From contig JAEOUA010000010.1 in NCBI GenBank assembly GCA_016839555.1, positions 352,001 through 416,000 of the forward strand: a stretch of 64,000 nt of DNA, in the 5' to 3' direction. Both the position numbers and the translations under genes were made by a program. This document shows positions 1 through 64,000 of the stretch, piece after piece. Numbering within the stretch: position 1 is the first letter of the stretch; the number at the start of each line of letters is the position of its first letter. The stretch is from Promethearchaeota archaeon. GTDB lineage: Archaea > Asgardarchaeota > Lokiarchaeia > Sigyniarchaeales > SOKP01. The notes under the pieces are model-generated. The model was not told where the DNA came from, did not search any database, and saw nothing but the letters and a program-made list of their open reading frames with translations.

Positions 1-1
1 A

Positions 2-298
2 TTAATTAAAATCTTAGTAAAAGAATTAAAAGATTATTACTCCATTCAAATTAAATCAATTGAAGAATCGGAAGACAAATTAAGGATTGTAATTGAAAAT
101 CATTGCTTTTTACGTGATCCAATCAAACATCGAGAACGGTTGAAATTTGGAAAAGCTTTTTGCCGGGTAAATAAAGGATACTTTGAAACGTTGTTTAAGG
201 CATTATTAGGAGAAAAAACAAGGAGTATTGAAATTAATTTCTTGGAAAATGATCCCGAAAAAGATTTGTGCATTGAAGAATTGATTTTTAAGTTCTAA
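2..298 (+). CDS. 5'-truncated (window edge) V4R-like domain protein
   Basis: Not in the ORF track. Frame 2 is open from base 2 to TAA at 296-298: LIKILVKELKDYY...IVIENHCFL...KAFCRVNKGYFETLF...DLCIEELIFKF. Three spaced Cys and a C-x3-GYF pattern resemble V4R domains. Confidence 0.55.
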   Translation, partial: LIKILVKELKDYYSIQIKSIEESEDKLRIVIENHCFLRDPIKHRERLKFGKAFCRVNKGYFETLFKALLGEKTRSIEINFLENDPEKDLCIEELIFKF

Positions 299-555
299 TT
301 TTTTTTCTATTTAATTGTGAGTTGTTTAAATAAATTTAATATCGAATTCATTACATCTTCTTTTAATTTTTTTTACAAAATGTGTAAAAATTAGGGCATT
401 GAGTGTATCTATTTCTTTAAAAATTCGTTTTTTCTTTTTTGAAAAGTGAGAAAACACTCATAATATCACAAAATATTAAATCGAATTAAAATTATTAAAA
501 ATATTAAATCAAATTAAAAAAAATCTATATATATTTAAATTGAGTGTAAAATAAA

Positions 556-1743
556 ATGGTTGATGTTAAAAAAATAGCTGTGGTTGGCTCTGGATTAATG
601 GGCAGTGGAATTGGTCAAGTTGCATTAATGGGTGGATATAGTGTTGTAATGATTGATATAAAAGAAGAATTTGTCGACAAAGGAGTTGCTAAAATAAAAG
701 AAGGAATAGAAAAAGTGGCTGCAAAAGGATTATTAGGTGAAGGACAAAGTGCTGCTGATGTAATGGCAAAATGTTCAAAAAATATTGATCTTGCAAATGC
801 AGTAAAAGATTGTGATTTTGTTATAGAAGCTGTAATAGAAAAAATGGATGTGAAGAAGGATGTATGCAAAACGGTTATGGATAATGGTCCTGATCATATT
901 ATATTTACATCAAATACATCCACAATGAGTATTACGGAAATTGGGAAGGAGAGTGGAGCACCAGACAGGGTTTGTGGGATGCATTTCTTTAATCCACCTC
1001 CCTTGATGAGGTTGATTGAAGTGATAAGGAGCGAAGATACTTCCGATGAGACCTTTGAGACAGCAAAGGCGGCTGCTGCATCCTTTCCATGTCTTCGTGG
1101 AGACCGATACATAGCCCCTGTATTAAAAGACGCTCCAGGATTCATTGTAAACCGAATGAATGCCCCCGTGCAGATTTATTTATCATGGTGTTTTGATCAA
1201 GTTGATCAAAAAGGGCTTGATTGGGTTCAATTAGATGCCGATGCTGGCGGAAAAATGCCTATGCCTCCATGCATGTTAACTGATTTCGTTGGTATCGATA
1301 CAATGTACCATGTTATGAGTTATTACCAAGAAACTCTTTCACCCGATTTTAAACAAGGTAAAGTGATTACTGAATTATATGAATCCGGCAATTTAGGTGA
1401 AAAAACTGGCAAGGGATTTTATGATTGGAGTCAAGGCAGAGATGCTATTAAGAGTAAAATCAAAGGGGCCGAACCTGCTGGTCTCTTCGATTTAAATACC
1501 ACTTTTGCTATAATGTTGAATGAAGGATGTCGAGTATTGGATGAAGGAATAGCGAGTGGATTTAAAGTAATTGATGATGCTAATATGGCTGGTATGAATG
1601 CCCCCGGACCGTTTGGGTGGGGTAAAAGAAATTACGAAAATGCGGCCAATATTTTAAATGAATTAGCTGATAAAACGGGTAAAAATTACTTTAGACCAAT
1701 TGAGTTATTAAAGTCCGGTAATTTTTCAAAGATGAGAAAATAA
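556..1743 (+). CDS. hbd: 3-hydroxyacyl-CoA dehydrogenase (archaeal type, duplicated C-terminal domain)
   Basis: GSGLMGSGIG Rossmann motif, EAVIE, SNTST, GMHFFNP (catalytic His), PGFIVNR, GKGFYDW. Confidence 0.93.
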   Translation: MVDVKKIAVVGSGLMGSGIGQVALMGGYSVVMIDIKEEFVDKGVAKIKEGIEKVAAKGLLGEGQSAADVMAKCSKNIDLANAVKDCDFVIEAVIEKMDVKKDVCKTVMDNGPDHIIFTSNTSTMSITEIGKESGAPDRVCGMHFFNPPPLMRLIEVIRSEDTSDETFETAKAAAASFPCLRGDRYIAPVLKDAPGFIVNRMNAPVQIYLSWCFDQVDQKGLDWVQLDADAGGKMPMPPCMLTDFVGIDTMYHVMSYYQETLSPDFKQGKVITELYESGNLGEKTGKGFYDWSQGRDAIKSKIKGAEPAGLFDLNTTFAIMLNEGCRVLDEGIASGFKVIDDANMAGMNAPGPFGWGKRNYENAANILNELADKTGKNYFRPIELLKSGNFSKMRK

Positions 1744-1759
1744 ATAATTACCTAAATCT

Positions 1760-1790
1760 CCTTTTTTTCTTTTTTTAGTTTAATTTTTAA
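1760..1790 (+). terminator. oligo-T archaeal terminator-like tract
   Basis: CTTTTTTTCTTTTTTTAGTTT just downstream of the hbd stop codon. Weak evidence in an AT-rich genome. Confidence 0.4.
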
Positions 1791-1948
1791 ACTTTTAACA
1801 AATCCCTATTTTTTTATAATGTGAAAATTGTTTTCATTCGAAAAATTTGAAAATTTTTAATTATTTAAGAAATTACATAAATTATTCAATTTCAAGAATA
1901 AATAGTAAAAAACAATTTTAAAAAATAAAATAAGACGAGGTAATTTAA

Positions 1949-2776
1949 ATGTCTGAAGAAGAATATCAACATATAAAAGTAGAAAAGAATGAAGAGGGCA
2001 ATTACGTAGTTGTTTCAATTAATCGCCCCGAAAAATTAAATGCCCTTCAAATATTAACAGTTAAGGAAATATATGAAGCCTTAGAAAAGTATGAATTAGA
2101 TAGTAGCGTAAGATGCGGGGTGTTAAGGGGAACAAAAGAATATACTAAAAAACCAGCATTTTCTTCTGGAGCAGATTTATCCTCTTCTTTTGGACCAGGA
2201 GTAAAGCCCAATATCCCTGTACATATGTCTATTGCCATGCAAATGAGACATCGATACTATGATCTTATTGAAGCGTGGCCTAAACCTCTTATTGCAGCTG
2301 TAGATGGGTATGCTTTTGGAGGAGGATGTGAATTAACATTAGTTTGTGATTTAGTGATTGCCAGCAAAAGATCCGAATTTGGTTTTCCTGAAATTAAGAG
2401 AGGAATTTATCCTGCAAACGGAGGAACTCAAAGAATGGTTCGGAATATTGGTTTAGCAAGAACTATGAAAATGATCTATTTTGGAGAGCGTGTTGATGCT
2501 GAAACAATGGCAGAATGGGGATATGTCTCTTTCTTAGCTGAAGAAGGAGAAGAATTCGAGAAGTTAGTACACGAAAAAGCCTCAGAATTAGGTCATTCTG
2601 CAACGACCTCTTTAACCGTAATTAAGAAATGTGTAAAATATGGTACACAAGTTCCTATCCCAATCGGTCTTCAGTTTGAACAATTAGGATTTGGAGTCAA
2701 CTCTGCAGCCGGAGATGTCAAAGAAGGAATCACCTCATTCTTAAGAAGAAAAGAGCCTGAGTATAAAGGATATTAA
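1949..2776 (+). CDS. enoyl-CoA hydratase/isomerase (crotonase family)
   Basis: INRPEKLNAL, FSSGADL, KPLIAAVDGYAFGGGCEL, FGFPEI (both catalytic Glu), GGTQR. SD-like GAGGT upstream. Confidence 0.93.
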   Translation: MSEEEYQHIKVEKNEEGNYVVVSINRPEKLNALQILTVKEIYEALEKYELDSSVRCGVLRGTKEYTKKPAFSSGADLSSSFGPGVKPNIPVHMSIAMQMRHRYYDLIEAWPKPLIAAVDGYAFGGGCELTLVCDLVIASKRSEFGFPEIKRGIYPANGGTQRMVRNIGLARTMKMIYFGERVDAETMAEWGYVSFLAEEGEEFEKLVHEKASELGHSATTSLTVIKKCVKYGTQVPIPIGLQFEQLGFGVNSAAGDVKEGITSFLRRKEPEYKGY

Positions 2777-2953
2777 ATTTTTTCCTTTCTTTTTATTTTT
2801 TTTATATCTTTTTATTATAATCTTATAACTTGTTTTTTTGAAAGAATATATTTTATTTTATAGAGAATTGATATTGGTAAAAAAGATTAATATATCCGAT
2901 AATAATCTTAAATAAAAAATGATAAGATAAATTAATCTTTTTAAAAAAAAGAT

Positions 2954-3517
2954 ATGAATCCGAATCCTAAGCGAGAAATCATACAAGAAATCGATGATGG
3001 CATAATATATTTAAGAAAAATAGTCAAACAAGATGCCTATTTTCTATTAAATAGTTTAAAGGATAAACAATTAACAAAATACATGGTATTAAGACCATTA
3101 AAATCGTTGAAGGATATTAAAAATTTAATTAAAAAACACCTTGATTATTGGGAACATCATCTCCAGTTTAATTATATAATTGAAATTGAGAAAGAACACA
3201 TTAAGGAATCAATTGGCTTGGTAAATCTTTGGAATATAAATTGGACCCATAAAAGAGCTGAAATAGGTATCTGGATTATTCCTTCTTATTGGAGAAAAAG
3301 GTATGGGAGAAAAGCTCTTGACCTGATTAAAATTGTGGGGTTTAATCATTTAAAGTTTAATAGACTTGAAGCTCATGTAATAATTAAAAATAAGCGTTCT
3401 GTTAATTTCTTTATGAACTGTGGGTTTAAAAAAGAGTGTGTGTTGCAAAAGTATCTTAATTTAAGAGGTTTATATTATGACACAATTCTATTAAGGATTT
3501 TAAAGTCTGAATTATAG
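2954..3517 (+). CDS. GNAT N-acetyltransferase, RimJ/RimL family
   Basis: AEIGIWIIPSYWRKRYG, LKFNRLEA, N-x-x-S and GFKKE motifs. Confidence 0.85.
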   Translation: MNPNPKREIIQEIDDGIIYLRKIVKQDAYFLLNSLKDKQLTKYMVLRPLKSLKDIKNLIKKHLDYWEHHLQFNYIIEIEKEHIKESIGLVNLWNINWTHKRAEIGIWIIPSYWRKRYGRKALDLIKIVGFNHLKFNRLEAHVIIKNKRSVNFFMNCGFKKECVLQKYLNLRGLYYDTILLRILKSEL

Positions 3518-3628
3518 CTTGCTCCATTTTTTTATTATTAAAGTAGTTCTGAAATTAATGTTTTAGTGATTTAAAAAAGTTAAAAAAAAAGATTTTATTA
3601 TTAGTTAAGGTGTTTAGGATGAATTTAC

Positions 3629-6178
3629 CTATTTCAATTTTTTGAAGCTCGTGGGCTGAAATTCTTTACCAACATTTTTTTTAAAAACTTCGCTGAACAT
3701 TTCTTTTCTATTTGAAGTTGCTATATCTGGTATGCGTTTTCTCTTTAAAGATTTTCTATATTTTCTTAATTTTCTAATGGCAGGGGGATATTTTAAATAT
3801 ACACGATATAAGATTACATATCCCGCGAGCCCAACCCCAGCAGCAACTCCAGCAACAATTGAAAAAATTAACCATCTTTGTGAAGCCTTGATTTCTTCTT
3901 GTATTCGTAAATAATTTGAATAAAACGATAAAAATAAGGGGAGATAATTAACACTCGGTGCAATTTCAAATTTGATATCAAATTGTTTATTTATATGATA
4001 ACTTGAATTACCATAAACCGTTATTGTAGTGTTTCCTGATGTCAAAGTACTTGTATCAACTATTAATAAGTATACCCCTGGTTCATCCATCGTTAAGTTT
4101 TTGGCAGAATAATTAGAATATACGAATGCATAATCAGTAGTTATAGGAGTATCATCCACCTTATCTTTAAATTCTATGTTTATAACAATGGTACCCGTAA
4201 CGTTTTCAAAATAATAAACTCCATCAACTTCAACATCATAATTTTGGGGTATAAAATCTGCATCATGTATAACTGTAAATTTTCTTGAAATAAGTCCAGT
4301 TTCATTCAATCCAAAGTTATTAAATGAATTATTCCAAGCTACAGCTACTTCATACTCCCCAAATTCATACTCAGGACCACTTGTTGGAATGGAAATAGGA
4401 TTAAAATAGACATTACCATCATTCTCCACATTCTTATATTGGGATTTCCAAGTTGTACCGTTCGGAAATCGAACCCATAGATATGCTTGGGTTTGATTCA
4501 AATAACTTTCCACTACTTCAGTTTTCGTGATTTTTGCGGTAATATTAAGAGTATCTCCGCTAAGAACTGTAGAGTTCTCAACCCAACCTCCAAAATAGTC
4601 ATTATAAAATTTCAGATCCTTATAGTAATTCGGTGATACCCCTTTAATTAGGAAAAATCCAGTACTTTCGCTATAAATTGTGCTTACAGGAATATCTAAT
4701 AATCCAGCTGTAGAATTATAACAGTCTCCTAAGATATTATTTATAGAATCTGTGGGGGTATATACTTCCGTTATATTCACATCCTCGGGAAATGAAATTG
4801 TTAAATTAGTTTCTTCGTAATCAGCAGGAAGCAATATATATGCATATGTGAGCCAATTTACTAATCCCCCATCCTCAACCTCAAAATTTGTCCCAGGATT
4901 AAATGTCTCTTTATTCCAAGTAGATTCAGGTTGATCTTTTCTCATAAAAAGATTGATATCAGTAGCAAACTCAATTTTATAAGAACTGTTATCAGTTACT
5001 CCAAAATGACTTGAAGTGAAGGAAGGAAAATTCCAAACATAAGAACTTGAAAACTCAACAAGAATTTTATCTCCACTCCATGTTCCGACATCACTTGAAT
5101 TCAATTCTTTATAGCCTTTCCCCCAATCTAAATCGACTATTTGTGAATTATTTAGCTTTAAATCTATTTGGGTTGGTTTAACTTCGGCTTTAGGTATTAA
5201 TTTAATATTATCTAAAAATAACTGTTGAAATTCTATATCCGAAAAACCGGAGGAATAGCTTGCAGATGCGGAATTATATTCTAAGGCAGCACTTATATCT
5301 ATTTGTGAACCGTTGAGTGGATCTGAGAAAATTGATGAAACATTTGTCCATAATCCCATTGGTATATTAAAAGTCTCCCATTCCGTTTCACCATATCCTT
5401 GAAGTGTGTAAATACCGATACTATAAATCTTTTGATTATTTAATGTAATTGTTAATTCCCAAGAATTGAAATTTGTAACATGATAAGGATTTACATCAAA
5501 TTGCAATTCACAATCTATTAATATTCCTCTTTCAATAATAATTGAAGTATTCCACATACATTTATCACCTTCATTATATCTATACCAATCGTGTGGTTCA
5601 TCATCAATAAATTGACCATCCATTCTTAATTCTATACAATCATGTCCAACTATATTATCCTCATAATTTCCTGACATATCATTATTATTACCAATATCTA
5701 TTTCGGAAAATGTCCAATTTTGATATTGATTTTCAATATATTCGCTATCATCTTCTCCAGGATTAGTTCCGTTATCAGCGCCATAATGAAATGAACCATT
5801 ATTCCAATTCTTTATATCATATAAATTATAAATATTTGATGCAAGTCTATAACCTTCCCAGCTATTTAAAGGCATTTCCAAAGTATCAGTTGTACCATTT
5901 GTAAAACTTAGATCAGAAAAGGATTCTGTAGCATTCGCATAATGCGTGATATTCCATGCAGCTCCAAACCCGCTATAACTGACACTGCCATCATCAAAAG
6001 TTAGACCCTGGGATTTCACATTATTTCCAATATTAAAAAGATTGTAATTATTATCATTATCATTAGAAAATAGGAATTCCTGCGAAGAAATACTTAGGAA
6101 TAGTGAACTCAATAAAAATGTTGTCGATAATGCGATGACAAATAAGATTCTCTTATTTTTTTTTCGTTTGATTTTCAT
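3629..6178 (-). CDS. large secreted, C-terminally membrane-anchored beta-rich surface glycoprotein with conserved basic cytoplasmic tail
   Basis: Start placed at ATG 6178 (GGTG 5 nt upstream) rather than TTG 6211. Basic then hydrophobic signal, N/D/S/T-rich ectodomain with many N-x-S/T sequons, C-terminal TM, then YPPAIRKLRKYRKSLK. Confidence 0.8.
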   Translation of the reverse strand: MKIKRKKNKRILFVIALSTTFLLSSLFLSISSQEFLFSNDNDNNYNLFNIGNNVKSQGLTFDDGSVSYSGFGAAWNITHYANATESFSDLSFTNGTTDTLEMPLNSWEGYRLASNIYNLYDIKNWNNGSFHYGADNGTNPGEDDSEYIENQYQNWTFSEIDIGNNNDMSGNYEDNIVGHDCIELRMDGQFIDDEPHDWYRYNEGDKCMWNTSIIIERGILIDCELQFDVNPYHVTNFNSWELTITLNNQKIYSIGIYTLQGYGETEWETFNIPMGLWTNVSSIFSDPLNGSQIDISAALEYNSASASYSSGFSDIEFQQLFLDNIKLIPKAEVKPTQIDLKLNNSQIVDLDWGKGYKELNSSDVGTWSGDKILVEFSSSYVWNFPSFTSSHFGVTDNSSYKIEFATDINLFMRKDQPESTWNKETFNPGTNFEVEDGGLVNWLTYAYILLPADYEETNLTISFPEDVNITEVYTPTDSINNILGDCYNSTAGLLDIPVSTIYSESTGFFLIKGVSPNYYKDLKFYNDYFGGWVENSTVLSGDTLNITAKITKTEVVESYLNQTQAYLWVRFPNGTTWKSQYKNVENDGNVYFNPISIPTSGPEYEFGEYEVAVAWNNSFNNFGLNETGLISRKFTVIHDADFIPQNYDVEVDGVYYFENVTGTIVINIEFKDKVDDTPITTDYAFVYSNYSAKNLTMDEPGVYLLIVDTSTLTSGNTTITVYGNSSYHINKQFDIKFEIAPSVNYLPLFLSFYSNYLRIQEEIKASQRWLIFSIVAGVAAGVGLAGYVILYRVYLKYPPAIRKLRKYRKSLKRKRIPDIATSNRKEMFSEVFKKNVGKEFQPTSFKKLK

Positions 6179-6458
6179 TTTAACACCGATATATTTATGT
6201 AAATATTTCAATTATAGAAATAATTTATTTGATTTTTTTAGATTTCATTTATAATTATAAGAAAATACCTTTTTTATTATAAATTTTTTCTACCTTAGGA
6301 TATAATTTAAGATTTCTAATTCAAATCTTTGGTTTGAGAACTAATTTTATGATTACAAGAGGTTGCTTTTGATTATTTTTTGCTTTATAACACAAGATAA
6401 ATAAAATAATTATAGAAAAAACTATTAAAATTTAATTTTAGTTAAAATTTTTTTATTT

Positions 6459-9400
6459 CTATATCTTTTCTCTAAATGCGTGTTCCCGACTAATTACTGA
6501 AATATCCCTTGGAATCTTTTCTTTTTTTAAACTTTTACGATATTTCCTCAGTTTTCTGATAGGTTCTGGAAATCTTAAGACTTTAAAATAGTAGATAAAG
6601 TATGATACAAAAGCTACGGCAATTGCGGCTAATCCAATAAAGGTTGCGAGGAATATGGGTGAAATAGTCGTTCTAGTCACAGGTATAATCGTGTAAAGAT
6701 TATAGCCGATTACTAAAGAAACATCATCAATGCTTATAGCTATCGTTTCATTTAATCCAAACTCATCCGCCAATACTACTTGAATAGTGAGATTGATATT
6801 TTCATTATAAGGTATTAAATCAGTGACATCGAACCCGCCAGATGATGCTCTTTGGAAATCGGTCGTAGCATCGTACAATTTAATTGTTTCTGTATTTTCT
6901 ATACCATTTATCAAAAATCGGAACTCCGAATTAGATGTTAAATTAAATGGAATCGTTTTGTTTGTCTTATAATCAAAATTTAATAATGCCTGCGTTATAT
7001 CAACTATTATCCCAGCACCGTAGTAAAGTTTTTTCCCTTTATATTCCCATGAAACTTTGGAAAATCGATTTATGACTCGTCTGTAAGTTATATTGAAATC
7101 ACAGGCTTTTATCAACACATTTACAAATTCATCAATATCTGTCGTAAAATTATCTTCACAATTGAATTCCATTCCTAAAATGAGTGTGAAATTCCTATAA
7201 TTACCTTCTAAGACTTGATTTATGTAAAAAATTAAGTCATACATATTTTTTGGGCTAAATATTGTATCATATAAAAAATCTGTGTGGTCATACCCTAATC
7301 CTTCATTTCGTCCCAATGATTTATTTAAATATGTGGCTACTGTAAAATTTAAAGTTTTATCAGCATTAGCAAGCATTACATAAAACTTAACGAAATCACC
7401 TTCAGTAATACTCCATCCATGTCCTTCATCATCTCCATATACATCTATCCCTCCATATCCACCAGTTACATCATCTCCCCATCCCTTTTCTTCTTTTACT
7501 GTGGCATTTACAGTTACTTCTAAAGTGGCAGAAGTAATATTAAAATCAGCCATATCTCGAGGCATTGTTATTAATTTTTCCCATTGTACGCTAACTCTCT
7601 GATCAGCATTATAAATGGAGCCACTATGTTCATCCCAAAGATGTGAGGCATAAAATCCTGATTCGTTTAAGCCAAACCCAAGAGTGGGATAAGCACTAAC
7701 TCTATAATTAGTTGAATTAAACCAGTAAGGAGAAGATATATTAGTTGGTGTGCCCGAATGCACTTGGAATGTTTCCTCTAAACCATTAATTATATAATTT
7801 GCCATTTCATTTTTAATGTTATAATCAATATCATAATCATCTGCATCAATAATAGGAAACCAATTATCTGCGGTTTCAAATCCAGAATTTTTTACCCATT
7901 CTTCTCGGAAAGCCCCTGCGACTAATTGAGTATCGCCTGATTGGCTTGAGACAATCTGATTTTGGGAAATAGTTAACTTGGGAATAGTTTCACTTGAAGC
8001 TGTAACTAATATTGGAGATAAAAGAAATCCAAACATAAAAAAGAACAACATAAAAACAACTATGAGAACTTTTTTATTATTATTTATGGACTTTCTTGAT
8101 TCTATTATTTTCTTTTTAGCTTTTTGGGCAAGATTTTTAATCGATTCACTTGTTGTTAATTTCTCTTCACCTTTCATCTTTGATAAGAAGGATTTTTCAC
8201 GGTTTTTTACTTCTATATTAGGGATTTTTGATTTTTTTAACGATTTTCGATATTTTTTTAATTTTCGAATAGGTTTTGGAAATCGGAGCACTCTACTGTA
8301 ATATATATAATAGCCTGATAATCCACCTATCACTGCCAATGCGAGAATAACCATTATAATTGGTAAAATAGATTCTTGCTCGCTAATCGTTGGATTAAAA
8401 TAAAGTAGACTATAGTTGATATTTAATTTCACATTATCAATTGAAATCATATAAATTTTATCCAAATCAAATTCATCAGCGATATAGACTTCAATCTTTA
8501 TTTTAAGTGGCTTATTTTTGGAAAGAGAGACAAATTCTGTTAAATCAAACCCATTTTCTTTTATGCTTTCTAGTGTTTGGTCTAACTCGCTTAATCTTAC
8601 TTTTTCCTTATAGAGTTTATCATTCAAATATACCCTGATTTCAGAATTCCTACTTATATTCCCAATTAAACTATCACTTATGTTGGCATCAAAGAATAAT
8701 TTCGCATCTAAAATGTTAAGGATACCGCCCTTCGAATCTATTTGGTTTCCTTGATATTCCCACGAAGCTGAAGAATATTTATTAATCACTTTTTCATAAG
8801 AAATTGAAAGACTAAGATTTTTAATCCATAAAGCATCCCAGTAATCTGCATCTGTAGGATATCCGTTATCTTCACACCACAAATAGATTCCTATTGTTAA
8901 TGAAAAATTATGATTATCCTTTTTTAATACTTCATCTAAATAAAATCGTAAAGTATCCTCATTTTGGGGTTCTATTTTAGTATCATTTAAATCCGTTATA
9001 GGGGGATCGACATCTCCATCTTTACCCAAATTTGTTGTTCGATAATATATTGTTTCAAATTCTCTACTTTTATCTAAATTTGAGATATATACAAAAAAGG
9101 CAGCATAATCTCCCAAAGCATAATATATATCATTACTTCCAACCTGTTTTGTATCTCCTGGGATATCAATTCCTCCATTATCTAGAGATTCCGCTTGAAC
9201 AGTTGCATTGATCCATGCTTCTAAGGAAGCATTAGTAATATTATAATCAGACATATCCTCCTGAATAGTGAAATTTTTCTGCCATTGAACTTTAATTGAC
9301 TGATTCACTTGATTATCCCAAGTATGATCTGCATACCAACCAAAAGAATTAGCATCAAAATTATCTGGGAGGGTCATGTTATCCTCATTTTTTATTCGAA

Positions 9401-9725
9401 TCCAACTCCCCGCATCTGGGGTTTCTATCCAAGTGTTATTTCCCTTATATCCCGTAATATTATAGTTAGCTGTCCCATTTTGAATATTAGTACTCAAATC
9501 ATTTTGATCTCCACTAATTAATGAATTCCACCCAGCAGAGTTCTCAAATTCAGAATTTTTTATCCATTGGTCTGATTGAGGTATAATAATCCAAGGACTA
9601 GTGGTATCTTGCCCTCTAACTTTGAATGAAGTCGAAAAAGCTACAATATCAAAAATGATAATAAAACCAACTAAAATTGAGATTAAAATTTTTTTATTTG
9701 GAAGTATAGTTTTATTTTCATTCAT
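6459..9725 (-). CDS. surface glycoprotein built of two tandem paralogous modules (signal/TM - ectodomain - TM - basic tail) x2
   Basis: Both halves contain W[IV]KNS.F, YA[DS]H.W, NATV, GGID, GD[YF]..F[FY]V, CEDN, NSE.R and ADEF.L, followed by a TM and FP.PIRKL.KYRKSLKK. Confidence 0.85.
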   Translation of the reverse strand: MNENKTILPNKKILISILVGFIIIFDIVAFSTSFKVRGQDTTSPWIIIPQSDQWIKNSEFENSAGWNSLISGDQNDLSTNIQNGTANYNITGYKGNNTWIETPDAGSWIRIKNEDNMTLPDNFDANSFGWYADHTWDNQVNQSIKVQWQKNFTIQEDMSDYNITNASLEAWINATVQAESLDNGGIDIPGDTKQVGSNDIYYALGDYAAFFVYISNLDKSREFETIYYRTTNLGKDGDVDPPITDLNDTKIEPQNEDTLRFYLDEVLKKDNHNFSLTIGIYLWCEDNGYPTDADYWDALWIKNLSLSISYEKVINKYSSASWEYQGNQIDSKGGILNILDAKLFFDANISDSLIGNISRNSEIRVYLNDKLYKEKVRLSELDQTLESIKENGFDLTEFVSLSKNKPLKIKIEVYIADEFDLDKIYMISIDNVKLNINYSLLYFNPTISEQESILPIIMVILALAVIGGLSGYYIYYSRVLRFPKPIRKLKKYRKSLKKSKIPNIEVKNREKSFLSKMKGEEKLTTSESIKNLAQKAKKKIIESRKSINNNKKVLIVVFMLFFFMFGFLLSPILVTASSETIPKLTISQNQIVSSQSGDTQLVAGAFREEWVKNSGFETADNWFPIIDADDYDIDYNIKNEMANYIINGLEETFQVHSGTPTNISSPYWFNSTNYRVSAYPTLGFGLNESGFYASHLWDEHSGSIYNADQRVSVQWEKLITMPRDMADFNITSATLEVTVNATVKEEKGWGDDVTGGYGGIDVYGDDEGHGWSITEGDFVKFYVMLANADKTLNFTVATYLNKSLGRNEGLGYDHTDFLYDTIFSPKNMYDLIFYINQVLEGNYRNFTLILGMEFNCEDNFTTDIDEFVNVLIKACDFNITYRRVINRFSKVSWEYKGKKLYYGAGIIVDITQALLNFDYKTNKTIPFNLTSNSEFRFLINGIENTETIKLYDATTDFQRASSGGFDVTDLIPYNENINLTIQVVLADEFGLNETIAISIDDVSLVIGYNLYTIIPVTRTTISPIFLATFIGLAAIAVAFVSYFIYYFKVLRFPEPIRKLRKYRKSLKKEKIPRDISVISREHAFREKI

Positions 9726-10054
9726 TAAAAATCTTTAAAATTGTTATTGATATAATTTAATTCCAGAAAGCAAAATGCTCTCTTTAATTTAAAAATATTG
9801 CAATTAAGATTAAGTAATATATTGTAATTTAAATATAAATTTATTTTGAAATAGAATCAAATAAGTAATTAAAAGCTTTTCAAAAATTATTTTATTAAAA
9901 ATTATTATACCTTAAAATTTTAAATTGAGTGTTTAATCGTTTTTTTGATTTTCACTGATTTAATGAATTTAATTTTGAACGTTTTAATCAAAAATAGAAT
10001 AATGATTAATATTCTCTTATTTCAGAAAAAATAATTAAGGAAAAAAAGAATTAT

Positions 10055-11686
10055 TTACATTATTTCTTTAAAGGCCTTCTCTCGACTTGAAATTTGAATG
10101 CTTCTCGGCATTTTTCCCCTTTTCAAACTTTTACGATATTTTCTTAGTTTTCTTATGGGCTTAGGATATCTAAAAATAGTATAATATAATACCAAATAAG
10201 TTCCTAATCCTCCTGCGATTGCGGCCGCTCCAATGAACAATGCAGCGTAAATCCATGGTTCAGTAGTTTCTTCAGAAATTCCTATATCTGGATACAATTG
10301 TATATAAGAGATCTGCAGATAGACGTTATCAAGAGAGATTGTAATATTTTCAGTTAAATCGAAGGTATTTGCCAGGTATAATTGAATTGAAAGGGTAATA
10401 TTTTGATCTTTGGGTATTATACTTGTTAAATCAAACCCAGCAGAAATAAACTCATCCGAATAGATATATTCACTTAATAATATTGGCTTACCATATTCAT
10501 TATTGTTGATAAACATTCGAAGCTCAGAATATTCTGAAGCGCTTGTCCAATTTCTATCCAATTTATAATCGAATCTAAGATCGGCTCCAGTAATAATGAC
10601 ATTCTCACCACTTATCATGCCTCCTTCTTGTCCCCAAGATATTGTTGTTTCTTTATCAATAATTTTTTCATAGGTAAATGTAAAATTAATACCGGTAAAA
10701 CATAATAAAGACCAGGTATCAGCATCTTGAGGGAAATTATCTTCACAATTAATATAAATACCTAATGAAAGTGTAAAGTTCTTATAATTCTGTTTTAATG
10801 CTGTATTTATATCAGATATTAACTGATCTTCTGATTTGGCTGTCATAATGCCATCAGTTATTTCATCTATTTCTGGATTATCTTGTCCAAGTTTTGATGT
10901 TTGATTGTATATTACTTCCTCAGAATTAAAATATTCCATATCTGATATTAAAACAAAAAATCGGACAAAATCTCCTGTTTGAGCTTCAAAATCTCCGGGA
11001 TCTATATTTTGATCACTTAAAACATCCACAGCACCATTATAAGAAGGAGGTTGACTTGAAGGAGTAGCTTGAACAGAAGCATTAAAACTTACTGTTAGAG
11101 CAGCAGATGTTATTTTATAATCAATCATATTTTGATCCAATGAAATTGTATAATTCCAATTTATAACAGCAATTTGATCTGCTGGTTGAGTATCACTCCA
11201 ATAATGAGAAGCCCATAATCCTCGAGAATCATTACCATAATTATCGGGATATATATCGGAAGCACTAACATTACTATTTGGGTCATAATAAGCCCATTTT
11301 GGTTCTGAATCAACTTGCCAACCTGTTTGATTTAAAGGATTCGTTAAATCCCATGATTTATTGAAGATATGCTGTTCGCCTATTACTCTTATATTTGCAT
11401 TTCCATCTTTAATAAAACCTACAACATCATCGAGTGGACTATCGGTCTCATTTGTTAAAAACCAGAATTGTTCCGTATCAAATTGAGAATTTCGAAGCCA
11501 TTGTTGGATAAATGGGATTTCCCCACTCGTCTTAAGATTATTATTACTAAGAAGTGTAGTATAGTTTTGGGTAATGAATATGTTATCATTATTATTCTCC
11601 GTATTTTGTTTTATTAAAATTGGTATCGTTAATGAAAGAATAAAGCAAATTGTAAGTATTAGTTTTAGCTTAGATTTTTTTTTCAT
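10055..11686 (-). CDS. single-module paralog of the 6459-9725 surface glycoprotein
   Basis: QWLRNSQF, WASHYW, NASV, GDFVRFFV, CEDN, SELR, TM, then YPKPIRKLRKYRKSLK. Confidence 0.85.
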   Translation of the reverse strand: MKKKSKLKLILTICFILSLTIPILIKQNTENNNDNIFITQNYTTLLSNNNLKTSGEIPFIQQWLRNSQFDTEQFWFLTNETDSPLDDVVGFIKDGNANIRVIGEQHIFNKSWDLTNPLNQTGWQVDSEPKWAYYDPNSNVSASDIYPDNYGNDSRGLWASHYWSDTQPADQIAVINWNYTISLDQNMIDYKITSAALTVSFNASVQATPSSQPPSYNGAVDVLSDQNIDPGDFEAQTGDFVRFFVLISDMEYFNSEEVIYNQTSKLGQDNPEIDEITDGIMTAKSEDQLISDINTALKQNYKNFTLSLGIYINCEDNFPQDADTWSLLCFTGINFTFTYEKIIDKETTISWGQEGGMISGENVIITGADLRFDYKLDRNWTSASEYSELRMFINNNEYGKPILLSEYIYSDEFISAGFDLTSIIPKDQNITLSIQLYLANTFDLTENITISLDNVYLQISYIQLYPDIGISEETTEPWIYAALFIGAAAIAGGLGTYLVLYYTIFRYPKPIRKLRKYRKSLKRGKMPRSIQISSREKAFKEIM

Positions 11687-11999
11687 ATTCCATCATTATT
11701 TATTGTATATTTGAACCTATCCACTTAAGGTTTTTAAAAATTAGTATTTTTCATAATATAAATGTTTTTTTCATTATATAAATGTTGTTTTTTAAATCGA
11801 GAAAGCTTCCTTTTCCAAGCTACGCAGCATAAATTTCAAAAGTAAATAATGATTGAAAAAGCAGAAAGAAATAAAATTTATTAATAAGTTTGGTTTTTAA
11901 AGATACAATAGTGAAAAAATTTAAAAAATAGCATTATTTAATAGAATAATTAATAGCTTAAAGAACTAAATTCATAAATAAAAATTAGAGGGTAAAAAT
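11687..11999. promoter_or_regulatory. divergent promoter region between the surface-protein cluster and the longin-wHTH/TrmB operon
   Basis: 313-bp AT-rich spacer between divergent genes, with TATA-like tracts (ATATAAATG and TTATATAAATG around 11756-11785) and GAGGGT before ATG 12000. Confidence 0.45.
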
Positions 12000-13241
12000 A
12001 TGATTCAAGGAATATTATCGTTCTCTTTTAATTTAAACGAGAAACCATCTGGAGAGATTGATCCAGAATTTGATCCAATTCAATTACAATTTCGGGAAGA
12101 TTCTGAGTTTGGGGAGAGTAATTATCAGGATATGCTTATAAAAAACGACATTTTTGCTACCTATTATCAACAGATTACAGGATTATTTAGAAGAAAATAT
12201 GATTATTCCAATGTTTACTTTGGTACGCTTAAGGAAACTCCTTTTCAGATTATTTCGTACTTTAAGCAAGTTTCAGACGGCTCCCAATATCTTACTATCT
12301 CTATTTTTGATTTAGATGATGAGATCGAGCTATTTAGGGATATTATTACTGATATGACCGAACGGCTGGATGACCTTTTCGAAAAACTTTCTCTCGCAAG
12401 AGAAAAGAAACAATTAGAAAAATTAACGAATTTAAACATCCGTTTAAAAAACGAGCTAAAATTTGCGATATTTCAGGTTGATAGGTTATCGAATTTAGAC
12501 AATGTCCAAAAAGTCGCATTAATTTATAATAATAAATTGAGAATTGAAATTCTAGACCAGTTAAGAGAGTTTCCAATATCGAGAGAACACTTAAAGAGAA
12601 AACTACAAAATGTTAACCCCACATTTAATCTCGACATTTTATTAAGACCCCTTTCAGAATTAAATGTTATAAGAAGAGACTGGATAAAAGGTGAAAGAGA
12701 TGATGAAACAGGACAAATTAAAAACCGGGGGGAATATATATTTTTAATCAAGGATATTATGTTAGTGCGAACTCCTAGCCAAACCACCTTGGATAGTCTT
12801 CAAGAATCAAAACCGAATTTATACAATATTTATAAACAAAAGGTTGATGAATATTTTGCTCAATATGATCCATTTAAAGAACCCTTGGAAGATAAGCAGA
12901 AGGTTGCTTCCTTGATGTTAAATCCAGATATTTATGATTTCTTCTTACTCATGAGAAATCATTATTATCCAACCAAAAAGATTCCTAAAATCTTTTCAGA
13001 ATTCGCGGTGACTGAGGTTTTAATAAAAAATTTAACTGATTTAGGTATTTTAACACAAATCGAGGATGATGAGGGTGAAGAGTGGATTTTATTATTAACA
13101 GATGTTAAGCCAATCACAATCTTTCCTGAATATCTTCTTCCAAAAATTAGAGAAGCATACAAGTTTACCATTAATTATCAGGTGGCAAAGAAGGCTTACG
13201 ATCTCCTAGAAGTCACCTATCCAGAAAAGGTTGAGTTTTAA
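12000..13241 (+). CDS. putative longin/uDENN-like domain + tandem winged-helix protein
   Basis: The N-terminal ~160 aa follow a beta-beta-alpha-beta-beta-beta-alpha-alpha pattern (IQGILSFSF / PIQLQF / helix / VYFGTL / FQIISYF / YLTISIF / helices). Two wHTH-like segments follow (LRIEILDQLREFPISREHL...LRPLSELNVIRR; IYDFFLLMRNH...IKNLTDLGILTQI). Confidence 0.55.
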   Translation: MIQGILSFSFNLNEKPSGEIDPEFDPIQLQFREDSEFGESNYQDMLIKNDIFATYYQQITGLFRRKYDYSNVYFGTLKETPFQIISYFKQVSDGSQYLTISIFDLDDEIELFRDIITDMTERLDDLFEKLSLAREKKQLEKLTNLNIRLKNELKFAIFQVDRLSNLDNVQKVALIYNNKLRIEILDQLREFPISREHLKRKLQNVNPTFNLDILLRPLSELNVIRRDWIKGERDDETGQIKNRGEYIFLIKDIMLVRTPSQTTLDSLQESKPNLYNIYKQKVDEYFAQYDPFKEPLEDKQKVASLMLNPDIYDFFLLMRNHYYPTKKIPKIFSEFAVTEVLIKNLTDLGILTQIEDDEGEEWILLLTDVKPITIFPEYLLPKIREAYKFTINYQVAKKAYDLLEVTYPEKVEF

Positions 13242-13270
13242 TAATTTTAAGGAGGGGAATGAAAAGCTAA

Positions 13271-15250
13271 ATGGATTTATTTAATCAGAGAGAAAAAATT
13301 ACCATTCCCATTACATGTAAACTATGTTTGAAAGAAATAGAATTCGAAGTTTCAGCTGAAGAATATAACAAAACGGAGTCATTTCCGATAATCAAGGAAA
13401 GTATTCATGGAGATCCTAAACATAAACTCGTTGTCCATATAAACAAATATTTAGAAATAGAAGATTTTGCAATTGATAACCAATTAAAATTGGATTCTAA
13501 AGAAATCTCTCAAGATATAATAAATAGAGTTTTAGCTGATATTGGGCTTAATGATGAAGAAATCCATTTATATTATTTGACTGTTGGAAGAGATATTATT
13601 TCTTTAGGAGAAATAGCCCTTTTTTTAGATAAGTCAAAGGAAGAGAGTAAAAAAATTACAGATAAATTTATTGAAAAGGGATTATATAAAGAAATAATTA
13701 GTGAAACCCCTTATTATGCTCCATTACCTCCCTATGCTGCCCTTTTTGAGAAATTAAAAGATTTGCAAGGGAACATCTCAAAAGTAAAGGAAAATATAAT
13801 CTTAATTAAAAAATTCTCCTCGGAATTAACTAATACTTTACAAAAATTAGAAATTAGTCCCGAAGAAGGGGATCAAGTGGAGGACATCAGAGAGATAATA
13901 TTTAATATTAAAAATGAAGTACTGGAGAATATTAAAATTAAAGACCTTAGTCCTAAAGTTCAAATAAAAGAAATTCCCAAAGGAATTGGTAATTTGGATG
14001 ATTATACAAATAATATCATGAAATCTCAGATTACAGTTATTAAAGATCAATTTAAAGATATTAATTCAAAATCTATTCAGATTATAAAAGCTCAAATTGC
14101 TGATTTAAATGATAAAATAGATGAGATGCAAGCAATAATTTCGGATAATTTAAAAAAATTAAGATTAAGTGTGCTTGAACAAACAATATGTGGCTCAGTA
14201 GAGAAACTTCTATTGTCTACATTAAAAGAGATTCAAGGGGGGCTTGATGTACAATTAAGTGTTAATGAAATGGTTTTCAATGAAGAATTGAATAATTTTA
14301 TCGAAAAATTTAATCAAGAATTTATTGATAAATTTAAAACCACAATCGGAGAGACAATTGCTAAATTGGACAATATTGATTTGGATGTGAAATATAAAGA
14401 GGATGAAATCATACAAAATATAACCGCCCAATTTAATAAATCATTACAAACAGCTGAAGAGAAAATTACAAAAATTTGCTCCGGAAACGTTAAATCATTA
14501 GCAAGTATTAAAGGTCTACTTACTCAACGCGTTGAGAGCCAAATTGAAGGATCAATTGATGACATTTTAGATGAATTACAGCTTCAAGAGCAAATGACTA
14601 AATATTTTTGGGAACAAAGTAAGAAACGTGCTTCTCTTACAATGCGAAATGTCTGGTTTATTCATTCTATAGAAGCCGCGAAAGCTCATATAATTGAAGA
14701 AATCTCTAGAGCAAAATTACGGATTTTAATAGTTGCACCAAAAATAACCGATATAAGTTTAGATTCGATTAAATCGTGTCCTTCTCATGTAAATATTCGT
14801 ATAGCAGCTTATAGTGAACCAACCATACCAGAGCATAACAAAATTCTCAAAGAATTAATCAAGATGGGAAATGTAGATTATAGAAATCGGCAATTACAGA
14901 ATCTTTGGGGTATAAATCGAGATTATGAAGAAATCATTATTTGTGTACTTTCTAAAGAAAAGATAAAAGGAAAAGAATATATCGAAATTGCCGGGATTGG
15001 TTCTATTATTGAAGAACACATAAAATTATTGGTTCCGATTCTTGAGGATGCATGGGTTGGAGCAGAAAAACAAAAAATAGAACCAGGTGTCAAAGAAAAA
15101 ACCAGTATTGAGGATAAATCCTCTGATCTTTTTAAGCGTATTAAAGAGTTACGCAAAAAAGGGAGAAGCGCTTTAGATAAAGGTTTATTAAAAGATTCTC
15201 ATGGATTTTTTGAAGAAATTGCTTCAATAATAGATAATAATTTTCAATAG
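13271..15250 (+). CDS. TrmB-like regulator with N-terminal CxxC...H...H Zn domain and long coiled-coil insertion (paralog 1)
   Basis: CKLC...IHGDPKH; TrmB-type HTH GLNDEEIHLYYLT...EKGL...YAPLPP; ~290-aa heptad region; C-terminal ISRAKLRILIVAP, typical of the TrmB effector (PLD-like) domain. Confidence 0.7.
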   Translation: MDLFNQREKITIPITCKLCLKEIEFEVSAEEYNKTESFPIIKESIHGDPKHKLVVHINKYLEIEDFAIDNQLKLDSKEISQDIINRVLADIGLNDEEIHLYYLTVGRDIISLGEIALFLDKSKEESKKITDKFIEKGLYKEIISETPYYAPLPPYAALFEKLKDLQGNISKVKENIILIKKFSSELTNTLQKLEISPEEGDQVEDIREIIFNIKNEVLENIKIKDLSPKVQIKEIPKGIGNLDDYTNNIMKSQITVIKDQFKDINSKSIQIIKAQIADLNDKIDEMQAIISDNLKKLRLSVLEQTICGSVEKLLLSTLKEIQGGLDVQLSVNEMVFNEELNNFIEKFNQEFIDKFKTTIGETIAKLDNIDLDVKYKEDEIIQNITAQFNKSLQTAEEKITKICSGNVKSLASIKGLLTQRVESQIEGSIDDILDELQLQEQMTKYFWEQSKKRASLTMRNVWFIHSIEAAKAHIIEEISRAKLRILIVAPKITDISLDSIKSCPSHVNIRIAAYSEPTIPEHNKILKELIKMGNVDYRNRQLQNLWGINRDYEEIIICVLSKEKIKGKEYIEIAGIGSIIEEHIKLLVPILEDAWVGAEKQKIEPGVKEKTSIEDKSSDLFKRIKELRKKGRSALDKGLLKDSHGFFEEIASIIDNNFQ

Positions 15251-15341
15251 AAATATTAAGTAAAATTAAATAGAAATATAAATTAATTAGTGTAAATTTT
15301 TTTATATCTTAGTGAAATTAAATCAGTAGAGGGAAAAATAA

Positions 15342-17636
15342 ATGTATTTATTTAAAGGGGAAAAGAAAAAAATAATCCCTATAAAATGCAAACTTTGCCT
15401 TCAAGAAATTAAATTTGAAGTAACGGCAGAACAATACTCAAAAACAAGCATATTTCCTATAAAAATGGAAGATATACATGGAGATCCGCAGCATAAACTT
15501 ATTGTTTATATAAATAGAAATTTAGAAATAGATGATTTTAGAATTCAAAATCTCGAAGAGGAAGAAATAGTAGAAATTCCGCAAGAAATAACAAATAAAG
15601 TTTTACGCAATCTTGGTCTTACTAATGAAGAAATAGAGTTGTATTATTTGACATCAGGAAGAGACATTGTTTCTTTAGGAGAGATGGCTCTTTTAATAGG
15701 GAAATCAAAAGAACGGTGTAAGCAGATTGCAGAAAAATTTATCGAAAAAGGATTATATAAGGAAATAATTGGAGCTACTCCGCATTATACCCCATTACCT
15801 CCTTATGCGGCATTAATTGGCCAATTAAAGGAGTTTTATGGATTTATTTCAGACATTAAAGATAAGATGCCTATTATCGTTGATAAATCCTTTTCTGAAT
15901 TCGAAACAAGCGCAGAAGATAAAGCAAAGATTAAGGAAACTGAAGAAATAATCAAAGATATCAAAGAAAAAATGTTAAAACAGGTTGATATAAAAGAAGG
16001 AGCATTAAAACCACAGATAAAAAGATCAATTAAGGATATTGGAGATTTCAGTGGGATTACAGATACTGTGGTCCAATCACAAATAGAGCAAATTAAAAAG
16101 CAATTTGAAGATATTAATAAAAAAGCAATAAACATCATTCAAACGCAAGTATCTGGATTGCGGGACCAATTAAATAATATGAAATCCATTATTGGGGAGA
16201 ATTTGAAAAAATTACGATTAGGTGTTTTGCAGAATGCTATTGGAAATTCGATCGAAAAGGTAATAACTAACAGCATGAAAGAGATACAAGATGGACTCAA
16301 TGTACAATTAAGCGTGAATGAAATGGTGTTTACGGAAGAATTAAATGATATAATAGAAAATTTTGATAAAGAATTCGTCTCAAAAATAAAAGGTTCAATC
16401 GAAAATACCCTTAGCCAGTTAGAAGGAATGGATTTAGGAGTAGGACATGATCAAAAAGCGATTTTTGAAAATTTGGGAGATCAATTCAATCAAGCGTTAA
16501 AAGTTGCTGAACAAAAAATAAATGAGGTATATTCGGATATTTTTCAATCATTTGATAGTATTAAAGATTTATTTAGCAAACGAGTGGTAAGTAAAATTGA
16601 TGACACGCTCAGTGAAATCTTAGATCGCGTAAATTTGCAAGAAAAAGTCACTAAGAAATTTTGGGATCAGGCTAAGAAGAAATCAACTTTTACGATGCAC
16701 GATGTTTGGTTTATCCACTCTCCAGAAGCTGCCAGAGCTCATATTAATGAAGAAATATCTCGAGCAAAATTACGAATACTTATAGTAGCTCCTGAAATCA
16801 CTGATATTGATCTAGAGGCAATAAAATCATGTCCTTCTCATGTGAATATTCGTGTTGCAGCCTCAATAGATAAATCAAAACCACTCCATAAAGAGATAGC
16901 TCAAGAATTAGATAAAATTAATAATGCAGTTTGTAGAAACCGAAAATTGCAGAATCTTTGGGGAATAAATCGTGATTACGAAGAGGTAATATTGTGTGTT
17001 GTTTCTAAAAAAGAAATAAGCGGAAGGGAGCATACAGAAATAGCCGGGATTGGCTCAATTATAGAAGAGCATATTAAGATTTTCGTTCCTATTTTAGAAG
17101 AGGCTTGGATGGGTTCAGTAAAATCACAGACAAGCAAATTAGGGTTTTCTACTGAAATAGAACAAAGAAAAACCAAACCTATATCAATGCTTGAACCTGA
17201 AAGTATTGAAAAACAAAAGACAATGCCTAGTGTTAAAAAGTTAGAAACGTCTGATTTGGAAGTAAAGTTGAAAAAACCTATTGTAGAAGAGCAACCAGCA
17301 AAAGAGAGCATCATCTCGAAAACTGAACCAACACCAATTCAGCAACCAAGTGATGAAAAAAAAGAATCTATACCATTAGGAGAATTACCCATATTTGAGC
17401 AGTTACTCATAGGATTAGAAAATATTCAAAAGAATATATATGATATGAAAAGATCAGAAATCTCAGATGCATTGAATGATTTCTATAAAAAATATGTAAC
17501 ACATGTTGGACTGAATACAATGGCTAAGAACATTCATAAAAGAAGCATGGTTCTCGATTCAATGGATAAAGAATTAACTGAAAAAGAGAAAAAAGATCTA
17601 AGTGATCTAATAGAAAAGTGGAAAAATAGTTTTTAA
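15342..17636 (+). CDS. TrmB-like regulator with N-terminal Zn domain, coiled coil and extra C-terminal helical domain (paralog 2)
   Basis: Collinear with 13271-15250 (CKLC, IHGDPQH, GLTNEEIELYYLT, VQLSVNEMVF, ISRAKLRILIVAP, LQNLWGINRDYEE), plus a P/E/K-rich linker and terminal helical domain. Confidence 0.7.
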   Translation: MYLFKGEKKKIIPIKCKLCLQEIKFEVTAEQYSKTSIFPIKMEDIHGDPQHKLIVYINRNLEIDDFRIQNLEEEEIVEIPQEITNKVLRNLGLTNEEIELYYLTSGRDIVSLGEMALLIGKSKERCKQIAEKFIEKGLYKEIIGATPHYTPLPPYAALIGQLKEFYGFISDIKDKMPIIVDKSFSEFETSAEDKAKIKETEEIIKDIKEKMLKQVDIKEGALKPQIKRSIKDIGDFSGITDTVVQSQIEQIKKQFEDINKKAINIIQTQVSGLRDQLNNMKSIIGENLKKLRLGVLQNAIGNSIEKVITNSMKEIQDGLNVQLSVNEMVFTEELNDIIENFDKEFVSKIKGSIENTLSQLEGMDLGVGHDQKAIFENLGDQFNQALKVAEQKINEVYSDIFQSFDSIKDLFSKRVVSKIDDTLSEILDRVNLQEKVTKKFWDQAKKKSTFTMHDVWFIHSPEAARAHINEEISRAKLRILIVAPEITDIDLEAIKSCPSHVNIRVAASIDKSKPLHKEIAQELDKINNAVCRNRKLQNLWGINRDYEEVILCVVSKKEISGREHTEIAGIGSIIEEHIKIFVPILEEAWMGSVKSQTSKLGFSTEIEQRKTKPISMLEPESIEKQKTMPSVKKLETSDLEVKLKKPIVEEQPAKESIISKTEPTPIQQPSDEKKESIPLGELPIFEQLLIGLENIQKNIYDMKRSEISDALNDFYKKYVTHVGLNTMAKNIHKRSMVLDSMDKELTEKEKKDLSDLIEKWKNSF

Positions 17637-17670
17637 ACTTTTTTTATTAGAAATACCATCATATTCTTTT

Positions 17671-18708
17671 CTAATTATTATATTTTTTTAATAGTTCTAG
17701 TTCATGATCCTCTGGGCTTCGAAAACCTAATGCCATCATCATTCCATATACTAGTCCCAAAATGATGTCATTTAAAATTTGGTCCATATTTCCAAAGCTA
17801 ATATCGAATCTTCCATTAAATAAAGGTTTTATTTTTTCAAGAACATACTTAGTCTCTTGTTTTTCTTTATAATATTGAATTACTTTAGCACGAAATGTTT
17901 TCATGAATTTTAGATGTTCTTGTAATATATAATTCACATTCTTTTTTCTATTTACAACACCAAAATGCCCGAATCCGCATATGAGTGGAGTTTTTAATTT
18001 TTTCAAATTATAAAGAGAATCCATATAATCTTCATAATTAAAGAATATTGGCATTGAAGTGGGTGTAGTGACTAATTTAGAAGAATGATATAATGTTCCG
18101 ACTGCCTCTCCATAAAAAATAAACTCGATTTCATTATCACTAATAAAAGCTATTGATTGGTGGTCTGGTGTATGTCCTGGAGTGTGAAATATAGCTAATT
18201 TTACTTCTTTTTCGCCAATTTTAAACGTTTTTAAATAATCTAAAGAGGAAAGTGTATCTGTAAAGATATTGCTTGGTTGTATTATTTCAAAAGCATTATC
18301 TTCAATGGGTTTCATCGTTCCAACAAAATTACCATATGTTCGTTTCCCTCTTGCTAAATGAAACTCATAATCATTTAAAAGCTCTTTAGTGGTTTTATTG
18401 GTTAAAATTTTAACTTCTGGGTTATATTTCTTTATTTCCTCATATAATTTCCACATTCCACCGTTATGATCGAAATGATGATGAGTAGTGATTAAATATT
18501 TAACATTTTCTAATGGAATGTTTACCTCTTTTAAATAATTTATAAGTTTTACCACATCCAGAGAGGATCCGCTGTCCATAATCACACAAGATTCATCAAA
18601 TTCCGCTATAAAGACCGATAAGATTTGAGGGAAGCCAAATTCTTTTAGATCAACAAGGCGAATATATTTATTTATTTTTCCAGATGAAGTGAGAATAGGC
18701 AAACTCAT
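17671..18708 (-). CDS. MBL-fold metallo-hydrolase
   Basis: THHHFDHNGG (HxHxDH), TPGHTPDH, GEA, FGHFG. Confidence 0.9.
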   Translation of the reverse strand: MSLPILTSSGKINKYIRLVDLKEFGFPQILSVFIAEFDESCVIMDSGSSLDVVKLINYLKEVNIPLENVKYLITTHHHFDHNGGMWKLYEEIKKYNPEVKILTNKTTKELLNDYEFHLARGKRTYGNFVGTMKPIEDNAFEIIQPSNIFTDTLSSLDYLKTFKIGEKEVKLAIFHTPGHTPDHQSIAFISDNEIEFIFYGEAVGTLYHSSKLVTTPTSMPIFFNYEDYMDSLYNLKKLKTPLICGFGHFGVVNRKKNVNYILQEHLKFMKTFRAKVIQYYKEKQETKYVLEKIKPLFNGRFDISFGNMDQILNDIILGLVYGMMMALGFRSPEDHELELLKKYNN

Positions 18709-18881
18709 ATCATTTAAAAAAATAAATGAAAAAATAATAACTATTAGATTTTAAAATCCTTTTCTTTCATTTAAATAATTTGATCAAGTAAGGTATTTTC
18801 TCAATGAATTCTCGATCTTTTTCTTTATAAATCTAGAATAAAAAATAACTAGAAAAAATTTAAATTCAACTTTTAAAAAAA

Positions 18882-19580
18882 ATGGTAAATTCTCACAGTA
18901 AAAGTTTTTTTGGACAGAACACAGGCATAATTTTACAAAGCTCATCTAAAAAAGACCCGTATATTTTTTTACAATGCATAAAGAAAAAAGCTAATGGAAA
19001 ATGGGAAAAACCCTCCAAAGGAGAGGGTAAAATTACTAGATTTTCTTTAGAAGAAATAATAATGATACTTAAGGTTTTACAATCTAAAATGGAATCATGG
19101 TCCACGTATCATAAATATAATGACTCTAGTACTCAAATAACAATTAACTGGCAAGATAGTTGCCTCTGGATTAACATTGATACATATTCCAAGAAACTTA
19201 ATGTAGCACAGATTGAAATTTTAAAACTTTTATTAGAACATATCCTTCAAGAAAAAATTATTCATGCTACAGAGTCTAAAACACAAAAGAATGAAAAATC
19301 AGATTCTAATAAATCAGATTCTAATAAAAATCATATTTATGTGAAAGAGGAAATAATAAACCCTAAAGCTATTCATCAGGAGAATGAAAAAAAAACTTTA
19401 GAGATAAAGGGAAAGATAAAGAGAAAGACTGAAAAGGCATTATTAATCGATTTTTTAAATGGAATTGAAACATGGATTCCTAAATCAAAAATCCATACTA
19501 AATTTATAGAAGATATAGATTTAATCCAAATATTTCGAATCGAGAAATGGCTATTAAATAAAAATAAAGTAATAACTTAA
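18882..19580 (+). CDS. hypothetical two-domain protein, possibly nucleic-acid binding
   Basis: N-terminal beta-rich domain ending WEKPSKGEGKITRFSLEEI; low-complexity linker; C-terminal TEKALLI...ETWIPKS small beta domain. Confidence 0.6.
   Translation: MVNSHSKSFFGQNTGIILQSSSKKDPYIFLQCIKKKANGKWEKPSKGEGKITRFSLEEIIMILKVLQSKMESWSTYHKYNDSSTQITINWQDSCLWINIDTYSKKLNVAQIEILKLLLEHILQEKIIHATESKTQKNEKSDSNKSDSNKNHIYVKEEIINPKAIHQENEKKTLEIKGKIKRKTEKALLIDFLNGIETWIPKSKIHTKFIEDIDLIQIFRIEKWLLNKNKVIT
19296..19325 (+). repeat. 15-bp in-frame tandem duplication (KSDSN x2)
   Basis: AAATCAGATTCTAAT occurs twice in succession within the linker of ORF 18882. Confidence 0.9.
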
Positions 19581-19699
19581 TTTTTTAATTTTTTTTTAGC
19601 AAAATCCCAAATAATCAATGTTTTTTTAATTATACGGTGTAAAATTAGAGTATTTGGATTTTCAAAATTTATAAAACAAAGCCATATTTATTATATGTA

Positions 19700-20920
19700 A
19701 TGAAGGAATTAGTTCCGGAGAATTACTTCGACATTTGCATTATTGGCGCGAGTATTGCGGGAAATTATTTAAGTTATTTACTATCAAATACTTCATTAAG
19801 AATAGCGGTAATTGAAGAGCACGAAGAAGTTGGAAAACCTTTACAATGTGCTGGAATTATATCTCAAAAATTAAAAAGTTTAATCCCTTTATCTAAAGAA
19901 ATTGTTTTAAATCGAGTAAAAATCGCGAAACTTGTATTTCCTTCTAATGTTTCAATTGAATTATCGGGAGATGACCATCCTTACATAGTGGATCGTATTA
20001 AATTAGATCGAACCTTTTATGAAAAAGTAAAGGATAATCCTAATATAAAGTTCTTTCTCGGAGAAAAATTTAAATCGTTCAACTATATTAATAAAGATGA
20101 AAATGAAAATCAAAAATCTTTAATAATTAAGACTTCAAACCGAAAAATTCATGCAGACCTTTTAATTGGTTGTGATGGGCCACTTTCTTCGGTAGCAAAA
20201 CAATTGAGCATTAGAAATAATATTATATATGCAACGCAGATTCGTATTGAAGCAAAATTTAATGAGAATAAAGCTTTTTTATATTTTGATGAGCAATGGA
20301 AGGATTTATTCGGTTGGATCGTTCCAGAAGGGAATAAGATATATAGAATTGGCTTAGCATGTTCAAAAAATGTAATGAAAGCCTTTAAACTATTTTTAGA
20401 GAAAATAGGTGTAAAATATAAAAATATAATAGATCATCAAGGGGGGATTATCCCCATTGGAACTATGAATAAAATTGCACATGATAATATCTTATTATTA
20501 GGAGATTCTGCGTGCATGGTGAAAGCAACTACAGGGGGAGGTATTATCATGCTCTTGATAGCTGCCAAATTTGCGGCTAAATGTATTATAAAGTGTTTTC
20601 AATTTCATGATTTTTCAAAAAATTTCATCAGAAAACATTATGAAAAACTCTGTGTATCAAGTATCGGAAAAGATTTAAAACTGCACTATTTGGTTCGCAT
20701 TGTACTTAAACATTTCAAAAATAAAAATTTCCATGAAATTTACAAGATAATAAACAAAAATGAGATTAAAAAGCTTATTAATGTGTATGGAGATATGGAT
20801 TTTCCTAAGTCTCTAGCATTTAAAGTAATGTTTAACTTAGATTTTATAAGATTTTTAATAAAGTTTATAGTAAAAAATCCAATACTTATAGTTGAAATAA
20901 TTTCTATTATTTTGAGTTAA
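19700..20920 (+). CDS. geranylgeranyl reductase family flavoprotein
   Basis: IIGASIAG, PLQCAG (PxxCAG), DRIKLD, GCDG, FGWIVP, LLGDSA, TTGGGI. Confidence 0.85.
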   Translation: MKELVPENYFDICIIGASIAGNYLSYLLSNTSLRIAVIEEHEEVGKPLQCAGIISQKLKSLIPLSKEIVLNRVKIAKLVFPSNVSIELSGDDHPYIVDRIKLDRTFYEKVKDNPNIKFFLGEKFKSFNYINKDENENQKSLIIKTSNRKIHADLLIGCDGPLSSVAKQLSIRNNIIYATQIRIEAKFNENKAFLYFDEQWKDLFGWIVPEGNKIYRIGLACSKNVMKAFKLFLEKIGVKYKNIIDHQGGIIPIGTMNKIAHDNILLLGDSACMVKATTGGGIIMLLIAAKFAAKCIIKCFQFHDFSKNFIRKHYEKLCVSSIGKDLKLHYLVRIVLKHFKNKNFHEIYKIINKNEIKKLINVYGDMDFPKSLAFKVMFNLDFIRFLIKFIVKNPILIVEIISIILS

Positions 20921-20996
20921 AATAAATGAATTCTATAATATCAGAGTTTTATAATTTTTAATTTTGCGTTTAGTTCTAAATTCTCAAAAATAAATA

Positions 20997-21386
20997 TTAA
21001 AGTTGAAAAAGAGTTTCTTTAACTGGTGGGGCTTCCCAACTAAAAAATGCGATAGACCCATTAAAAAAGAGCCAAAAAATCATAAAACCTATTACCAGAG
21101 CAGCAGAAACGGCACCAAATATCTTCACACCTTTGGAAATTCCCAGATCTTCATTTTTCCTCTGGTAAATAGCTCGAGCAGTCGCTACAAAATAGATGAT
21201 TGATAATAATATTGAAACGATCCATAAGAATAACATAAATAAACTAAAGGTATAGATTGGCTGCCCTTGATAGGTTAAGCTATTTAGCCATTTCCAATGA
21301 GTTATTATTAAATAAGAAGGAATAATGCTAAATATTAACCCATCTATGAAAAAGAGGATTCCATAGCCAATACCTTTCCATGCCAT
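20997..21386 (-). CDS. small 3-TM membrane protein of unknown function
   Basis: Three hydrophobic segments; ATG start with GAGT upstream. Confidence 0.7.
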   Translation of the reverse strand: MAWKGIGYGILFFIDGLIFSIIPSYLIITHWKWLNSLTYQGQPIYTFSLFMLFLWIVSILLSIIYFVATARAIYQRKNEDLGISKGVKIFGAVSAALVIGFMIFWLFFNGSIAFFSWEAPPVKETLFQL

Positions 21387-21740
21387 TTTATTAATTACTC
21401 TTTTAAGATATCTTATTATTTTTTAATTTGTTATGCCTATTTAATTCTATGATTATTTAATACATATTTTTTAGTTTATTGAAATTATTATATTAATTAA
21501 TAGCATATAAACATTTACCACATTCTAAAATTAAATTATTTGAAATATGTATAATTTATTTCAATCAATATTTTCAATATAACTTACATTAGAACTAGCA
21601 ATTTTTGGATAAATAAAAAAATTATCTGATTTATTTAATAATGCATGAATGCTAACTAAATATAACTTATTATTTAGTAGTAAATGTAATATAAACAGAT
21701 TTTAGATAATTATAAATACTCAATTGTTTATAAATAAATT

Positions 21741-22379
21741 ATGCAATTTAAAAATAAAAGACTTATAAATAAGTCCATAATATCAATAGGATTCTTTATA
21801 TGCTTTTTCTTAATAGGATTTCTTATAACTTCTGCGTCCATTATCAATGAAAATCCTATTTTAGTTTTAAATAGTAAAAAACATGACATTAACCCTAATA
21901 TAACAGTAGATTATACCCCCCCTTATTGGAATCCACCCCTTTCTAATCAAATTAGAATATTTGGTAATAATTTTAGCTATCAAATAACTGCTCGGGATAC
22001 CGAATCTCCTATTGACTCCATTTGGTTAGGCGATACTAAAGATTTTCAAATAAATATACTAGATAGGAATGACACGGAACATTGGGCTATTGCAGAAATT
22101 TCTAATAAAACAGCTTTATCTCTCGGTGTTTATTGGCTAACGATCTATGTTAATGATACATCAATCCACTCACCTACTAAAGATAGGACAATTAAAGTCA
22201 CTGTTAAAACTGAAGATATGATCTTCTTAGAAAATTTGATAACTGCATCACAATTGAGTTCTAGCGCTCAGGATGAAGAAATTAATATTCCTGGATACGA
22301 AGTATATATTTTAATGATTATAACTGGAGCCTCAATAGCATCAATAATTCTTCGGAAGAAACACTTTCTTAAATTATAA
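21741..22379 (+). CDS. secreted Ig/cadherin-like beta-sandwich protein with Loki-CTERM-like anchor
   Basis: Signal peptide; DYTPPYW...FSYQITARD...LGVYWLTIYVNDTS; C-terminal IPGY + TM + RKK. Confidence 0.7.
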   Translation: MQFKNKRLINKSIISIGFFICFFLIGFLITSASIINENPILVLNSKKHDINPNITVDYTPPYWNPPLSNQIRIFGNNFSYQITARDTESPIDSIWLGDTKDFQINILDRNDTEHWAIAEISNKTALSLGVYWLTIYVNDTSIHSPTKDRTIKVTVKTEDMIFLENLITASQLSSSAQDEEINIPGYEVYILMIITGASIASIILRKKHFLKL

Positions 22380-22549
22380 TTTAAAATTTTTTTTCTCTAT
22401 TTCTTTTTTTATTTTTTATCTTCATTATGATAATCAAATCATTAATTTTTTCTGATGTAAAGAGTTTAAAGCGATAAATAATCATAAAATATTATTTTAG
22501 TGCTTCTTTTTATAAAAAAAAAATTAATTGATTTTCGAGTAGAGTTACG

Positions 22550-23698
22550 ATGGATTTTGAGCTTAGTGAAAAACAAAAATTGGTTAGAAGCAAAATTAGA
22601 ACGTTTGCTGAAGATATTTTAGCTCCCGTAGCACCCGTGGTGGATAAAGAGCTAAGATTCAGCTGGGAGACTGCGAAGGAGTTATCAAAAATAAATGCGT
22701 GGGGTATTCAAATACCTGAAAAATATGGGGGTGCGTGTTTAGACTCAATTAGTTTTGTGATTACTATTGAAGAAATTTCAAGAATATGCCCCTCAACAGG
22801 ATTGAATGTAAGTGTTCATAATTCCGTAGGAGCATATCCAATTTTGGAATGGGGTTCTGAAGAGCAGAAGGATAAATTTCTTTATGATATCGCGACTGGA
22901 AAAAAATTAGCCGCTTTTACCTGGACGGAACCAAACGCAGGTTCAGATGCGGCGGGAATTGAAAGTATCGCAGTGGAAGATGGAAATCATTATATTTTAA
23001 ATGGATCTAAAATTTTTGTAACGAATGGAGGAGTCGCATCAGTATTTTTAATCGGAGCACGATATAAAAGAGAAAATGGAGAAAAAGGAATTGGTGTCTT
23101 TATTGTAGAAAAAGATATTGACGGACTTGAAATAGGAAATCTTGAAGATAAACTAGGTATGAGGGGGTCAAGCACAACAAGTCTTTATTTCCATGATATT
23201 AAAATCCCAAAAGCAAATGTTCTAGGAAATATCTCAGAAGGATTTAAAATTGCAATGAAAACATTAGATGTTGGGCGAATAGGTATAGCCGCTCAGTCAG
23301 TAGGAATTGCTCAAGCTGCCTATGAACTTTCAGTTAAATATTCGAAGGGGAGAATTCAATTCAATAGACCTATAGTACAATTCCAAGGGATATCTTTTAA
23401 ATTAGCTGAAATGGCAACCAACATAGATGCAGCGAGACTATTAGTTTATAGAGCAGCCACTTTACGGGATAAAAATAAACCTTTCTCTAAGGAGTCAGCA
23501 ATGTGTAAATATTATGCAAGTGAAGTGGCAAAAGACGTAACCCGAGAAGCCATTCAAATTCATGGAGGTTATGGATTTATGAAGGATTTAACTTTAGAAA
23601 GATTCTATAGGGACGCCCCTGTATTATCTATTTATGAAGGAACCAATGAAATTATGAAAACAATAATTGCTCGACAAATATTGCGGGGGAATCTATAA
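22550..23698 (+). CDS. acd: acyl-CoA dehydrogenase (short-chain/butyryl-CoA type)
   Basis: TEPNAGSD, LNGSKIFVTNG, KLGMRGS, GRIGIAAQ, QIHGGYG, IYEGTNEI. Confidence 0.95.
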   Translation: MDFELSEKQKLVRSKIRTFAEDILAPVAPVVDKELRFSWETAKELSKINAWGIQIPEKYGGACLDSISFVITIEEISRICPSTGLNVSVHNSVGAYPILEWGSEEQKDKFLYDIATGKKLAAFTWTEPNAGSDAAGIESIAVEDGNHYILNGSKIFVTNGGVASVFLIGARYKRENGEKGIGVFIVEKDIDGLEIGNLEDKLGMRGSSTTSLYFHDIKIPKANVLGNISEGFKIAMKTLDVGRIGIAAQSVGIAQAAYELSVKYSKGRIQFNRPIVQFQGISFKLAEMATNIDAARLLVYRAATLRDKNKPFSKESAMCKYYASEVAKDVTREAIQIHGGYGFMKDLTLERFYRDAPVLSIYEGTNEIMKTIIARQILRGNL

Positions 23699-23699
23699 A

Positions 23700-24503
23700 G
23701 TGTATAAAATTTTTGTTTTATTGAAGCAAGTTCCCAAATCTCAAACTCTTCAAATTGATAAAGATTCCGGAACATTAATTAGAAAAAATATTGAAAACAT
23801 CATTAATACCGATGATTTAAATGGTCTTGAACTAGGTTTGACTATTAAAGAAAAATATGGGGGCGAAGTCACAGCAATGACGATGGGACCCCCTCAAGCA
23901 AAAGCAGCTTTACGAGAAGCTTTGGCGATGGGCGTAGATCATGCAGTTCTAATATGTGATCCGCAATTTGCGTATTCAGATACTCTCCAGACAACCTTAG
24001 TTCTTAAAGAAGCATTTAATAAAATCCAAGAATATGATATAATTATCACAGGGAGGGAAACTTCTGATTCTAGCACGGGACAAGTACCTTTTCAATTATC
24101 TGAAGCCTTAGATGTTCCCTTGATAACTGATATTTTTAATTTTGAATTAAAAAATAATATTTTTGAATGTCAGAGAAATTTTGGACATGAGAGTCAAAAT
24201 ATCACAGTTAGATTGCCTGTATTACTTAGAATTGGCAAACATTTTAATGAACCACGACACATTCCCTTGTTAGGTATTAAAAAAGCGTTTGAAAAAAAAA
24301 TTGAGATATTTGATTATAGACTTTTTAATTGTCCCTCCTATCTCGATGGCAGTAAAAAATCTCCTACACAAGTCGTAAGTATTGAAAAATTTTATCCGAG
24401 AAGAAAAAATGAATTCCTGAATGGCACAATTACTGATAAAACTCAAAAGATTATTGAAATTATGAAAGAGCACGGAATTGAGAGAATTTGGACTGGGAAA
24501 TAA
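23700..24503 (+). CDS. etfB: electron transfer flavoprotein beta subunit
   Basis: KQVP, MTMGPPQA, LAMGVD, SDTLQT, GRETSDSSTGQV. Start placed at GTG 23700, immediately after the acd stop codon. Confidence 0.92.
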   Translation: MYKIFVLLKQVPKSQTLQIDKDSGTLIRKNIENIINTDDLNGLELGLTIKEKYGGEVTAMTMGPPQAKAALREALAMGVDHAVLICDPQFAYSDTLQTTLVLKEAFNKIQEYDIIITGRETSDSSTGQVPFQLSEALDVPLITDIFNFELKNNIFECQRNFGHESQNITVRLPVLLRIGKHFNEPRHIPLLGIKKAFEKKIEIFDYRLFNCPSYLDGSKKSPTQVVSIEKFYPRRKNEFLNGTITDKTQKIIEIMKEHGIERIWTGK

Positions 24504-24512
24504 GAATAGTAG

Positions 24513-25532
24513 GTGAAAAAAATTAAGAATTTAAATCAATATAAAGATGTATGGGTTTTTGCAGAAATAAAAGACCATAAGAGAGTTCATCCATGCGCAT
24601 TAGAAATATTAGGGAAGGGAAGAGAATTAGCGGACGAATTAAACCAAAATCTTGTAGCAATTGTGTTAGCATTAGATGCTGAGCAATATCTGCCCACTAT
24701 TAAAGAACATGGAGTAGATAAAATTATATACCTTAGCCATATTGATTTAAAACACTATCATGAGCGAATTTTTACGAAACTGGTATATGAGATGGTCGAA
24801 AAATACAATCCCTCGATTTTTTTGTTCCCCTCAACGGAAGCCGGTAATGCACTTTCAGCGAGAATAGCTTATCGATGTAGAACGGGTTTAGTAAATAGTG
24901 TATTAAATTTAGAATTAGACAAGAAACTGGGAGATTTATTATTAACAGATAAACCAGCGTATGGCGGAGATATTAAAGTAAAAATTATTTGTCCTAATAC
25001 GCGACCTCAAATGTGCACCATTACACCCGGAACCTTTAAGAAAAAGAAACTAATAAAAAATAATATTGAAATCATAAAAGAAAACTATTCATTTAATAAG
25101 GAAGAGTTAAAAATTAAAATCATAGGCGCTCCTACCAGAAAAGATAAACCATCCGCAACCTTGTCCGATGCTAATTTTGTAATAGGCGGTGGTGCGGGAT
25201 TGAGTTCTGAAGAAAATTTTGAAAAATTGTTTAAGTTGGCAAAATATACTAATGGGCAAGTGGGGGGTACTCGACGACCGATTTTCAGTAAATGGATGCC
25301 AGAGCATTTGCAAATAGGAATAAGCGGAGAAACGATTAAACCTAAATTATATCTTGCTTTTGGGATTTCAGGGGCCATTCAACATGTTGTTGGAATCACG
25401 GATTCTGATACTATTATAGCAGTAAATACCGATCTGAATGCTCCAATTTTCAAGGCTGCAGATTATTGTATTATTGGAGATGCCAATGAAATTATCGAGG
25501 GACTTCTAAAGCATTATGAAATTGAAGAATAA
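24513..25532 (+). CDS. etfA: electron transfer flavoprotein alpha subunit
   Basis: VWVFAE, RPQMCT, GGGAG, QIGISGETIKPKLY, GISGAIQH, NTDLNAPIF. Confidence 0.93.
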   Translation: MKKIKNLNQYKDVWVFAEIKDHKRVHPCALEILGKGRELADELNQNLVAIVLALDAEQYLPTIKEHGVDKIIYLSHIDLKHYHERIFTKLVYEMVEKYNPSIFLFPSTEAGNALSARIAYRCRTGLVNSVLNLELDKKLGDLLLTDKPAYGGDIKVKIICPNTRPQMCTITPGTFKKKKLIKNNIEIIKENYSFNKEELKIKIIGAPTRKDKPSATLSDANFVIGGGAGLSSEENFEKLFKLAKYTNGQVGGTRRPIFSKWMPEHLQIGISGETIKPKLYLAFGISGAIQHVVGITDSDTIIAVNTDLNAPIFKAADYCIIGDANEIIEGLLKHYEIEE

Positions 25533-25628
25533 AGCTAAATCTAATTAATTTAACTATAAGTCTTTGATTTTGAAAATTTCTATATTTTTAAACACAAAAT
25601 TTTTAATCCTAGTTTTAAACAAATCTAA

Positions 25629-25862
25629 TATGGAGAATTTAAGATAGCTGGAGGTATACAACAAAAAAATTATGTAAACTTCTATTTTTCCCCAATTTAT
25701 TCATATCCAACATTTTTTCAAAATATCATTCTAGATTTAAAGAAATTTTTAAAAGGAAAATCATGTTTTTATTTAACCAAAACCACAACAGAACTTCTTA
25801 AAGAAATTGAGAATCTCCTTATCAAAGGTATCGAGAGATATAAGGAGTTAAATTGGATATAA
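25629..25862 (+). pseudogene. 5'-truncated remnant of a DUF1801/YdhG-like gene
   Basis: 77-codon stop-to-stop frame with no ATG/GTG/TTG: YGEFKIAGGIQQKNYVNFYFSPIYSYP...LKKFLKGKSCFYL...GIERYKELNWI. QKNYVxFYFxPIY and LKGKSCF match the C-terminal half of this family as I recall it. Confidence 0.6.
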
Positions 25863-25918
25863 ATTCATATAAATTAATTATAGAAAAAGTAAAAAAATAT
25901 AAAAAAAAAGAAAAGTAA

Positions 25919-27688
25919 TTAAATTACTGAAAAGAGTGTAAAGAATCCTTGATATGGTGCGATCGTAGTAACTATAAGTATGAAATAGATAGCATTAATT
26001 ACCGCTCCTGTGATAATGTTTCCCGTTCTTCGATATGAAACTACCTCTATACAAGCAGATAGAATCATAATTGGTGTGCTCACAGGGATCATTACTCCCC
26101 AGAAAAATAAACTTCCCGTTAGTACCCCTATCAATAATAGATATGTATTAATGTAAATAAATAGAATTCCGAAATGAATGACAACAATTTTAATGTTTCC
26201 TAGAAGATCATTAGAAAACCTCGGTTGGATCACAAGAAGAATATTTATGTCATAGATTAAGAATATAAAAAATGCTATTATCATATATAAGGGAATCCAT
26301 GGTAATTTTGTTATAGAAGGAACAATGCCGATATAATTTTGTCCAAAAGATAAGTACAGAATTACATATAATATCCCTGCTAATATTATTCCAAGAATAA
26401 TATATTTAATTAAGTCTTTTTTATCCGACAAAAATGGTTTTCCAATAATATTTCTCATAGAGAGCCCATGTTTTTTACCTAATCTCCATAGTAATAAGAC
26501 AGTACCAAAAGCTTGACCAAATAACAGACTTAAAATAAACCCTTCAATAGGCTGCGGTAGTGGCAGGAATACCCAAACAATTAGAAATATTCCAACAATT
26601 CCTAATAGAATACTTAATAAGAGCGTTAAAGCTATCAATTTTTTGGTTGATGTTTCCTTGAAATCAATTTCTATTTCTTCTCTTATTTGTTTTTCTTTAA
26701 ACTGGTCCTTTTGAGTCTTGTCTTTCTCATTAGAATTAGCCTCCTTAATAATTTCCTCTATTTCTTCCATGCTTTGAAAGCCAAATACCCTTGCTAAGAT
26801 ATATAAAAGTGCAAAGAAGAGCCCGAATCCACCAATTATTTGGAAAATTAATATTAAAAGTCTAAAATGAGCATGAAAGTCTTCATCTGGAGCAAGCGTA
26901 TTTGGAAAAGTAGTGATTAACCAATTTCTTGAAGCTCTAATAAAATCAGTATCCCATGCGACCGATAAATGGTTGCTATTATCATCCAAATAAATCATTG
27001 TTGCATTTCCATCTTGGAAACTTCCGTATAACTGATTAACATCCACGAATGAAGAGATTATTCCTGTTCTTACGCTTACAGATTGTTTTAACGTATATAG
27101 TTTAAATGCTTCATCGTATTTTGCATATATCATAAGGACATTTAAAGGATGAGTGGAATTTCCTTTTCGAAGTAATGGTTGCAAGCTTGTTCCTACTCCA
27201 ATAAATGCTTTAAAATCGGGATCATCATTTACAATGATATTTCCTGGAAATCCCCCCATACTATATCCAATATAAGCTAAATTATGAATATCAATATCCA
27301 AACGAGTAGCAAGATATGTTTTTACTGCTAATACGTCATATAATAACCTATTATTGCTTAATACGCCAGTACTTTGTCCATGTCCTCTAAAGTCAAGTGT
27401 TACCACTACAAAACCCGCAGCAGCTAATTCTATGGCATACCCCTTCATAAATTCCTTATTTGCCATATAACCATGCCCTATAATAACCGCATTTTTTTGG
27501 ATTTGTAAACTTCTTCTTGGTTCAAATATATCAATAGAAATTTTCTCTCCATCAACCGTCTGCAACGTTTTATTAGAAATTTTCACACTTTTTGGAACCA
27601 TAGATATCAATACCGTACCAATAATAAATATCAAAAGAAATAACATAAGGTAGACTAATTCTTTTTTATAAGATTTTATTGATTTCAT
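25919..27688 (-). CDS. alpha/beta-hydrolase fused to multi-pass membrane domain
   Basis: N-terminal TM, HGY, DFRGHGQS, GYSMGG nucleophile elbow, YDE and SNH, then about 8 TM helices. Confidence 0.85.
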   Translation of the reverse strand: MKSIKSYKKELVYLMLFLLIFIIGTVLISMVPKSVKISNKTLQTVDGEKISIDIFEPRRSLQIQKNAVIIGHGYMANKEFMKGYAIELAAAGFVVVTLDFRGHGQSTGVLSNNRLLYDVLAVKTYLATRLDIDIHNLAYIGYSMGGFPGNIIVNDDPDFKAFIGVGTSLQPLLRKGNSTHPLNVLMIYAKYDEAFKLYTLKQSVSVRTGIISSFVDVNQLYGSFQDGNATMIYLDDNSNHLSVAWDTDFIRASRNWLITTFPNTLAPDEDFHAHFRLLILIFQIIGGFGLFFALLYILARVFGFQSMEEIEEIIKEANSNEKDKTQKDQFKEKQIREEIEIDFKETSTKKLIALTLLLSILLGIVGIFLIVWVFLPLPQPIEGFILSLLFGQAFGTVLLLWRLGKKHGLSMRNIIGKPFLSDKKDLIKYIILGIILAGILYVILYLSFGQNYIGIVPSITKLPWIPLYMIIAFFIFLIYDINILLVIQPRFSNDLLGNIKIVVIHFGILFIYINTYLLLIGVLTGSLFFWGVMIPVSTPIMILSACIEVVSYRRTGNIITGAVINAIYFILIVTTIAPYQGFFTLFSVI

Positions 27689-27896
27689 TTTTAAATTTTA
27701 TGATAAGGTAATTTAGAATTTTTTTTATAAAAATATTCCAATAAAAAATATATTATATCTTTGTATTAAAAAGGTTTTATCATAATTCATTATACTATTG
27801 ATTATGAATTAGATAGATGGAAAATTAGATTTAAAATTTATTTTGGAAAAATAAGATAAAAAAATAATAAATAAATTCTTACAAATAAGAAAATCC

Positions 27897-29576
27897 TTAT
27901 TTCTTGAGTTTTTTGTATTCCTTGATAGTCTCTTCTGCGATTTTAATTGCTTTGTCCTTCTCTTTTATAGTTTGATTTAATTTTACTTCTAATTCTCTGG
28001 TGTATTTTTCTAATTGTTCTATTTTTTGTTCTGCTTCTTCGCTGAGTCCTCCAACTTCTTCTCCCGCTTCTATTTTACTCTTAAGAGATTTATATTTTTC
28101 TTTCCAGACTTTTAATTCAGTTTGGATTTCTTTTATTCGTTCATCGACAGGTATGTCGGGACTGACAATCCCTTTTTCTTGTTCTATTGTTTCAACTCTT
28201 TCTTTCCATGTGTTAAGTTCATCTTCTAAATTTTTTACCTTTTGTTTTAATTCAGAGATCATATCTAATAGTTCATCCCTGCTTTTATCTCCTAGAATTT
28301 CCTTAAACATTTCCTTTCCTGCTTCTAATTCTGCTTCTGATTTATCACCTAAAATACGTCGTTTTCTCTTTTGAAGATCTTCTACTGTCTGTTCAGAAAG
28401 GAAATCAAGAGGATTAAAACCTATCCCTCCATGTTGAGTCTCCCTTTTTCTAACTTTTACAAAAAGAGGAATTCCACTAACAGCTTCTCCGCTAATAATA
28501 CCTTCCCCTTTATCCAAACCACTAATATCTTCTCTATGCTCATTACTAAGATCTTCTGCGCTATGAATAGTTATATTTACATCATTTACATCAGATAGAC
28601 AATGAACTACCCAAGTTCCAGCTTGAGCTCTAATTGTTGTATCTAATAATTGCGGTCGCTGAGTGCCAAGAACTAAATTCGCTCCAAATTTTCTCCCTTC
28701 CTGAGAGAATAATTTAACCGTATCACATGTTTCTGTTGATTTTTTTCCAGCAAACAAATGTGCCTCATCTAAGAAGAGATAAAAAGGGGGAATCTTTCTT
28801 AAGGTACTGGCTTTATATAATTTTTTCAATAACCTCCCTGCAAGACTTTCCTGTGCTTCCAAAGATAGACCTCGCATATTAATAATCGTACATAAATTAG
28901 GAGCAATAATATCAGTTTCACTAAGAGAGAAGAGATATTCAATATCTAAATCCGCTGCTTTATTAATAGTTAAATCAGAAAATTCTATGATATTATCAAT
29001 AAATTGGCTTTCTTCTCCTCCCTTTTCTTCACTTGCTATTTTTAAACTACCGTATTCTCCATGTCGATCTAAAATTACTACAGGAATCCCTTTTTTCATG
29101 AATTCCTCACATAATACCCCCATAGTGTAAGACTTCCCGCTTCCAGAACGTCCAGTGATAAATACCCTTCCGAAATCCTTTACTAATAAATTCACATCAA
29201 AATCATAACCAAGAAGTTTTCCGAGAGCCACAGATTGTTCGGGAGGATTTTCTATCCCTAATACTTCCCTTATTTGTTCATCTTTTGCTAAATACACTTT
29301 AGAACCCACTTCGAAAGGTCTTTTAGGTCTTTCACCGATTACTGCTAAATCAGCTTTCATACCCTCCTCATCATTCCAAATGGTACTGATGGTCATTATT
29401 TTATGATCTCTGTTTCCCTTTTCATCCTTATTTCCATACACAACTAAATAGCTTGTTCTTTCGACCTTTTCGCTTTCGATTAAAACTCTAGCCTCAGATA
29501 TTTGCGTTTTTCCAGTAAGTATTCCTATAGGTTTTTCTTCTATACCAGAATCATCATTTTCATCATGTTCGGACAT
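27897..29576 (-). CDS. HerA/DUF87-like ATPase with C-terminal coiled coil
   Basis: HAS-barrel-like N-terminus, GRSGSGKS, ILDRHGEY, FLDEAH, EGRKFG, TQRP, HGG, then ~140 aa of heptad repeats. Confidence 0.85.
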   Translation of the reverse strand: MSEHDENDDSGIEEKPIGILTGKTQISEARVLIESEKVERTSYLVVYGNKDEKGNRDHKIMTISTIWNDEEGMKADLAVIGERPKRPFEVGSKVYLAKDEQIREVLGIENPPEQSVALGKLLGYDFDVNLLVKDFGRVFITGRSGSGKSYTMGVLCEEFMKKGIPVVILDRHGEYGSLKIASEEKGGEESQFIDNIIEFSDLTINKAADLDIEYLFSLSETDIIAPNLCTIINMRGLSLEAQESLAGRLLKKLYKASTLRKIPPFYLFLDEAHLFAGKKSTETCDTVKLFSQEGRKFGANLVLGTQRPQLLDTTIRAQAGTWVVHCLSDVNDVNITIHSAEDLSNEHREDISGLDKGEGIISGEAVSGIPLFVKVRKRETQHGGIGFNPLDFLSEQTVEDLQKRKRRILGDKSEAELEAGKEMFKEILGDKSRDELLDMISELKQKVKNLEDELNTWKERVETIEQEKGIVSPDIPVDERIKEIQTELKVWKEKYKSLKSKIEAGEEVGGLSEEAEQKIEQLEKYTRELEVKLNQTIKEKDKAIKIAEETIKEYKKLKK

Positions 29577-29666
29577 TAATCATCATGTTTTTTTTTAATA
29601 TGAGTTTAAAAAAATTGATTTCAATTATTACTAAATAGATAATTTAGCAATTTAATTCTTTTTATT

Positions 29667-30593
29667 TCAATTGGAATAAATAATGTATTTCTTTACCATA
29701 TGATGAGTGTGATAAGATAATTTGGCTTTTCTTAACCCTTCTATGCCTAAATCTTGTTCTCGATTAACGTATTTAGCATTTTCACCACAGCAATACTTTA
29801 AAAACATATTGTTTATCGCTTGATAAGAACCTTGATAATATACATGTGCTTTTTCTATATGAATTACATTTGTGTCGATATTAAGCATTTCGCCAAGTGT
29901 ATAGCCAGCTGTTTCATCTTTGACCAGTAAAATCCCTCCATTATAATCCAGTTCTGAATAATTATTTAGAAGTCTTTCTATTGCTTTCTGTTCTTCTTGT
30001 AAATCCTTATTTCTCTCACATTCATTCATCACACACCATTTATTTTGAAGTTCCCTACAATATTCCAACCATTCTTCAGAAATAAGATGAAATTCATAAT
30101 CATAATTTTCCAAAAAAGCCTCTAAATGCCTTCTTTTTGACCGATATTTATTCCCAGAAAGATTGATTAATGCATCTTTATCGTAGACATAATCCCAATT
30201 ATTCCTATCTTCTTCAATAATAAGATTTAACTGAGAAAATCTGTTCGTTTGCTTTAATTTAGAAATAATATTTTCGGAAACGCGATGAATTTCAATATTT
30301 TTAATTTCATTAAATAAATCAATTATGACTTCTTCTGGTGTTTCTCCTATTGGTGGAAAGAAAAATAAAGTATTATTCATTTTTGTTTTCGATTCTTTCC
30401 ACTTTCCTAAAAAATCTTTTGAAAAAATAAGTAAATGATTATTCCATTCTGAAAAGAATGAATTATAGTATTCTTGCCACGCAAATAAGTTCGTAAACGT
30501 AAATTCAGATATTTCTGGAGGACAATCCTTAAGATAATTGTTAAAAATATCTTTAACTGAGAGATTTATTGGAGAGGCATTATTCAAATTCAT
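29667..30593 (-). CDS. DUF2156 / aminoacyl-phosphatidylglycerol synthase C-terminal-like soluble protein
   Basis: SEFTFTNLFAW, DYVY...LSGNKY...KR, IHIEKA, YQAIN, YVNREQDLGIEGLRKAKLSY. Confidence 0.85.
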   Translation of the reverse strand: MNLNNASPINLSVKDIFNNYLKDCPPEISEFTFTNLFAWQEYYNSFFSEWNNHLLIFSKDFLGKWKESKTKMNNTLFFFPPIGETPEEVIIDLFNEIKNIEIHRVSENIISKLKQTNRFSQLNLIIEEDRNNWDYVYDKDALINLSGNKYRSKRRHLEAFLENYDYEFHLISEEWLEYCRELQNKWCVMNECERNKDLQEEQKAIERLLNNYSELDYNGGILLVKDETAGYTLGEMLNIDTNVIHIEKAHVYYQGSYQAINNMFLKYCCGENAKYVNREQDLGIEGLRKAKLSYHTHHMVKKYIIYSN

Positions 30594-30848
30594 ATGATAG
30601 GTAAAAATTAACTACTTTAAAAGCATTTTTTTTGAAAAATATAAATAATTTCGTAAGAGTTATTTTAAAGATGAAGAAACCGATATTTAATATCTCACTC
30701 TTGGGAGAATTCAGTTATTAACTTGAATAGTAATCATCTTAAGGATTTTCTATTTATATTGAAAAAAGAAAATAATTATTTCGAAAATAAAGAAAATCTA
30801 ATAAAAATAAAGAAAAAAATTGAGATTAAATTTGATTTATGAGTGTTT

Positions 30849-31850
30849 TTAGAGTTTTTTGACTATTAAATCTGCAAGACGATTTGAATAGCCCCATTCG
30901 TTATCATACCATGCTAATACGCTACATAGGTTTCCGATTGCATTAGTAAAAACACCACAGAAAATTGAACTTGCTGGATTGCCCACCACATCACTACTAA
31001 CAATAGGATCATCAGTATATTCTAAGATTCCTTTTAAAGATCCCTCTGCTGCTTGTTTCATAGCAGAATTTATTTCATCAATAGAAGCTGCTCGTTTGAG
31101 ATTAAATTTAACATCAATTACACTCCCATCAGGTGTTGGTACGCGTATTGCAATTCCATCTAATTTACCGTTTAATTCAGGAAATACTAAGCCGATTGCT
31201 TTAGCTGCGCCTGTTGAAGTAGGAACACTATTTGCACCTGCAGCTCTTCCACGAGTCATTTTAATAGGGTCCGCACGTCTAGCGGTATCAACAGTTGATT
31301 GATCGTTCGTGTAAGAATGAATTGTAGTCATAATTCCATTTTCAATTCCAAAACTATCATTTAAAACTTTAACTACGGGTCCTAGACAATTAGTTGTACA
31401 AGAGGCATTCGAAATTATTTGATGATCATCCCTCAATTTGTCCTCATTACATCCCAAAACCACAGTTATATCAGGATTAGTCGCTGGGGCACTAATCAAT
31501 ACTTTTTTAGCCCCTGCTTGTAAATGTTTCGCAGCACCATCACGATTCGTGAAGAATCCCGTTGATTCTAAAGCGATATCCACTCCGTATTTGGTATGAG
31601 GTAAATTAGCGGGGTCTCTCTCTGCAGTCACAGGTAATTCCTTACCATTAACTATTAATGCGCCTTCTTTATAACCAATTTTTCCAGGAAATCTTCCGAA
31701 AACAGTGTCATATTTAAGAGAATAAGCCAGATATTTAGGATCGAATAGATCATTCACATATTTAATGTCTATATCTGGATTATCATACGCTGCTCTAAAA
31801 AAATTCCGTCCAATACGTCCAAATCCGTTTATCATAATATTCTTTGCCAT
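30849..31850 (-). CDS. gap: class I (bacterial/eukaryotic-type) glyceraldehyde-3-phosphate dehydrogenase
   Basis: INGFGRIGR, ESTGFF, ISNASCTTNCL, TTIHSYT, STGAAKAIG, RVPT, WYDNEWGYS. Confidence 0.97.
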   Translation of the reverse strand: MAKNIMINGFGRIGRNFFRAAYDNPDIDIKYVNDLFDPKYLAYSLKYDTVFGRFPGKIGYKEGALIVNGKELPVTAERDPANLPHTKYGVDIALESTGFFTNRDGAAKHLQAGAKKVLISAPATNPDITVVLGCNEDKLRDDHQIISNASCTTNCLGPVVKVLNDSFGIENGIMTTIHSYTNDQSTVDTARRADPIKMTRGRAAGANSVPTSTGAAKAIGLVFPELNGKLDGIAIRVPTPDGSVIDVKFNLKRAASIDEINSAMKQAAEGSLKGILEYTDDPIVSSDVVGNPASSIFCGVFTNAIGNLCSVLAWYDNEWGYSNRLADLIVKKL

Positions 31851-32145
31851 TTATTTACTCACTCTTTAAACATTTCTAATTATTGTTTTAAATTTGTCAA
31901 GTTAAGAAAATTTACGACCTTTTTTTAAATTAACTTTTTTTTAGAGTTTGGAGTAAAGAATAAGATTTAAATGATAAACCAAAAACAAAAAAAGATTTAC
32001 TCAATAACTAAAAACCTAACTATTTAAAGAAGTTCAGATTATTATAAAATTAGGAATTTTTTTGAGAAGTAGTTCGCTACTATTAATCAAGGAATAATTT
32101 AAATTTATATTTATTACTCTTTAAAGAGGAAACAATTAATTAATA

Positions 32146-32760
32146 ATGAGTGAAAAAGGTTTTCAACGGAATTTAAAAGATACTTTAGTAATTGTCAGTG
32201 GAATACCCAGATCGGGAACTTCATTATTAATGCAGATGTTAAACAATGGTGGGATGGAGATATTAGCAGATGATATAAGAAAACCTGATGAAAGTAATCC
32301 GAAGGGATATTTAGAACTTGAAGCGATAAAAAAATTAGCTCAAGACAATTCTTGCCTTAAAAATCAAACTGGGAAAGCAGTAAAAGTGATTTCTCATCTT
32401 CTGAAATATTTACCGGAAGAACAAAAATATAAAATTATCTTTATGAATCGAGACATGAACGAGATTATTAAATCACAACAAAAAATGCTTAATAAAAATG
32501 AAAAGAAATATTCTAAGGAATTAATTAAGGCTTTTCTCAAAGAACTTAAACATGTAAAACAATGGGTTAAAGAACAACCTCATAAAGAAATGATAAATCT
32601 ACATTATAAGAAAATAATCAAGCACCCAATGAAAGCAATTGATAAAATCATCCAATTTCTAGGCATACCACTTGATAAGGAAGCAATGAGAGATTCCATT
32701 GACCCACGTTTATATCGCAGTAAAATAGATGAATCTGAAAATGATTATATTAATAATTGA
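32146..32760 (+). CDS. sulfotransferase family protein
   Basis: VSGIPRSGTSLLMQML 5'-PAPS-binding loop, NPKGYLE, IFMNRD...SQ. Confidence 0.8.
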   Translation: MSEKGFQRNLKDTLVIVSGIPRSGTSLLMQMLNNGGMEILADDIRKPDESNPKGYLELEAIKKLAQDNSCLKNQTGKAVKVISHLLKYLPEEQKYKIIFMNRDMNEIIKSQQKMLNKNEKKYSKELIKAFLKELKHVKQWVKEQPHKEMINLHYKKIIKHPMKAIDKIIQFLGIPLDKEAMRDSIDPRLYRSKIDESENDYINN

Positions 32761-32838
32761 ATTATAAAAAGATTCAGATTCATTTAACAGATTACATTAT
32801 GGCTAAATCTCTAAAAAATGAAATATAAAAATAAGAAA

Positions 32839-33624
32839 TTAACTTCCTTCTTTACTTTCTACCTTTTCCTCTTCTTCCTTGCCCATTAATCTTATCACAG
32901 CATCAGCAAGTTTGTTCTGACTTCTGCTGATAATACCTTTAAGTTTGCCCACTTTTCCAAGCACGCGCTCACTAATAGCGTTCCAAACAGAGCCGGGCTC
33001 GCCTTTTACTTCCATAAATCTGTCTCGAAATACCTTTACATCTATATTATCATACTTTTCTGCTGCGTCCGAACATTTAAAACATAAAATACAGAGATCT
33101 TCATCCACTACGATCTCATTATCCTTCACTGACAACGCTCCCGTCGCGCATTCATCGGCAAATTTTTCTAAAACTTTTTTATCTTTTTCGGTAGATGTTA
33201 TTTTTATGCTCCCCTCAACCACCTTCCGAATTTCTCTTCCATCTTCTAAAGTTCGGACTTGCTCTTTAAATTCGGGAAGAGAACCATTTTCTACAAGAGG
33301 AACCCTTTTTTCCCCATTAATAATGAGCTCTAAGGTGTAGCCAGGACAAATCCAAGTACATGAGCCACACCATATACATTTATCAGTATCAACAACAATT
33401 TTCTTATCAGAATCAATTCGCATATCTTTAGGAGTACCAATTGCGGTTTTCTTGATGGGTTCATCATAAATAGAAACGGTTACAGGGCAAACTCGGTGGC
33501 AAAACCCGCATTCTAAGCATTTACTCTCATCATATTGGAGGATCATTTCATGATTAAGCATTTTGTAAACATAATGAGTAATATTTTCGTCCACTTCTAT
33601 GGTCTTTTTAGCTGGTAATGAAAT
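32839..33624 (-). CDS. 4Fe-4S polyferredoxin-like protein (FwdF-like)
   Basis: CLECGFCHRVCP and CIWCGSCTWICP, plus a split third cluster (ECATG / CILCFKC). The track start is GTG 33594, but the frame stays open to ATT 33624, which sits behind GGTGGA. Confidence 0.8.
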   Translation of the reverse strand: MSLPAKKTIEVDENITHYVYKMLNHEMILQYDESKCLECGFCHRVCPVTVSIYDEPIKKTAIGTPKDMRIDSDKKIVVDTDKCIWCGSCTWICPGYTLELIINGEKRVPLVENGSLPEFKEQVRTLEDGREIRKVVEGSIKITSTEKDKKVLEKFADECATGALSVKDNEIVVDEDLCILCFKCSDAAEKYDNIDVKVFRDRFMEVKGEPGSVWNAISERVLGKVGKLKGIISRSQNKLADAVIRLMGKEEEEKVESKEGS

Positions 33625-33829
33625 CTTTAATCCACCTTTCTTATCGTAGTAATAGTTTTAATATGAATAATATAAATTTATTAATAAATAAAATTATTAT
33701 TTTTATTTCAATTCGAAGTTATTAATTTCCTAATTACTAATTTCAACAATAGATAATTTATATTTTTTTCTCTGATACTTATTTAAAAATATTTCAACTT
33801 CAATCTTTTCCAATTTAGAGATCTTCAAT

Positions 33830-34954
33830 TTATTTCTGAAAAATATCGTTTACTAAAATCTCGGTGGATTCAAATACAGAAATATCTCCACTAAATTCTT
33901 TCACTAATCTCCCAAAAATCGTTTCAAACTTGGTTATAAATTCTTTTAACAATACTTTTGTGTAATTTAATTCTTCAGAGGTGTATAACACTCCTGTACT
34001 CAAATTTCCAGAATACATGACTATGTTTTCATCCTTTTTCTTTACAACGGAAATTTCCATCCGAGATTGCGTCATTTGATCAATCAGCACATTTATTCCG
34101 GAAAAGGCTGCTGATATTAAATTTTGATCCATAAATTTCTTTCCTTCCTTAAATATTTTATAATAGAGACAGATTCCAGAAGAATTCATTAAAAATAAGG
34201 CCTCCAGCTTATCCATCCAATCAAACTCAGAAAAAGGGGGTAAAGTAAGGAAAAAAATGGAAAGCAAGAGGAGCCCTGCTAATTGGAGTATATCCCCTAT
34301 TAATCTTCCGGCTAATCCAAAAACATTTATCATTAAATCTGTAGAAAAAAGAAATCCTATAAGAGTTAAGCCAATTCCGGATAAATATTTGAAGAGCCCA
34401 ATATAGAGATTTTTTTTATTTTGTACTTTTTTTGTAAAATCAATTAAATATACCAACAAGAAAAAGATGAATATGGACCAGAAGAAATAAGTTAGGTTTT
34501 GGGTAATTCTTAAATCTATTATAAATAGAATAAAAAATGTAAAAGCATAAATCGAAAATAAAATGGTAAATAAATATCTCTTATATAGAAAGATTTTATA
34601 TTTTTCCACGCAGCGAAGGAAAAGAATTGAATTACAACTTATCGCAAAATATCCTAAATTTAGAAAGACATATCGAAAACTTCCTATGCTCCAGAAAAAG
34701 AAGGGAGATATTAATTCATCCTGGGCATAGAAATCCGAAAATAGATAAAAGAACCATGTTAAACCAAATCCCGTCAACAAGAAAAAATATCCTAACTCTT
34801 GCAAATTTCTTAAGCCTTTTTCTTGCTTTAGGAATCGGATTAAAAAGATTATACTAACCTCTAATAAAGTAATCACCAAGACAAATTCCATGATCAACAA
34901 TGGCAATCGAAAGTTCCCACTGATTGGAAATGTAAGATATAAAATATTAAGCAC
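33830..34954 (-). CDS. 7-TM membrane protein with C-terminal longin-like domain
   Basis: Seven hydrophobic segments, then LFLMNSSGICLY...LISAAFSGI...FITKFETIF...FSGDISVF, an Asgard-type longin signature. Confidence 0.75.
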   Translation of the reverse strand: MLNILYLTFPISGNFRLPLLIMEFVLVITLLEVSIIFLIRFLKQEKGLRNLQELGYFFLLTGFGLTWFFYLFSDFYAQDELISPFFFWSIGSFRYVFLNLGYFAISCNSILFLRCVEKYKIFLYKRYLFTILFSIYAFTFFILFIIDLRITQNLTYFFWSIFIFFLLVYLIDFTKKVQNKKNLYIGLFKYLSGIGLTLIGFLFSTDLMINVFGLAGRLIGDILQLAGLLLLSIFFLTLPPFSEFDWMDKLEALFLMNSSGICLYYKIFKEGKKFMDQNLISAAFSGINVLIDQMTQSRMEISVVKKKDENIVMYSGNLSTGVLYTSEELNYTKVLLKEFITKFETIFGRLVKEFSGDISVFESTEILVNDIFQK

Positions 34955-34963
34955 CTCTATTTT

Positions 34964-36124
34964 TTAAACAATTAATGTTTTTAGAATCATATCAAAACTC
35001 TTAAAGAGTAGTTTTTCTCTTTTTCGATCAAAGTCTTCCATTAATAATTCTTTATAGAAATTTTCAAATTGGTTTTTAATTTTAGTTAGAAAAACGCGAT
35101 AACTCTTTAAGGGATTATTAACAAGTAAGGCATATACAATATGAGAAAAGTTTTCTGTCCCATATTCTAATAAAACAACAACCTCTCCTTTTTTAATTTC
35201 TTGGAGATTTTTATCTCGAGAATAGGATATTTCAGCAAGGATTCTATCTATACCCTTTATTCCGCCCTTAATTAATTGCTCTAGTGCTGTAATATCGGAA
35301 ATAACCTTATCAACCCCTTTATTTTTTAGGGAGGTGGAAATATCAGTAAAATCCTTCTTATATAGAATAGAATTCTTTTTTTGATTAATAATAAACAATT
35401 TAATAAGGTTTTCTTTCCATTGGAACTCATAGAAAGTAGGAAAATTATAAATTCCAATTAGAACCATTCCAAACCCAGCAAATAAGATGAAAACCCCAAG
35501 ATATCTCAAAGTTACTAACAAATAGCTATTTAATAAGAAATTAAAAAAATTTAACACAAAAAATAGGGAGAAATAACTCATGATAGTCCCAAATATCACT
35601 TGATTTAATCTATATTTAATTTCTCCTGAAATTTCTCTATTTATGATGAATATAATAGAGAAGAAATAAGCAATAATTAAGGATATTGTAAGGATATATA
35701 TTAAAGTTTCTATAATTGGGATTAAAATAAGCATAATAGCGCTAAGAATGATTAAAATTATACCACAAATTAAATATATATAATTAATTTTTAAGCTTAT
35801 AATCTGGGAGAATTCTTTGATAATTACGAAAATAACTAAGGGCATAATATTAAGTTGGACAATAAAAATAGATAGCCAATATAATATGTCTCTAGTTCCA
35901 AAATTTACTACAAAAAACTGAGAAATGGTGAAGAAAAATAAACTGGAAATAAAGAGAAAGTATATAGTCCCAATAGCTAGTAAAATTTTATCTAAAGGAA
36001 GTTTTTTATAACTTAATTTATAAAATCTGTAAATTGAATAAAAAGCTAATTCAATACCTAGTATTATAATTAAGAGATATAAGAGAAACTGAAATTCTTC
36101 ATAATAATTTAACTGTAAAATCAT
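34964..36124 (-). CDS. 7-TM membrane protein with C-terminal longin-like domain (divergent paralog)
   Basis: Seven hydrophobic segments; PTFYEFQWKENLIKLFII junction; LIKGGIKGI...IKKGEVVVLLEYG...FENFY. Confidence 0.7.
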   Translation of the reverse strand: MILQLNYYEEFQFLLYLLIIILGIELAFYSIYRFYKLSYKKLPLDKILLAIGTIYFLFISSLFFFTISQFFVVNFGTRDILYWLSIFIVQLNIMPLVIFVIIKEFSQIISLKINYIYLICGIILIILSAIMLILIPIIETLIYILTISLIIAYFFSIIFIINREISGEIKYRLNQVIFGTIMSYFSLFFVLNFFNFLLNSYLLVTLRYLGVFILFAGFGMVLIGIYNFPTFYEFQWKENLIKLFIINQKKNSILYKKDFTDISTSLKNKGVDKVISDITALEQLIKGGIKGIDRILAEISYSRDKNLQEIKKGEVVVLLEYGTENFSHIVYALLVNNPLKSYRVFLTKIKNQFENFYKELLMEDFDRKREKLLFKSFDMILKTLIV

Positions 36125-36266
36125 CGTTATTAGAATGATTATTATTGTTAAAAATATTGCTTTTCAGATTTAAATAATTTTGTTTAATCTTTTCTTTAAT
36201 GAAAGAATAATTTAATTAACCTTATGAAAAACATAAACACTACTGTATAAGTTAGCTAATAAGAAT

Positions 36267-37229
36267 ATGAAAAATAAATCATTATCAGAGATAACTTTTT
36301 CAAAAATCTTTATGCTGCTTTCTGCTACATGTATGGGCTTTGTTGGAATTTTTGTTGATTTATTATCTGAGTTTCCAATTTATACCATCGCATTTTTCAG
36401 GGGTGTATTTGGAACATTATTGTTAACTATTCCGATGATTAAAACCAAATCATTTTCACTAGAATTTTTAAAAAAAGTATTTAAATATAATTGGAAACTA
36501 TTACTTGGATTATTAATTGTGAGTCCAATAACTATTTATTTATATTTTTTAAATATTTCTTTATCAGGTTATGCAGTTGCTGCCTTTCTTTTATATACAA
36601 ATGGGTTATTTCTTTTAATTTTTCTTTCTCTATCAAGCGAAAAACATTATATTACTAAAAAAAATATAATTGGATTTATATTAGCCTTAATTGGAGTATT
36701 ATTCATAATGGAAATTTGGAAGGGAGATTTATTGATAAATACCGTTTTAATTGGTTTAGCATCTGGGATAATATTAGCAATTCAAGTTTTTCTTAAAAAA
36801 AAAGTATATGAGAAAAAAGAGAAATATTCTTCTGAATTTACAGAAGAGCATATTATTGATACTTTTTTGGCGTGGTGGTATACTCTTACATTAATAATCT
36901 TTTTTTTACCCCTCGGAATTAAGGATATTATTCATCTAACTGGTTATAATTTATTATATTGTTTTTTATTAGGATTGATTCCAACCGCATTAGCCTTTAT
37001 CTTATATAATAAAGGAATTAAGAATGATAAGGGAGGTAATATCTTTATTCTTTCCTATTTTGAACCTGTAATTGCGACAATCAATACTGCCATTTTTCAG
37101 CTCCAAAATTTATCACTTTTTACCATTATAGGAGGCACTCTTATTTTAATTGCTAATATTATCATTTTAAAAAGTTCGAAAATAATTAATAATAATATTC
37201 TAAACAAAAGCAATCCTTTAGCTAATTGA
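36267..37229 (+). CDS. DMT/EamA family transporter
   Basis: About 10 TM helices in two repeats; IAFFRG, AAFLLYT, LGLIPTALAF, SYFEPVIA. Confidence 0.9.
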   Translation: MKNKSLSEITFSKIFMLLSATCMGFVGIFVDLLSEFPIYTIAFFRGVFGTLLLTIPMIKTKSFSLEFLKKVFKYNWKLLLGLLIVSPITIYLYFLNISLSGYAVAAFLLYTNGLFLLIFLSLSSEKHYITKKNIIGFILALIGVLFIMEIWKGDLLINTVLIGLASGIILAIQVFLKKKVYEKKEKYSSEFTEEHIIDTFLAWWYTLTLIIFFLPLGIKDIIHLTGYNLLYCFLLGLIPTALAFILYNKGIKNDKGGNIFILSYFEPVIATINTAIFQLQNLSLFTIIGGTLILIANIIILKSSKIINNNILNKSNPLAN

Positions 37230-37237
37230 GTTGATTA

Positions 37238-37798
37238 ATGCCATATATGGAAATTTCTTTTGATGATATAATTTTTGACAGAAAAATTCAAACATTATGT
37301 ATTACACCTCAATTTAAATGCCCTTATTACGGTCATTCATGGGCCTGTCCACCGGAAGCACCCTATATGGAACAAGAAATCTCAAAATATTCTAAATTCT
37401 TTTTAATATATCGCAAATTTAATTTGGCCGAATACGTTGCAATAAAAAAAAAACAACATCCTAAGCGAAGTGAACGATCAATTAGAAATCGATTTTATCT
37501 AAAAACTATTATGAGAAATGATTTGGAGAAAGAAGTTTCCCAATTTTTACAGCAGTACACAGAAAATTATAGGGAACGACTTATTCTATGGGGTGGACAT
37601 TGTAGAGTGTGTGAGCAAAAAGGATATAGGAAATGTTCTTATGACAAAAATGAACCTTGCAGGTTTCCAGATCAAATGCGATACTCAATGGAGGCGGTAG
37701 GCATAGATGTGACAAACACAGTGAAGAATTTAGATTTAGAAATTGAGTGGCCTCCGATAAAGTATTATTATCGCTTCGCCTTATTCTGTTTTAATTAA
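37238..37798 (+). CDS. DUF2284 family predicted metal-binding protein
   Basis: CPYYGHSWACPP, GGHCRVC, C...PCRFP, RYSMEAVGIDV. Confidence 0.88.
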   Translation: MPYMEISFDDIIFDRKIQTLCITPQFKCPYYGHSWACPPEAPYMEQEISKYSKFFLIYRKFNLAEYVAIKKKQHPKRSERSIRNRFYLKTIMRNDLEKEVSQFLQQYTENYRERLILWGGHCRVCEQKGYRKCSYDKNEPCRFPDQMRYSMEAVGIDVTNTVKNLDLEIEWPPIKYYYRFALFCFN

Positions 37799-38022
37799 TT
37801 TTAAATCTTTAATTTATAATTTTAATAATATAGAGAAATTTTTTTAAGTAATAAAATTAGTTTTTTAATTAAAAATGGTCCATGGAAGACTTTTATAAGA
37901 ATATAATTTTTATTATTTTTATTGCGTCCTACTTTTTATGGATAATTAAAAAGTTATAAATAGATTTAAAATAATATAAAAAATAATATTTTAATAATAA
38001 TTGAATTCTAATAAAACCAAAA

Positions 38023-38577
38023 ATGGAAAATAATATGTCAGCAGAGGGACATTGGCTCCTAAAAATTGCGATTCTAGGAGATGATGCAGTTGGCAAAACG
38101 TCAATAGTTAGCCAATTCGTCGATAATACTTTTAGAGAGGATTATAAAGCAACAATCGGGACTAATATTTTGGATAAAGATTTAAAGTTCCCAGAATTAA
38201 ATGCAAGTGCTAAATTGGTGCTCTGGGATATTGCCGGGCAAACACAATACGAAAAGGTCCGGCCCGGATATTATGAAGGCTGTTCTGGAGCATTATTAGT
38301 GTATGACATCACTCGATCCACCTCTTTTGAAAATATCCCCACTAAATGGTTAATGGATTATAAGAATTTTGTAACTAAAGATCAAATCTATATCTTAATA
38401 GGAAATAAAAATGACTTAGACAATCAGAGGGAAGTAAATAAAGAAGATGGGGAAAAAATGGCAAAAGAGATAGAAGCAATCGAATTCTTAGAGACTAGTG
38501 CGAAATTTGGCGTGAATGTTGATAAAGCTTTTATAAAATTAGCTAAAGAGATTATTAAAGTAAAAATTTCAACCTAA
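38023..38577 (+). CDS. Rab-like small GTPase
   Basis: G1 GDDAVGKTS, G2 YKATIG, G3 WDIAGQ, YYEG, VYDIT, G4 NKND, G5 ETSAK. No C-terminal Cys. Confidence 0.95.
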   Translation: MENNMSAEGHWLLKIAILGDDAVGKTSIVSQFVDNTFREDYKATIGTNILDKDLKFPELNASAKLVLWDIAGQTQYEKVRPGYYEGCSGALLVYDITRSTSFENIPTKWLMDYKNFVTKDQIYILIGNKNDLDNQREVNKEDGEKMAKEIEAIEFLETSAKFGVNVDKAFIKLAKEIIKVKIST

Positions 38578-38823
38578 AAATGATTTGAATTCTTATTATT
38601 AAATTTAATTGCCATTTTCTTAATAAGCTATATTAATTGATTAATAATGTAAATATAAGGAGATCCTAGTTTTTATATCAATTCCTTCTTGGATGAAAAA
38701 TAATATTCTTTATCATATTTAGTAATAGTAATAAATGGACTCCATTTTATTCTTATTTCTAGTAAGCTATTAATTAAATAAGCAAATCAATACTAAGATA
38801 ATATAAAAAATTGGTGAATAATT

Positions 38824-39285
38824 ATTATAGAACAACAAGGAAGAGTATTTATCCAATTTTCTAATTGGTTTTTCCAACAACCCTTATTTGCTCAAATCTT
38901 AACTACAATAGGTATTTTTGCCCTCACACTATTGATTCTTATAGCAGTTTATTATATAATTAAAGGTATCTACTTATTAATAAAGAAGATAATTCATAAA
39001 ATAAAGAAAAGGGTTGAAAGACGTTCAAATCGTCCACTCCAGCTAGCAAGAAATCCTTATATTTCAGTTAATCAAAAGACCCCAGAAAGTAAGCAACTTC
39101 AAAGAATTGAAGAATCAAAAAAGAAGGAAATAATTGTTCATTATCCTAAGCGCGTTAAATATTGTTCTGAATGTGGAATGGAATTTTCCGATAAGGTCAG
39201 AAATATATTAAACTCGAGGGGGAGCGCATATTGTGAATATTGCGGTAAAATTCATAAAGTATTGGAACAATCAATAGAAAGTTAA
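38824..39285 (+). CDS. membrane-anchored zinc-ribbon protein
   Basis: TM segment, basic linker, CSEC...CEYC. The frame is open from 38818; the track's TTG 38932 falls inside the TM, so the true start is probably upstream (exact codon uncertain). Confidence 0.65.
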   Translation: MIEQQGRVFIQFSNWFFQQPLFAQILTTIGIFALTLLILIAVYYIIKGIYLLIKKIIHKIKKRVERRSNRPLQLARNPYISVNQKTPESKQLQRIEESKKKEIIVHYPKRVKYCSECGMEFSDKVRNILNSRGSAYCEYCGKIHKVLEQSIES

Positions 39286-39529
39286 GTTCGAATTCTTTTT
39301 TTATTCTTTTTATCATTAAAATAGGAATTTTTGTGGTAAGAATTTAAGAATAATCTTATTTGCTTTATCTGATATTTTAACTCCACTTAAAAATACTTAA
39401 GCAATACTAAAAAATATACTGAAATTTTTTGGAAGATCACGAAGACTATCTTAATGATATACATTAAGATATAAATAGGACTTAAGTTCAAACATTATAT
39501 ACACATAAAATAAAAATTTTTTAACTAAA

Positions 39530-40924
39530 ATGTCAACTATGAGCAATAAAGAAGATCTCTCAAAAAAGAAATATTCTACATGGATTCATTTCTCTTTTAA
39601 TTTATCCATGGTAATGTTGCCTGCTACTTATGGCTTTTTTTCGACTCATTTCTTTTATTTCTATGAAAAAGTGGTGCTCTTACCGGTGTTGCTTGTTGGA
39701 TTGGCAAATGTAATTTTTGTTATTTGGGATTCTATTAATGATCCTCTTATTGGTTTTTTCTCAGACCGTCCCAATCGCTTCACTAAAAGATATGGGAGAC
39801 GCTTCCCATTTATAATGATCTTTGGCATTCCCACAGTTGTGTCCTTGGTATTACTTTTTACTCCACTTCCGATTGATGGGCAATCTATGCCATGGCTAAT
39901 TTTTATTTGGATGTTGATTTGGTTATTATTACATGAATTTGGATATACCGCAGTAAGTCTTGCGCGAGCATTATTTCCTGAAAAATTTCGATCAGATAAA
40001 GAGCGTAGAAAAAATGCGGGTATTGGAATTGTGACATACAACATTGGATTATTCTTAGGGCTTATTATTCCTTTTATTTTTGTGTGGAAGAGTGATGCGA
40101 TGTCCTACCTCATTGCAGTATTAATCTTAACCATTCCCTGTCTTATTAGTTTTTTTCTGGGTATTCCCGGAATTCGTGAAGACCCTGAAATGATAGAAAG
40201 GAGTCTCAGAGCAGAAACAGAACCCTTTCTCACAACAGTAAAAAAAGCATTAAAAAAAAGGAATTTTGTGGTGTTTACTTTTGTAAATATTTGTATACAA
40301 CTTTTTGCGGCTCTTATGTTAGCCTCAATTAATTATTGGGTAGAATCAGTCTTATTGCTTCCTGAAGGTTCTCAAGCAGACGTAATTTTAATGATTTTAT
40401 GGTTCTTAGCAGGTTTAGCTTCAGTAATTTTATGGATAAAATTTGCCGAAAAATTTGGTAATAAAAAAACACAATTAATCGGCTTAATCGCAACGATTAT
40501 CGTATTAATTCCCGTTCTTTTTATCAGATCTTTATTAGGTGCTTTTATAACTTTCGCAATTTTAGGAGTTGCAGTAGGTTCTAATACTTTCATAAAATAT
40601 CCTGTTTTTGGGGATATCATTGATGAAATCACTTTGGATGAAAAAAAGAGACAAGAAGGTATGTATCAAGGTGTGTTAGTCTTTTTTGACAGAATTGGAA
40701 TTCTACTCCAGCCAATCATCTTTACGGTAGTTCATATACTCACAGCGTACGATCCTACCACTGCAGTCCAATCTCCACTAGCACAACAGGGAATTCTAGC
40801 TGCAATGACATGGATACCCGCTATCTTTTTAATTTTTGCTGCATTGCTTTTCTGGAAATTTTATGATTTAACTCCTGAAAAAAGTGAAGAATTAAAGAGA
40901 AAAGTAGAAGAATTAAAACTTTAA
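39530..40924 (+). CDS. MFS transporter, GPH (MelB-like) family
   Basis: WDSINDPLIGFFSDR...RYGRRFPF, GDIIDE...RQEGMY; 12 TM. Confidence 0.92.
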   Translation: MSTMSNKEDLSKKKYSTWIHFSFNLSMVMLPATYGFFSTHFFYFYEKVVLLPVLLVGLANVIFVIWDSINDPLIGFFSDRPNRFTKRYGRRFPFIMIFGIPTVVSLVLLFTPLPIDGQSMPWLIFIWMLIWLLLHEFGYTAVSLARALFPEKFRSDKERRKNAGIGIVTYNIGLFLGLIIPFIFVWKSDAMSYLIAVLILTIPCLISFFLGIPGIREDPEMIERSLRAETEPFLTTVKKALKKRNFVVFTFVNICIQLFAALMLASINYWVESVLLLPEGSQADVILMILWFLAGLASVILWIKFAEKFGNKKTQLIGLIATIIVLIPVLFIRSLLGAFITFAILGVAVGSNTFIKYPVFGDIIDEITLDEKKRQEGMYQGVLVFFDRIGILLQPIIFTVVHILTAYDPTTAVQSPLAQQGILAAMTWIPAIFLIFAALLFWKFYDLTPEKSEELKRKVEELKL

Positions 40925-40966
40925 TTTTTTTTATTTTTATATTCATTATATTATTAGGAAAACTAC

Positions 40967-42562
40967 GTGTCTAATTTGGATATTATTATAAAAAATGGAA
41001 AAATTGTAGATGGTTCGGGAAATTCTTGGAAGGTTGGCACTATTGGAATAAAAGGAGAGAAGATAGAAAAAATTAGCATGAAAATAGAGGATGACGCTGA
41101 AAAAATTATAGATGCCAAAGGATTAATAGTCTGTCCGGGATTTATAGATTCACATACCCACTCTGATTTAGCATCAATCACAGACAAACAAGCATTTAAT
41201 TATATAACACAAGGAGTTACTACAAATGTTATAGGAAATTGCGGTTGGAGTGCTGCTCCAATCAATAAAGCAACAGTAAAGGATTTATTATCATTAGTCG
41301 CTCCTGATTTAGATGTTGATTTAACAAAGCTTTGGGAAAGTTTTGGAGATTTTCTTAATTTTATTGAGGGATTAAAATTAACAATTAATTTAGTCCCCTT
41401 AATTGGGCATGGAACGCTCCGGATAGCAGTAATGGGGCTTGATAACAAAGAGCCTACTCCAGAAGAATTAAATGAAATGAAATTGCTTGTGGAAAATGCA
41501 ATGAAATCGGGGGCATTTGGTCTTTCCGCAGGATTAGAATATATCCCAGGTTTATTTGCCAAACCGAAGGAATTAATTGAATTATGTAAAGTAGTATCTA
41601 AATATAATGGTATTTTCACTATACATACTAGGAATGAAGGCGATTTAGGAGATAAAGCTATTGAAGAAGCAATTAATATAGCCGAACAATCTGGAGTTTC
41701 CCTTGAGATTTCGCACTTAAAATTAGATGGAAAACGAAATTGGGGTAAAGCAGATGAAAGATTAGCCCTATTAGAAAAAGCACGAGCAAAGGGTATAGAA
41801 GTGACCACAGATGTGTATCCTTATACCTTTTGTATGACAAGTCTCCATGCTCTTCTTCCAAATTGGTTATTCGACCAAGGATTAGAAGCAGTTTTACAAA
41901 AATTAGAGGACGAAGAAATTCAACATAAGCTAGAAGAATATTATCAAAATGGAACTTCAATGTTAGCGCCTTCTGAGGAAAAAGATTGGGATAGGGTTAT
42001 CTTAAAGAATTCAAAAAATCCCCAATTTAGAGGTAAATCTCTCTTAGAAATTTCGAAAAATATAGAAAAAAACATAATTGAAACCTTAAAAACTATTATT
42101 AAATCTGACGGTTTAGCGGGAATGGTAGTGCTTAAGGGAATGAATGAAAAGGATGTATTAAAAATCGCGGAGCATCCACTTTCCATGGTTGGATCAGACG
42201 GAGAAGTAAAAAAAAGAGAAGATGAAGATATTCATCCTCGTTATTATGGTACATTTCCTCGCTTTTTGAAAATGATGGTATATGATAATAACATATTGAC
42301 ACTTGAAGAAGCAATAAGAAAGATGACTTCCTTCCCAGCAAATAAATTTAACTTGAAAAATAGAGGGCTCTTAAAAGAGGGATATTTTGCGGATATTACT
42401 GTTTTCAATCCAAAAACCTTGAAAGATAATGCCACACTTGAAGAGCCAAATAGGATCTCTGAAGGTATCGAATATGTTATAATTAACGGGAAGGTTGTGT
42501 ATGAACAAGGAGAGGCTCGACGGAAATATCCAGGAAAGATAATCAGAAAGCAGTTAAAATAA
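40967..42562 (+). CDS. N-acyl-D-amino-acid deacylase (D-aminoacylase family amidohydrolase)
   Basis: PGFIDSHTHSD, GVTTNVIGNCG, HTRNEG, SHLK, DVYPY, GSDG, HPRYYGTFPR. Confidence 0.9.
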   Translation: MSNLDIIIKNGKIVDGSGNSWKVGTIGIKGEKIEKISMKIEDDAEKIIDAKGLIVCPGFIDSHTHSDLASITDKQAFNYITQGVTTNVIGNCGWSAAPINKATVKDLLSLVAPDLDVDLTKLWESFGDFLNFIEGLKLTINLVPLIGHGTLRIAVMGLDNKEPTPEELNEMKLLVENAMKSGAFGLSAGLEYIPGLFAKPKELIELCKVVSKYNGIFTIHTRNEGDLGDKAIEEAINIAEQSGVSLEISHLKLDGKRNWGKADERLALLEKARAKGIEVTTDVYPYTFCMTSLHALLPNWLFDQGLEAVLQKLEDEEIQHKLEEYYQNGTSMLAPSEEKDWDRVILKNSKNPQFRGKSLLEISKNIEKNIIETLKTIIKSDGLAGMVVLKGMNEKDVLKIAEHPLSMVGSDGEVKKREDEDIHPRYYGTFPRFLKMMVYDNNILTLEEAIRKMTSFPANKFNLKNRGLLKEGYFADITVFNPKTLKDNATLEEPNRISEGIEYVIINGKVVYEQGEARRKYPGKIIRKQLK

Positions 42563-42635
42563 TGAAAAATAGAGAGAAAAAAAGATAATTCCTAAATTAA
42601 AAAATTTTAAAATACTTTTTTTTTCAATTAATTTT

Positions 42636-43763
42636 TTACCAATCAATTGGTTTATATTCTTGTAAAGGCAAATCAATAACTTTATTTAAGCGCTGCGATT
42701 CATATGATGCCAAAACAATTTCTAACCCGGCCCTTCCGTCATAGATGGTTGGTACCCAATCTAATGGAAATCCAACATCCTCATTTGAACGCCCCAAAAC
42801 CCGATTTACAAAAGTACGAATTTCGCGGGCATAAGCTAGATCCCCGGCATCTTTAGAAAAAGATATCTTTTTTTTCGAAGGTTTAGCCAATTTGTTTTGC
42901 CTTGAAAACAATGTGATTTTTGAAGGTTTCCTTTTATATTCATTAGGAACGTCAAAATAATAAGTACCTTCAGTACCATGAACTCTTCCCATTTCTTCTC
43001 CATATACTCCACCAAAAAATGCTTCCGAGCGTTCAAATATTGCAGTTGCCTCATTTTCTTTAAATGATAATAAAACCATGGAATGATCTTCATTCACTCT
43101 ATTTTCATTGATTCGTCGTATTTTGGCGCTTACATCCTTTACATCTCCGAACCACCATCTAAATAAATCAAAGTAATGCGGACCATGATCCAGAAGATCA
43201 CCTCCTCCGCAGCGGTTGTCTGATAATCTCCACATTCCTATCTCTTGAATTAAATCTTTTCTTGGATTTCTCCCGAGATCCGGCATGGAATGATACCAAA
43301 ACACAGATGCGTGAAATACATCCCCTATTTCCTTTTCAACAATTTTTTCCTTGATATATTGGAAGCCTAAATCAAATCTCTTTTGCGTAGCTGTTTGAAA
43401 AACAATTTTATTTTTTTCTACTACATTAATCATCCTATCAACTTCTTTTAAGCTTGTACCAAGTGGTTTTTCACATATAATATTTAAACCATTATTGGCA
43501 GCTCTCATTGCTTGTTCAGCATGAGCCCAGTGTGGGGAGCATATACTAATCGCGTCTATATCCGGATCGTCAATTAAATCATTTGGATCTTCATAAGTTT
43601 TTGGTACATTATAAAGATTTTGAACCTTTTTAAGATGTGCCTTAAGTGGATCAGAGATGGCCCATATTTCTGCGTAAGGAGATTCGTGGTATGCTGGTAA
43701 ATGCCCGATATTTGCGACCATTCCACATCCTATTAAGCCAATTTTGAGTTTATTAGATGCCAT
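42636..43763 (-). CDS. Gfo/Idh/MocA family oxidoreductase
   Basis: IGCGMVA, CEKP, GGGDLLDHGPH. Confidence 0.92.
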   Translation of the reverse strand: MASNKLKIGLIGCGMVANIGHLPAYHESPYAEIWAISDPLKAHLKKVQNLYNVPKTYEDPNDLIDDPDIDAISICSPHWAHAEQAMRAANNGLNIICEKPLGTSLKEVDRMINVVEKNKIVFQTATQKRFDLGFQYIKEKIVEKEIGDVFHASVFWYHSMPDLGRNPRKDLIQEIGMWRLSDNRCGGGDLLDHGPHYFDLFRWWFGDVKDVSAKIRRINENRVNEDHSMVLLSFKENEATAIFERSEAFFGGVYGEEMGRVHGTEGTYYFDVPNEYKRKPSKITLFSRQNKLAKPSKKKISFSKDAGDLAYAREIRTFVNRVLGRSNEDVGFPLDWVPTIYDGRAGLEIVLASYESQRLNKVIDLPLQEYKPIDW

Positions 43764-43849
43764 TTTAAATTTTAATATTTTATTATCAAATTCTTATTTT
43801 AATTCGAAGAAAGAAAACAATCATGAAATAAATAATTTATCGAATCAGT

Positions 43850-44923
43850 TTATTCATTAACATATCTTTTTTCGATAAAGGGGCTGGTCATTGCTCTCAA
43901 GACCGATTCATAACTCATATTGAATTTAATTTTATCTCCAACCTTAAATTTATTATTTTTTACATCAATAATTAGATAATCACTTGAGGCACCTAATATT
44001 TGAATGTCTGCTATTGGAACCAATCCTGTTTCCAAAATATCTTGTCTTCCGATATTTAATAGTGCTTGCGTTCTAAAACCCTTTCCTCTGATTTTTTTAT
44101 TTTTAAAGATGGAAGGTTCACCGAAAGCATTTGTTTTAAATTTACCTTTAGGAGTTTTTGGTTTTTTATCTAATTGAATTATTTCTCCCACAAGTGTAAA
44201 TATATCTTGCTCTAATTCAGCAATTGGGCTATCTTTAATTGATTCCAGCCCCATTAAAATCGCTGTACCCAATCTTAGATTATTGATTATGCCAATGTTT
44301 TTGGAAGACATAACCCAATTATAATTTGCTGAATTTCCACCAGAAATGAATTTTAATTTAATCCCAAACTGATTTTGGATATTTTCAGCAATATTGGAGA
44401 ATTCCATCATATTAGTATCATCAGGAATTACTCCGGCAAAGCATTTTAAATTTGTTCCTATTCCAAGTAATTCAACTCCTTCTAATTTGAGCGTTTCCTT
44501 AAAAATGGAGTCTAATTTATCGGGCATAATGCCTTCCCTTAGATCTCCCATTTCTAGCATTAAAATGATGCAATGTTGTTTATTCTGCCTCTTTGCTTCT
44601 TCAGAAAGCATCCTTATTACTTTTAGTTCTGAATTTAAGCTCATATCCGTAAATTTAATCACCTGCTTAATTTCTGAAACGGCAGGATTTCTAATTAAAA
44701 TAAATTTTGCTTTAATTCCCGCCTCTCTCATTTTTATAATATTATTTATCCTGGAATCCCCAATATATTCAATATCTGCATCAACAATTGTTTTCGCTAT
44801 TCTAGGATCTCCTAAAACAAGTTTAGTTATCGCAAAAATAGAAATTCCTTTCTTTTCTAGTATTTTTTTTAAGAATTTCGCATTATTACGAATTTTTTCC
44901 AAATTAATTTCAATATAAGCCAG
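43850..44923 (-). CDS. alanine/ornithine racemase family PLP enzyme
   Basis: EINLEKIRNN, ITK (PLP Lys), GDSR, NSE, MGDLREG, GTNLKCF, SGGNS, GASSD. Start extended from TTG 44902 to the in-frame CTG 44923. Confidence 0.85.
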   Translation of the reverse strand: MAYIEINLEKIRNNAKFLKKILEKKGISIFAITKLVLGDPRIAKTIVDADIEYIGDSRINNIIKMREAGIKAKFILIRNPAVSEIKQVIKFTDMSLNSELKVIRMLSEEAKRQNKQHCIILMLEMGDLREGIMPDKLDSIFKETLKLEGVELLGIGTNLKCFAGVIPDDTNMMEFSNIAENIQNQFGIKLKFISGGNSANYNWVMSSKNIGIINNLRLGTAILMGLESIKDSPIAELEQDIFTLVGEIIQLDKKPKTPKGKFKTNAFGEPSIFKNKKIRGKGFRTQALLNIGRQDILETGLVPIADIQILGASSDYLIIDVKNNKFKVGDKIKFNMSYESVLRAMTSPFIEKRYVNE

Positions 44924-45049
44924 TTGAAATCACTATAAATTATATTGCTTATTCTTTTAAATTAAGACTCTTACTTATAAATTTCATTTAATCAAAATCT
45001 AAAAGGTATAGGAATAAATTTATTTTTAGATTATCTATTTACATTAAGA

Positions 45050-46021
45050 ATGAAAATTAATGCAATTCTCTTAAATCCGACAATAGATATAATTTATGAA
45101 ATAGATGATTTTAAAGTCGGAGGAACTTTCAAAGTTAAAAAAAAGGAAATATTTCCAGTGGGCAAGGCCATATCATTCTCATTAGCAGCACGAGAATTGG
45201 ATAAAAAGATCAGATTAAATGTTATAGCATTTATTGGAAAAAATGAGATAAATCTCTATAGGCGATTTTTAAGTTCTAAAAATATAGCTATTAAATTAAT
45301 TAAAATTGATGGAGAAACGCGCTCTAACAAAACTATTAATGATCCATTAAATCACACAACAACCCATATTAGAGAACGTGGATTTCAATTAAAAAAAAAT
45401 AAGATTCAAGAAATGAAAAAGATATTAGAAAAGGAGATAGAAAACGATGATCTGTGTGTTTTTTCTGGCTCTATCCCCCCAAAAACGGATGACCATATTT
45501 ATTATGACTTAATCCAATTAAGTAAGAAAAAAGGAGCAAAATGTGCCTTGGATTCAAGTGGAAAAGAATTAACTAATGGGATAAAGGCACACCCTCATAT
45601 AATAAAACCAAATTTAATAGAACTATCGCAAATATTGGACTTAGAGGAGTTAAGATCTTTAGAGTTTAAAGAACCTGAACAAGATTGCCGTAAGATAATT
45701 AAACAAGCTAAAACATTATTGAAGGATGGAATAGAAATTATTTTAATTACTTTAGGTGCAAAAGGTGCGATAATATTGACATCTAATTATGCATATTATG
45801 GAAAAATTGAAATTAAAAATGTTATTGACACTGTAGGATCAGGAGATTCGTTCTTAGCAGGTTTTTTAGTAACTTATATTCATAATAAAAATTTGGAAGA
45901 TTGCTTTAAATATGCTTTAGCTGCGGGTGCAGCAAATACGATGAAATATGGACCCGGTATATTCAATTTTGATTTAGTGAATCAATTAATAAGGAGAATA
46001 GAATTAATTAAGATAAATTAA
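45050..46021 (+). CDS. 1-phosphofructokinase-like PfkB family kinase
   Basis: LNPTID, GETR, SGSIP, DSSG, IKPNLIEL, TLGAKGA, DTVGSGDSF. Confidence 0.9.
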   Translation: MKINAILLNPTIDIIYEIDDFKVGGTFKVKKKEIFPVGKAISFSLAARELDKKIRLNVIAFIGKNEINLYRRFLSSKNIAIKLIKIDGETRSNKTINDPLNHTTTHIRERGFQLKKNKIQEMKKILEKEIENDDLCVFSGSIPPKTDDHIYYDLIQLSKKKGAKCALDSSGKELTNGIKAHPHIIKPNLIELSQILDLEELRSLEFKEPEQDCRKIIKQAKTLLKDGIEIILITLGAKGAIILTSNYAYYGKIEIKNVIDTVGSGDSFLAGFLVTYIHNKNLEDCFKYALAAGAANTMKYGPGIFNFDLVNQLIRRIELIKIN

Positions 46022-46059
46022 CAAAATTTAAGAAAAAACAATAGATTAAAAATTATATT

Positions 46060-47367
46060 TTAAAAAAAATCCTTCAAAACAATGGTATCTTCTCTTTCAG
46101 GACCAATTGAAAGCATTGCGATTTCTGTTTGTAATTGTTCAGCGATAAAATTAACATAATTCTTTATTTCTTTTGGCAAGCTTTCAAAGCCACTATTTGC
46201 AATTTCTGTCCACTCCTCTCTTGATCTCTGCTTCCATCCATTGAATATTTTATAGATGGGGGTACATTTTTTCACTTTTTCTGGATGAATTGGCCAAGTA
46301 TCTAAAGCCTTTCCTTCCATCTCATAGCCTATACATATATTTAAAGGATCTATTCCTTCAAGTGCGTCTAATAACATGATTGCTATATAATCTACTCCAT
46401 TAAGCATTACGGAATATTTTATATTGAATAGATCTAGCCATCCTACTCTTCGAGGCCTTCCAGTAGTCGTACCATATTCATTTCCTTGTTGTCTTATTTT
46501 ATCACCTATCTCATCTTTTAATTCAGTTGGAACAAACCCTTTTCCCACACGGGAAGTGTAAGCTTTTATTACTCCCAATATGGTTCCAATTTTCTTTGGA
46601 GATACCCCAGCACCGCTACAAATTCCTAATGCATTTGAATTTGAAGAGGTAACAAATGGATAAAATCCATGATCTATTCCCAGGAGGGTTCCTTGAGCAC
46701 CTTCAAAGATAACTTTCTTACCTGAATCTATAGCTTGATTTAAATAATAGGCAGTGTCGATAACATATGGTTTTAATTTCTCGCCATATTCTTTAAACTC
46801 ATCATAAATATCATTAAAATTAATATCCCAATCGGGATCATAACAATTGATGATCCTCTTCTTTATAAGATATAAATTTTTAAGTTTTTTCTTAAGGATT
46901 TTCGGATGAGTTAAATCAAAGATTCTTAAACCATAACGAGAAGCTTTATCAGCATACGTTGGACCGATTCCTCTTTTCGTAGTACCCACCCGGTATTCTG
47001 TTTTAGATTCTTCTTCGAGTCCATCAAGAATTCGATGAAAAGGGCAAATTACATGCGCGGTAGAACTTAATTTTAAGTTTATTTCCTTGTTATTTTCTCT
47101 TAAATTGTCCATTTCATTCAATAAAACTTTTGGATCAACCACACAACCATTTGCTATCATTACTTCTTTTTCTAATACGGCTCCAGATGGCATGATGTGG
47201 AATTTAAACTTTTTATTATTATGTACAACTGTATGTCCCGCATTATTTCCTCCTTGAAACCTTACTACTAAATCCGCTTTTTGAGCAAGATAATCAGTTA
47301 TTTTTCCTTTCCCTTCGTCTCCGAAACTGAGCCCGATTACGGCTATTGTGTTTTTATTATTTTTCAT
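46060..47367 (-). CDS. purA: adenylosuccinate synthetase
   Basis: FGDEGKGK, GGNNAGHT, GTTKRGIGP, EGAQG, YGTTTGRPRR. Confidence 0.98.
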   Translation of the reverse strand: MKNNKNTIAVIGLSFGDEGKGKITDYLAQKADLVVRFQGGNNAGHTVVHNNKKFKFHIMPSGAVLEKEVMIANGCVVDPKVLLNEMDNLRENNKEINLKLSSTAHVICPFHRILDGLEEESKTEYRVGTTKRGIGPTYADKASRYGLRIFDLTHPKILKKKLKNLYLIKKRIINCYDPDWDINFNDIYDEFKEYGEKLKPYVIDTAYYLNQAIDSGKKVIFEGAQGTLLGIDHGFYPFVTSSNSNALGICSGAGVSPKKIGTILGVIKAYTSRVGKGFVPTELKDEIGDKIRQQGNEYGTTTGRPRRVGWLDLFNIKYSVMLNGVDYIAIMLLDALEGIDPLNICIGYEMEGKALDTWPIHPEKVKKCTPIYKIFNGWKQRSREEWTEIANSGFESLPKEIKNYVNFIAEQLQTEIAMLSIGPEREDTIVLKDFF

Positions 47368-47890
47368 AAAACTTTTTCTCGAAGCAAGTTTGCTTATAAG
47401 TTTTGATTTATTAATATTAATGCTTAGTAATTCTGCGATAAGAAATCTATTTTAATCCAAAATTGAATATTAAGGAAATCTAAAAAATGTTTGCTTCTTT
47501 TTATTGATTTATAAAATAAAAAATCAAATCAAAAATTAAATGAGTTTAAAAAAGATTTTAATAATTATTTAGGAAAATTCCATTGAATTTAAGAAGTAGA
47601 GCAAACAAAATTATAAAACTGTTAGTCAGAGTCGCCTTTTTATAAGATTAAAAAATATTATTATTAAATCATATTTAATATTAGATTCTCTTTAACGCTG
47701 TTCTAAGAAATTTGCCCAATTATAAAAATTAAATAAAATTTAAGCCTCTATGAAAATTTTGAAGAAATTCTAAAAAGAATTATGAGTTTAAAATGATTTA
47801 TATAATAGTTTAGTATAAATCATACAAAGAAAAATTTATATATATTTTCGTCTAATATTTAAATGGTTTTAAAAAACCAGTGAATTTAAG

Positions 47891-48763
47891 ATGAAGATAT
47901 TAAAATTTAAAAAATTAGATAAATTGTTAATTCTTTTTTTGGTTGGGGTTATTGGGGTGTTTTCAGGGCTATTTAGCTTATCAACTCCCAGCTTCGTGAA
48001 CGAAAATAATTATAACTTAGCTCTTATAAACCCAAACTTCAGTGTTATTCACACAGCGCAAGGATATTATAACGATTCCCAACATGATTTTTATGAAGCT
48101 ACTTATTGTTATCCTATACCTAGTAATATGGAACCTGATCAAATGTATGATTTAAAGAATGTTACTTGGGATGGTAATTATCAAATCAACCTGTCGGTTT
48201 ATGGAATATTAAAAGCATCTGATGGGAATATGACAGCTGATCCTTTTGAACTCCACTTTGGATTGATCATGGATATCACCTACACAATTGTCATAGGGAC
48301 GTATTATGATGATGATAATGATGAGATAAGAGCCTATATTGAAAAGATTAATTGGCAACCTTATGTAACATGGAGTTATTGGAATGGTTCAGGTTGGGTT
48401 GATTCCCGATCTAAGATGAATAATGCTGGGGACACTAATTGGGATGTCTGTGATAATAATCCTGATGATAGTTCAATGATCTCTATTAAAATCCCTGGTG
48501 GGACAGGTTTTAACACAAGTGTTTTTTTTTATGGGAAATCTAGGATACATCTTCAGAGTGGCTACGCAGAAGACTTTATCCCTATTGGTCCATGCGAACA
48601 ACAAATGGAATTAGAATCACTTCTAATTTTACAAGCACTAACCCAAGAACCTGAGTCTACCGCGATTCCAAGCTATCCCCCAATGATGATCTCAATAACT
48701 TTAATGATAATCATTAGTATTATATGGATCTCATTGAAGAAAAAGAGCATTGATTATAACTAA
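47891..48763 (+). CDS. secreted protein with Loki-CTERM-like anchor
   Basis: Signal peptide, D/N-rich beta ectodomain, C-terminal IPSY + TM + KKK. Confidence 0.7.
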   Translation: MKILKFKKLDKLLILFLVGVIGVFSGLFSLSTPSFVNENNYNLALINPNFSVIHTAQGYYNDSQHDFYEATYCYPIPSNMEPDQMYDLKNVTWDGNYQINLSVYGILKASDGNMTADPFELHFGLIMDITYTIVIGTYYDDDNDEIRAYIEKINWQPYVTWSYWNGSGWVDSRSKMNNAGDTNWDVCDNNPDDSSMISIKIPGGTGFNTSVFFYGKSRIHLQSGYAEDFIPIGPCEQQMELESLLILQALTQEPESTAIPSYPPMMISITLMIIISIIWISLKKKSIDYN

Positions 48764-49028
48764 AGGAATGTATTCTAATTCTAATTAATTTTAAACTTTT
48801 TTTTCATTTTTGATTTTTTTTAGATTTTACGCAAATTATCTTATTAAATTTCATCATTTTTTTAAATTTTAAACTAAAATAACAATTTTAATTTCTTCTT
48901 TTTTTTCTTATAAAGATTCAAAATCTCTTATTTTTTTATAATTTGATTCATCCAAGAGGTACTATATATTTTTATAGGTGTTTTGTCTTAAAAGAGATAG
49001 AATAATTTAAAATTTCTTCTTTATTAAT

Positions 49029-49955
49029 ATGTCCTTTTCCAACAAGTCCACGATTCTTTTTGACTTGGCACACAACGAAATGCTCTCGCCTTCAAACTCC
49101 TCTGATAATGAGTATTATGATTTCATTAAATTACTGGAAAATTTAAATTTAGACTTAATTAAGAACGATAATTCCGAGTTAAATGAAGAATTATTACAAA
49201 ATGTAGATGTTCTCATTATAGGAAACCCATTAAATGATTTCTTCTCAAAAACGGAGATAGAAACGATTATTGATTTTATACGACAAGGAGGTGCTCTTTT
49301 GCTCATCAGTGAATATGGTGCGGATTACCTACAAAAAACAAATCTTAATGATATTTCAGCTAAGTATTTTGATATTCTCTTTGAAAAAAACATAATTAAG
49401 GAAAAAAACGACATTAATGAAAAAGGCTCCAGTATTCTTTCGATTCAGTCATTTCCAAAGCATATGATAACTATTCAAATGAGAGAAGTTATTGTTGGAG
49501 GAGCTTGTTCATTATTATTAAATAAAAATGCGTTTTCACTATTGGAATTAGATGAAAAAGCTTGGTCTGAAAAATATAATGAATCAAGAGATGAATGGGC
49601 CCGAGAAGAAAAGAAAAATAGATATGTTGTTGCTGCGTGTAACGAATTTGGGAGGGGAAAAGTTGCAGCAATAGGAGATATTGATATTTTCTCGAATGAC
49701 CCCAATTTTGGAATTAATAAATTAGATAATAGAAAATTCATTACAAACTTATTTAATTGGTTAACAAAACCAATTGAGGATAAAGATGCAATCCATTGGG
49801 CATTAAAAAAAATAGGGAACTTAGAATTTCAATTAAAAAACACTCATGATAAAATTAATAATATCATTGAGACCCTCTCTTTTTTAGAAAAACGTATCTC
49901 TCGAATTGAGAGCAATATAGCTCTTATTAGAAAAGACGAAAATATTCGCTTATAG
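49029..49955 (+). CDS. GIFT/DUF4350-like (class I glutamine amidotransferase-like fold) protein with C-terminal coiled coil
   Basis: ILFDLAHNE, VDVLIIGNP...FSKTEIETIIDFIRQGGALLL, TNLN, GRGKVAAIGD.DIFSN, DNRKFITNLFNWL. No signal peptide. Confidence 0.75.
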   Translation: MSFSNKSTILFDLAHNEMLSPSNSSDNEYYDFIKLLENLNLDLIKNDNSELNEELLQNVDVLIIGNPLNDFFSKTEIETIIDFIRQGGALLLISEYGADYLQKTNLNDISAKYFDILFEKNIIKEKNDINEKGSSILSIQSFPKHMITIQMREVIVGGACSLLLNKNAFSLLELDEKAWSEKYNESRDEWAREEKKNRYVVAACNEFGRGKVAAIGDIDIFSNDPNFGINKLDNRKFITNLFNWLTKPIEDKDAIHWALKKIGNLEFQLKNTHDKINNIIETLSFLEKRISRIESNIALIRKDENIRL

Positions 49956-50008
49956 AGATTTAAAAAATCGATTTGTTAATAATTTAAAATAAAATAATAC
50001 TTTCAAAC

Positions 50009-51223
50009 TCAATCTTCTTTTTCTATTTCGATTGGGATAAGATGATACTTTCTATTTCCAAGCTTCATATCCTCCGCTGCTTTTAGTTGCAGCTCCCAAT
50101 GATTTGATTTGACCCCCTCAATATTTAAGTTTAATTCATTTTTATCAAACCGTGGGATATAGGAAAACCAATCATCCTTTTCATTCAATGACAATCCTTT
50201 TATTTCTGTTAATATAGAATAAGGATTCATTAAAGAATCATGAACTAAATCAACACACGCTTGATCCAGAGCTACCGGATCATTAGAAGACAGAATGCCA
50301 ATATCATTTACAAAAGGAACATCAGAGCCTCCAGAGCAATCGCATTTCCATGTTATGTCAATAGCATAATTAATATATGAAATATTATCATTTCCATAAT
50401 AATCTACCACTCCTTTCGCATTATCTACCATCTGATAAATAAATTGCTCCCTTGGAACTGTTCCAATGTCGATAGCTCCTTCTGCATCACAAACAGAATT
50501 ACACATGTAACAATAACGGCATTTTTCCTCTAAAAATTCTAATTGATTATTCTTATCTCGAGTTAAAGCTCCAGTGGGACAAATTTCAATACATTTATTA
50601 CATTCTGGAGAACACTTTTCAAAATTAAATTTGAATGTTTTTCCGGTATGAGCTTCCGTTTTTCCTCCTTTAGAAACGCACCCAATTCCTAAGTTTTTAA
50701 TGGCACCACCGAAGCTCGCACTTGAATGCCCTTTAAAATGCGATGCCAAGATCATATGATCATATTCCTTCAATCTGCCTGCCACACGTACTTCCTCAAA
50801 GTATTTTCCATTTATTTTTTGGTTTATGTAATTAAGACCTTCAGGACCATCTAGCATAAGAAGGGGAGCTCCCATAGTTGTTTGAGTAAATCCATGCCTT
50901 AAGGCAACTTCTAGATATTCTTTCTCATTTGCACGCCCTCCATATTCTCCTTTTGCCCCGGGAACGCCCCAGCCGCAAGATTCAGCCACACTCGGATATG
51001 CTCCTAGACTTTTAATATAATCGCATAAAAATCTTATATAACTGGGGCGTAAATATCTGGTATTTTCAAGTGCCCCAAAATGAGTCTTTATAACAACTTT
51101 ATTATTTGGTTTTATTTTGTTTTCAAACCCAATTTTTTGCAACGCAAGAGGTCCTTTAAAGCGAGCCATACTTCCTTTTTTGCCGTATGTTCTCGCAGAA
51201 AGATAATATACATCTGATTTCAT
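50009..51223 (-). CDS. DUF362 family Fe-S protein
   Basis: IKTHFG, SHFKGH...FGGAIKNLGIGC, ferredoxin motifs, CDC, DIGILSSNDPVALDQAC. Confidence 0.9.
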   Translation of the reverse strand: MKSDVYYLSARTYGKKGSMARFKGPLALQKIGFENKIKPNNKVVIKTHFGALENTRYLRPSYIRFLCDYIKSLGAYPSVAESCGWGVPGAKGEYGGRANEKEYLEVALRHGFTQTTMGAPLLMLDGPEGLNYINQKINGKYFEEVRVAGRLKEYDHMILASHFKGHSSASFGGAIKNLGIGCVSKGGKTEAHTGKTFKFNFEKCSPECNKCIEICPTGALTRDKNNQLEFLEEKCRYCYMCNSVCDAEGAIDIGTVPREQFIYQMVDNAKGVVDYYGNDNISYINYAIDITWKCDCSGGSDVPFVNDIGILSSNDPVALDQACVDLVHDSLMNPYSILTEIKGLSLNEKDDWFSYIPRFDKNELNLNIEGVKSNHWELQLKAAEDMKLGNRKYHLIPIEIEKED

Positions 51224-51371
51224 AACTGCTTAAATCAATCCTTTAGCTTAAGTTAATCACATCTAGAAATTTTATACTCAAAATAAATTTTGTATTTATT
51301 AATTATACAAAAATTATTTTAGTTTTGCTTAATTCTCTTTCATGAAAGGATATTTGAAAGGATGATTATAA

Positions 51372-51602
51372 TTGGCCCGATGTCCCGAATGTGCTGGAAA
51401 AATGACTTATAATCCCGGCACAAAAAGCATGGTATGTAATTCTTGTGGATTATCTTTAAAGAGACATGAATTAGATAGTTATTGGAAAAAAATAAAAGAA
51501 GAAAATATTAAAGATCTAGACCAATCTGAGCAGAAAAAGCAGCGTAGGAAAGAATGGCTTGAGTGGTACTCCAAATCAAAAGAAGAAAAGGAGAGATATT
51601 AA
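51372..51602 (+). CDS. small zinc-ribbon protein
   Basis: CPEC...CNSC followed by a charged helix; TTG start. Confidence 0.75.
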   Translation: MARCPECAGKMTYNPGTKSMVCNSCGLSLKRHELDSYWKKIKEENIKDLDQSEQKKQRRKEWLEWYSKSKEEKERY

Positions 51603-51743
51603 GCAAGAATTATAATGAAATAATAGAAAATTAAAGAAGAGATCATTCTAATTTAATTTACTTTTTGAACATAAATATATTTACTTAATTTTATTTTTTT
51701 TAATTGCGTTTGAAATTAATATATATTTTAATATTTATGGATA

Positions 51744-52514
51744 ATGAAAGCTCTCAAATTTAAGGTCCTTTTGTTGGGCGTTTCAATGGTCGGAAAGACC
51801 TCTTTAATGTATAGATTTTTAAATAATACTTTCAATGAGAACTATATTGCAACCCTTGGAGCGCAGTTTTTATCAAAAGAAATAATAATCTGTTCAGAAG
51901 AAGGTGAAGAAATTTGTATAAAATTAATTATTTGGGATATAATCGGACAATCAAATCCATATTTTGATGATTTAAGGACCACATTTTATAGAGGAGCAGA
52001 AGGAGCCTTTCTCATTTTTGATCTTACCAGGGAGGAAACCCTCGAAAAATTAAACTCATGGCATAAACAACTCAATTCTGTTTTAAATAAGAAGATACCC
52101 CTTATTTTGATTGGAAATAAACTAGATTTGATCGAGAATAAATTACCTTTCCCAATTCAAAAAAAAGCTGAAAATTTCGCCAATAACATAAAAAGCATGT
52201 ATATTAAAACATCTGCTAAAACTGGAAAAAATATAAATGATGCATTTTTGAAATTAGCATATATATTAGCCAGAAAAGCAGGATATGAGTTTGAAGATAA
52301 AAAAGTAATAAACCGAATTTCTGATAAGGAGAGTGAAAATGAATTATTTATTAAAAGCAGAGTGCAAGAGTATATTCAATCAAAAGGATATAGAGTTAGT
52401 GACTCATTGCTTAATGGTTTAGTTTTAAACAAACGAATCACAGAAATTCTCGACAAAGCTATAATAAGAGCAAAACATAATGGAAGAAAAACCGTAAAAT
52501 TAATAGATATATAG
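51744..52514 (+). CDS. Rab-like small GTPase fused to C-terminal histone-fold domain
   Basis: GVSMVGKT, YIATLG, WDIIGQ, FYRGA, NKLD, TSAK. The last 57 aa (52341-52511) read LFIKSRVQEYIQSKGYRVS...ILDKAIIRAKHNGRKTVKLIDI, with the histone A-x-H-x-G-RKTV-x3-D signature. Confidence 0.88.
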   Translation: MKALKFKVLLLGVSMVGKTSLMYRFLNNTFNENYIATLGAQFLSKEIIICSEEGEEICIKLIIWDIIGQSNPYFDDLRTTFYRGAEGAFLIFDLTREETLEKLNSWHKQLNSVLNKKIPLILIGNKLDLIENKLPFPIQKKAENFANNIKSMYIKTSAKTGKNINDAFLKLAYILARKAGYEFEDKKVINRISDKESENELFIKSRVQEYIQSKGYRVSDSLLNGLVLNKRITEILDKAIIRAKHNGRKTVKLIDI

Positions 52515-52568
52515 TAATTTTCATTTTGATTTTCTAAACTTTATCTGAATTGTCAAAAGAAGTAAAGA

Positions 52569-53759
52569 TTACTTAAATTTTATGAAAAAAAGATTGCCTA
52601 ATAGTTCAATAAGTTTTCCGGAGGGAATGTCGAGTAAAGTAATTTCTAAACGCCTCCCTCTTTTATCTTCACTGATTCTTACCGTTTTAGAAGCGATAAT
52701 TTTTAACTTATTTAATTGTCGTATATATTTGCGAAAACTCATTTTAACGTGAGGTGTAACATCATATGCTTCACATATAGCTTGATATTCCTTGTATGAA
52801 TCATCAACAATAGTATATGACTCATCAGTTATTTTTAATGACTGGCATATCCCATAAAGAGCCAATAATTCATGATCACTTAATTTATCTATAATGTCAT
52901 CCCGGAAAGTAGGATATACTTCGTTTGATGCTTCACGCACCATTTCGGCGGTAATATTATCAAAACTTTCTTTATCCGCATATAATCCACATTTTCTTAG
53001 AATTTCTATCCCGTGCCTCATGTTTCCATGTTCTACGACAATTTGGCTTATCATCTCCAAGATATTATCAGAAACCACTCCTTCTTTAAATGCGATATCG
53101 CTTCTATATTTAAGAATTTTCAGAGATTCTTCATAATTATATGGGGCTAACTTAATTTTTGAATTCAAGCGACTTAATATTCGTTCTGTTTCGATTCGAA
53201 TCCAATCTTTTGTCCTAGCAACAAGCAGGATTGATAATTTAGCATTTTGATGTCCAAAGGACTCTGAGATATCTAATAATGCCCAAACATCCTTTGGGTC
53301 GAGCAGATGGATCTCATCAATAATTAATAATATATATCCTTTTTCCCGAATTAGTTGGGAAAGAATTAATTTAATTGCTTCATCATCCGAATATCCGCGT
53401 CCAGAACCGTGGGTATATTTGGATAATAATTCCCTTAAAATCATACTTTTAGTGCGAAAATTAATGCAATTAAAGTATTCTATAAATAGATCAATACCCT
53501 CTTCTATAGCAATTTTTTTAAAATTTCTCCCAAAAAATCTGGCTGTCACTGTCTTTCCAACACCTCCTTTACCCGTAAGCAATGTGGTAATAGAAGGTTG
53601 TTGACTTTCATCTATGATTCTTCTAAAAGTATGAATTAATTCTCTAAGTTCATCATCACGGCAGTATAATTTATCTGGAACATAGCTTAAATCCAAAGAA
53701 CTTGCTTGGCGAAACACTGATTTTTTATTAAATTCTGCTCTAAATGCTTCTTCATCCAT
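52569..53759 (-). CDS. cdc6: Orc1/Cdc6 family replication initiator
   Basis: YVPDKLYCRDDE, Walker A GKGGVGKT, YFNC, Walker B IIDEIH, RILSRL, GNMRHGI, C-terminal wH domain with RGR. Confidence 0.93.
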   Translation of the reverse strand: MDEEAFRAEFNKKSVFRQASSLDLSYVPDKLYCRDDELRELIHTFRRIIDESQQPSITTLLTGKGGVGKTVTARFFGRNFKKIAIEEGIDLFIEYFNCINFRTKSMILRELLSKYTHGSGRGYSDDEAIKLILSQLIREKGYILLIIDEIHLLDPKDVWALLDISESFGHQNAKLSILLVARTKDWIRIETERILSRLNSKIKLAPYNYEESLKILKYRSDIAFKEGVVSDNILEMISQIVVEHGNMRHGIEILRKCGLYADKESFDNITAEMVREASNEVYPTFRDDIIDKLSDHELLALYGICQSLKITDESYTIVDDSYKEYQAICEAYDVTPHVKMSFRKYIRQLNKLKIIASKTVRISEDKRGRRLEITLLDIPSGKLIELLGNLFFIKFK

Positions 53760-54007
53760 CTTTAATAAATTTTCACTACTATTCTAGTTTCTTTCAAGTA
53801 TTTAATAATATAATATTTGAGAGGTAATTTTTCTTATGATATAATATGTTAATATAATATTAATTAATGATCTCTTTAGAATTCTAGAGGTTTCTCAATA
53901 TTTTTTATAATTAATATAATGCTATTTGAAAATAGAAAAATAGAATTATTAAATTCTTTTATGATTAATTAAATTGAAATAATTAATAAAAAGATTAAAA
54001 CTTAAAA

Positions 54008-54940
54008 CTAAAGATCTTCTAATTCTGAATTAGAAAGCGGATGCATTTTAGTATAACTCTGTTTAAGAGTAGTGATATCGTTTTTTGCATAGATTCTTGT
54101 CGTATTCGGACTTGAATGACCCAAAATATCTTGGAGTTCGCTAATATCCATTCCTGATCTCCTCAAATGAGTGGCACCTGTATGTCGAAATACATGAGGA
54201 GTGATTACCTTAGATTCTGCAAATCCACATTTCTCTTTAATGATTTGTATATCATTTTGAATAACTCGAGGACTTAATTGCTCATTTCGGGTATTTACCA
54301 ATAAATAGTCATCAGAATTATACTTAATTTTATTTTTTATATGTTCTTCAATTAAAGATAATGTTTTTTCATCAACAGGAACGATTCTTTCTTTATTTCC
54401 TTTGCCTCTTAAACGAATATACCCTTTCTCGAAATTAATATCTCTTATTCTAATATTACATAATTCACTGACTCTTGCCATTGTTGAGTAGAGCAATCTT
54501 ACCATTAGATAATATCTTTTGCTTTTTTTAGAATTAAAGGTAGTTCTCTCTTTTAAATTCATAAAAATTTTTTGTATATCTTTTAAATCCAAAAATTTCG
54601 GGAGACTTTCTTCTGCCCTGATTTTAGGGCTTCTAATTTTATTCATTGGGTTTTTAGAAAGAAATTCATTCAAAGTAAGAAACTTAAAATAAGATCTAAG
54701 ACATGCAATTTTTCGACTGATTGATTTTTTAGTATATCCTTTATCTTTTAATGCTTTTAAAAATAAGCGTATTTTTTGCCGCATTAATTTATGATCAATT
54801 TCGATGTCTCCAATAATTTTCATAAATTTTTCCAAATCGTATCTATAAGCTCTAATTGTTGACGGCTGGCAACCCTCCTCCACTTCCTTAGCAATTAAGA
54901 AGTCTTGAATAAAATCTGAAATTTTGTAATCATTTTCCAT
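54008..54940 (-). CDS. xerA: XerA/XerC-like tyrosine recombinase
   Basis: SAM-like N-domain (TIRAYRYDL), LPKFL, and an intact catalytic set: R (ARVSE), K (GKGNKER), HVFRH, LGH, Y (TTRIY). Confidence 0.88.
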   Translation of the reverse strand: MENDYKISDFIQDFLIAKEVEEGCQPSTIRAYRYDLEKFMKIIGDIEIDHKLMRQKIRLFLKALKDKGYTKKSISRKIACLRSYFKFLTLNEFLSKNPMNKIRSPKIRAEESLPKFLDLKDIQKIFMNLKERTTFNSKKSKRYYLMVRLLYSTMARVSELCNIRIRDINFEKGYIRLRGKGNKERIVPVDEKTLSLIEEHIKNKIKYNSDDYLLVNTRNEQLSPRVIQNDIQIIKEKCGFAESKVITPHVFRHTGATHLRRSGMDISELQDILGHSSPNTTRIYAKNDITTLKQSYTKMHPLSNSELEDL

Positions 54941-55041
54941 ATTAAATAATGTAATATGGAGATATTACTAAAGATCGTATAATATTTAGGTGATATGGTA
55001 AAAGTTACTAAATAAGTAATCTGAAATAAAAAGTTCATGAA

Positions 55042-55980
55042 TTAATCTTTTTCCATTTGGCGAATATACTTAGCAGCATTTATTCCCGCCCGAGCCCCTT
55101 CCGCAGCAGCAAATACAACTTGAAAAAGTCCCCCCGTCACATCTCCAGCGGCATAAACTCCTTTTAAATTTGTTCTTTGATTATCATCTACCCTAATGTT
55201 TCCTAGTTCATCAAGCTCAACTCCCGCTTTTTTGAAAACTGAATTTGAAGGAACATAAGAAAGGATAAATAACCCATCTAGCTCAATTTCTTTAATCTCA
55301 TTAGTATTTTTTGATCTACAATAAATTTTTTGTAATAAACCTCCGGAATTGGACTCAACCTTGGTTATTTCCATATTATCGATTATAGGAATATTCTTAG
55401 TTTTTACTTCTTCAACTTTACTTGGTAATTGATTTATGGATTTTTTTGTAATTATATTAACATGACATCCCATTTGATCAAGTGCTAATGCATCTTCAAA
55501 AACTTCCTCATCATCTCCATACAGAAAGACTTTTTTATCCTTATAGAGTGGACCATCACAAAGAGCACAATAAGATACTCCATATCCTATTAATTGTGAT
55601 TCTCCTTCAATCAATTCTTTTCTTAATCCTCTTCCGGTACAAATAATAACGGCTTCAGCAGTAATATTTGCAGATCTTGTGGAAATCATATTCTTCCCCA
55701 TCCCTAGCATTAGAGAAATAGCATCTCCTTTAATAATTCGCACATTAGTATTGTTTCTTGCATGGTCTTTGAACTTCTTGAGTAATTCTGTTCCTTCTAT
55801 ATTTTTTTCTCCGAGCCAATTTTGAATTTCTTTGGTCATTTCCAATGCACCTATTTCCTTTCCTTCTAAGACTATTGTATCCCTTTCTGCCCTTCCACAA
55901 TAGATAGCAGCATTTAACCCTGCTGGTCCTGCACCAATAATGCATATGTCACATGTATATTCTTTTAAATATTCTGACAT
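55042..55980 (-). CDS. trxB: thioredoxin reductase-like flavoprotein with degenerate NAD(P)H site
   Basis: GAGPAG, GVSYCALCDG, YAAGDVTG. The second Rossmann loop reads YGDDEE. Confidence 0.85.
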   Translation of the reverse strand: MSEYLKEYTCDICIIGAGPAGLNAAIYCGRAERDTIVLEGKEIGALEMTKEIQNWLGEKNIEGTELLKKFKDHARNNTNVRIIKGDAISLMLGMGKNMISTRSANITAEAVIICTGRGLRKELIEGESQLIGYGVSYCALCDGPLYKDKKVFLYGDDEEVFEDALALDQMGCHVNIITKKSINQLPSKVEEVKTKNIPIIDNMEITKVESNSGGLLQKIYCRSKNTNEIKEIELDGLFILSYVPSNSVFKKAGVELDELGNIRVDDNQRTNLKGVYAAGDVTGGLFQVVFAAAEGARAGINAAKYIRQMEKD

Positions 55981-56446
55981 GATGACTTAATAATCCTTTA
56001 GTTTTATATTGTATATATTGGATAGGTTTTTTTTGAAATTAATTTTTATTCTTTAAAATAATTTCTCCTAAATCTATGGTTATCTTCTTAATTTTAAATT
56101 CCAAATTTATGATATAATGTGCTGATAATATGTAGATGTATATAAAATTTCGCAGAACCTCCCTTTCACGAATATATTATTAGTAAAAAATATTTCAGCT
56201 TTATTTATTGAAAAATTTAATTTCATTAACATTAATTATTTTTATAATACTATATATCAATTATTTTAACCAAAATAATTGAGAAATCAAAGAAAAAGAA
56301 AAGATAATAATAACATTTCCTTTTTTAATATAATAGAGAATAAATATTAGAATTTTAACAATCTCTTTTCATAAAATATAATTTCACCTTTTTATATAAA
56401 ATCTATTTAAGCACTAAAATAAACCTAAAAAGGAAAATAAATAGAA

Positions 56447-56605
56447 ATGGATAAAAAAGAAGAGGAAGAAAAGAAAGAAGCTAAAAAAAATGATGAATCT
56501 GATTATTTGGATAAAATATGGGAAAATTGGTCTTCAAGACGACAATGCGAAAAAACTCACGTTCCAAAATTCATAAAAAAAAAGCAAGATAATTCACGTA
56601 ATTAA
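56447..56605 (+). CDS. putative 52-aa charged microprotein
   Basis: Below the track cutoff: MDKKEEEEKKEAKKNDESDYLDKIWENWSSRRQCEKTHVPKFIKKKQDNSRN. Purine-rich, coding-like bias; TATATAAA about 50 nt upstream. Confidence 0.5.
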   Translation: MDKKEEEEKKEAKKNDESDYLDKIWENWSSRRQCEKTHVPKFIKKKQDNSRN

Positions 56606-56693
56606 GGTGAAGTTCCTCTTAATATATTTAATATAAATAAATGAAATCCATTGAAAAAATAAAAGAAAATAAAAAAATTAAATTAAACTTATA

Positions 56694-57431
56694 TTAGCTA
56701 ATTCTGTTTTTTAATTCTGAAAAGTATAATCCCACATCAAGTATTACTACTAATCCTAAACTTGTTAAAATAGATGTCCATTCAATAATAGCGGAAGAAT
56801 TGCCAGTAAAAACAACTAATATATCGAAAATAATGATTATCCATGAATATATTGAAATCAATCGATTCAAATTTAATTGCCAAGCCCAATAACCCGCTAA
56901 AACTTTAATTATAAGTAAAATTATGAAGAATATCATAGTCGCATAATGATGGACCGGATAACTTAACTCCGCATCAATGAGAATCAGAAAAATTCCATCT
57001 TCCGAGAAAACACCAATCAAGATTAATAATACTCCTCCAATAAAGCCTAATAACATTATTATATAGGTTATGATTGTGAAGATTTTATCTCCTTTTTCTT
57101 TATATTGTAAGAATCCCGTAAAAAACAAAAATATGGAAATCCCTGCTAAAATGCAACCAAGGTTGTACCATATAGCGCCTGGATTCGAGATTGAAGGAAT
57201 AAAGAGTTCTGTATATAATTTAAATTCTCCTTCTACTATTCTCCAAACTGGATCGCCATCTGCTGGGACTTCATATCTTCCAAGATCTGATAACCAATGA
57301 TCTAAAGGCGACGCAGGATTTGGAAAAAAACCCCATCCAAGGATTAAAAAGACAATATAAAAAACTATTGTGAGTATTCCCCCTAAATACATCAGATTTT
57401 TTAAATTAAGTATTTTTTTATATTCATTCAT
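56694..57431 (-). CDS. DUF998-like membrane protein
   Basis: HWLSDLG, YNLG, IGVFSED, HHY, IEW; about 6 TM. Confidence 0.75.
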   Translation of the reverse strand: MNEYKKILNLKNLMYLGGILTIVFYIVFLILGWGFFPNPASPLDHWLSDLGRYEVPADGDPVWRIVEGEFKLYTELFIPSISNPGAIWYNLGCILAGISIFLFFTGFLQYKEKGDKIFTIITYIIMLLGFIGGVLLILIGVFSEDGIFLILIDAELSYPVHHYATMIFFIILLIIKVLAGYWAWQLNLNRLISIYSWIIIIFDILVVFTGNSSAIIEWTSILTSLGLVVILDVGLYFSELKNRIS

Positions 57432-57740
57432 AACAATACTTTTAGAGTGTAATTTATTGAAATAAAATTAATTATTTTTTAATTTAAATTTAAAAAAATA
57501 TTAGATGATTTAATTTAATATTATTTATATCTATTTCTTTCATTGAAAACTTAATAACACAATAATATGAAATTTTTTTTAAGCAAGAAAATTATTAATT
57601 GAAAAATCATGAGATTAATCTAATTTTTTAATGAAAACGAGAATTTAAATGACCTTAGAGCTTAAATATAAACAAATTTTTTGATATTTAGTTAATATAA
57701 TATAAAATATAAACTAATAAATTAAAAATGGAGTTATGAT

Positions 57741-58607
57741 ATGAATTCAAATTTTTTAGAAGATAAAGTAGCACTTATAACTGGAGCAGGAAGTCCTAAT
57801 GGGATGGGTCAGGCAATAGCATTACAACTTGCTGAACATGGAGCAAACATAGTGGTTTCTGATATTGAAAAAGGAACACCCGATCCATTCCAAAAAAATT
57901 ATGGATATGAATTTGGTGCATATAAAGGTCTTGATTTAGCCGTTTCAAAAATCGAAGATTTGGGAAGGAAAGCATTAGCAATTAGAGCTGATGTTAGAAA
58001 TTCAAAAGATGTTAAGTCGCTGATCAAATCCACAAGAAAAGAATTTGGAAGGATAGATATTTTAGTGAATGTTGCGGGGGGAGCATGGGGAACAGCATTA
58101 ATTAAAGACTATGAAGAAAGTGAATTTATAAAAACATTCGATGTGAATATGTTTGGTACCTTCAGAGTTTGCAAATATGCATTGCCCTATCTAATTAGAA
58201 AAAAAGGAGTCATTATTAATTTTTCTTCTGGTGCCGCAAAACGAACCAATATGTTTTATTCAGCATATGCTGCTTCAAAGGCAGCTATAATCTCATTTAC
58301 TGAAACCTTAGCTATTGAATACGGCCCTAGAGGGTTACGGACATTTGCCTTACTTCCAGGAATGATTGAAACTGACTTATCAAAATTCGAAATAGCAGCA
58401 ACTTCTGATATTTTAAATATGCCTATTGAAGAAGTAATAAGACATTATAAAGAGGCAACTCCACTCGGTATATTTGGAAAACCGATTGATGTGGCAAACC
58501 TTGTAACTTTTCTATGTTCTGATAACGCATCATTTCTAACGGGTCTTTCAATTCCTGTTACAGGAGGATTAGATATAGCAAATCCTGTTTCTGAAATAAA
58601 ATTATAA
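57741..58607 (+). CDS. short-chain dehydrogenase/reductase
   Basis: ITGAGSPNGMG, LVNVAG, FSS, YAASK, PGMIET, VTGG. Confidence 0.93.
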   Translation: MNSNFLEDKVALITGAGSPNGMGQAIALQLAEHGANIVVSDIEKGTPDPFQKNYGYEFGAYKGLDLAVSKIEDLGRKALAIRADVRNSKDVKSLIKSTRKEFGRIDILVNVAGGAWGTALIKDYEESEFIKTFDVNMFGTFRVCKYALPYLIRKKGVIINFSSGAAKRTNMFYSAYAASKAAIISFTETLAIEYGPRGLRTFALLPGMIETDLSKFEIAATSDILNMPIEEVIRHYKEATPLGIFGKPIDVANLVTFLCSDNASFLTGLSIPVTGGLDIANPVSEIKL

Positions 58608-58696
58608 ATAAAATAGAGTATCAATGAAATAATCTTTCTTTTTTTTAGTTTACTATTTCAATAAACAATAAAAATAAAAAAAAAATAAAATAAAAT

Positions 58697-60916
58697 TTAG
58701 GGAAATCCAAGAAGACCTACGCCACCACCAACAGCAACAATGAAAATTAAAAATATCGACGCTGTTAATGACATCACTACTAGAAGTGTATTTATACTTG
58801 GTCCTGCTGTATCTTTAAATGGATCACCAACTGTGTCTCCTGTTATAGAAGCTTTATGAATATCAGTTCCTTTTCCACCGAGATTTCCGTTTTCGATCCA
58901 CTTTTTGGCGTTATCCCAAGCGCCACCCGCGTTTGCCATAAAAATCGCAAAGACAAAGCCAGAAAGTATTGCTCCTGCTAAGAAAGCTCCTAAAGCAGTA
59001 ATTCCAAATAAAATACCTACAGCTATTGGAATTAAAATCGATATGATACTGGGTAGAATAAGTTCTCTAAGAGAACCTCTTGTTGCGATATCTATACATT
59101 TATTAAAGTCTGCGGCTACTTCTCCTGTTAAAATTTTAGGGCTTTCTTCAAATTGACGCCTTATTTCATCAACCATTTTTGCTGCATTTCGCTGTACTGA
59201 CATAATAAGTAAAGCGGAAAACAATGCCGGTACTACAACTCCTATAAATGCTCCAATTAATACACTCGGATTTAATAAATCCATTATACCTTTTTGTATG
59301 AATTCTATTAAAGTAGTAGATGGATTAAGTAATGAAAAAATGTTCGGAAACTCTAATCCAAAGATCTCAATCTTAGCAGGGATAGGAATTAGACCTAGAT
59401 TATTAATGACGGATCTAGCTTCTTCTCTAAACGAAAATAGTAAAGCTAATACGGTTAAATTAGCTGCACCAATAGCAAATCCTTTTGTTATAGCTTTAGC
59501 AGTATTACCTGCTGAATCCAAACTATCGGCTATGCGGATAACATCTTCTCCTAATTCACCTTGTTCAGCAATTCCTCTTGCATTATCACAAATTGGACCA
59601 TATGCATCATTAGATACAATTGTTCCCACAATCGAGAGCATTCCTACCGCGGCCATACCAACTCCATAAACTCCAGAGCCGATAAGTACACTTCCTATAA
59701 AGAAGGAAAAGCCCATAGCAACAATTATTCCTAATGCTGGGGGAACAACACTGAGCAGTCCATAAGAAAAACCGCTTAAAACTACAACAGCATCGCCTTC
59801 TTGAGCAGCATGAGCCATATCTCTAGTTGGTTTTTTATCTTCCCTAGTAAAATAGTCGCTTGTCCAACCAATTACGATTCCACTAAGAAGCCCTATCGCA
59901 GCGCATAGCCAAGAACCCCATAAGGCATTGACATCATTCGCAGTTGATACAAAAGGACGTGCTATTAAAATAAAAACTAAAGCTAAACCTATAAAAACAA
60001 GAGTAGCCAGATATGTTCCTCCATTTAATAATTTTCCTGGATCATCGGTTTTCCATATCTTTATGATATAGATTCCAATTATAGAAGCAAATAAACCCGC
60101 TGTAGATAGAAGAATTGGGAGTATTATGAAGACCGCATTATTAGTAAATACCTGAGTCAATGCAGCTGCTAAAAGCATACCAGCAACTATAGAGGCGACA
60201 TAACTGTCAAATAAATCACTTCCCATTCCCGCAATATCGCCTACATTATCACCTACATTATCAGCGATAGAGGCAGGATTTCGTGGATCATCTTCGGGAA
60301 GTTTATATTCAGCTTTTCCTACTAAATCTGCTCCAACATCAGCAGTTTTAGTATATATTCCACCTCCACATTTCATAAAGAGGGCAATACTACTTGCTCC
60401 AAAACTGAATCCTAATACCACACTTACAGGTTTTTCGACTCCTATAGCAGCCATAATCCAATATATTGTGGACACACCGATTAACGCTACCGCAACCACC
60501 GCTAATCCCATAACGCACCCACCAAAAAAGCTTATATCAAAACCCTTTTTTACGCTTATACTGCATCCTTGAGCGGCTCTTGTATTAGCTTTCACACCAA
60601 CTATCATACCCATATAGCCTGCCCACATGGAACCTACAGATCCAATAAGGTAAGCAATCATCGTAAACCAAGAAAATTCTCCAGGATTTATTAAAAAGAG
60701 AAGTGCAATAGCTAGACCAACAACAAAAATTCCAAGAATTTTATATTGAACCTTAAGATATGTTTTTGCACCCTTCTCTATATATCCTGAAACTTCTTGC
60801 ATCCGTTCATTTCCAGGATCTTCTTTCATCACTAATTTACTGAAATACCACGCTAGTGCCAACGAAATAACTCCAGCTATTTCGGGGAAAATTAAAACCC
60901 ACGGTACATTCATCAT
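58697..60916 (-). CDS. hppA: membrane-bound ion-translocating pyrophosphatase, probably K+-independent H+-PPase
   Basis: GGGIYTKTADVGADLVGK, EDDPRN, DNVGDNVGD, DAYGP, GNTAKA (Lys at the K/A determinant), GGAWDNAKK, GDTVGDPFKD. Confidence 0.95.
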   Translation of the reverse strand: MMNVPWVLIFPEIAGVISLALAWYFSKLVMKEDPGNERMQEVSGYIEKGAKTYLKVQYKILGIFVVGLAIALLFLINPGEFSWFTMIAYLIGSVGSMWAGYMGMIVGVKANTRAAQGCSISVKKGFDISFFGGCVMGLAVVAVALIGVSTIYWIMAAIGVEKPVSVVLGFSFGASSIALFMKCGGGIYTKTADVGADLVGKAEYKLPEDDPRNPASIADNVGDNVGDIAGMGSDLFDSYVASIVAGMLLAAALTQVFTNNAVFIILPILLSTAGLFASIIGIYIIKIWKTDDPGKLLNGGTYLATLVFIGLALVFILIARPFVSTANDVNALWGSWLCAAIGLLSGIVIGWTSDYFTREDKKPTRDMAHAAQEGDAVVVLSGFSYGLLSVVPPALGIIVAMGFSFFIGSVLIGSGVYGVGMAAVGMLSIVGTIVSNDAYGPICDNARGIAEQGELGEDVIRIADSLDSAGNTAKAITKGFAIGAANLTVLALLFSFREEARSVINNLGLIPIPAKIEIFGLEFPNIFSLLNPSTTLIEFIQKGIMDLLNPSVLIGAFIGVVVPALFSALLIMSVQRNAAKMVDEIRRQFEESPKILTGEVAADFNKCIDIATRGSLRELILPSIISILIPIAVGILFGITALGAFLAGAILSGFVFAIFMANAGGAWDNAKKWIENGNLGGKGTDIHKASITGDTVGDPFKDTAGPSINTLLVVMSLTASIFLIFIVAVGGGVGLLGFP

Positions 60917-61152
60917 TTTTACATCAAATTATAATTTTTTTTCAAATATTTTTATTAAATTAGAAAGATATTTTTAATTATTGTAAATTTCCTTTAAATT
61001 TTTTGATCTTTCTAAATTTTTTATTTTCATACTCATAATTAGAGATTTCTTCTTTTCTATAATATTCCGACTCTAAGTTTATGAAGAAAAAGAATTAATA
61101 TAAATTCTTAAAATAGTGAAATATTTTTTAGAAGAAACTCATAAGATTTCCT

Positions 61153-61170
61153 TGAGGAAAAAAATATAAG
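61153..61170 (+). promoter_or_regulatory. BRE/TATA-like promoter of the RNase P RNA gene
   Basis: Purine run followed by AATATAAG about 22-30 nt upstream of the predicted 5' end. A second TATATAAATA at 61181 is probably too close. Confidence 0.4.
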
Positions 61171-61191
61171 CTTCGAATCATATATAAATAT

Positions 61192-61524
61192 GGGACAGAT
61201 GAGGTTTGAGGCTGACGGTAAGCAATCACTTGCTGAGGAACCTCGCCTCATTCTCCAAGCAAGGCATAGGAAAACCTATGACGGTGAAAACCGTATTTTA
61301 GCAATAGAAACGGAACTGCCTTTATGGATATATTGATGATTTGGAATTAAGCCAAAGAAATTTCATAAGGGAATGGTTGAAACGAGCTAAAACCTTGGTG
61401 CAAGGCCAAATAAAAGCGATGAGCACTTGGAGGGAGCTTTAGGTAGGCCGCTTAGTTTAATGCCTCAACTAACTCTTGGCGACGAGAGTAGTACAGAAGG
61501 GCGGGTATAAGCCTCAGATGTCCT
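61192..61524 (+). ncRNA. rnpB: archaeal RNase P RNA (type A)
   Basis: P1 GGGACA..TGAGGTTT / AAGCCTCA..TGTCCT; CR-I GAGGAACCTCGCC; P8 CATAGG-AAAA-CCTATG; P9 ACGGT-GAAA-ACCGT; CR-II ATAGAAAC; CR-III TGAAAC; P6 CTCCAA/TTGGAG; P15 GGCC/GGCC with GGT loop motif; P19; CR-V ACAGAAGGGCGGGTAT. Confidence 0.93.
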
Positions 61525-61670
61525 TAAAACTTTATTTTATTGTTTATTATTGAAACGTTCTAAATTTCCTATATTCTATAAATCTCTTTAATTCTTTTAT
61601 TGTAAATTTTTTAAGAATAGAATAAAAAAAGATAATGTTTTAAAGATTTATCTTTTCTTTTTAAGGAGGA

Positions 61671-61877
61671 TTATTTATTAAGAACAAGATGAGCGAAATA
61701 TTCAAAGTCTCTATTATAAGTTTTTTCTGCTTGTTTCGATATCTTTGCGAAGACACATCCAGGTAATTCGTTCATCGAAAGATGATATTTTATACACTCA
61801 CAGCATTTACCTCGCCGAGAACTATTATAAGTGCAAGGACATGTTTCTCTTAATTGATCTTGGTTGCATTCCGTCAT
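61671..61877 (-). CDS. small Cys-rich protein (DUF6485-like)
   Basis: CPCTY...RRGKCCECIKYH...ELPGCVF...TYNRDFEYF. Confidence 0.75.
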   Translation of the reverse strand: MTECNQDQLRETCPCTYNSSRRGKCCECIKYHLSMNELPGCVFAKISKQAEKTYNRDFEYFAHLVLNK

Positions 61878-62224
61878 AAAACCTAATGATTTTGTTTTTA
61901 TTATTTATTGTTTTGAAATTAAGAAAAGAATAAAAATTTAATATATTTAGAAGAATTTAGAAATCAATTTTGATACTTTTTAATTCTCCGTATTAAATTT
62001 AACTTAACTGAATGAATTAAATAAATTCTATATTTGTAATAAGAATCCTATTTTTCTTTTATTAGCTTTAATTTAAATTTAGTTAAAGAGAAAATTTTTC
62101 AATGTTTAATACAACAATTTTATATATGTAAATTCTCTATCAATTATTATTAATTTTATGAGAAATTAAGAAAGATATACATAATTATAATCCATATGAT
62201 AAAGAATGATTATATCTAATCTCA

Positions 62225-62764
62225 GTGAATAACTTGGAAAAGAGAAAATATTTTTTTAAGGTATTAGTAGCAGGACCACCAGGGGCAGGAAAAACATCTT
62301 TATTAAGGCGTTATATTAAGGGTAAATTTGACGAAAGTACACTCATGACTATTGGAGTGGATTTTTATTATAAAGTTTTAGAATTTAATGAAGATTTAAC
62401 TTGCTCTCTCCAACTCTGGGATTTTGGGGGACAAAAGCAGTTCGAAAAACTTCATGAGACCTATGTAAAGGGAGCTAGTGGCGCGCTTCTTTTGATCGAT
62501 TTAACTCGGATTCCAGATATGGATATAGTTATTAAATGGATGAATATTGTTCGATTAGAAAAAGAAAACCTTCCTGTAGTAATTCTTGGAAGTAAAGCCG
62601 ATCTAAAAGAGTTAATTATAGTGGACGAAGGTTTTATGAAAAAGATAATGGATATATTCAATATTAATCATTATCTTAAAACATCTGCAAAAACAGGCGT
62701 AAATGTTGATAAGGCATTTCGATTTATTGTGGAGGAAATACTAAAAAAGAAAAGGATTATCTGA
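62225..62764 (+). CDS. Rab-like small GTPase (variant G4)
   Basis: GPPGAGKTS, TIGVDF, WDFGGQ, YVKGA, SKAD, TSAKTG; basic C-terminus KKKRII. Confidence 0.93.
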   Translation: MNNLEKRKYFFKVLVAGPPGAGKTSLLRRYIKGKFDESTLMTIGVDFYYKVLEFNEDLTCSLQLWDFGGQKQFEKLHETYVKGASGALLLIDLTRIPDMDIVIKWMNIVRLEKENLPVVILGSKADLKELIIVDEGFMKKIMDIFNINHYLKTSAKTGVNVDKAFRFIVEEILKKKRII

Positions 62765-62876
62765 AAATAAAAGAATTATTCTACTTTTTAGAATTATTTG
62801 TAATTATATGAACTAATGAAGTTTATGCTTATTATGTTAAATAATCCACCTATATAATAAATAAAAAAATTATGAA

Positions 62877-63680
62877 ATGAAAGATGAATTAATATTTCTT
62901 GGGACTGGAGGAGGAAGACATCATATTAGAACTCAATATCGAGCTACGGGAGGGTTTTTATATAAATTTAATGAAATTCAAGCCCATATTGATCCTGGTC
63001 CGGGAGCGATAGTAAGAATTAATCAGTTCGATGAAGATCCTGCTAAAACGGACTTATTCATTGTTACACATTTTCATTTAGACCATTATTCTGATCTAAG
63101 TGCTATTATTGAAAGCTCCCGCAAAATCTTACACGATAGGAATTATAATTACTTTAAAAAAGGCACCCTCATCACTACGAATCAGGTATTGAAATATATC
63201 TCGGAATATCATTTAAATATGGTGGAAAAGATAGTAATATTCCATGCTGGTGAGGTGATGATGTATAAGGGAGTAAATATAATAGGAACAAAAATAAAAC
63301 ATTCAGATATAGAAGGATTCGGACTTAAATTTAATCTTAGTGATTATACTTTAGGGTATACTAGTGATTCCACCGTGTTTGAAGGATTTGCAGAACAATT
63401 TAACAATACTGATGTTCTCATTTTAAATCTATTACGGCCTGATTCTATCGTGTGTAAAAAACATTTATGTACAGATCAAGTTATTCCTTATTTAAATAAA
63501 ATTAATCCTAAACCTGCCACAATTATTCTAACTCATTTTGGGGCTTATATGGACAGTCCTTTATCAAAAAAAAATTTTGTACCAAGTCAAGTTGAGAAAA
63601 TAAAAAAGCTTACTAATATTAAAAAAGTAATCGGGGCGTATGATGGGTTAAAACTTAAAATTGAGAAGTTATTGAAATAA
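62877..63680 (+). CDS. MBL-fold metallo-hydrolase (archaeal)
   Basis: FLGTGGGR, IDPGPG, THFHLDH, KH, YTSDS, KHL, THFG. Confidence 0.9.
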   Translation: MKDELIFLGTGGGRHHIRTQYRATGGFLYKFNEIQAHIDPGPGAIVRINQFDEDPAKTDLFIVTHFHLDHYSDLSAIIESSRKILHDRNYNYFKKGTLITTNQVLKYISEYHLNMVEKIVIFHAGEVMMYKGVNIIGTKIKHSDIEGFGLKFNLSDYTLGYTSDSTVFEGFAEQFNNTDVLILNLLRPDSIVCKKHLCTDQVIPYLNKINPKPATIILTHFGAYMDSPLSKKNFVPSQVEKIKKLTNIKKVIGAYDGLKLKIEKLLK

Positions 63681-63683
63681 TTA

Positions 63684-64000
63684 TTAAGTAAGAAATTCTA
63701 ATTTATGACCATCCAATCCATAGGAATAATCTTTAATGGTCTTTAATACCGTGGGGGATTTTTCATGTTTCAGAGCCCATTTAATAATTTTCTCACACTT
63801 ATTTTGATAATCTAATAGAAGATATTTAGCTGAGAGCGCTCTAACGCGTGGACTTTCATCAGACAATAAGCAATTTTCAAGAATATTGAATATTAAGTCT
63901 TTTTTAATATTTAATTTCCTCAACAACTCTATAGAAATTATTCTAATTTTCTCATAACTACTCCCTTCAATTAAGTACTTTAACATTTTCAACGTATTTT
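63684..64000 (-). CDS. HEAT-repeat-like protein, probably truncated at the window edge
   Basis: KIRIISIELL / LENCLLSDESPRVRALSAKYL / ALKHEKSP helical repeats. The frame stays open to the window end. Confidence 0.65.
   Translation of the reverse strand, partial: NTLKMLKYLIEGSSYEKIRIISIELLRKLNIKKDLIFNILENCLLSDESPRVRALSAKYLLLDYQNKCEKIIKWALKHEKSPTVLKTIKDYSYGLDGHKLEFLT

Follow-up and report, generated by a model that had tools for sequence, protein, structure and literature searches.

A conserved cytoplasmic tail of Asgard archaeal surface proteins as a predicted docking motif for a longin-domain protein

Results

Four tail modules lie beside a divergently encoded longin protein

The window analysed, a 64,000-nucleotide stretch of a Lokiarchaeia genome (contig JAEOUA010000010.1), contains three adjacent genes (A, B and C; Table 1) that together carry four modules in which a hydrophobic transmembrane (TM) helix is directly followed by a common tail motif, all at the places given in the original prediction. 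Protein A, with 26 N-glycosylation sequons in all, is a member of a '1250-aa' family and lacks approximately 390 residues found in its close orthologues. Protein B runs from a signal/TM segment through ectodomain, TM and tail to a second TM, ectodomain, TM and tail; this tandem fusion is real, as a contig from a second sample spans the junction without differences, and the same layout occurs in two further genomes (G007 and G019). A fifth, divergent tail copy is found in a 1551-aa protein on another contig (C12). Scans of the locus for promoters, terminators and repeats returned nothing beyond chance or coding repeats.

On the opposite strand lie F1, built of a longin, two winged helices and a C-terminal helical docking region, and two copies of a second family, F2. 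The first F2 copy combines a CxxC..H..H N-terminus, a TrmB-type wHTH, a long amphipathic helical region and a C-terminal domain judged by eye to be TrmB-like. None of the proteins A, B, C, F1 and F2 matched a Pfam or NCBIfam family above cut-off.

Table 1 Features of the tail locus (positions within the window).
Feature	Position	Strand	Description
Gene A	3629-6211	-	860 aa; signal peptide, ~750-aa ectodomain, TM, tail (single-pass surface protein)
Tail of A	3692-3802	-	aa 804-840
R816 of A tail	3764-3766	-	predicted salt-bridge partner of F1 E404
Gene B	6459-9725	-	1088 aa; two C-type modules fused in tandem
C-terminal tail, B module 2	6474-6584	-	4 aa from motif to protein end
Internal tail, B module 1	8184-8294	-	in a cytoplasmic loop, not at the C-terminus
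Gene C	10055-11686	-	543 aa; beta-sandwich ectodomain between a signal peptide and the TM, then a minimal tail
Tail of C	10070-10180	-	protein ends 4 aa past the motif; defines the minimal unit
F1	12000-13241	+	413 aa, putative adaptor, divergently encoded from gene C
F1 longin	12000-12494	+	aa 1-165
Main predicted tail-docking surface of F1	13107-13220	+	aa 370-407
F1 E404	13209-13211	+	in the predicted docking surface
F2 copy 1	13271-15250	+	659 aa
F2 copy 2	15342-17636	+	764 aa; 52% identity to copy 1 (same family)

Across the phylum-wide set, tail-bearing ectodomains belong to several families. That of C adopts a galactose-binding/CBM-like jelly-roll fold, apparently as two nested domains, with closest matches to 4d0q (Z 12.3), CBM4-2 (11.9) and the MAM domain of RPTP-mu (11.0); the fold is thus common to CBM4/CBM70/MAM-type beta-sandwiches, at a sequence identity of only 8-23%, and close models in the ESM Atlas come only from unnamed archaeal clusters, mostly Promethearchaeota. 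The ectodomain of A had been described as lacking the motifs of the others and does form a separate family, whose profile matches the outer domain of C only weakly (hhalign E 0.004, probability 9%).

The tail core is conserved beyond its ectodomains

What had been described as a strongly conserved tail of about 40 residues proved to be a conserved core of approximately 17-20 residues, a Pro-kinked amphipathic helix, followed by a looser second helix rather than by further invariant positions. Among the four tails, 12 of 15 consecutive core positions are invariant, and an HMM built from them retrieved these four alone at E<1e-18 from the 9094 ORFs of the genome, indicating that the motif is not due to chance. 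As had also been proposed, the tail is better conserved than the ectodomains: the 25-codon cores are 56-80% identical, compared to 35-36% for whole C/B modules.

Recent duplication or gene conversion would offer a simple reason for this similarity, and tails are indeed closer within genomes (0.76) than between them (0.65), and the tail of A is more similar to the tails encoded beside it (0.71-0.88) than to those of A-family members at other loci (0.47-0.65). Synonymous sites between the copies are, however, saturated (pS 0.59-0.85), and identical codons are at background (49 observed, 48.3 expected), which speaks against recent events, while an older homogenisation would leave the persistence of the tail unexplained. 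Near-identity of tails is limited to their own subtype and genus, and the motif, far from being confined to this locus, is distributed phylum-wide. The probability of this explanation is in our judgement negligible, and the sequences show the tail to be conserved under purifying selection.

Tail and F1 form a linked cassette in many Asgard archaea

The tail was detected in 155 of 251 genomes of the phylum (537 protein clusters) and F1 in 165 of the 251, largely in the same families. Neither was detected in families f17, f19, f20 and f25, or in 25 of the 26 f8 genomes searched; the sole f8 match, on a 2.5-kb contig (G229), falls within the subtype III genes of Lokiarchaeia (100/95 support) and is a probable bin contamination. 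An F1 gene lies within 12 kb of 113 of 150 tail hits, directly downstream on the same strand in 63, whereas 53 of 126 F1 genes have no tail gene in the flank examined, which often covered only 1.5 kb. The intergenic gap is 0-4 nt in subtypes II and III, the pair has been duplicated as a unit in one genome (G014), and linkage is kept in MK-D1 (DSAG12_03149 with F1 DSAG12_03152), in Odinarchaeum (OdinLCB4_001185 with OdinLCB4_001190) and in other distant families. TM-less tail copies, encoded as peptides, also adjoin F1 paralogues. Gene linkage, a common family distribution and subtype pairing of tail and F1 are thereby shown by comparative genomics.

A single C-terminal module common to unrelated ectodomains is also what the PGF-CTERM, Loki-CTERM and archaeosortase systems of archaeal surface proteins present, and the tail might accordingly be a processing or export signal (sortase- or rhomboid-like), with F1 as a biogenesis chaperone instead of a lasting adaptor; the tight gene coupling in subtypes II and III would fit co-translational assembly. 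Those signals, however, carry their signature before the TM and end in a short basic cluster, whereas here the motif follows the TM and also occurs internally in B, and the cytoplasmic part is structured and has 40 to more than 100 residues (median of approximately 100 from TM start to C-terminus). The gene linked to the tail encodes a soluble longin protein and not a protease, and family clustering revealed no recurring sortase-like protease gene in the cassettes read. No CTERM family was among the matches listed for 41 TM-plus-tail segments and full proteins searched against NCBIfam 20.0, which presumably includes the Loki-CTERM model, and no NCBIfam or Pfam family covers the tail, in keeping with its original description as new. 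We regard a processing signal as highly improbable.

The longin of F1 resembles those of eukaryotic GTPase platforms

The longin of F1 (AF2 pLDDT 87) is closest in fold to those of FLCN/FNIP-Lst4, C9orf72/SMCR8 and NPRL2/NPRL3, with VIA Z-scores of 12.6 to FLCN, 12.2 to Lst4, 12.1 to the C9orf72-SMCR8 entry and 11.3 to GATOR1 (8fw5_B), at an rmsd of approximately 3 A over 131-152 residues. The F1 profile found no match among PDB sequences. Two winged-helix-like units are present in the model, and end-to-end Foldseek comparison of GATOR1 chains with F1 reached E values of only ~0.08-0.13. Tail-F1 gene fusions were found neither at the loci read nor among the 150 best representatives; the longer forms of F1 have charged helical extensions instead.

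NPRL2-like longins have been reported in Asgard archaea (10.1101/2020.10.19.343400), and an arginine finger together with a GP motif has been put forward as the criterion for longin GAP subunits (PMC12290439). Across 126 F1 sequences, no Arg is conserved at >=70% in residues 1-165, and G18 is invariant while the following Pro is not conserved, so that compared to the GAPs NPRL2, FLCN and SMCR8 no conserved arginine finger is seen and the GP motif is reduced to its Gly. A role of the F1 longin as a catalytic GAP is therefore unlikely on these alignments.

The second winged helix of F1 matches ArsR repressors (Z 7.2-7.3), in subtypes I and II F1 is followed by F2, and 7 of 15 F2 members match a TrmB wHTH (best E 1.5e-9). 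Taken with the position of residues 252-259, which are part of the predicted tail interface described below and adjoin the first wing, this could mean that F1 is a transcription regulator which the tails keep at the membrane and which is freed upon ectodomain engagement or cleavage, acting with F2 by an anti-sigma or Mlc/PtsG logic. A longin followed by tandem winged helices in one chain is, however, the layout of NPRL2 and NPRL3, which are non-DNA-binding scaffolds. The conserved winged-helix residues of F1 are mostly of hydrophobic or structural character rather than those expected of a basic recognition surface, and subtype III, the commonest, lacks F2. A membrane-held regulator is, in our view, unlikely.

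The tail is predicted to dock on the F1 C-terminal domain

A common intracellular partner had originally been proposed for the tail, possibly among the proteins encoded at 12000-17636, and F1 emerged as the candidate. In one complex prediction using self-built alignments, tail and F1 scored 0.74, compared to 0.00 for the best control; the mark applied is reached by 58 of 80 solved pairs and by 2 of 110 mismatched pairs. Runs agreed in at least 97% of contacts, with a partner pLDDT of at least 74. Contacts were predicted at F1 residues 189 and 252-407, with none confident in the longin, and predicted-interface residues are more conserved than the remainder of F1 (0.56 vs 0.42, p 0.008). The slowest-evolving part of F1, residues 366-413, shows a dN of 0.009 vs ~0.04 elsewhere in two close orthologues, and of 0.065 vs 0.09-0.10 in a third.

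Covariation points to the same interface. The top MI-APC pair of 14,616, F1 404 with tail position 19 (E404-R816; z 7.7), is also a predicted contact. An acidic F1 404 is paired with a basic tail residue in 32 of 35 cases and a basic one in 0 of 31 (14 acidic, 17 neutral); like charges occur in none of 73 pairs. The charges are reversed in relatives, with sister paralogues in one genome (G009) swapping jointly (E/R vs R/D), and these reversed variants were absent from the alignments used for the complex prediction. Counted by independent changes, the swap comprises only 4 contrasts (3-4 concordant, 0 discordant; sign test p 0.125-0.25). The remaining high-ranking MI pairs lie off the interface and reflect subtype signal. 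Mirror-tree correlation was rejected as evidence for the interface, since tail distances correlate better with the longin (0.58) than with the interface (0.36), a signal of shared history only.

The original prediction had also named an anionic membrane surface as a possible binder. A basic, amphipathic segment right after the TM (median hydrophobic moment 0.6, median charge +4) could well serve as a lipid-binding or stop-transfer element, its linkage to F1 being operon history, but the net charge of the tail helix spans -2 to +8, position 19 follows the charge of F1 404, TM-less copies sit beside F1, and the predicted complex passes against controls. These observations disfavour the membrane as binder and leave a lipid-binding tail with very little probability, whereas linkage, predicted complex and covariation together support the proposed protein partner.

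Discussion

The reading we favour, and consider probable as a whole, is that the tail is a protein-docking motif for F1, whose free longin would lead to a GTPase platform or sorting. Of its parts, binding of the tail to F1 is very likely, the complex and its interface being predicted, while for a GTPase-platform or sorting output of F1 the chances are roughly even. Past the TM, a Tyr/Phe/Ile-Pro kink would begin the amphipathic helix, a loop would then lead into a second short helix, and the tail would dock on the C-terminal domain of F1. The free longin may then pair with another longin or roadblock protein or with a small GTPase, and this pairing might control placement, turnover or signalling of surface proteins, as in eukaryotic longin platforms. 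In several lineages F1 has a small-GTPase gene as its neighbour; none lies next to the present locus, where the nearest is at 38023.

The logic is like that of integrin beta tail-talin, cadherin tail-catenin and cargo motif-AP pairs, in which a variable ectodomain, a single TM and a short conserved tail meet one cytosolic adaptor. Homology to these pairs was not detected in the tail, the ectodomain or the docking domain, and the ectodomain of C is a CBM/MAM-like jelly roll with no integrin- or cadherin-type Pfam match. AP sigma and mu subunits also carry longins (Z 8-9 to F1), and dileucine motifs bind the longin of AP sigma; here, in contrast, the tail is predicted on the winged-helix-associated C-terminal domain, and no adaptin-like gene was noted in the cassettes read. 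We know of no report of NPRL2-, FLCN- or C9orf72-type longin proteins binding a membrane-protein tail through a C-terminal domain, as is predicted for F1, and our literature search, thin in subscription papers, found no description of the tail/F1 cassette.

More tentatively, and with less than even confidence, the cassette may represent an ancient dedicated Asgard receptor-adaptor system, in which shuffled lectin-like proteins share one tail and a longin/winged-helix adaptor engages small GTPases, one subtype standing beside an actin-family protein. Among the loci read, only MK-D1 has such an actin-family gene, next to a single F1 subtype; a cytoskeletal link is unsupported at the present locus, which has no actin or ESCRT gene. 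In the Heimdallarchaeaceae genomes searched, the cassette turned up only once, in what is probably a contaminating bin sequence, and this weakens any claim that it is directly ancestral to eukaryotic adaptors.

Asgard longins are abundant and mostly without assigned partners. Cultured Asgard archaea are described as having complex surface proteins and no ordered S-layer (PMC9834061), and as crawling with balanced adhesion (PMC13716822); the accessible portions of both papers leave the molecules linking surface to cytoplasm unnamed. If correct, the tail-F1 cassette would be an undescribed receptor-adaptor link in many Asgard archaea. On the more tentative reading above, it would also be a prokaryotic working analogue of cargo and adhesion adaptors, and might underlie the regulated adhesion by which Asgard cells crawl and touch one another. 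Both members of the pair are assigned to genes in MK-D1, which is in culture, and the cassette comes with a predicted interface and a natural charge swap.

Surface proteins sharing a cytoplasmic tail

The source genome (3.74 Mb, GC about 30%; the window lies on its contig C10) encodes proteins that match Promethearchaeota/Lokiarchaeota entries. Four modules of a transmembrane (TM) helix followed by a basic tail, originally noted in three adjacent genes, were confirmed in A, B and C. B consists of two C-type modules fused head to tail, with 35–36% identity to C; its fusion junction is present as identical sequence, without differences, on a contig from a second sample, and the tandem layout also occurs in other genera. 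Because C and the second module of B stop four residues past the motif, the minimal unit is about 37 aa. Modelled with AF2 (pLDDT 82), C comprises a beta-sandwich ectodomain, the TM helix and two short tail helices at lower confidence; the closest folds to this ectodomain are CBM70, CBM4 and MAM jelly rolls (Z 11–12), and judging by fold it may bind glycans. A lacks about 390 aa, approximately residues 731–1140 of its 1251-aa orthologues (loci L081 and L084), through an internal deletion in the stalk.

Features of the tail–F1 system and other genes (locations without a prefix are in the window)
Feature	Location	Strand	Description
A	3629-6211	-	860 aa, TM + tail
B	6459-9725	-	1088 aa, two TM + tail modules
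C	10055-11686	-	543 aa, TM + tail
F1	12000-13241	+	413 aa, putative adaptor
F2 tandem, 13271-17636	13271-15250; 15342-17636	+	TrmB wHTH, apolipoprotein-like helices
F2 relative	C10:294631-296478		third relative
Rab-like genes	38023-38577; 51744-52514; 62225-62764		
Cdc6-like ORF	52569-53759		
Tyrosine-recombinase-like ORF	54008-54940		
Subtype III pair	source genome C12:221859-227636		1551-aa surface protein, divergent tail, 372-aa F1 paralogue
Surface protein	source genome C1:500129-502474		781 aa
Distant F1 paralogues	source genome C6:240175-241281; C5:537819-539141		
Tail-only proteins	L070:5129-5329 (G021); L045:11964-12374 (G045)		no TM or ectodomain
Two-TM tail protein	L076:5915-6319		no ectodomain
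F1 variants	L061:3423-5501; L062; L063; L065:2017-3648		C-terminal extensions
Actin-linked row	L060:2534-9729		MK-D1, DSAG12_02897 region

The similarity of the four tails does not stem from recent duplication: among the tail cores (25 codons each) pS was 0.59–0.85, and shared residues had 49 identical codons against 48.3 expected from codon usage. The tails were also more conserved than the ectodomains, with dN against orthologues of 0.09–0.20 versus 0.16–0.34, noisy figures from 39 codons only.

The motif extends well beyond this locus, its profile matching 40 of 41 close relatives, 155 of 251 genomes across the phylum and 537 clusters at 50% identity; the reading frames that carry it reach about 4400 aa. 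No match for the tail proteins was found among Pfam or NCBIfam families, in line with the claim that the tail is not a characterised anchoring family. Among 90 long-ectodomain representatives, 60 were C-type, 14 A-type and 16 neither. The ectodomain of A had been described as unlike the others; it does belong to a separate, old family reaching MK-D1 and Odinarchaeum, linked to the outer domain of C by no more than a weak profile match. Family-wide, only a proline and a helix pattern (hydrophobic at 15, 18, 21/22 and 25, basic at 16) are retained, and tail net charge ranges from -2 to +8.

Two small tail-only proteins lie beside or near F1 paralogues and are possibly soluble decoys or regulators. 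Another protein pairs two TMs with the tail, and the 781-aa surface protein carries a different cytoplasmic domain of about 230 aa after its TM.

Linkage of the tail to F1

Among the F1s listed, F1 lies within 12 kb of at least 113 of 150 tail matches and directly downstream in at least 63; matches without a neighbouring F1 are mostly on contigs having no F1 among those listed. The pairs form three subtypes: I (YPKPVRK tails, F1 of 417 aa, often divergent genes), which includes the window locus, II (YPPLVRK, 375 aa) and III (IPKFVKK, about 372 aa). The fifth tail of the source genome, on C12, is followed three bases downstream by its own F1. Three genes upstream, this pair is preceded by an Arf-like P-loop gene with the motif GLDNAGKTS, as likewise in L034 and L035.

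F1 and the tail occur largely in the same families, with P. syntrophicum, Odinarchaeum, Freyarchaeum and Harpocratesius among the named carriers; in Freyarchaeum and family f10, tail genes are frequently separate from F1 genes. In the 251-genome search, neither was found in families f17, f19 (including Borrarchaeum), f20 and f25, or in 25 of 26 genomes of f8 (including Heimdallarchaeum aukensis). The single f8 match (L056, G229 contig C317) nests inside Lokiarchaeia subtype III and is probably bin contamination.

The confident F1 model (pLDDT 87) contains a longin domain, two winged helices and C-terminal helices; the longin is nearest to FLCN/Lst4/C9orf72/NPRL2 (Z 11–12.6), and no conserved Arg finger was found in F1. 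Two distant paralogues in the source genome differ from tail-linked F1s in carrying a GP dipeptide behind their first strand, and neither has a tail gene in its vicinity; variants at four loci carry charged helical C-terminal extensions of 170–330 aa.

The module works like a receptor–adaptor pair and, in the tests made, is not a member of the CTERM, integrin/cadherin, AP or GAP-longin families. It is real, widespread and apparently unpublished: neither the tail nor the tail–F1 pair turned up in the literature searches. NPRL2-like longins in Asgard are already known in general (10.1101/2020.10.19.343400).

A predicted tail–F1 interface

The predicted complex of F1 with the A tail scored 0.74, against 0.00 for the best control; of 80 solved pairs 58 attained the mark for this score, as did 2 of the 110 mismatched ones, counts that are approximate here because our own alignments were supplied. 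We know of no similar solved complex. Runs agreed in at least 97% of contacts (partner pLDDT at least 74), with the first tail helix docking on F1 380–407 and the second near 252–259 and 372–378; no longin residue is among the named contacts.

The predicted interface is more conserved than the remainder of F1, a comparison confounded by buried residues, and the C-terminal 48 aa are the slowest-evolving part. Among 14,616 column pairs from 73 neighbouring gene pairs, the top inter-protein covariation joined F1 404 to tail position 19 (R816 of A), also a contact in the predicted complex. The tail residue is basic in 32 of 35 pairs with an acidic F1 404 and in 0 of 31 with a basic one, and charge-swap variants were absent from the alignments supplied to the predictor. 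The swap recurs on the F1 tree, including between sister paralogues within one genome; its four independent contrasts (3–4 concordant, 0 discordant) are too few for significance. Interface conservation, the slow C-terminus and covariation all agree with the predicted complex.

The original prediction invoked either a common intracellular partner, sought among the neighbouring proteins (12000–17636), or an anionic membrane surface. Linkage, predicted complex and covariation point to F1 as the probable partner, and the occurrence of tail peptides without a TM next to F1 paralogues speaks for binding to a protein rather than to lipid. Binding of the tail to F1 is well supported as a prediction.

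Possible outputs of tail binding

In several lineages F1 has genes for Ras/Rab-like or Arf-like GTPases as neighbours, and in one MK-D1 subtype a gene of the actin family, which fits a longin platform; no GTPase or actin-family gene adjoins F1 at the window locus. There, F1 is followed by the two F2 proteins, TrmB-like with long amphipathic helical regions, which leave room for another, less likely reading, with F1 as a regulator held at the membrane. As an output of tail binding, we infer that F1 may serve as a longin platform.

The MK-D1 row consists of a tail protein, F1, a 287-aa protein with no Pfam match and the actin-family gene (PF00022, E 2e-27). L081 and L083 have the F2 duplication of the window too.

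Other genes in the window

Three Rab-like small GTPase genes were recognised by motif. The Cdc6-like ORF lies beside the tyrosine-recombinase-like ORF, both assigned by eye.

Follow-up and report, generated by a model that had tools for sequence, protein, structure and literature searches.

A Rab-like GTPase joined to a face-to-face-type histone fold in Lokiarchaeia: an accessory gene of probable single origin with two histone subtypes

Background

One of the five categories of alpha3 histone distinguished by Schwab et al. (2024, PMC11390915), the 'Rab GTPase histones', is described in the sections of that study consulted here as occurring only in Lokiarchaeota. These proteins, exemplified by A0A0F8XJF6, consist of an N-terminal Rab-like GTPase and a C-terminal alpha3 histone resembling the face-to-face (FtF) type; the same sections show a predicted homodimer and leave the function open, with SOS given as a comparison, and at least seven members are found in the consulted part of the supplement. 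A paper from 2025 names the class again without data (PMC12701072). Literature searches found no experiments on any Rab GTPase histone and no paper on the combination of histone fold, GTPase, Asgard and domain fusion, and a 2026 preprint on Asgard chromatin makes no mention of GTPases.

The two halves of such proteins can be compared with better described systems. FtF histones are characterised by the wrapping of about 50-60 bp of DNA, and those with solved structures include HTkC (9F2C, 9T30) and HLp (9QT0-9QT2). In HTkC, R45 forms a bond with the carboxylate at the C-terminus of the dimer it faces, and the R45A substitution results in dimers, with which the bending of DNA persists (10.64898/2025.12.06.692711). 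Among GTPases, the strict criterion for a eukaryotic Rab is the presence of C-terminal geranylgeranylated cysteines, and Asgard Rabs have been described that lack a C-terminal cysteine (PMC10933270).

Results and discussion

The fusion gene and its GTPase domain

The window, a stretch of 64,000 nucleotides from a Promethearchaeota archaeon (contig JAEOUA010000010.1), contains a gene whose product, on the grounds of its sequence, is a member of the published Rab GTPase histone class (Table 1), with an identical architecture and, by the names of its homologues, the same lineage. The original prediction had named both the short-alpha3 class and Lokiarchaeia GTPase-histone fusions, correctly in view of the consulted sections of PMC11390915; these sections do not divide the class into tetramer-competent and degenerate forms, nor do they treat its origin or gene context.

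Table 1. Features of the fusion gene and of the site it occupies in the window
Feature	Position	Strand	Description
Rab GTPase histone gene	51744..52514	+	256-aa ORF without internal stop
Rab-like G domain, residues 1-179	51744..52280	+	G1-G5 motifs, RabF-like motifs, Pfam Ras
Variable low-confidence linker, residues 180-199	52281..52340	+	Net charge -2; 25% mean identity in family
FtF-type alpha3 histone fold, residues 200-256	52341..52511	+	Net charge +6
Tetramer and clamp segment	52467..52514	+	R242 (= HTkC R45), N246, R248-x6-D255, stop right after I256
Zn-ribbon gene, left border of fusion site	51372..51602	+	76 aa; conserved
orc1/cdc6, right border of fusion site	52569..53759	-	Convergent with fusion

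The claim of a complete G1-G5 GTPase is borne out, as all motifs are intact (G1, GVSMVGKT at 12-19; G2, T37; G3, DIIGQ at 65-69, with the catalytic glutamine retained as Q69; G4, NKLD at 125-128; G5, SAK at 157-159) and residues 7-172 match Pfam Ras (E = 1.1e-39). Given these intact and conserved motifs, the domain very probably hydrolyses GTP. The RabF-like motifs LGAQF, KLIIW, FYRGA and LIFDLT are present, and switch II carries a two-residue insertion typical of the subclade to which the fusion belongs. The best sequence matches in the PDB are Rab21, Thor-Rab and Rab5 (E values from 1e-33 to 1e-29), and fold searches with the whole AlphaFold2 (AF2) model gave GTPases only among the matches listed. 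The same genome contains approximately 40 related GTPase ORFs.

The likeness to Thor-Rab (7EZB) and to Rab21 and Rab5 is one of G1-G5 and RabF-like motifs rather than of demonstrated orthology to any eukaryotic Rab. The only cysteines are C50 and C58, such that a C-terminal cysteine or prenylation site is absent, as it is in Thor-Rab, and the protein falls outside the strict eukaryotic definition. The position that is taken in eukaryotic Rabs by a hypervariable tail and lipid anchor is instead occupied by the histone domain. The original prediction had drawn a parallel with chromatin-associated Ran, which can be kept as an analogy only, in that both would involve a small-GTPase pathway tied to chromatin. 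Ran is a separate subfamily that is loaded by RCC1; it does not appear among the best 60 sequence matches of the G domain, it is recovered in the fold search at a lower identity than Rab5 and Rab21, and no RCC1 repeat (PF00415) was found in the 92% complete genome. Orthology to Ran is rejected on these grounds.

An assembly artefact, or a stop codon missed between the two domains, can likewise be rejected. The probable source contig matches across the whole fusion ORF, a contig from a second sample of the source study is identical over 52229-52722, and a run from an independent study covers 52221-52365; none of the four variants listed (A172A, I189M, E198K and S221S) introduces a stop. The second-sample and independent contigs both cross the linker, and there are 54 homologous fusions. 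A scan for bacterial promoters, a search for repeats and an alignment of the AT-rich upstream region gave nothing beyond chance level.

The histone domain

Pfam alone does not detect the histone domain (PF00808, E = 0.066). When the C-terminal 58 residues are compared with FtF histones, HLp (9QT0) is matched with E = 1.9e-5 and HTkC (9F2C) with E = 0.003; a profile built from 25 fused histone domains matches HLp (9e-15), HBb (2e-10), HTkC (2e-8) and HMfA/B (1e-3 to 3e-3). In the AF2 model of the fusion (52 sequences, mean pLDDT 80, pTM 0.68), the histone helices span residues 196-213 and 220-223/225-245, followed by an alpha3 of three residues, within the 3-4 residues to which this helix is reduced in alpha3 histones and in agreement with the predicted C-terminal histone fold with a truncated alpha3. 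The proposed linker of about 20 residues was also recovered, being modelled with low confidence over residues 190-201. The RxTxxxxD motif of alpha3 histones is present (R248, T250, D255), which corrects the spacing of the R-x5-D pair reported previously. The small insertion in alpha2 is real, comprising two residues at the start of the helix, but is not specific to the fusion because stand-alone Loki FtF histones have it too.

The domain resembles HTkC and HLp in its truncated alpha3, RxTxxxxD clamp, flush C-terminus and DNA contacts, and shares with FtF histones the tetramer arginine and asparagine, except that HTkC has a glutamate at the asparagine position. It differs from them in bearing an additional N-terminal G domain of 179 residues, and in that the fusion, being rare and accessory, is no bulk chromatin protein. 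Its nearest relative is the stand-alone FtF histone of the same genome (52% identity), which also encodes five histones of the nucleosomal type. This stand-alone histone (L002:1489-1671; G000 C11:246319-246501), tail-less and on a longer branch, is the sole FtF copy detected in the genome. Many relatives have two such copies, often with a MAKK-type tail, and the second may be absent from the 92% complete assembly. The Loki stand-alone FtF histone is probably the HLoC of 10.64898/2026.07.02.735847.

Family and origin

A profile search identified 54 fused relatives, approximately 42% to 66% identical to the protein in the window, and those with named sources come from Promethearchaeota/Lokiarchaeota (e.g. 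Promethearchaeota archaeon and Ca. Lokiarchaeum sp. GC14_75). A scan of metagenome contigs found no further fusion. In trees of the G domain, every fusion falls into one clade (SH-aLRT 100 with 117 rows, and 100/99 in the careful tree), within which unfused GTPases are nested. In a short and weak tree of the histone domain, the fused histones lie on one side of a branch with support of 84, with 36 stand-alone histones on the other. Distances between G domains and between histones are correlated (Mantel r = 0.67, 0/2000 permutations). The simplest history is probably that a Rab-like gene of Loki fused once with a duplicate of the Loki stand-alone FtF histone gene and that losses followed, which fits the nested position of the unfused members. 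Several independent fusions are not favoured by the single clade of G domains and the one-sided placement of the fused histones, although that placement, with its support of 84, is itself neither shown nor rejected.

The nested unfused clade (P0058-P0066, e.g. L081:5001-5537) comprises GTPases of approximately 177 residues that have likely lost the histone domain; at the one locus examined, the surroundings contain no histone gene, and another small GTPase is encoded 2 kb upstream. Two further members look damaged, through either decay or assembly error: P0041 (L149:5001-5738) is without most of histone alpha1, and in P0054 a basic linker is retained but unrelated sequence begins where the histone is expected to start.

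Across 52 fusions, the GTPase motif positions that are at least 90% invariant include K18, T37, D65, G68, Q69, NKxD and SAK. Mean identity within the family is 76% in the segment from switch II to alpha2, the highest measured, 58% over the G domain and 54% over the histone. Most pairs are saturated for dN/dS; in the single unsaturated one, the linker has a value of 0.63, with the G domain at 0.26 and the histone at 0.15. Purifying selection on both the G domain and the histone is evident from these comparisons.

The linker is variable in length as well as in sequence. In some members of the family it contains lysine-rich stretches resembling the N-terminal tail of the stand-alone histone. Long lysine-rich C-terminal tails are also found on unfused Rab-like relatives close to the fusion clade (P0068, P0069, P0079, P0083 and P0113), where they could possibly serve for lipid-free targeting to membranes or nucleic acid.

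Distribution and gene context

The fusion is present in 6 of 161 genomes of the class, all six belonging to the same family as the source of the window and four to its genus; none was found in 239 further genomes of the phylum, for each of which the top six candidates were scored. A backbone of DUF362, Zn-ribbon, cdc6 and xerA genes, the last just past cdc6, extends across the family, and in most relatives the Zn-ribbon gene directly adjoins cdc6, leaving the gap vacant. The fusion was found at 3 of 30 Zn-ribbon loci examined, and the site is empty in three genomes of the same genus that are 93-98% complete. Within the genus-level clade of this fusion, its place is between the Zn-ribbon gene and the convergent cdc6, and the interval from fusion to cdc6 often holds unrelated genes; in relatives, equivalents of the gap at 51603-52568 contain an amino-acid dehydrogenase (L074 and L148) or SBBP-repeat genes (L036). 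In the other clades of fusions the neighbours are unrelated to those at this locus, and across the fusion loci examined no conserved neighbour hints at a partner. The fusion gene is therefore accessory and dispensable.

This also means that its nearness to cdc6 and xerA provides no evidence for a role in replication, because the site is usually empty and often shared by unrelated genes. A 'chromosome-cycle operon' was considered and rejected, given the convergent orientation, the generally vacant gap and the unrelated neighbourhoods of the other clades. The original prediction had proposed that the protein co-assembles into chromatin; binding to DNA is plausible from its contact residues, but a general role in chromatin is unsupported, because the gene occurs in so few genomes of the class and its site is empty in the three from the same genus.

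Several other features of these loci were recorded. The left-hand neighbour encodes a TFIIB-type Zn-ribbon protein whose tail is helical and charged; 51 of 61 genomes of the family have this gene, which is usually convergent with cdc6. A gene at 49029-49955 on the forward strand of the window, syntenic in relatives, encodes a protein of 308 residues in which an IFT52 GIFT domain (E = 5e-11) is accompanied by what looks like a coiled coil at the C-terminus. Two proteins of approximately 245-290 residues encoded elsewhere (L035:21-908, reverse strand, G136; L038:324-1118, forward strand, G115) contain an N-terminal region and two tandem FtF-like histone folds, and no GTPase. Their Pfam histone matches are weak only and the ESM Atlas returned no usable match; they are possibly another type of Loki histone fusion.

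The patchy distribution, the several losses and the differing neighbourhoods would be expected of a tolerated accident, in which neighbouring genes were fused and the domains remain independent or one is decaying. This is highly improbable, as 54 clusters that have diverged to the extent described above retain the fusion, with the histone under purifying selection, and it persists alongside free FtF histones in the same genomes.

Tetramer and DNA-contact residues

The positions of the fused histone corresponding to DNA contacts are K204, S205, R206, R217, R248, K249 and T250. When the contacts between HTkC and DNA (10.64898/2025.12.06.692711) are mapped onto the protein, eight of ten positions are identical or conservative; K11 is replaced by Q208 and Y55 by K252. 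The features of an FtF tetramer are also kept, with R242 and N246 both present and the chain ending flush at I256, so that the stop leaves the terminal carboxylate in the place required by R242. This arrangement suggests a reason for the N-terminal position of the GTPase, since a fusion to the C-terminus would break the ring.

The tetramer features are not uniform across the family. R248, D255 and the dimer core do not vary among the 52 fusions, but R242 is found in only 25 and N246 in 29, as against 36 of 36 stand-alone histones, which were chosen as best hits and hence bias the comparison towards conservation. All 25 fusions with R242 stop exactly one residue past the clamp aspartate, whereas 20 of the 27 without it bear C-terminal extensions, and the mean net charge of the histone is +6.4 in the former and +2.5 in the latter. 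An independent-pairs test of the association between R242 and C-terminal extension was below significance; as only about four independent changes are available, giving too few pairs, the pattern is not statistically shown, but it fits the structural expectation. From the distribution of these residues, the family splits into tetramer-competent and tetramer-degenerate subtypes, with the protein in the window being of the tetramer-competent type and KKK42259.1 an example of the degenerate one. As about half of the fusions are without R242 or N246 and much of the positive charge, and the nested clade is without the histone altogether, wrapping of DNA does not appear to be needed across the family.

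The proposal that the protein oligomerises through its histone fold gains support from modelling. Modelled as four copies, residues 193-256 scored 0.84 and the best control 0.00, on a scale whose mark was calibrated on homo-pairs (reached by 20 of 30 solved pairs and 1 of 23 single chains) and is only roughly valid for four copies. Contacts agreed between runs at 89% or above, partner pLDDT was at least 84, and the predicted dimers meet at residues 241-242, 245-246 and 254-255. Memory of solved FtF tetramers (9QT0, 9F2C) may be a source of this score. Tetramer formation by the full-length protein is considered likely on the strength of this model, which covers the isolated histone domain only; that the full-length protein binds DNA is likewise probable, judging from its contact residues.

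An alternative is that the histone fold serves only to oligomerise, bringing two or four G domains together so that they gain in avidity or activate one another, with any binding to DNA being incidental. Fixed clamp residues (R248-D255) and a fixed dimer core, alongside the decay of tetramer residues and charge in 27 fusions, are what this would predict, as is the greater variability of fused histones (53% mean identity, compared with 75% for the stand-alone set, which is biased as best hits). However, K204, R/K206, K/R208, K249 and T250, which face DNA in HTkC and HLp, are conserved in both subtypes, and even the HTkC dimer bends DNA; an exclusively oligomerising role is therefore a minority possibility.

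Similarly, the basic histone domain might be directed to anionic membrane lipids, in place of prenylation, a possibility named in the consulted sections of PMC11390915 by comparison with SOS. The missing C-terminal cysteine and the lysine-rich tails of several unfused Rab-like relatives are in keeping with such targeting. In SOS, the histone domain is H2A/H2B-like, binds lipids and is attached to a GEF, whereas the fusion has an FtF-like fold attached to a GTPase, and those same sections state that the two have no detectable sequence similarity. Furthermore, beyond net charge, the fusion retains the particular residues by which FtF histones contact DNA and form tetramers, which makes targeting to lipids decidedly improbable.

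A possible role for the fusion

The reading that we favour, with middling confidence, is that of a lipid-free Rab-like switch held on DNA by a histone tag, which would supply both an address and clustering at the nucleoid. The histone folds would pair into dimers that close to a tetrameric ring, formed either by the fusion alone or, conceivably, in mixture with the stand-alone FtF histone of the genome. This ring would bind DNA without sequence preference and carry as many as four G domains, each on a flexible linker, with the histone replacing the lipid anchor of eukaryotic Rabs as nucleoid address and clustering tag, while the G domain would recruit or release a putative partner through its conserved switch II. 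The protein is encoded by one ORF with intact motifs, its two domains have descended together, and the tetramer and DNA-contact residues are kept. A point against the tag reading is that crowding of the G domains lies outside the tetramer model, which is of the histone only.

Stronger forms of coupling between the domains can be envisaged. It is doubtful, though conceivable, that the tetramer-competent subtype sits directly on DNA and links its nucleotide state with chromatin, whether because DNA serves as the activator or exchange factor or through GTP-dependent recruitment of a chromatin factor. That the GTP or GDP state gates DNA wrapping or tetramer assembly, as a Ran-like chromatin switch, is improbable: both domains are intact and have been together since one fusion, but the linker that joins them is variable and modelled with low confidence, which suits a tether rather than allosteric coupling. 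The Rab-like nature of the G domain and the failure to find RCC1 in the 92% complete genome also argue against such gating, as does the rarity of a gene in a genome with nucleosomal-type and stand-alone FtF histones present for packaging.

Conclusions

The architecture of these proteins is already published; the larger family, its probable single origin, the two subtypes and the accessory status of the gene are new. The gene is unlikely to be the ancestor of a eukaryotic system, because it is rare and dispensable and, in the searched genomes, was found in a single Loki family only. Lokiarchaeia possess dozens of Rab-like GTPases that have neither a lipid anchor nor a known role, and the likely DNA destination of the fusion may offer a simple test of how Asgard small GTPases act, and of chromatin switches before the nucleus, for which the tetramer-competent, tetramer-degenerate and histone-less forms are natural controls. 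Were nucleotide state indeed coupled to chromatin, this would represent a prokaryotic small-GTPase chromatin signal, independent of Ran, in the closest relatives of eukaryotes.
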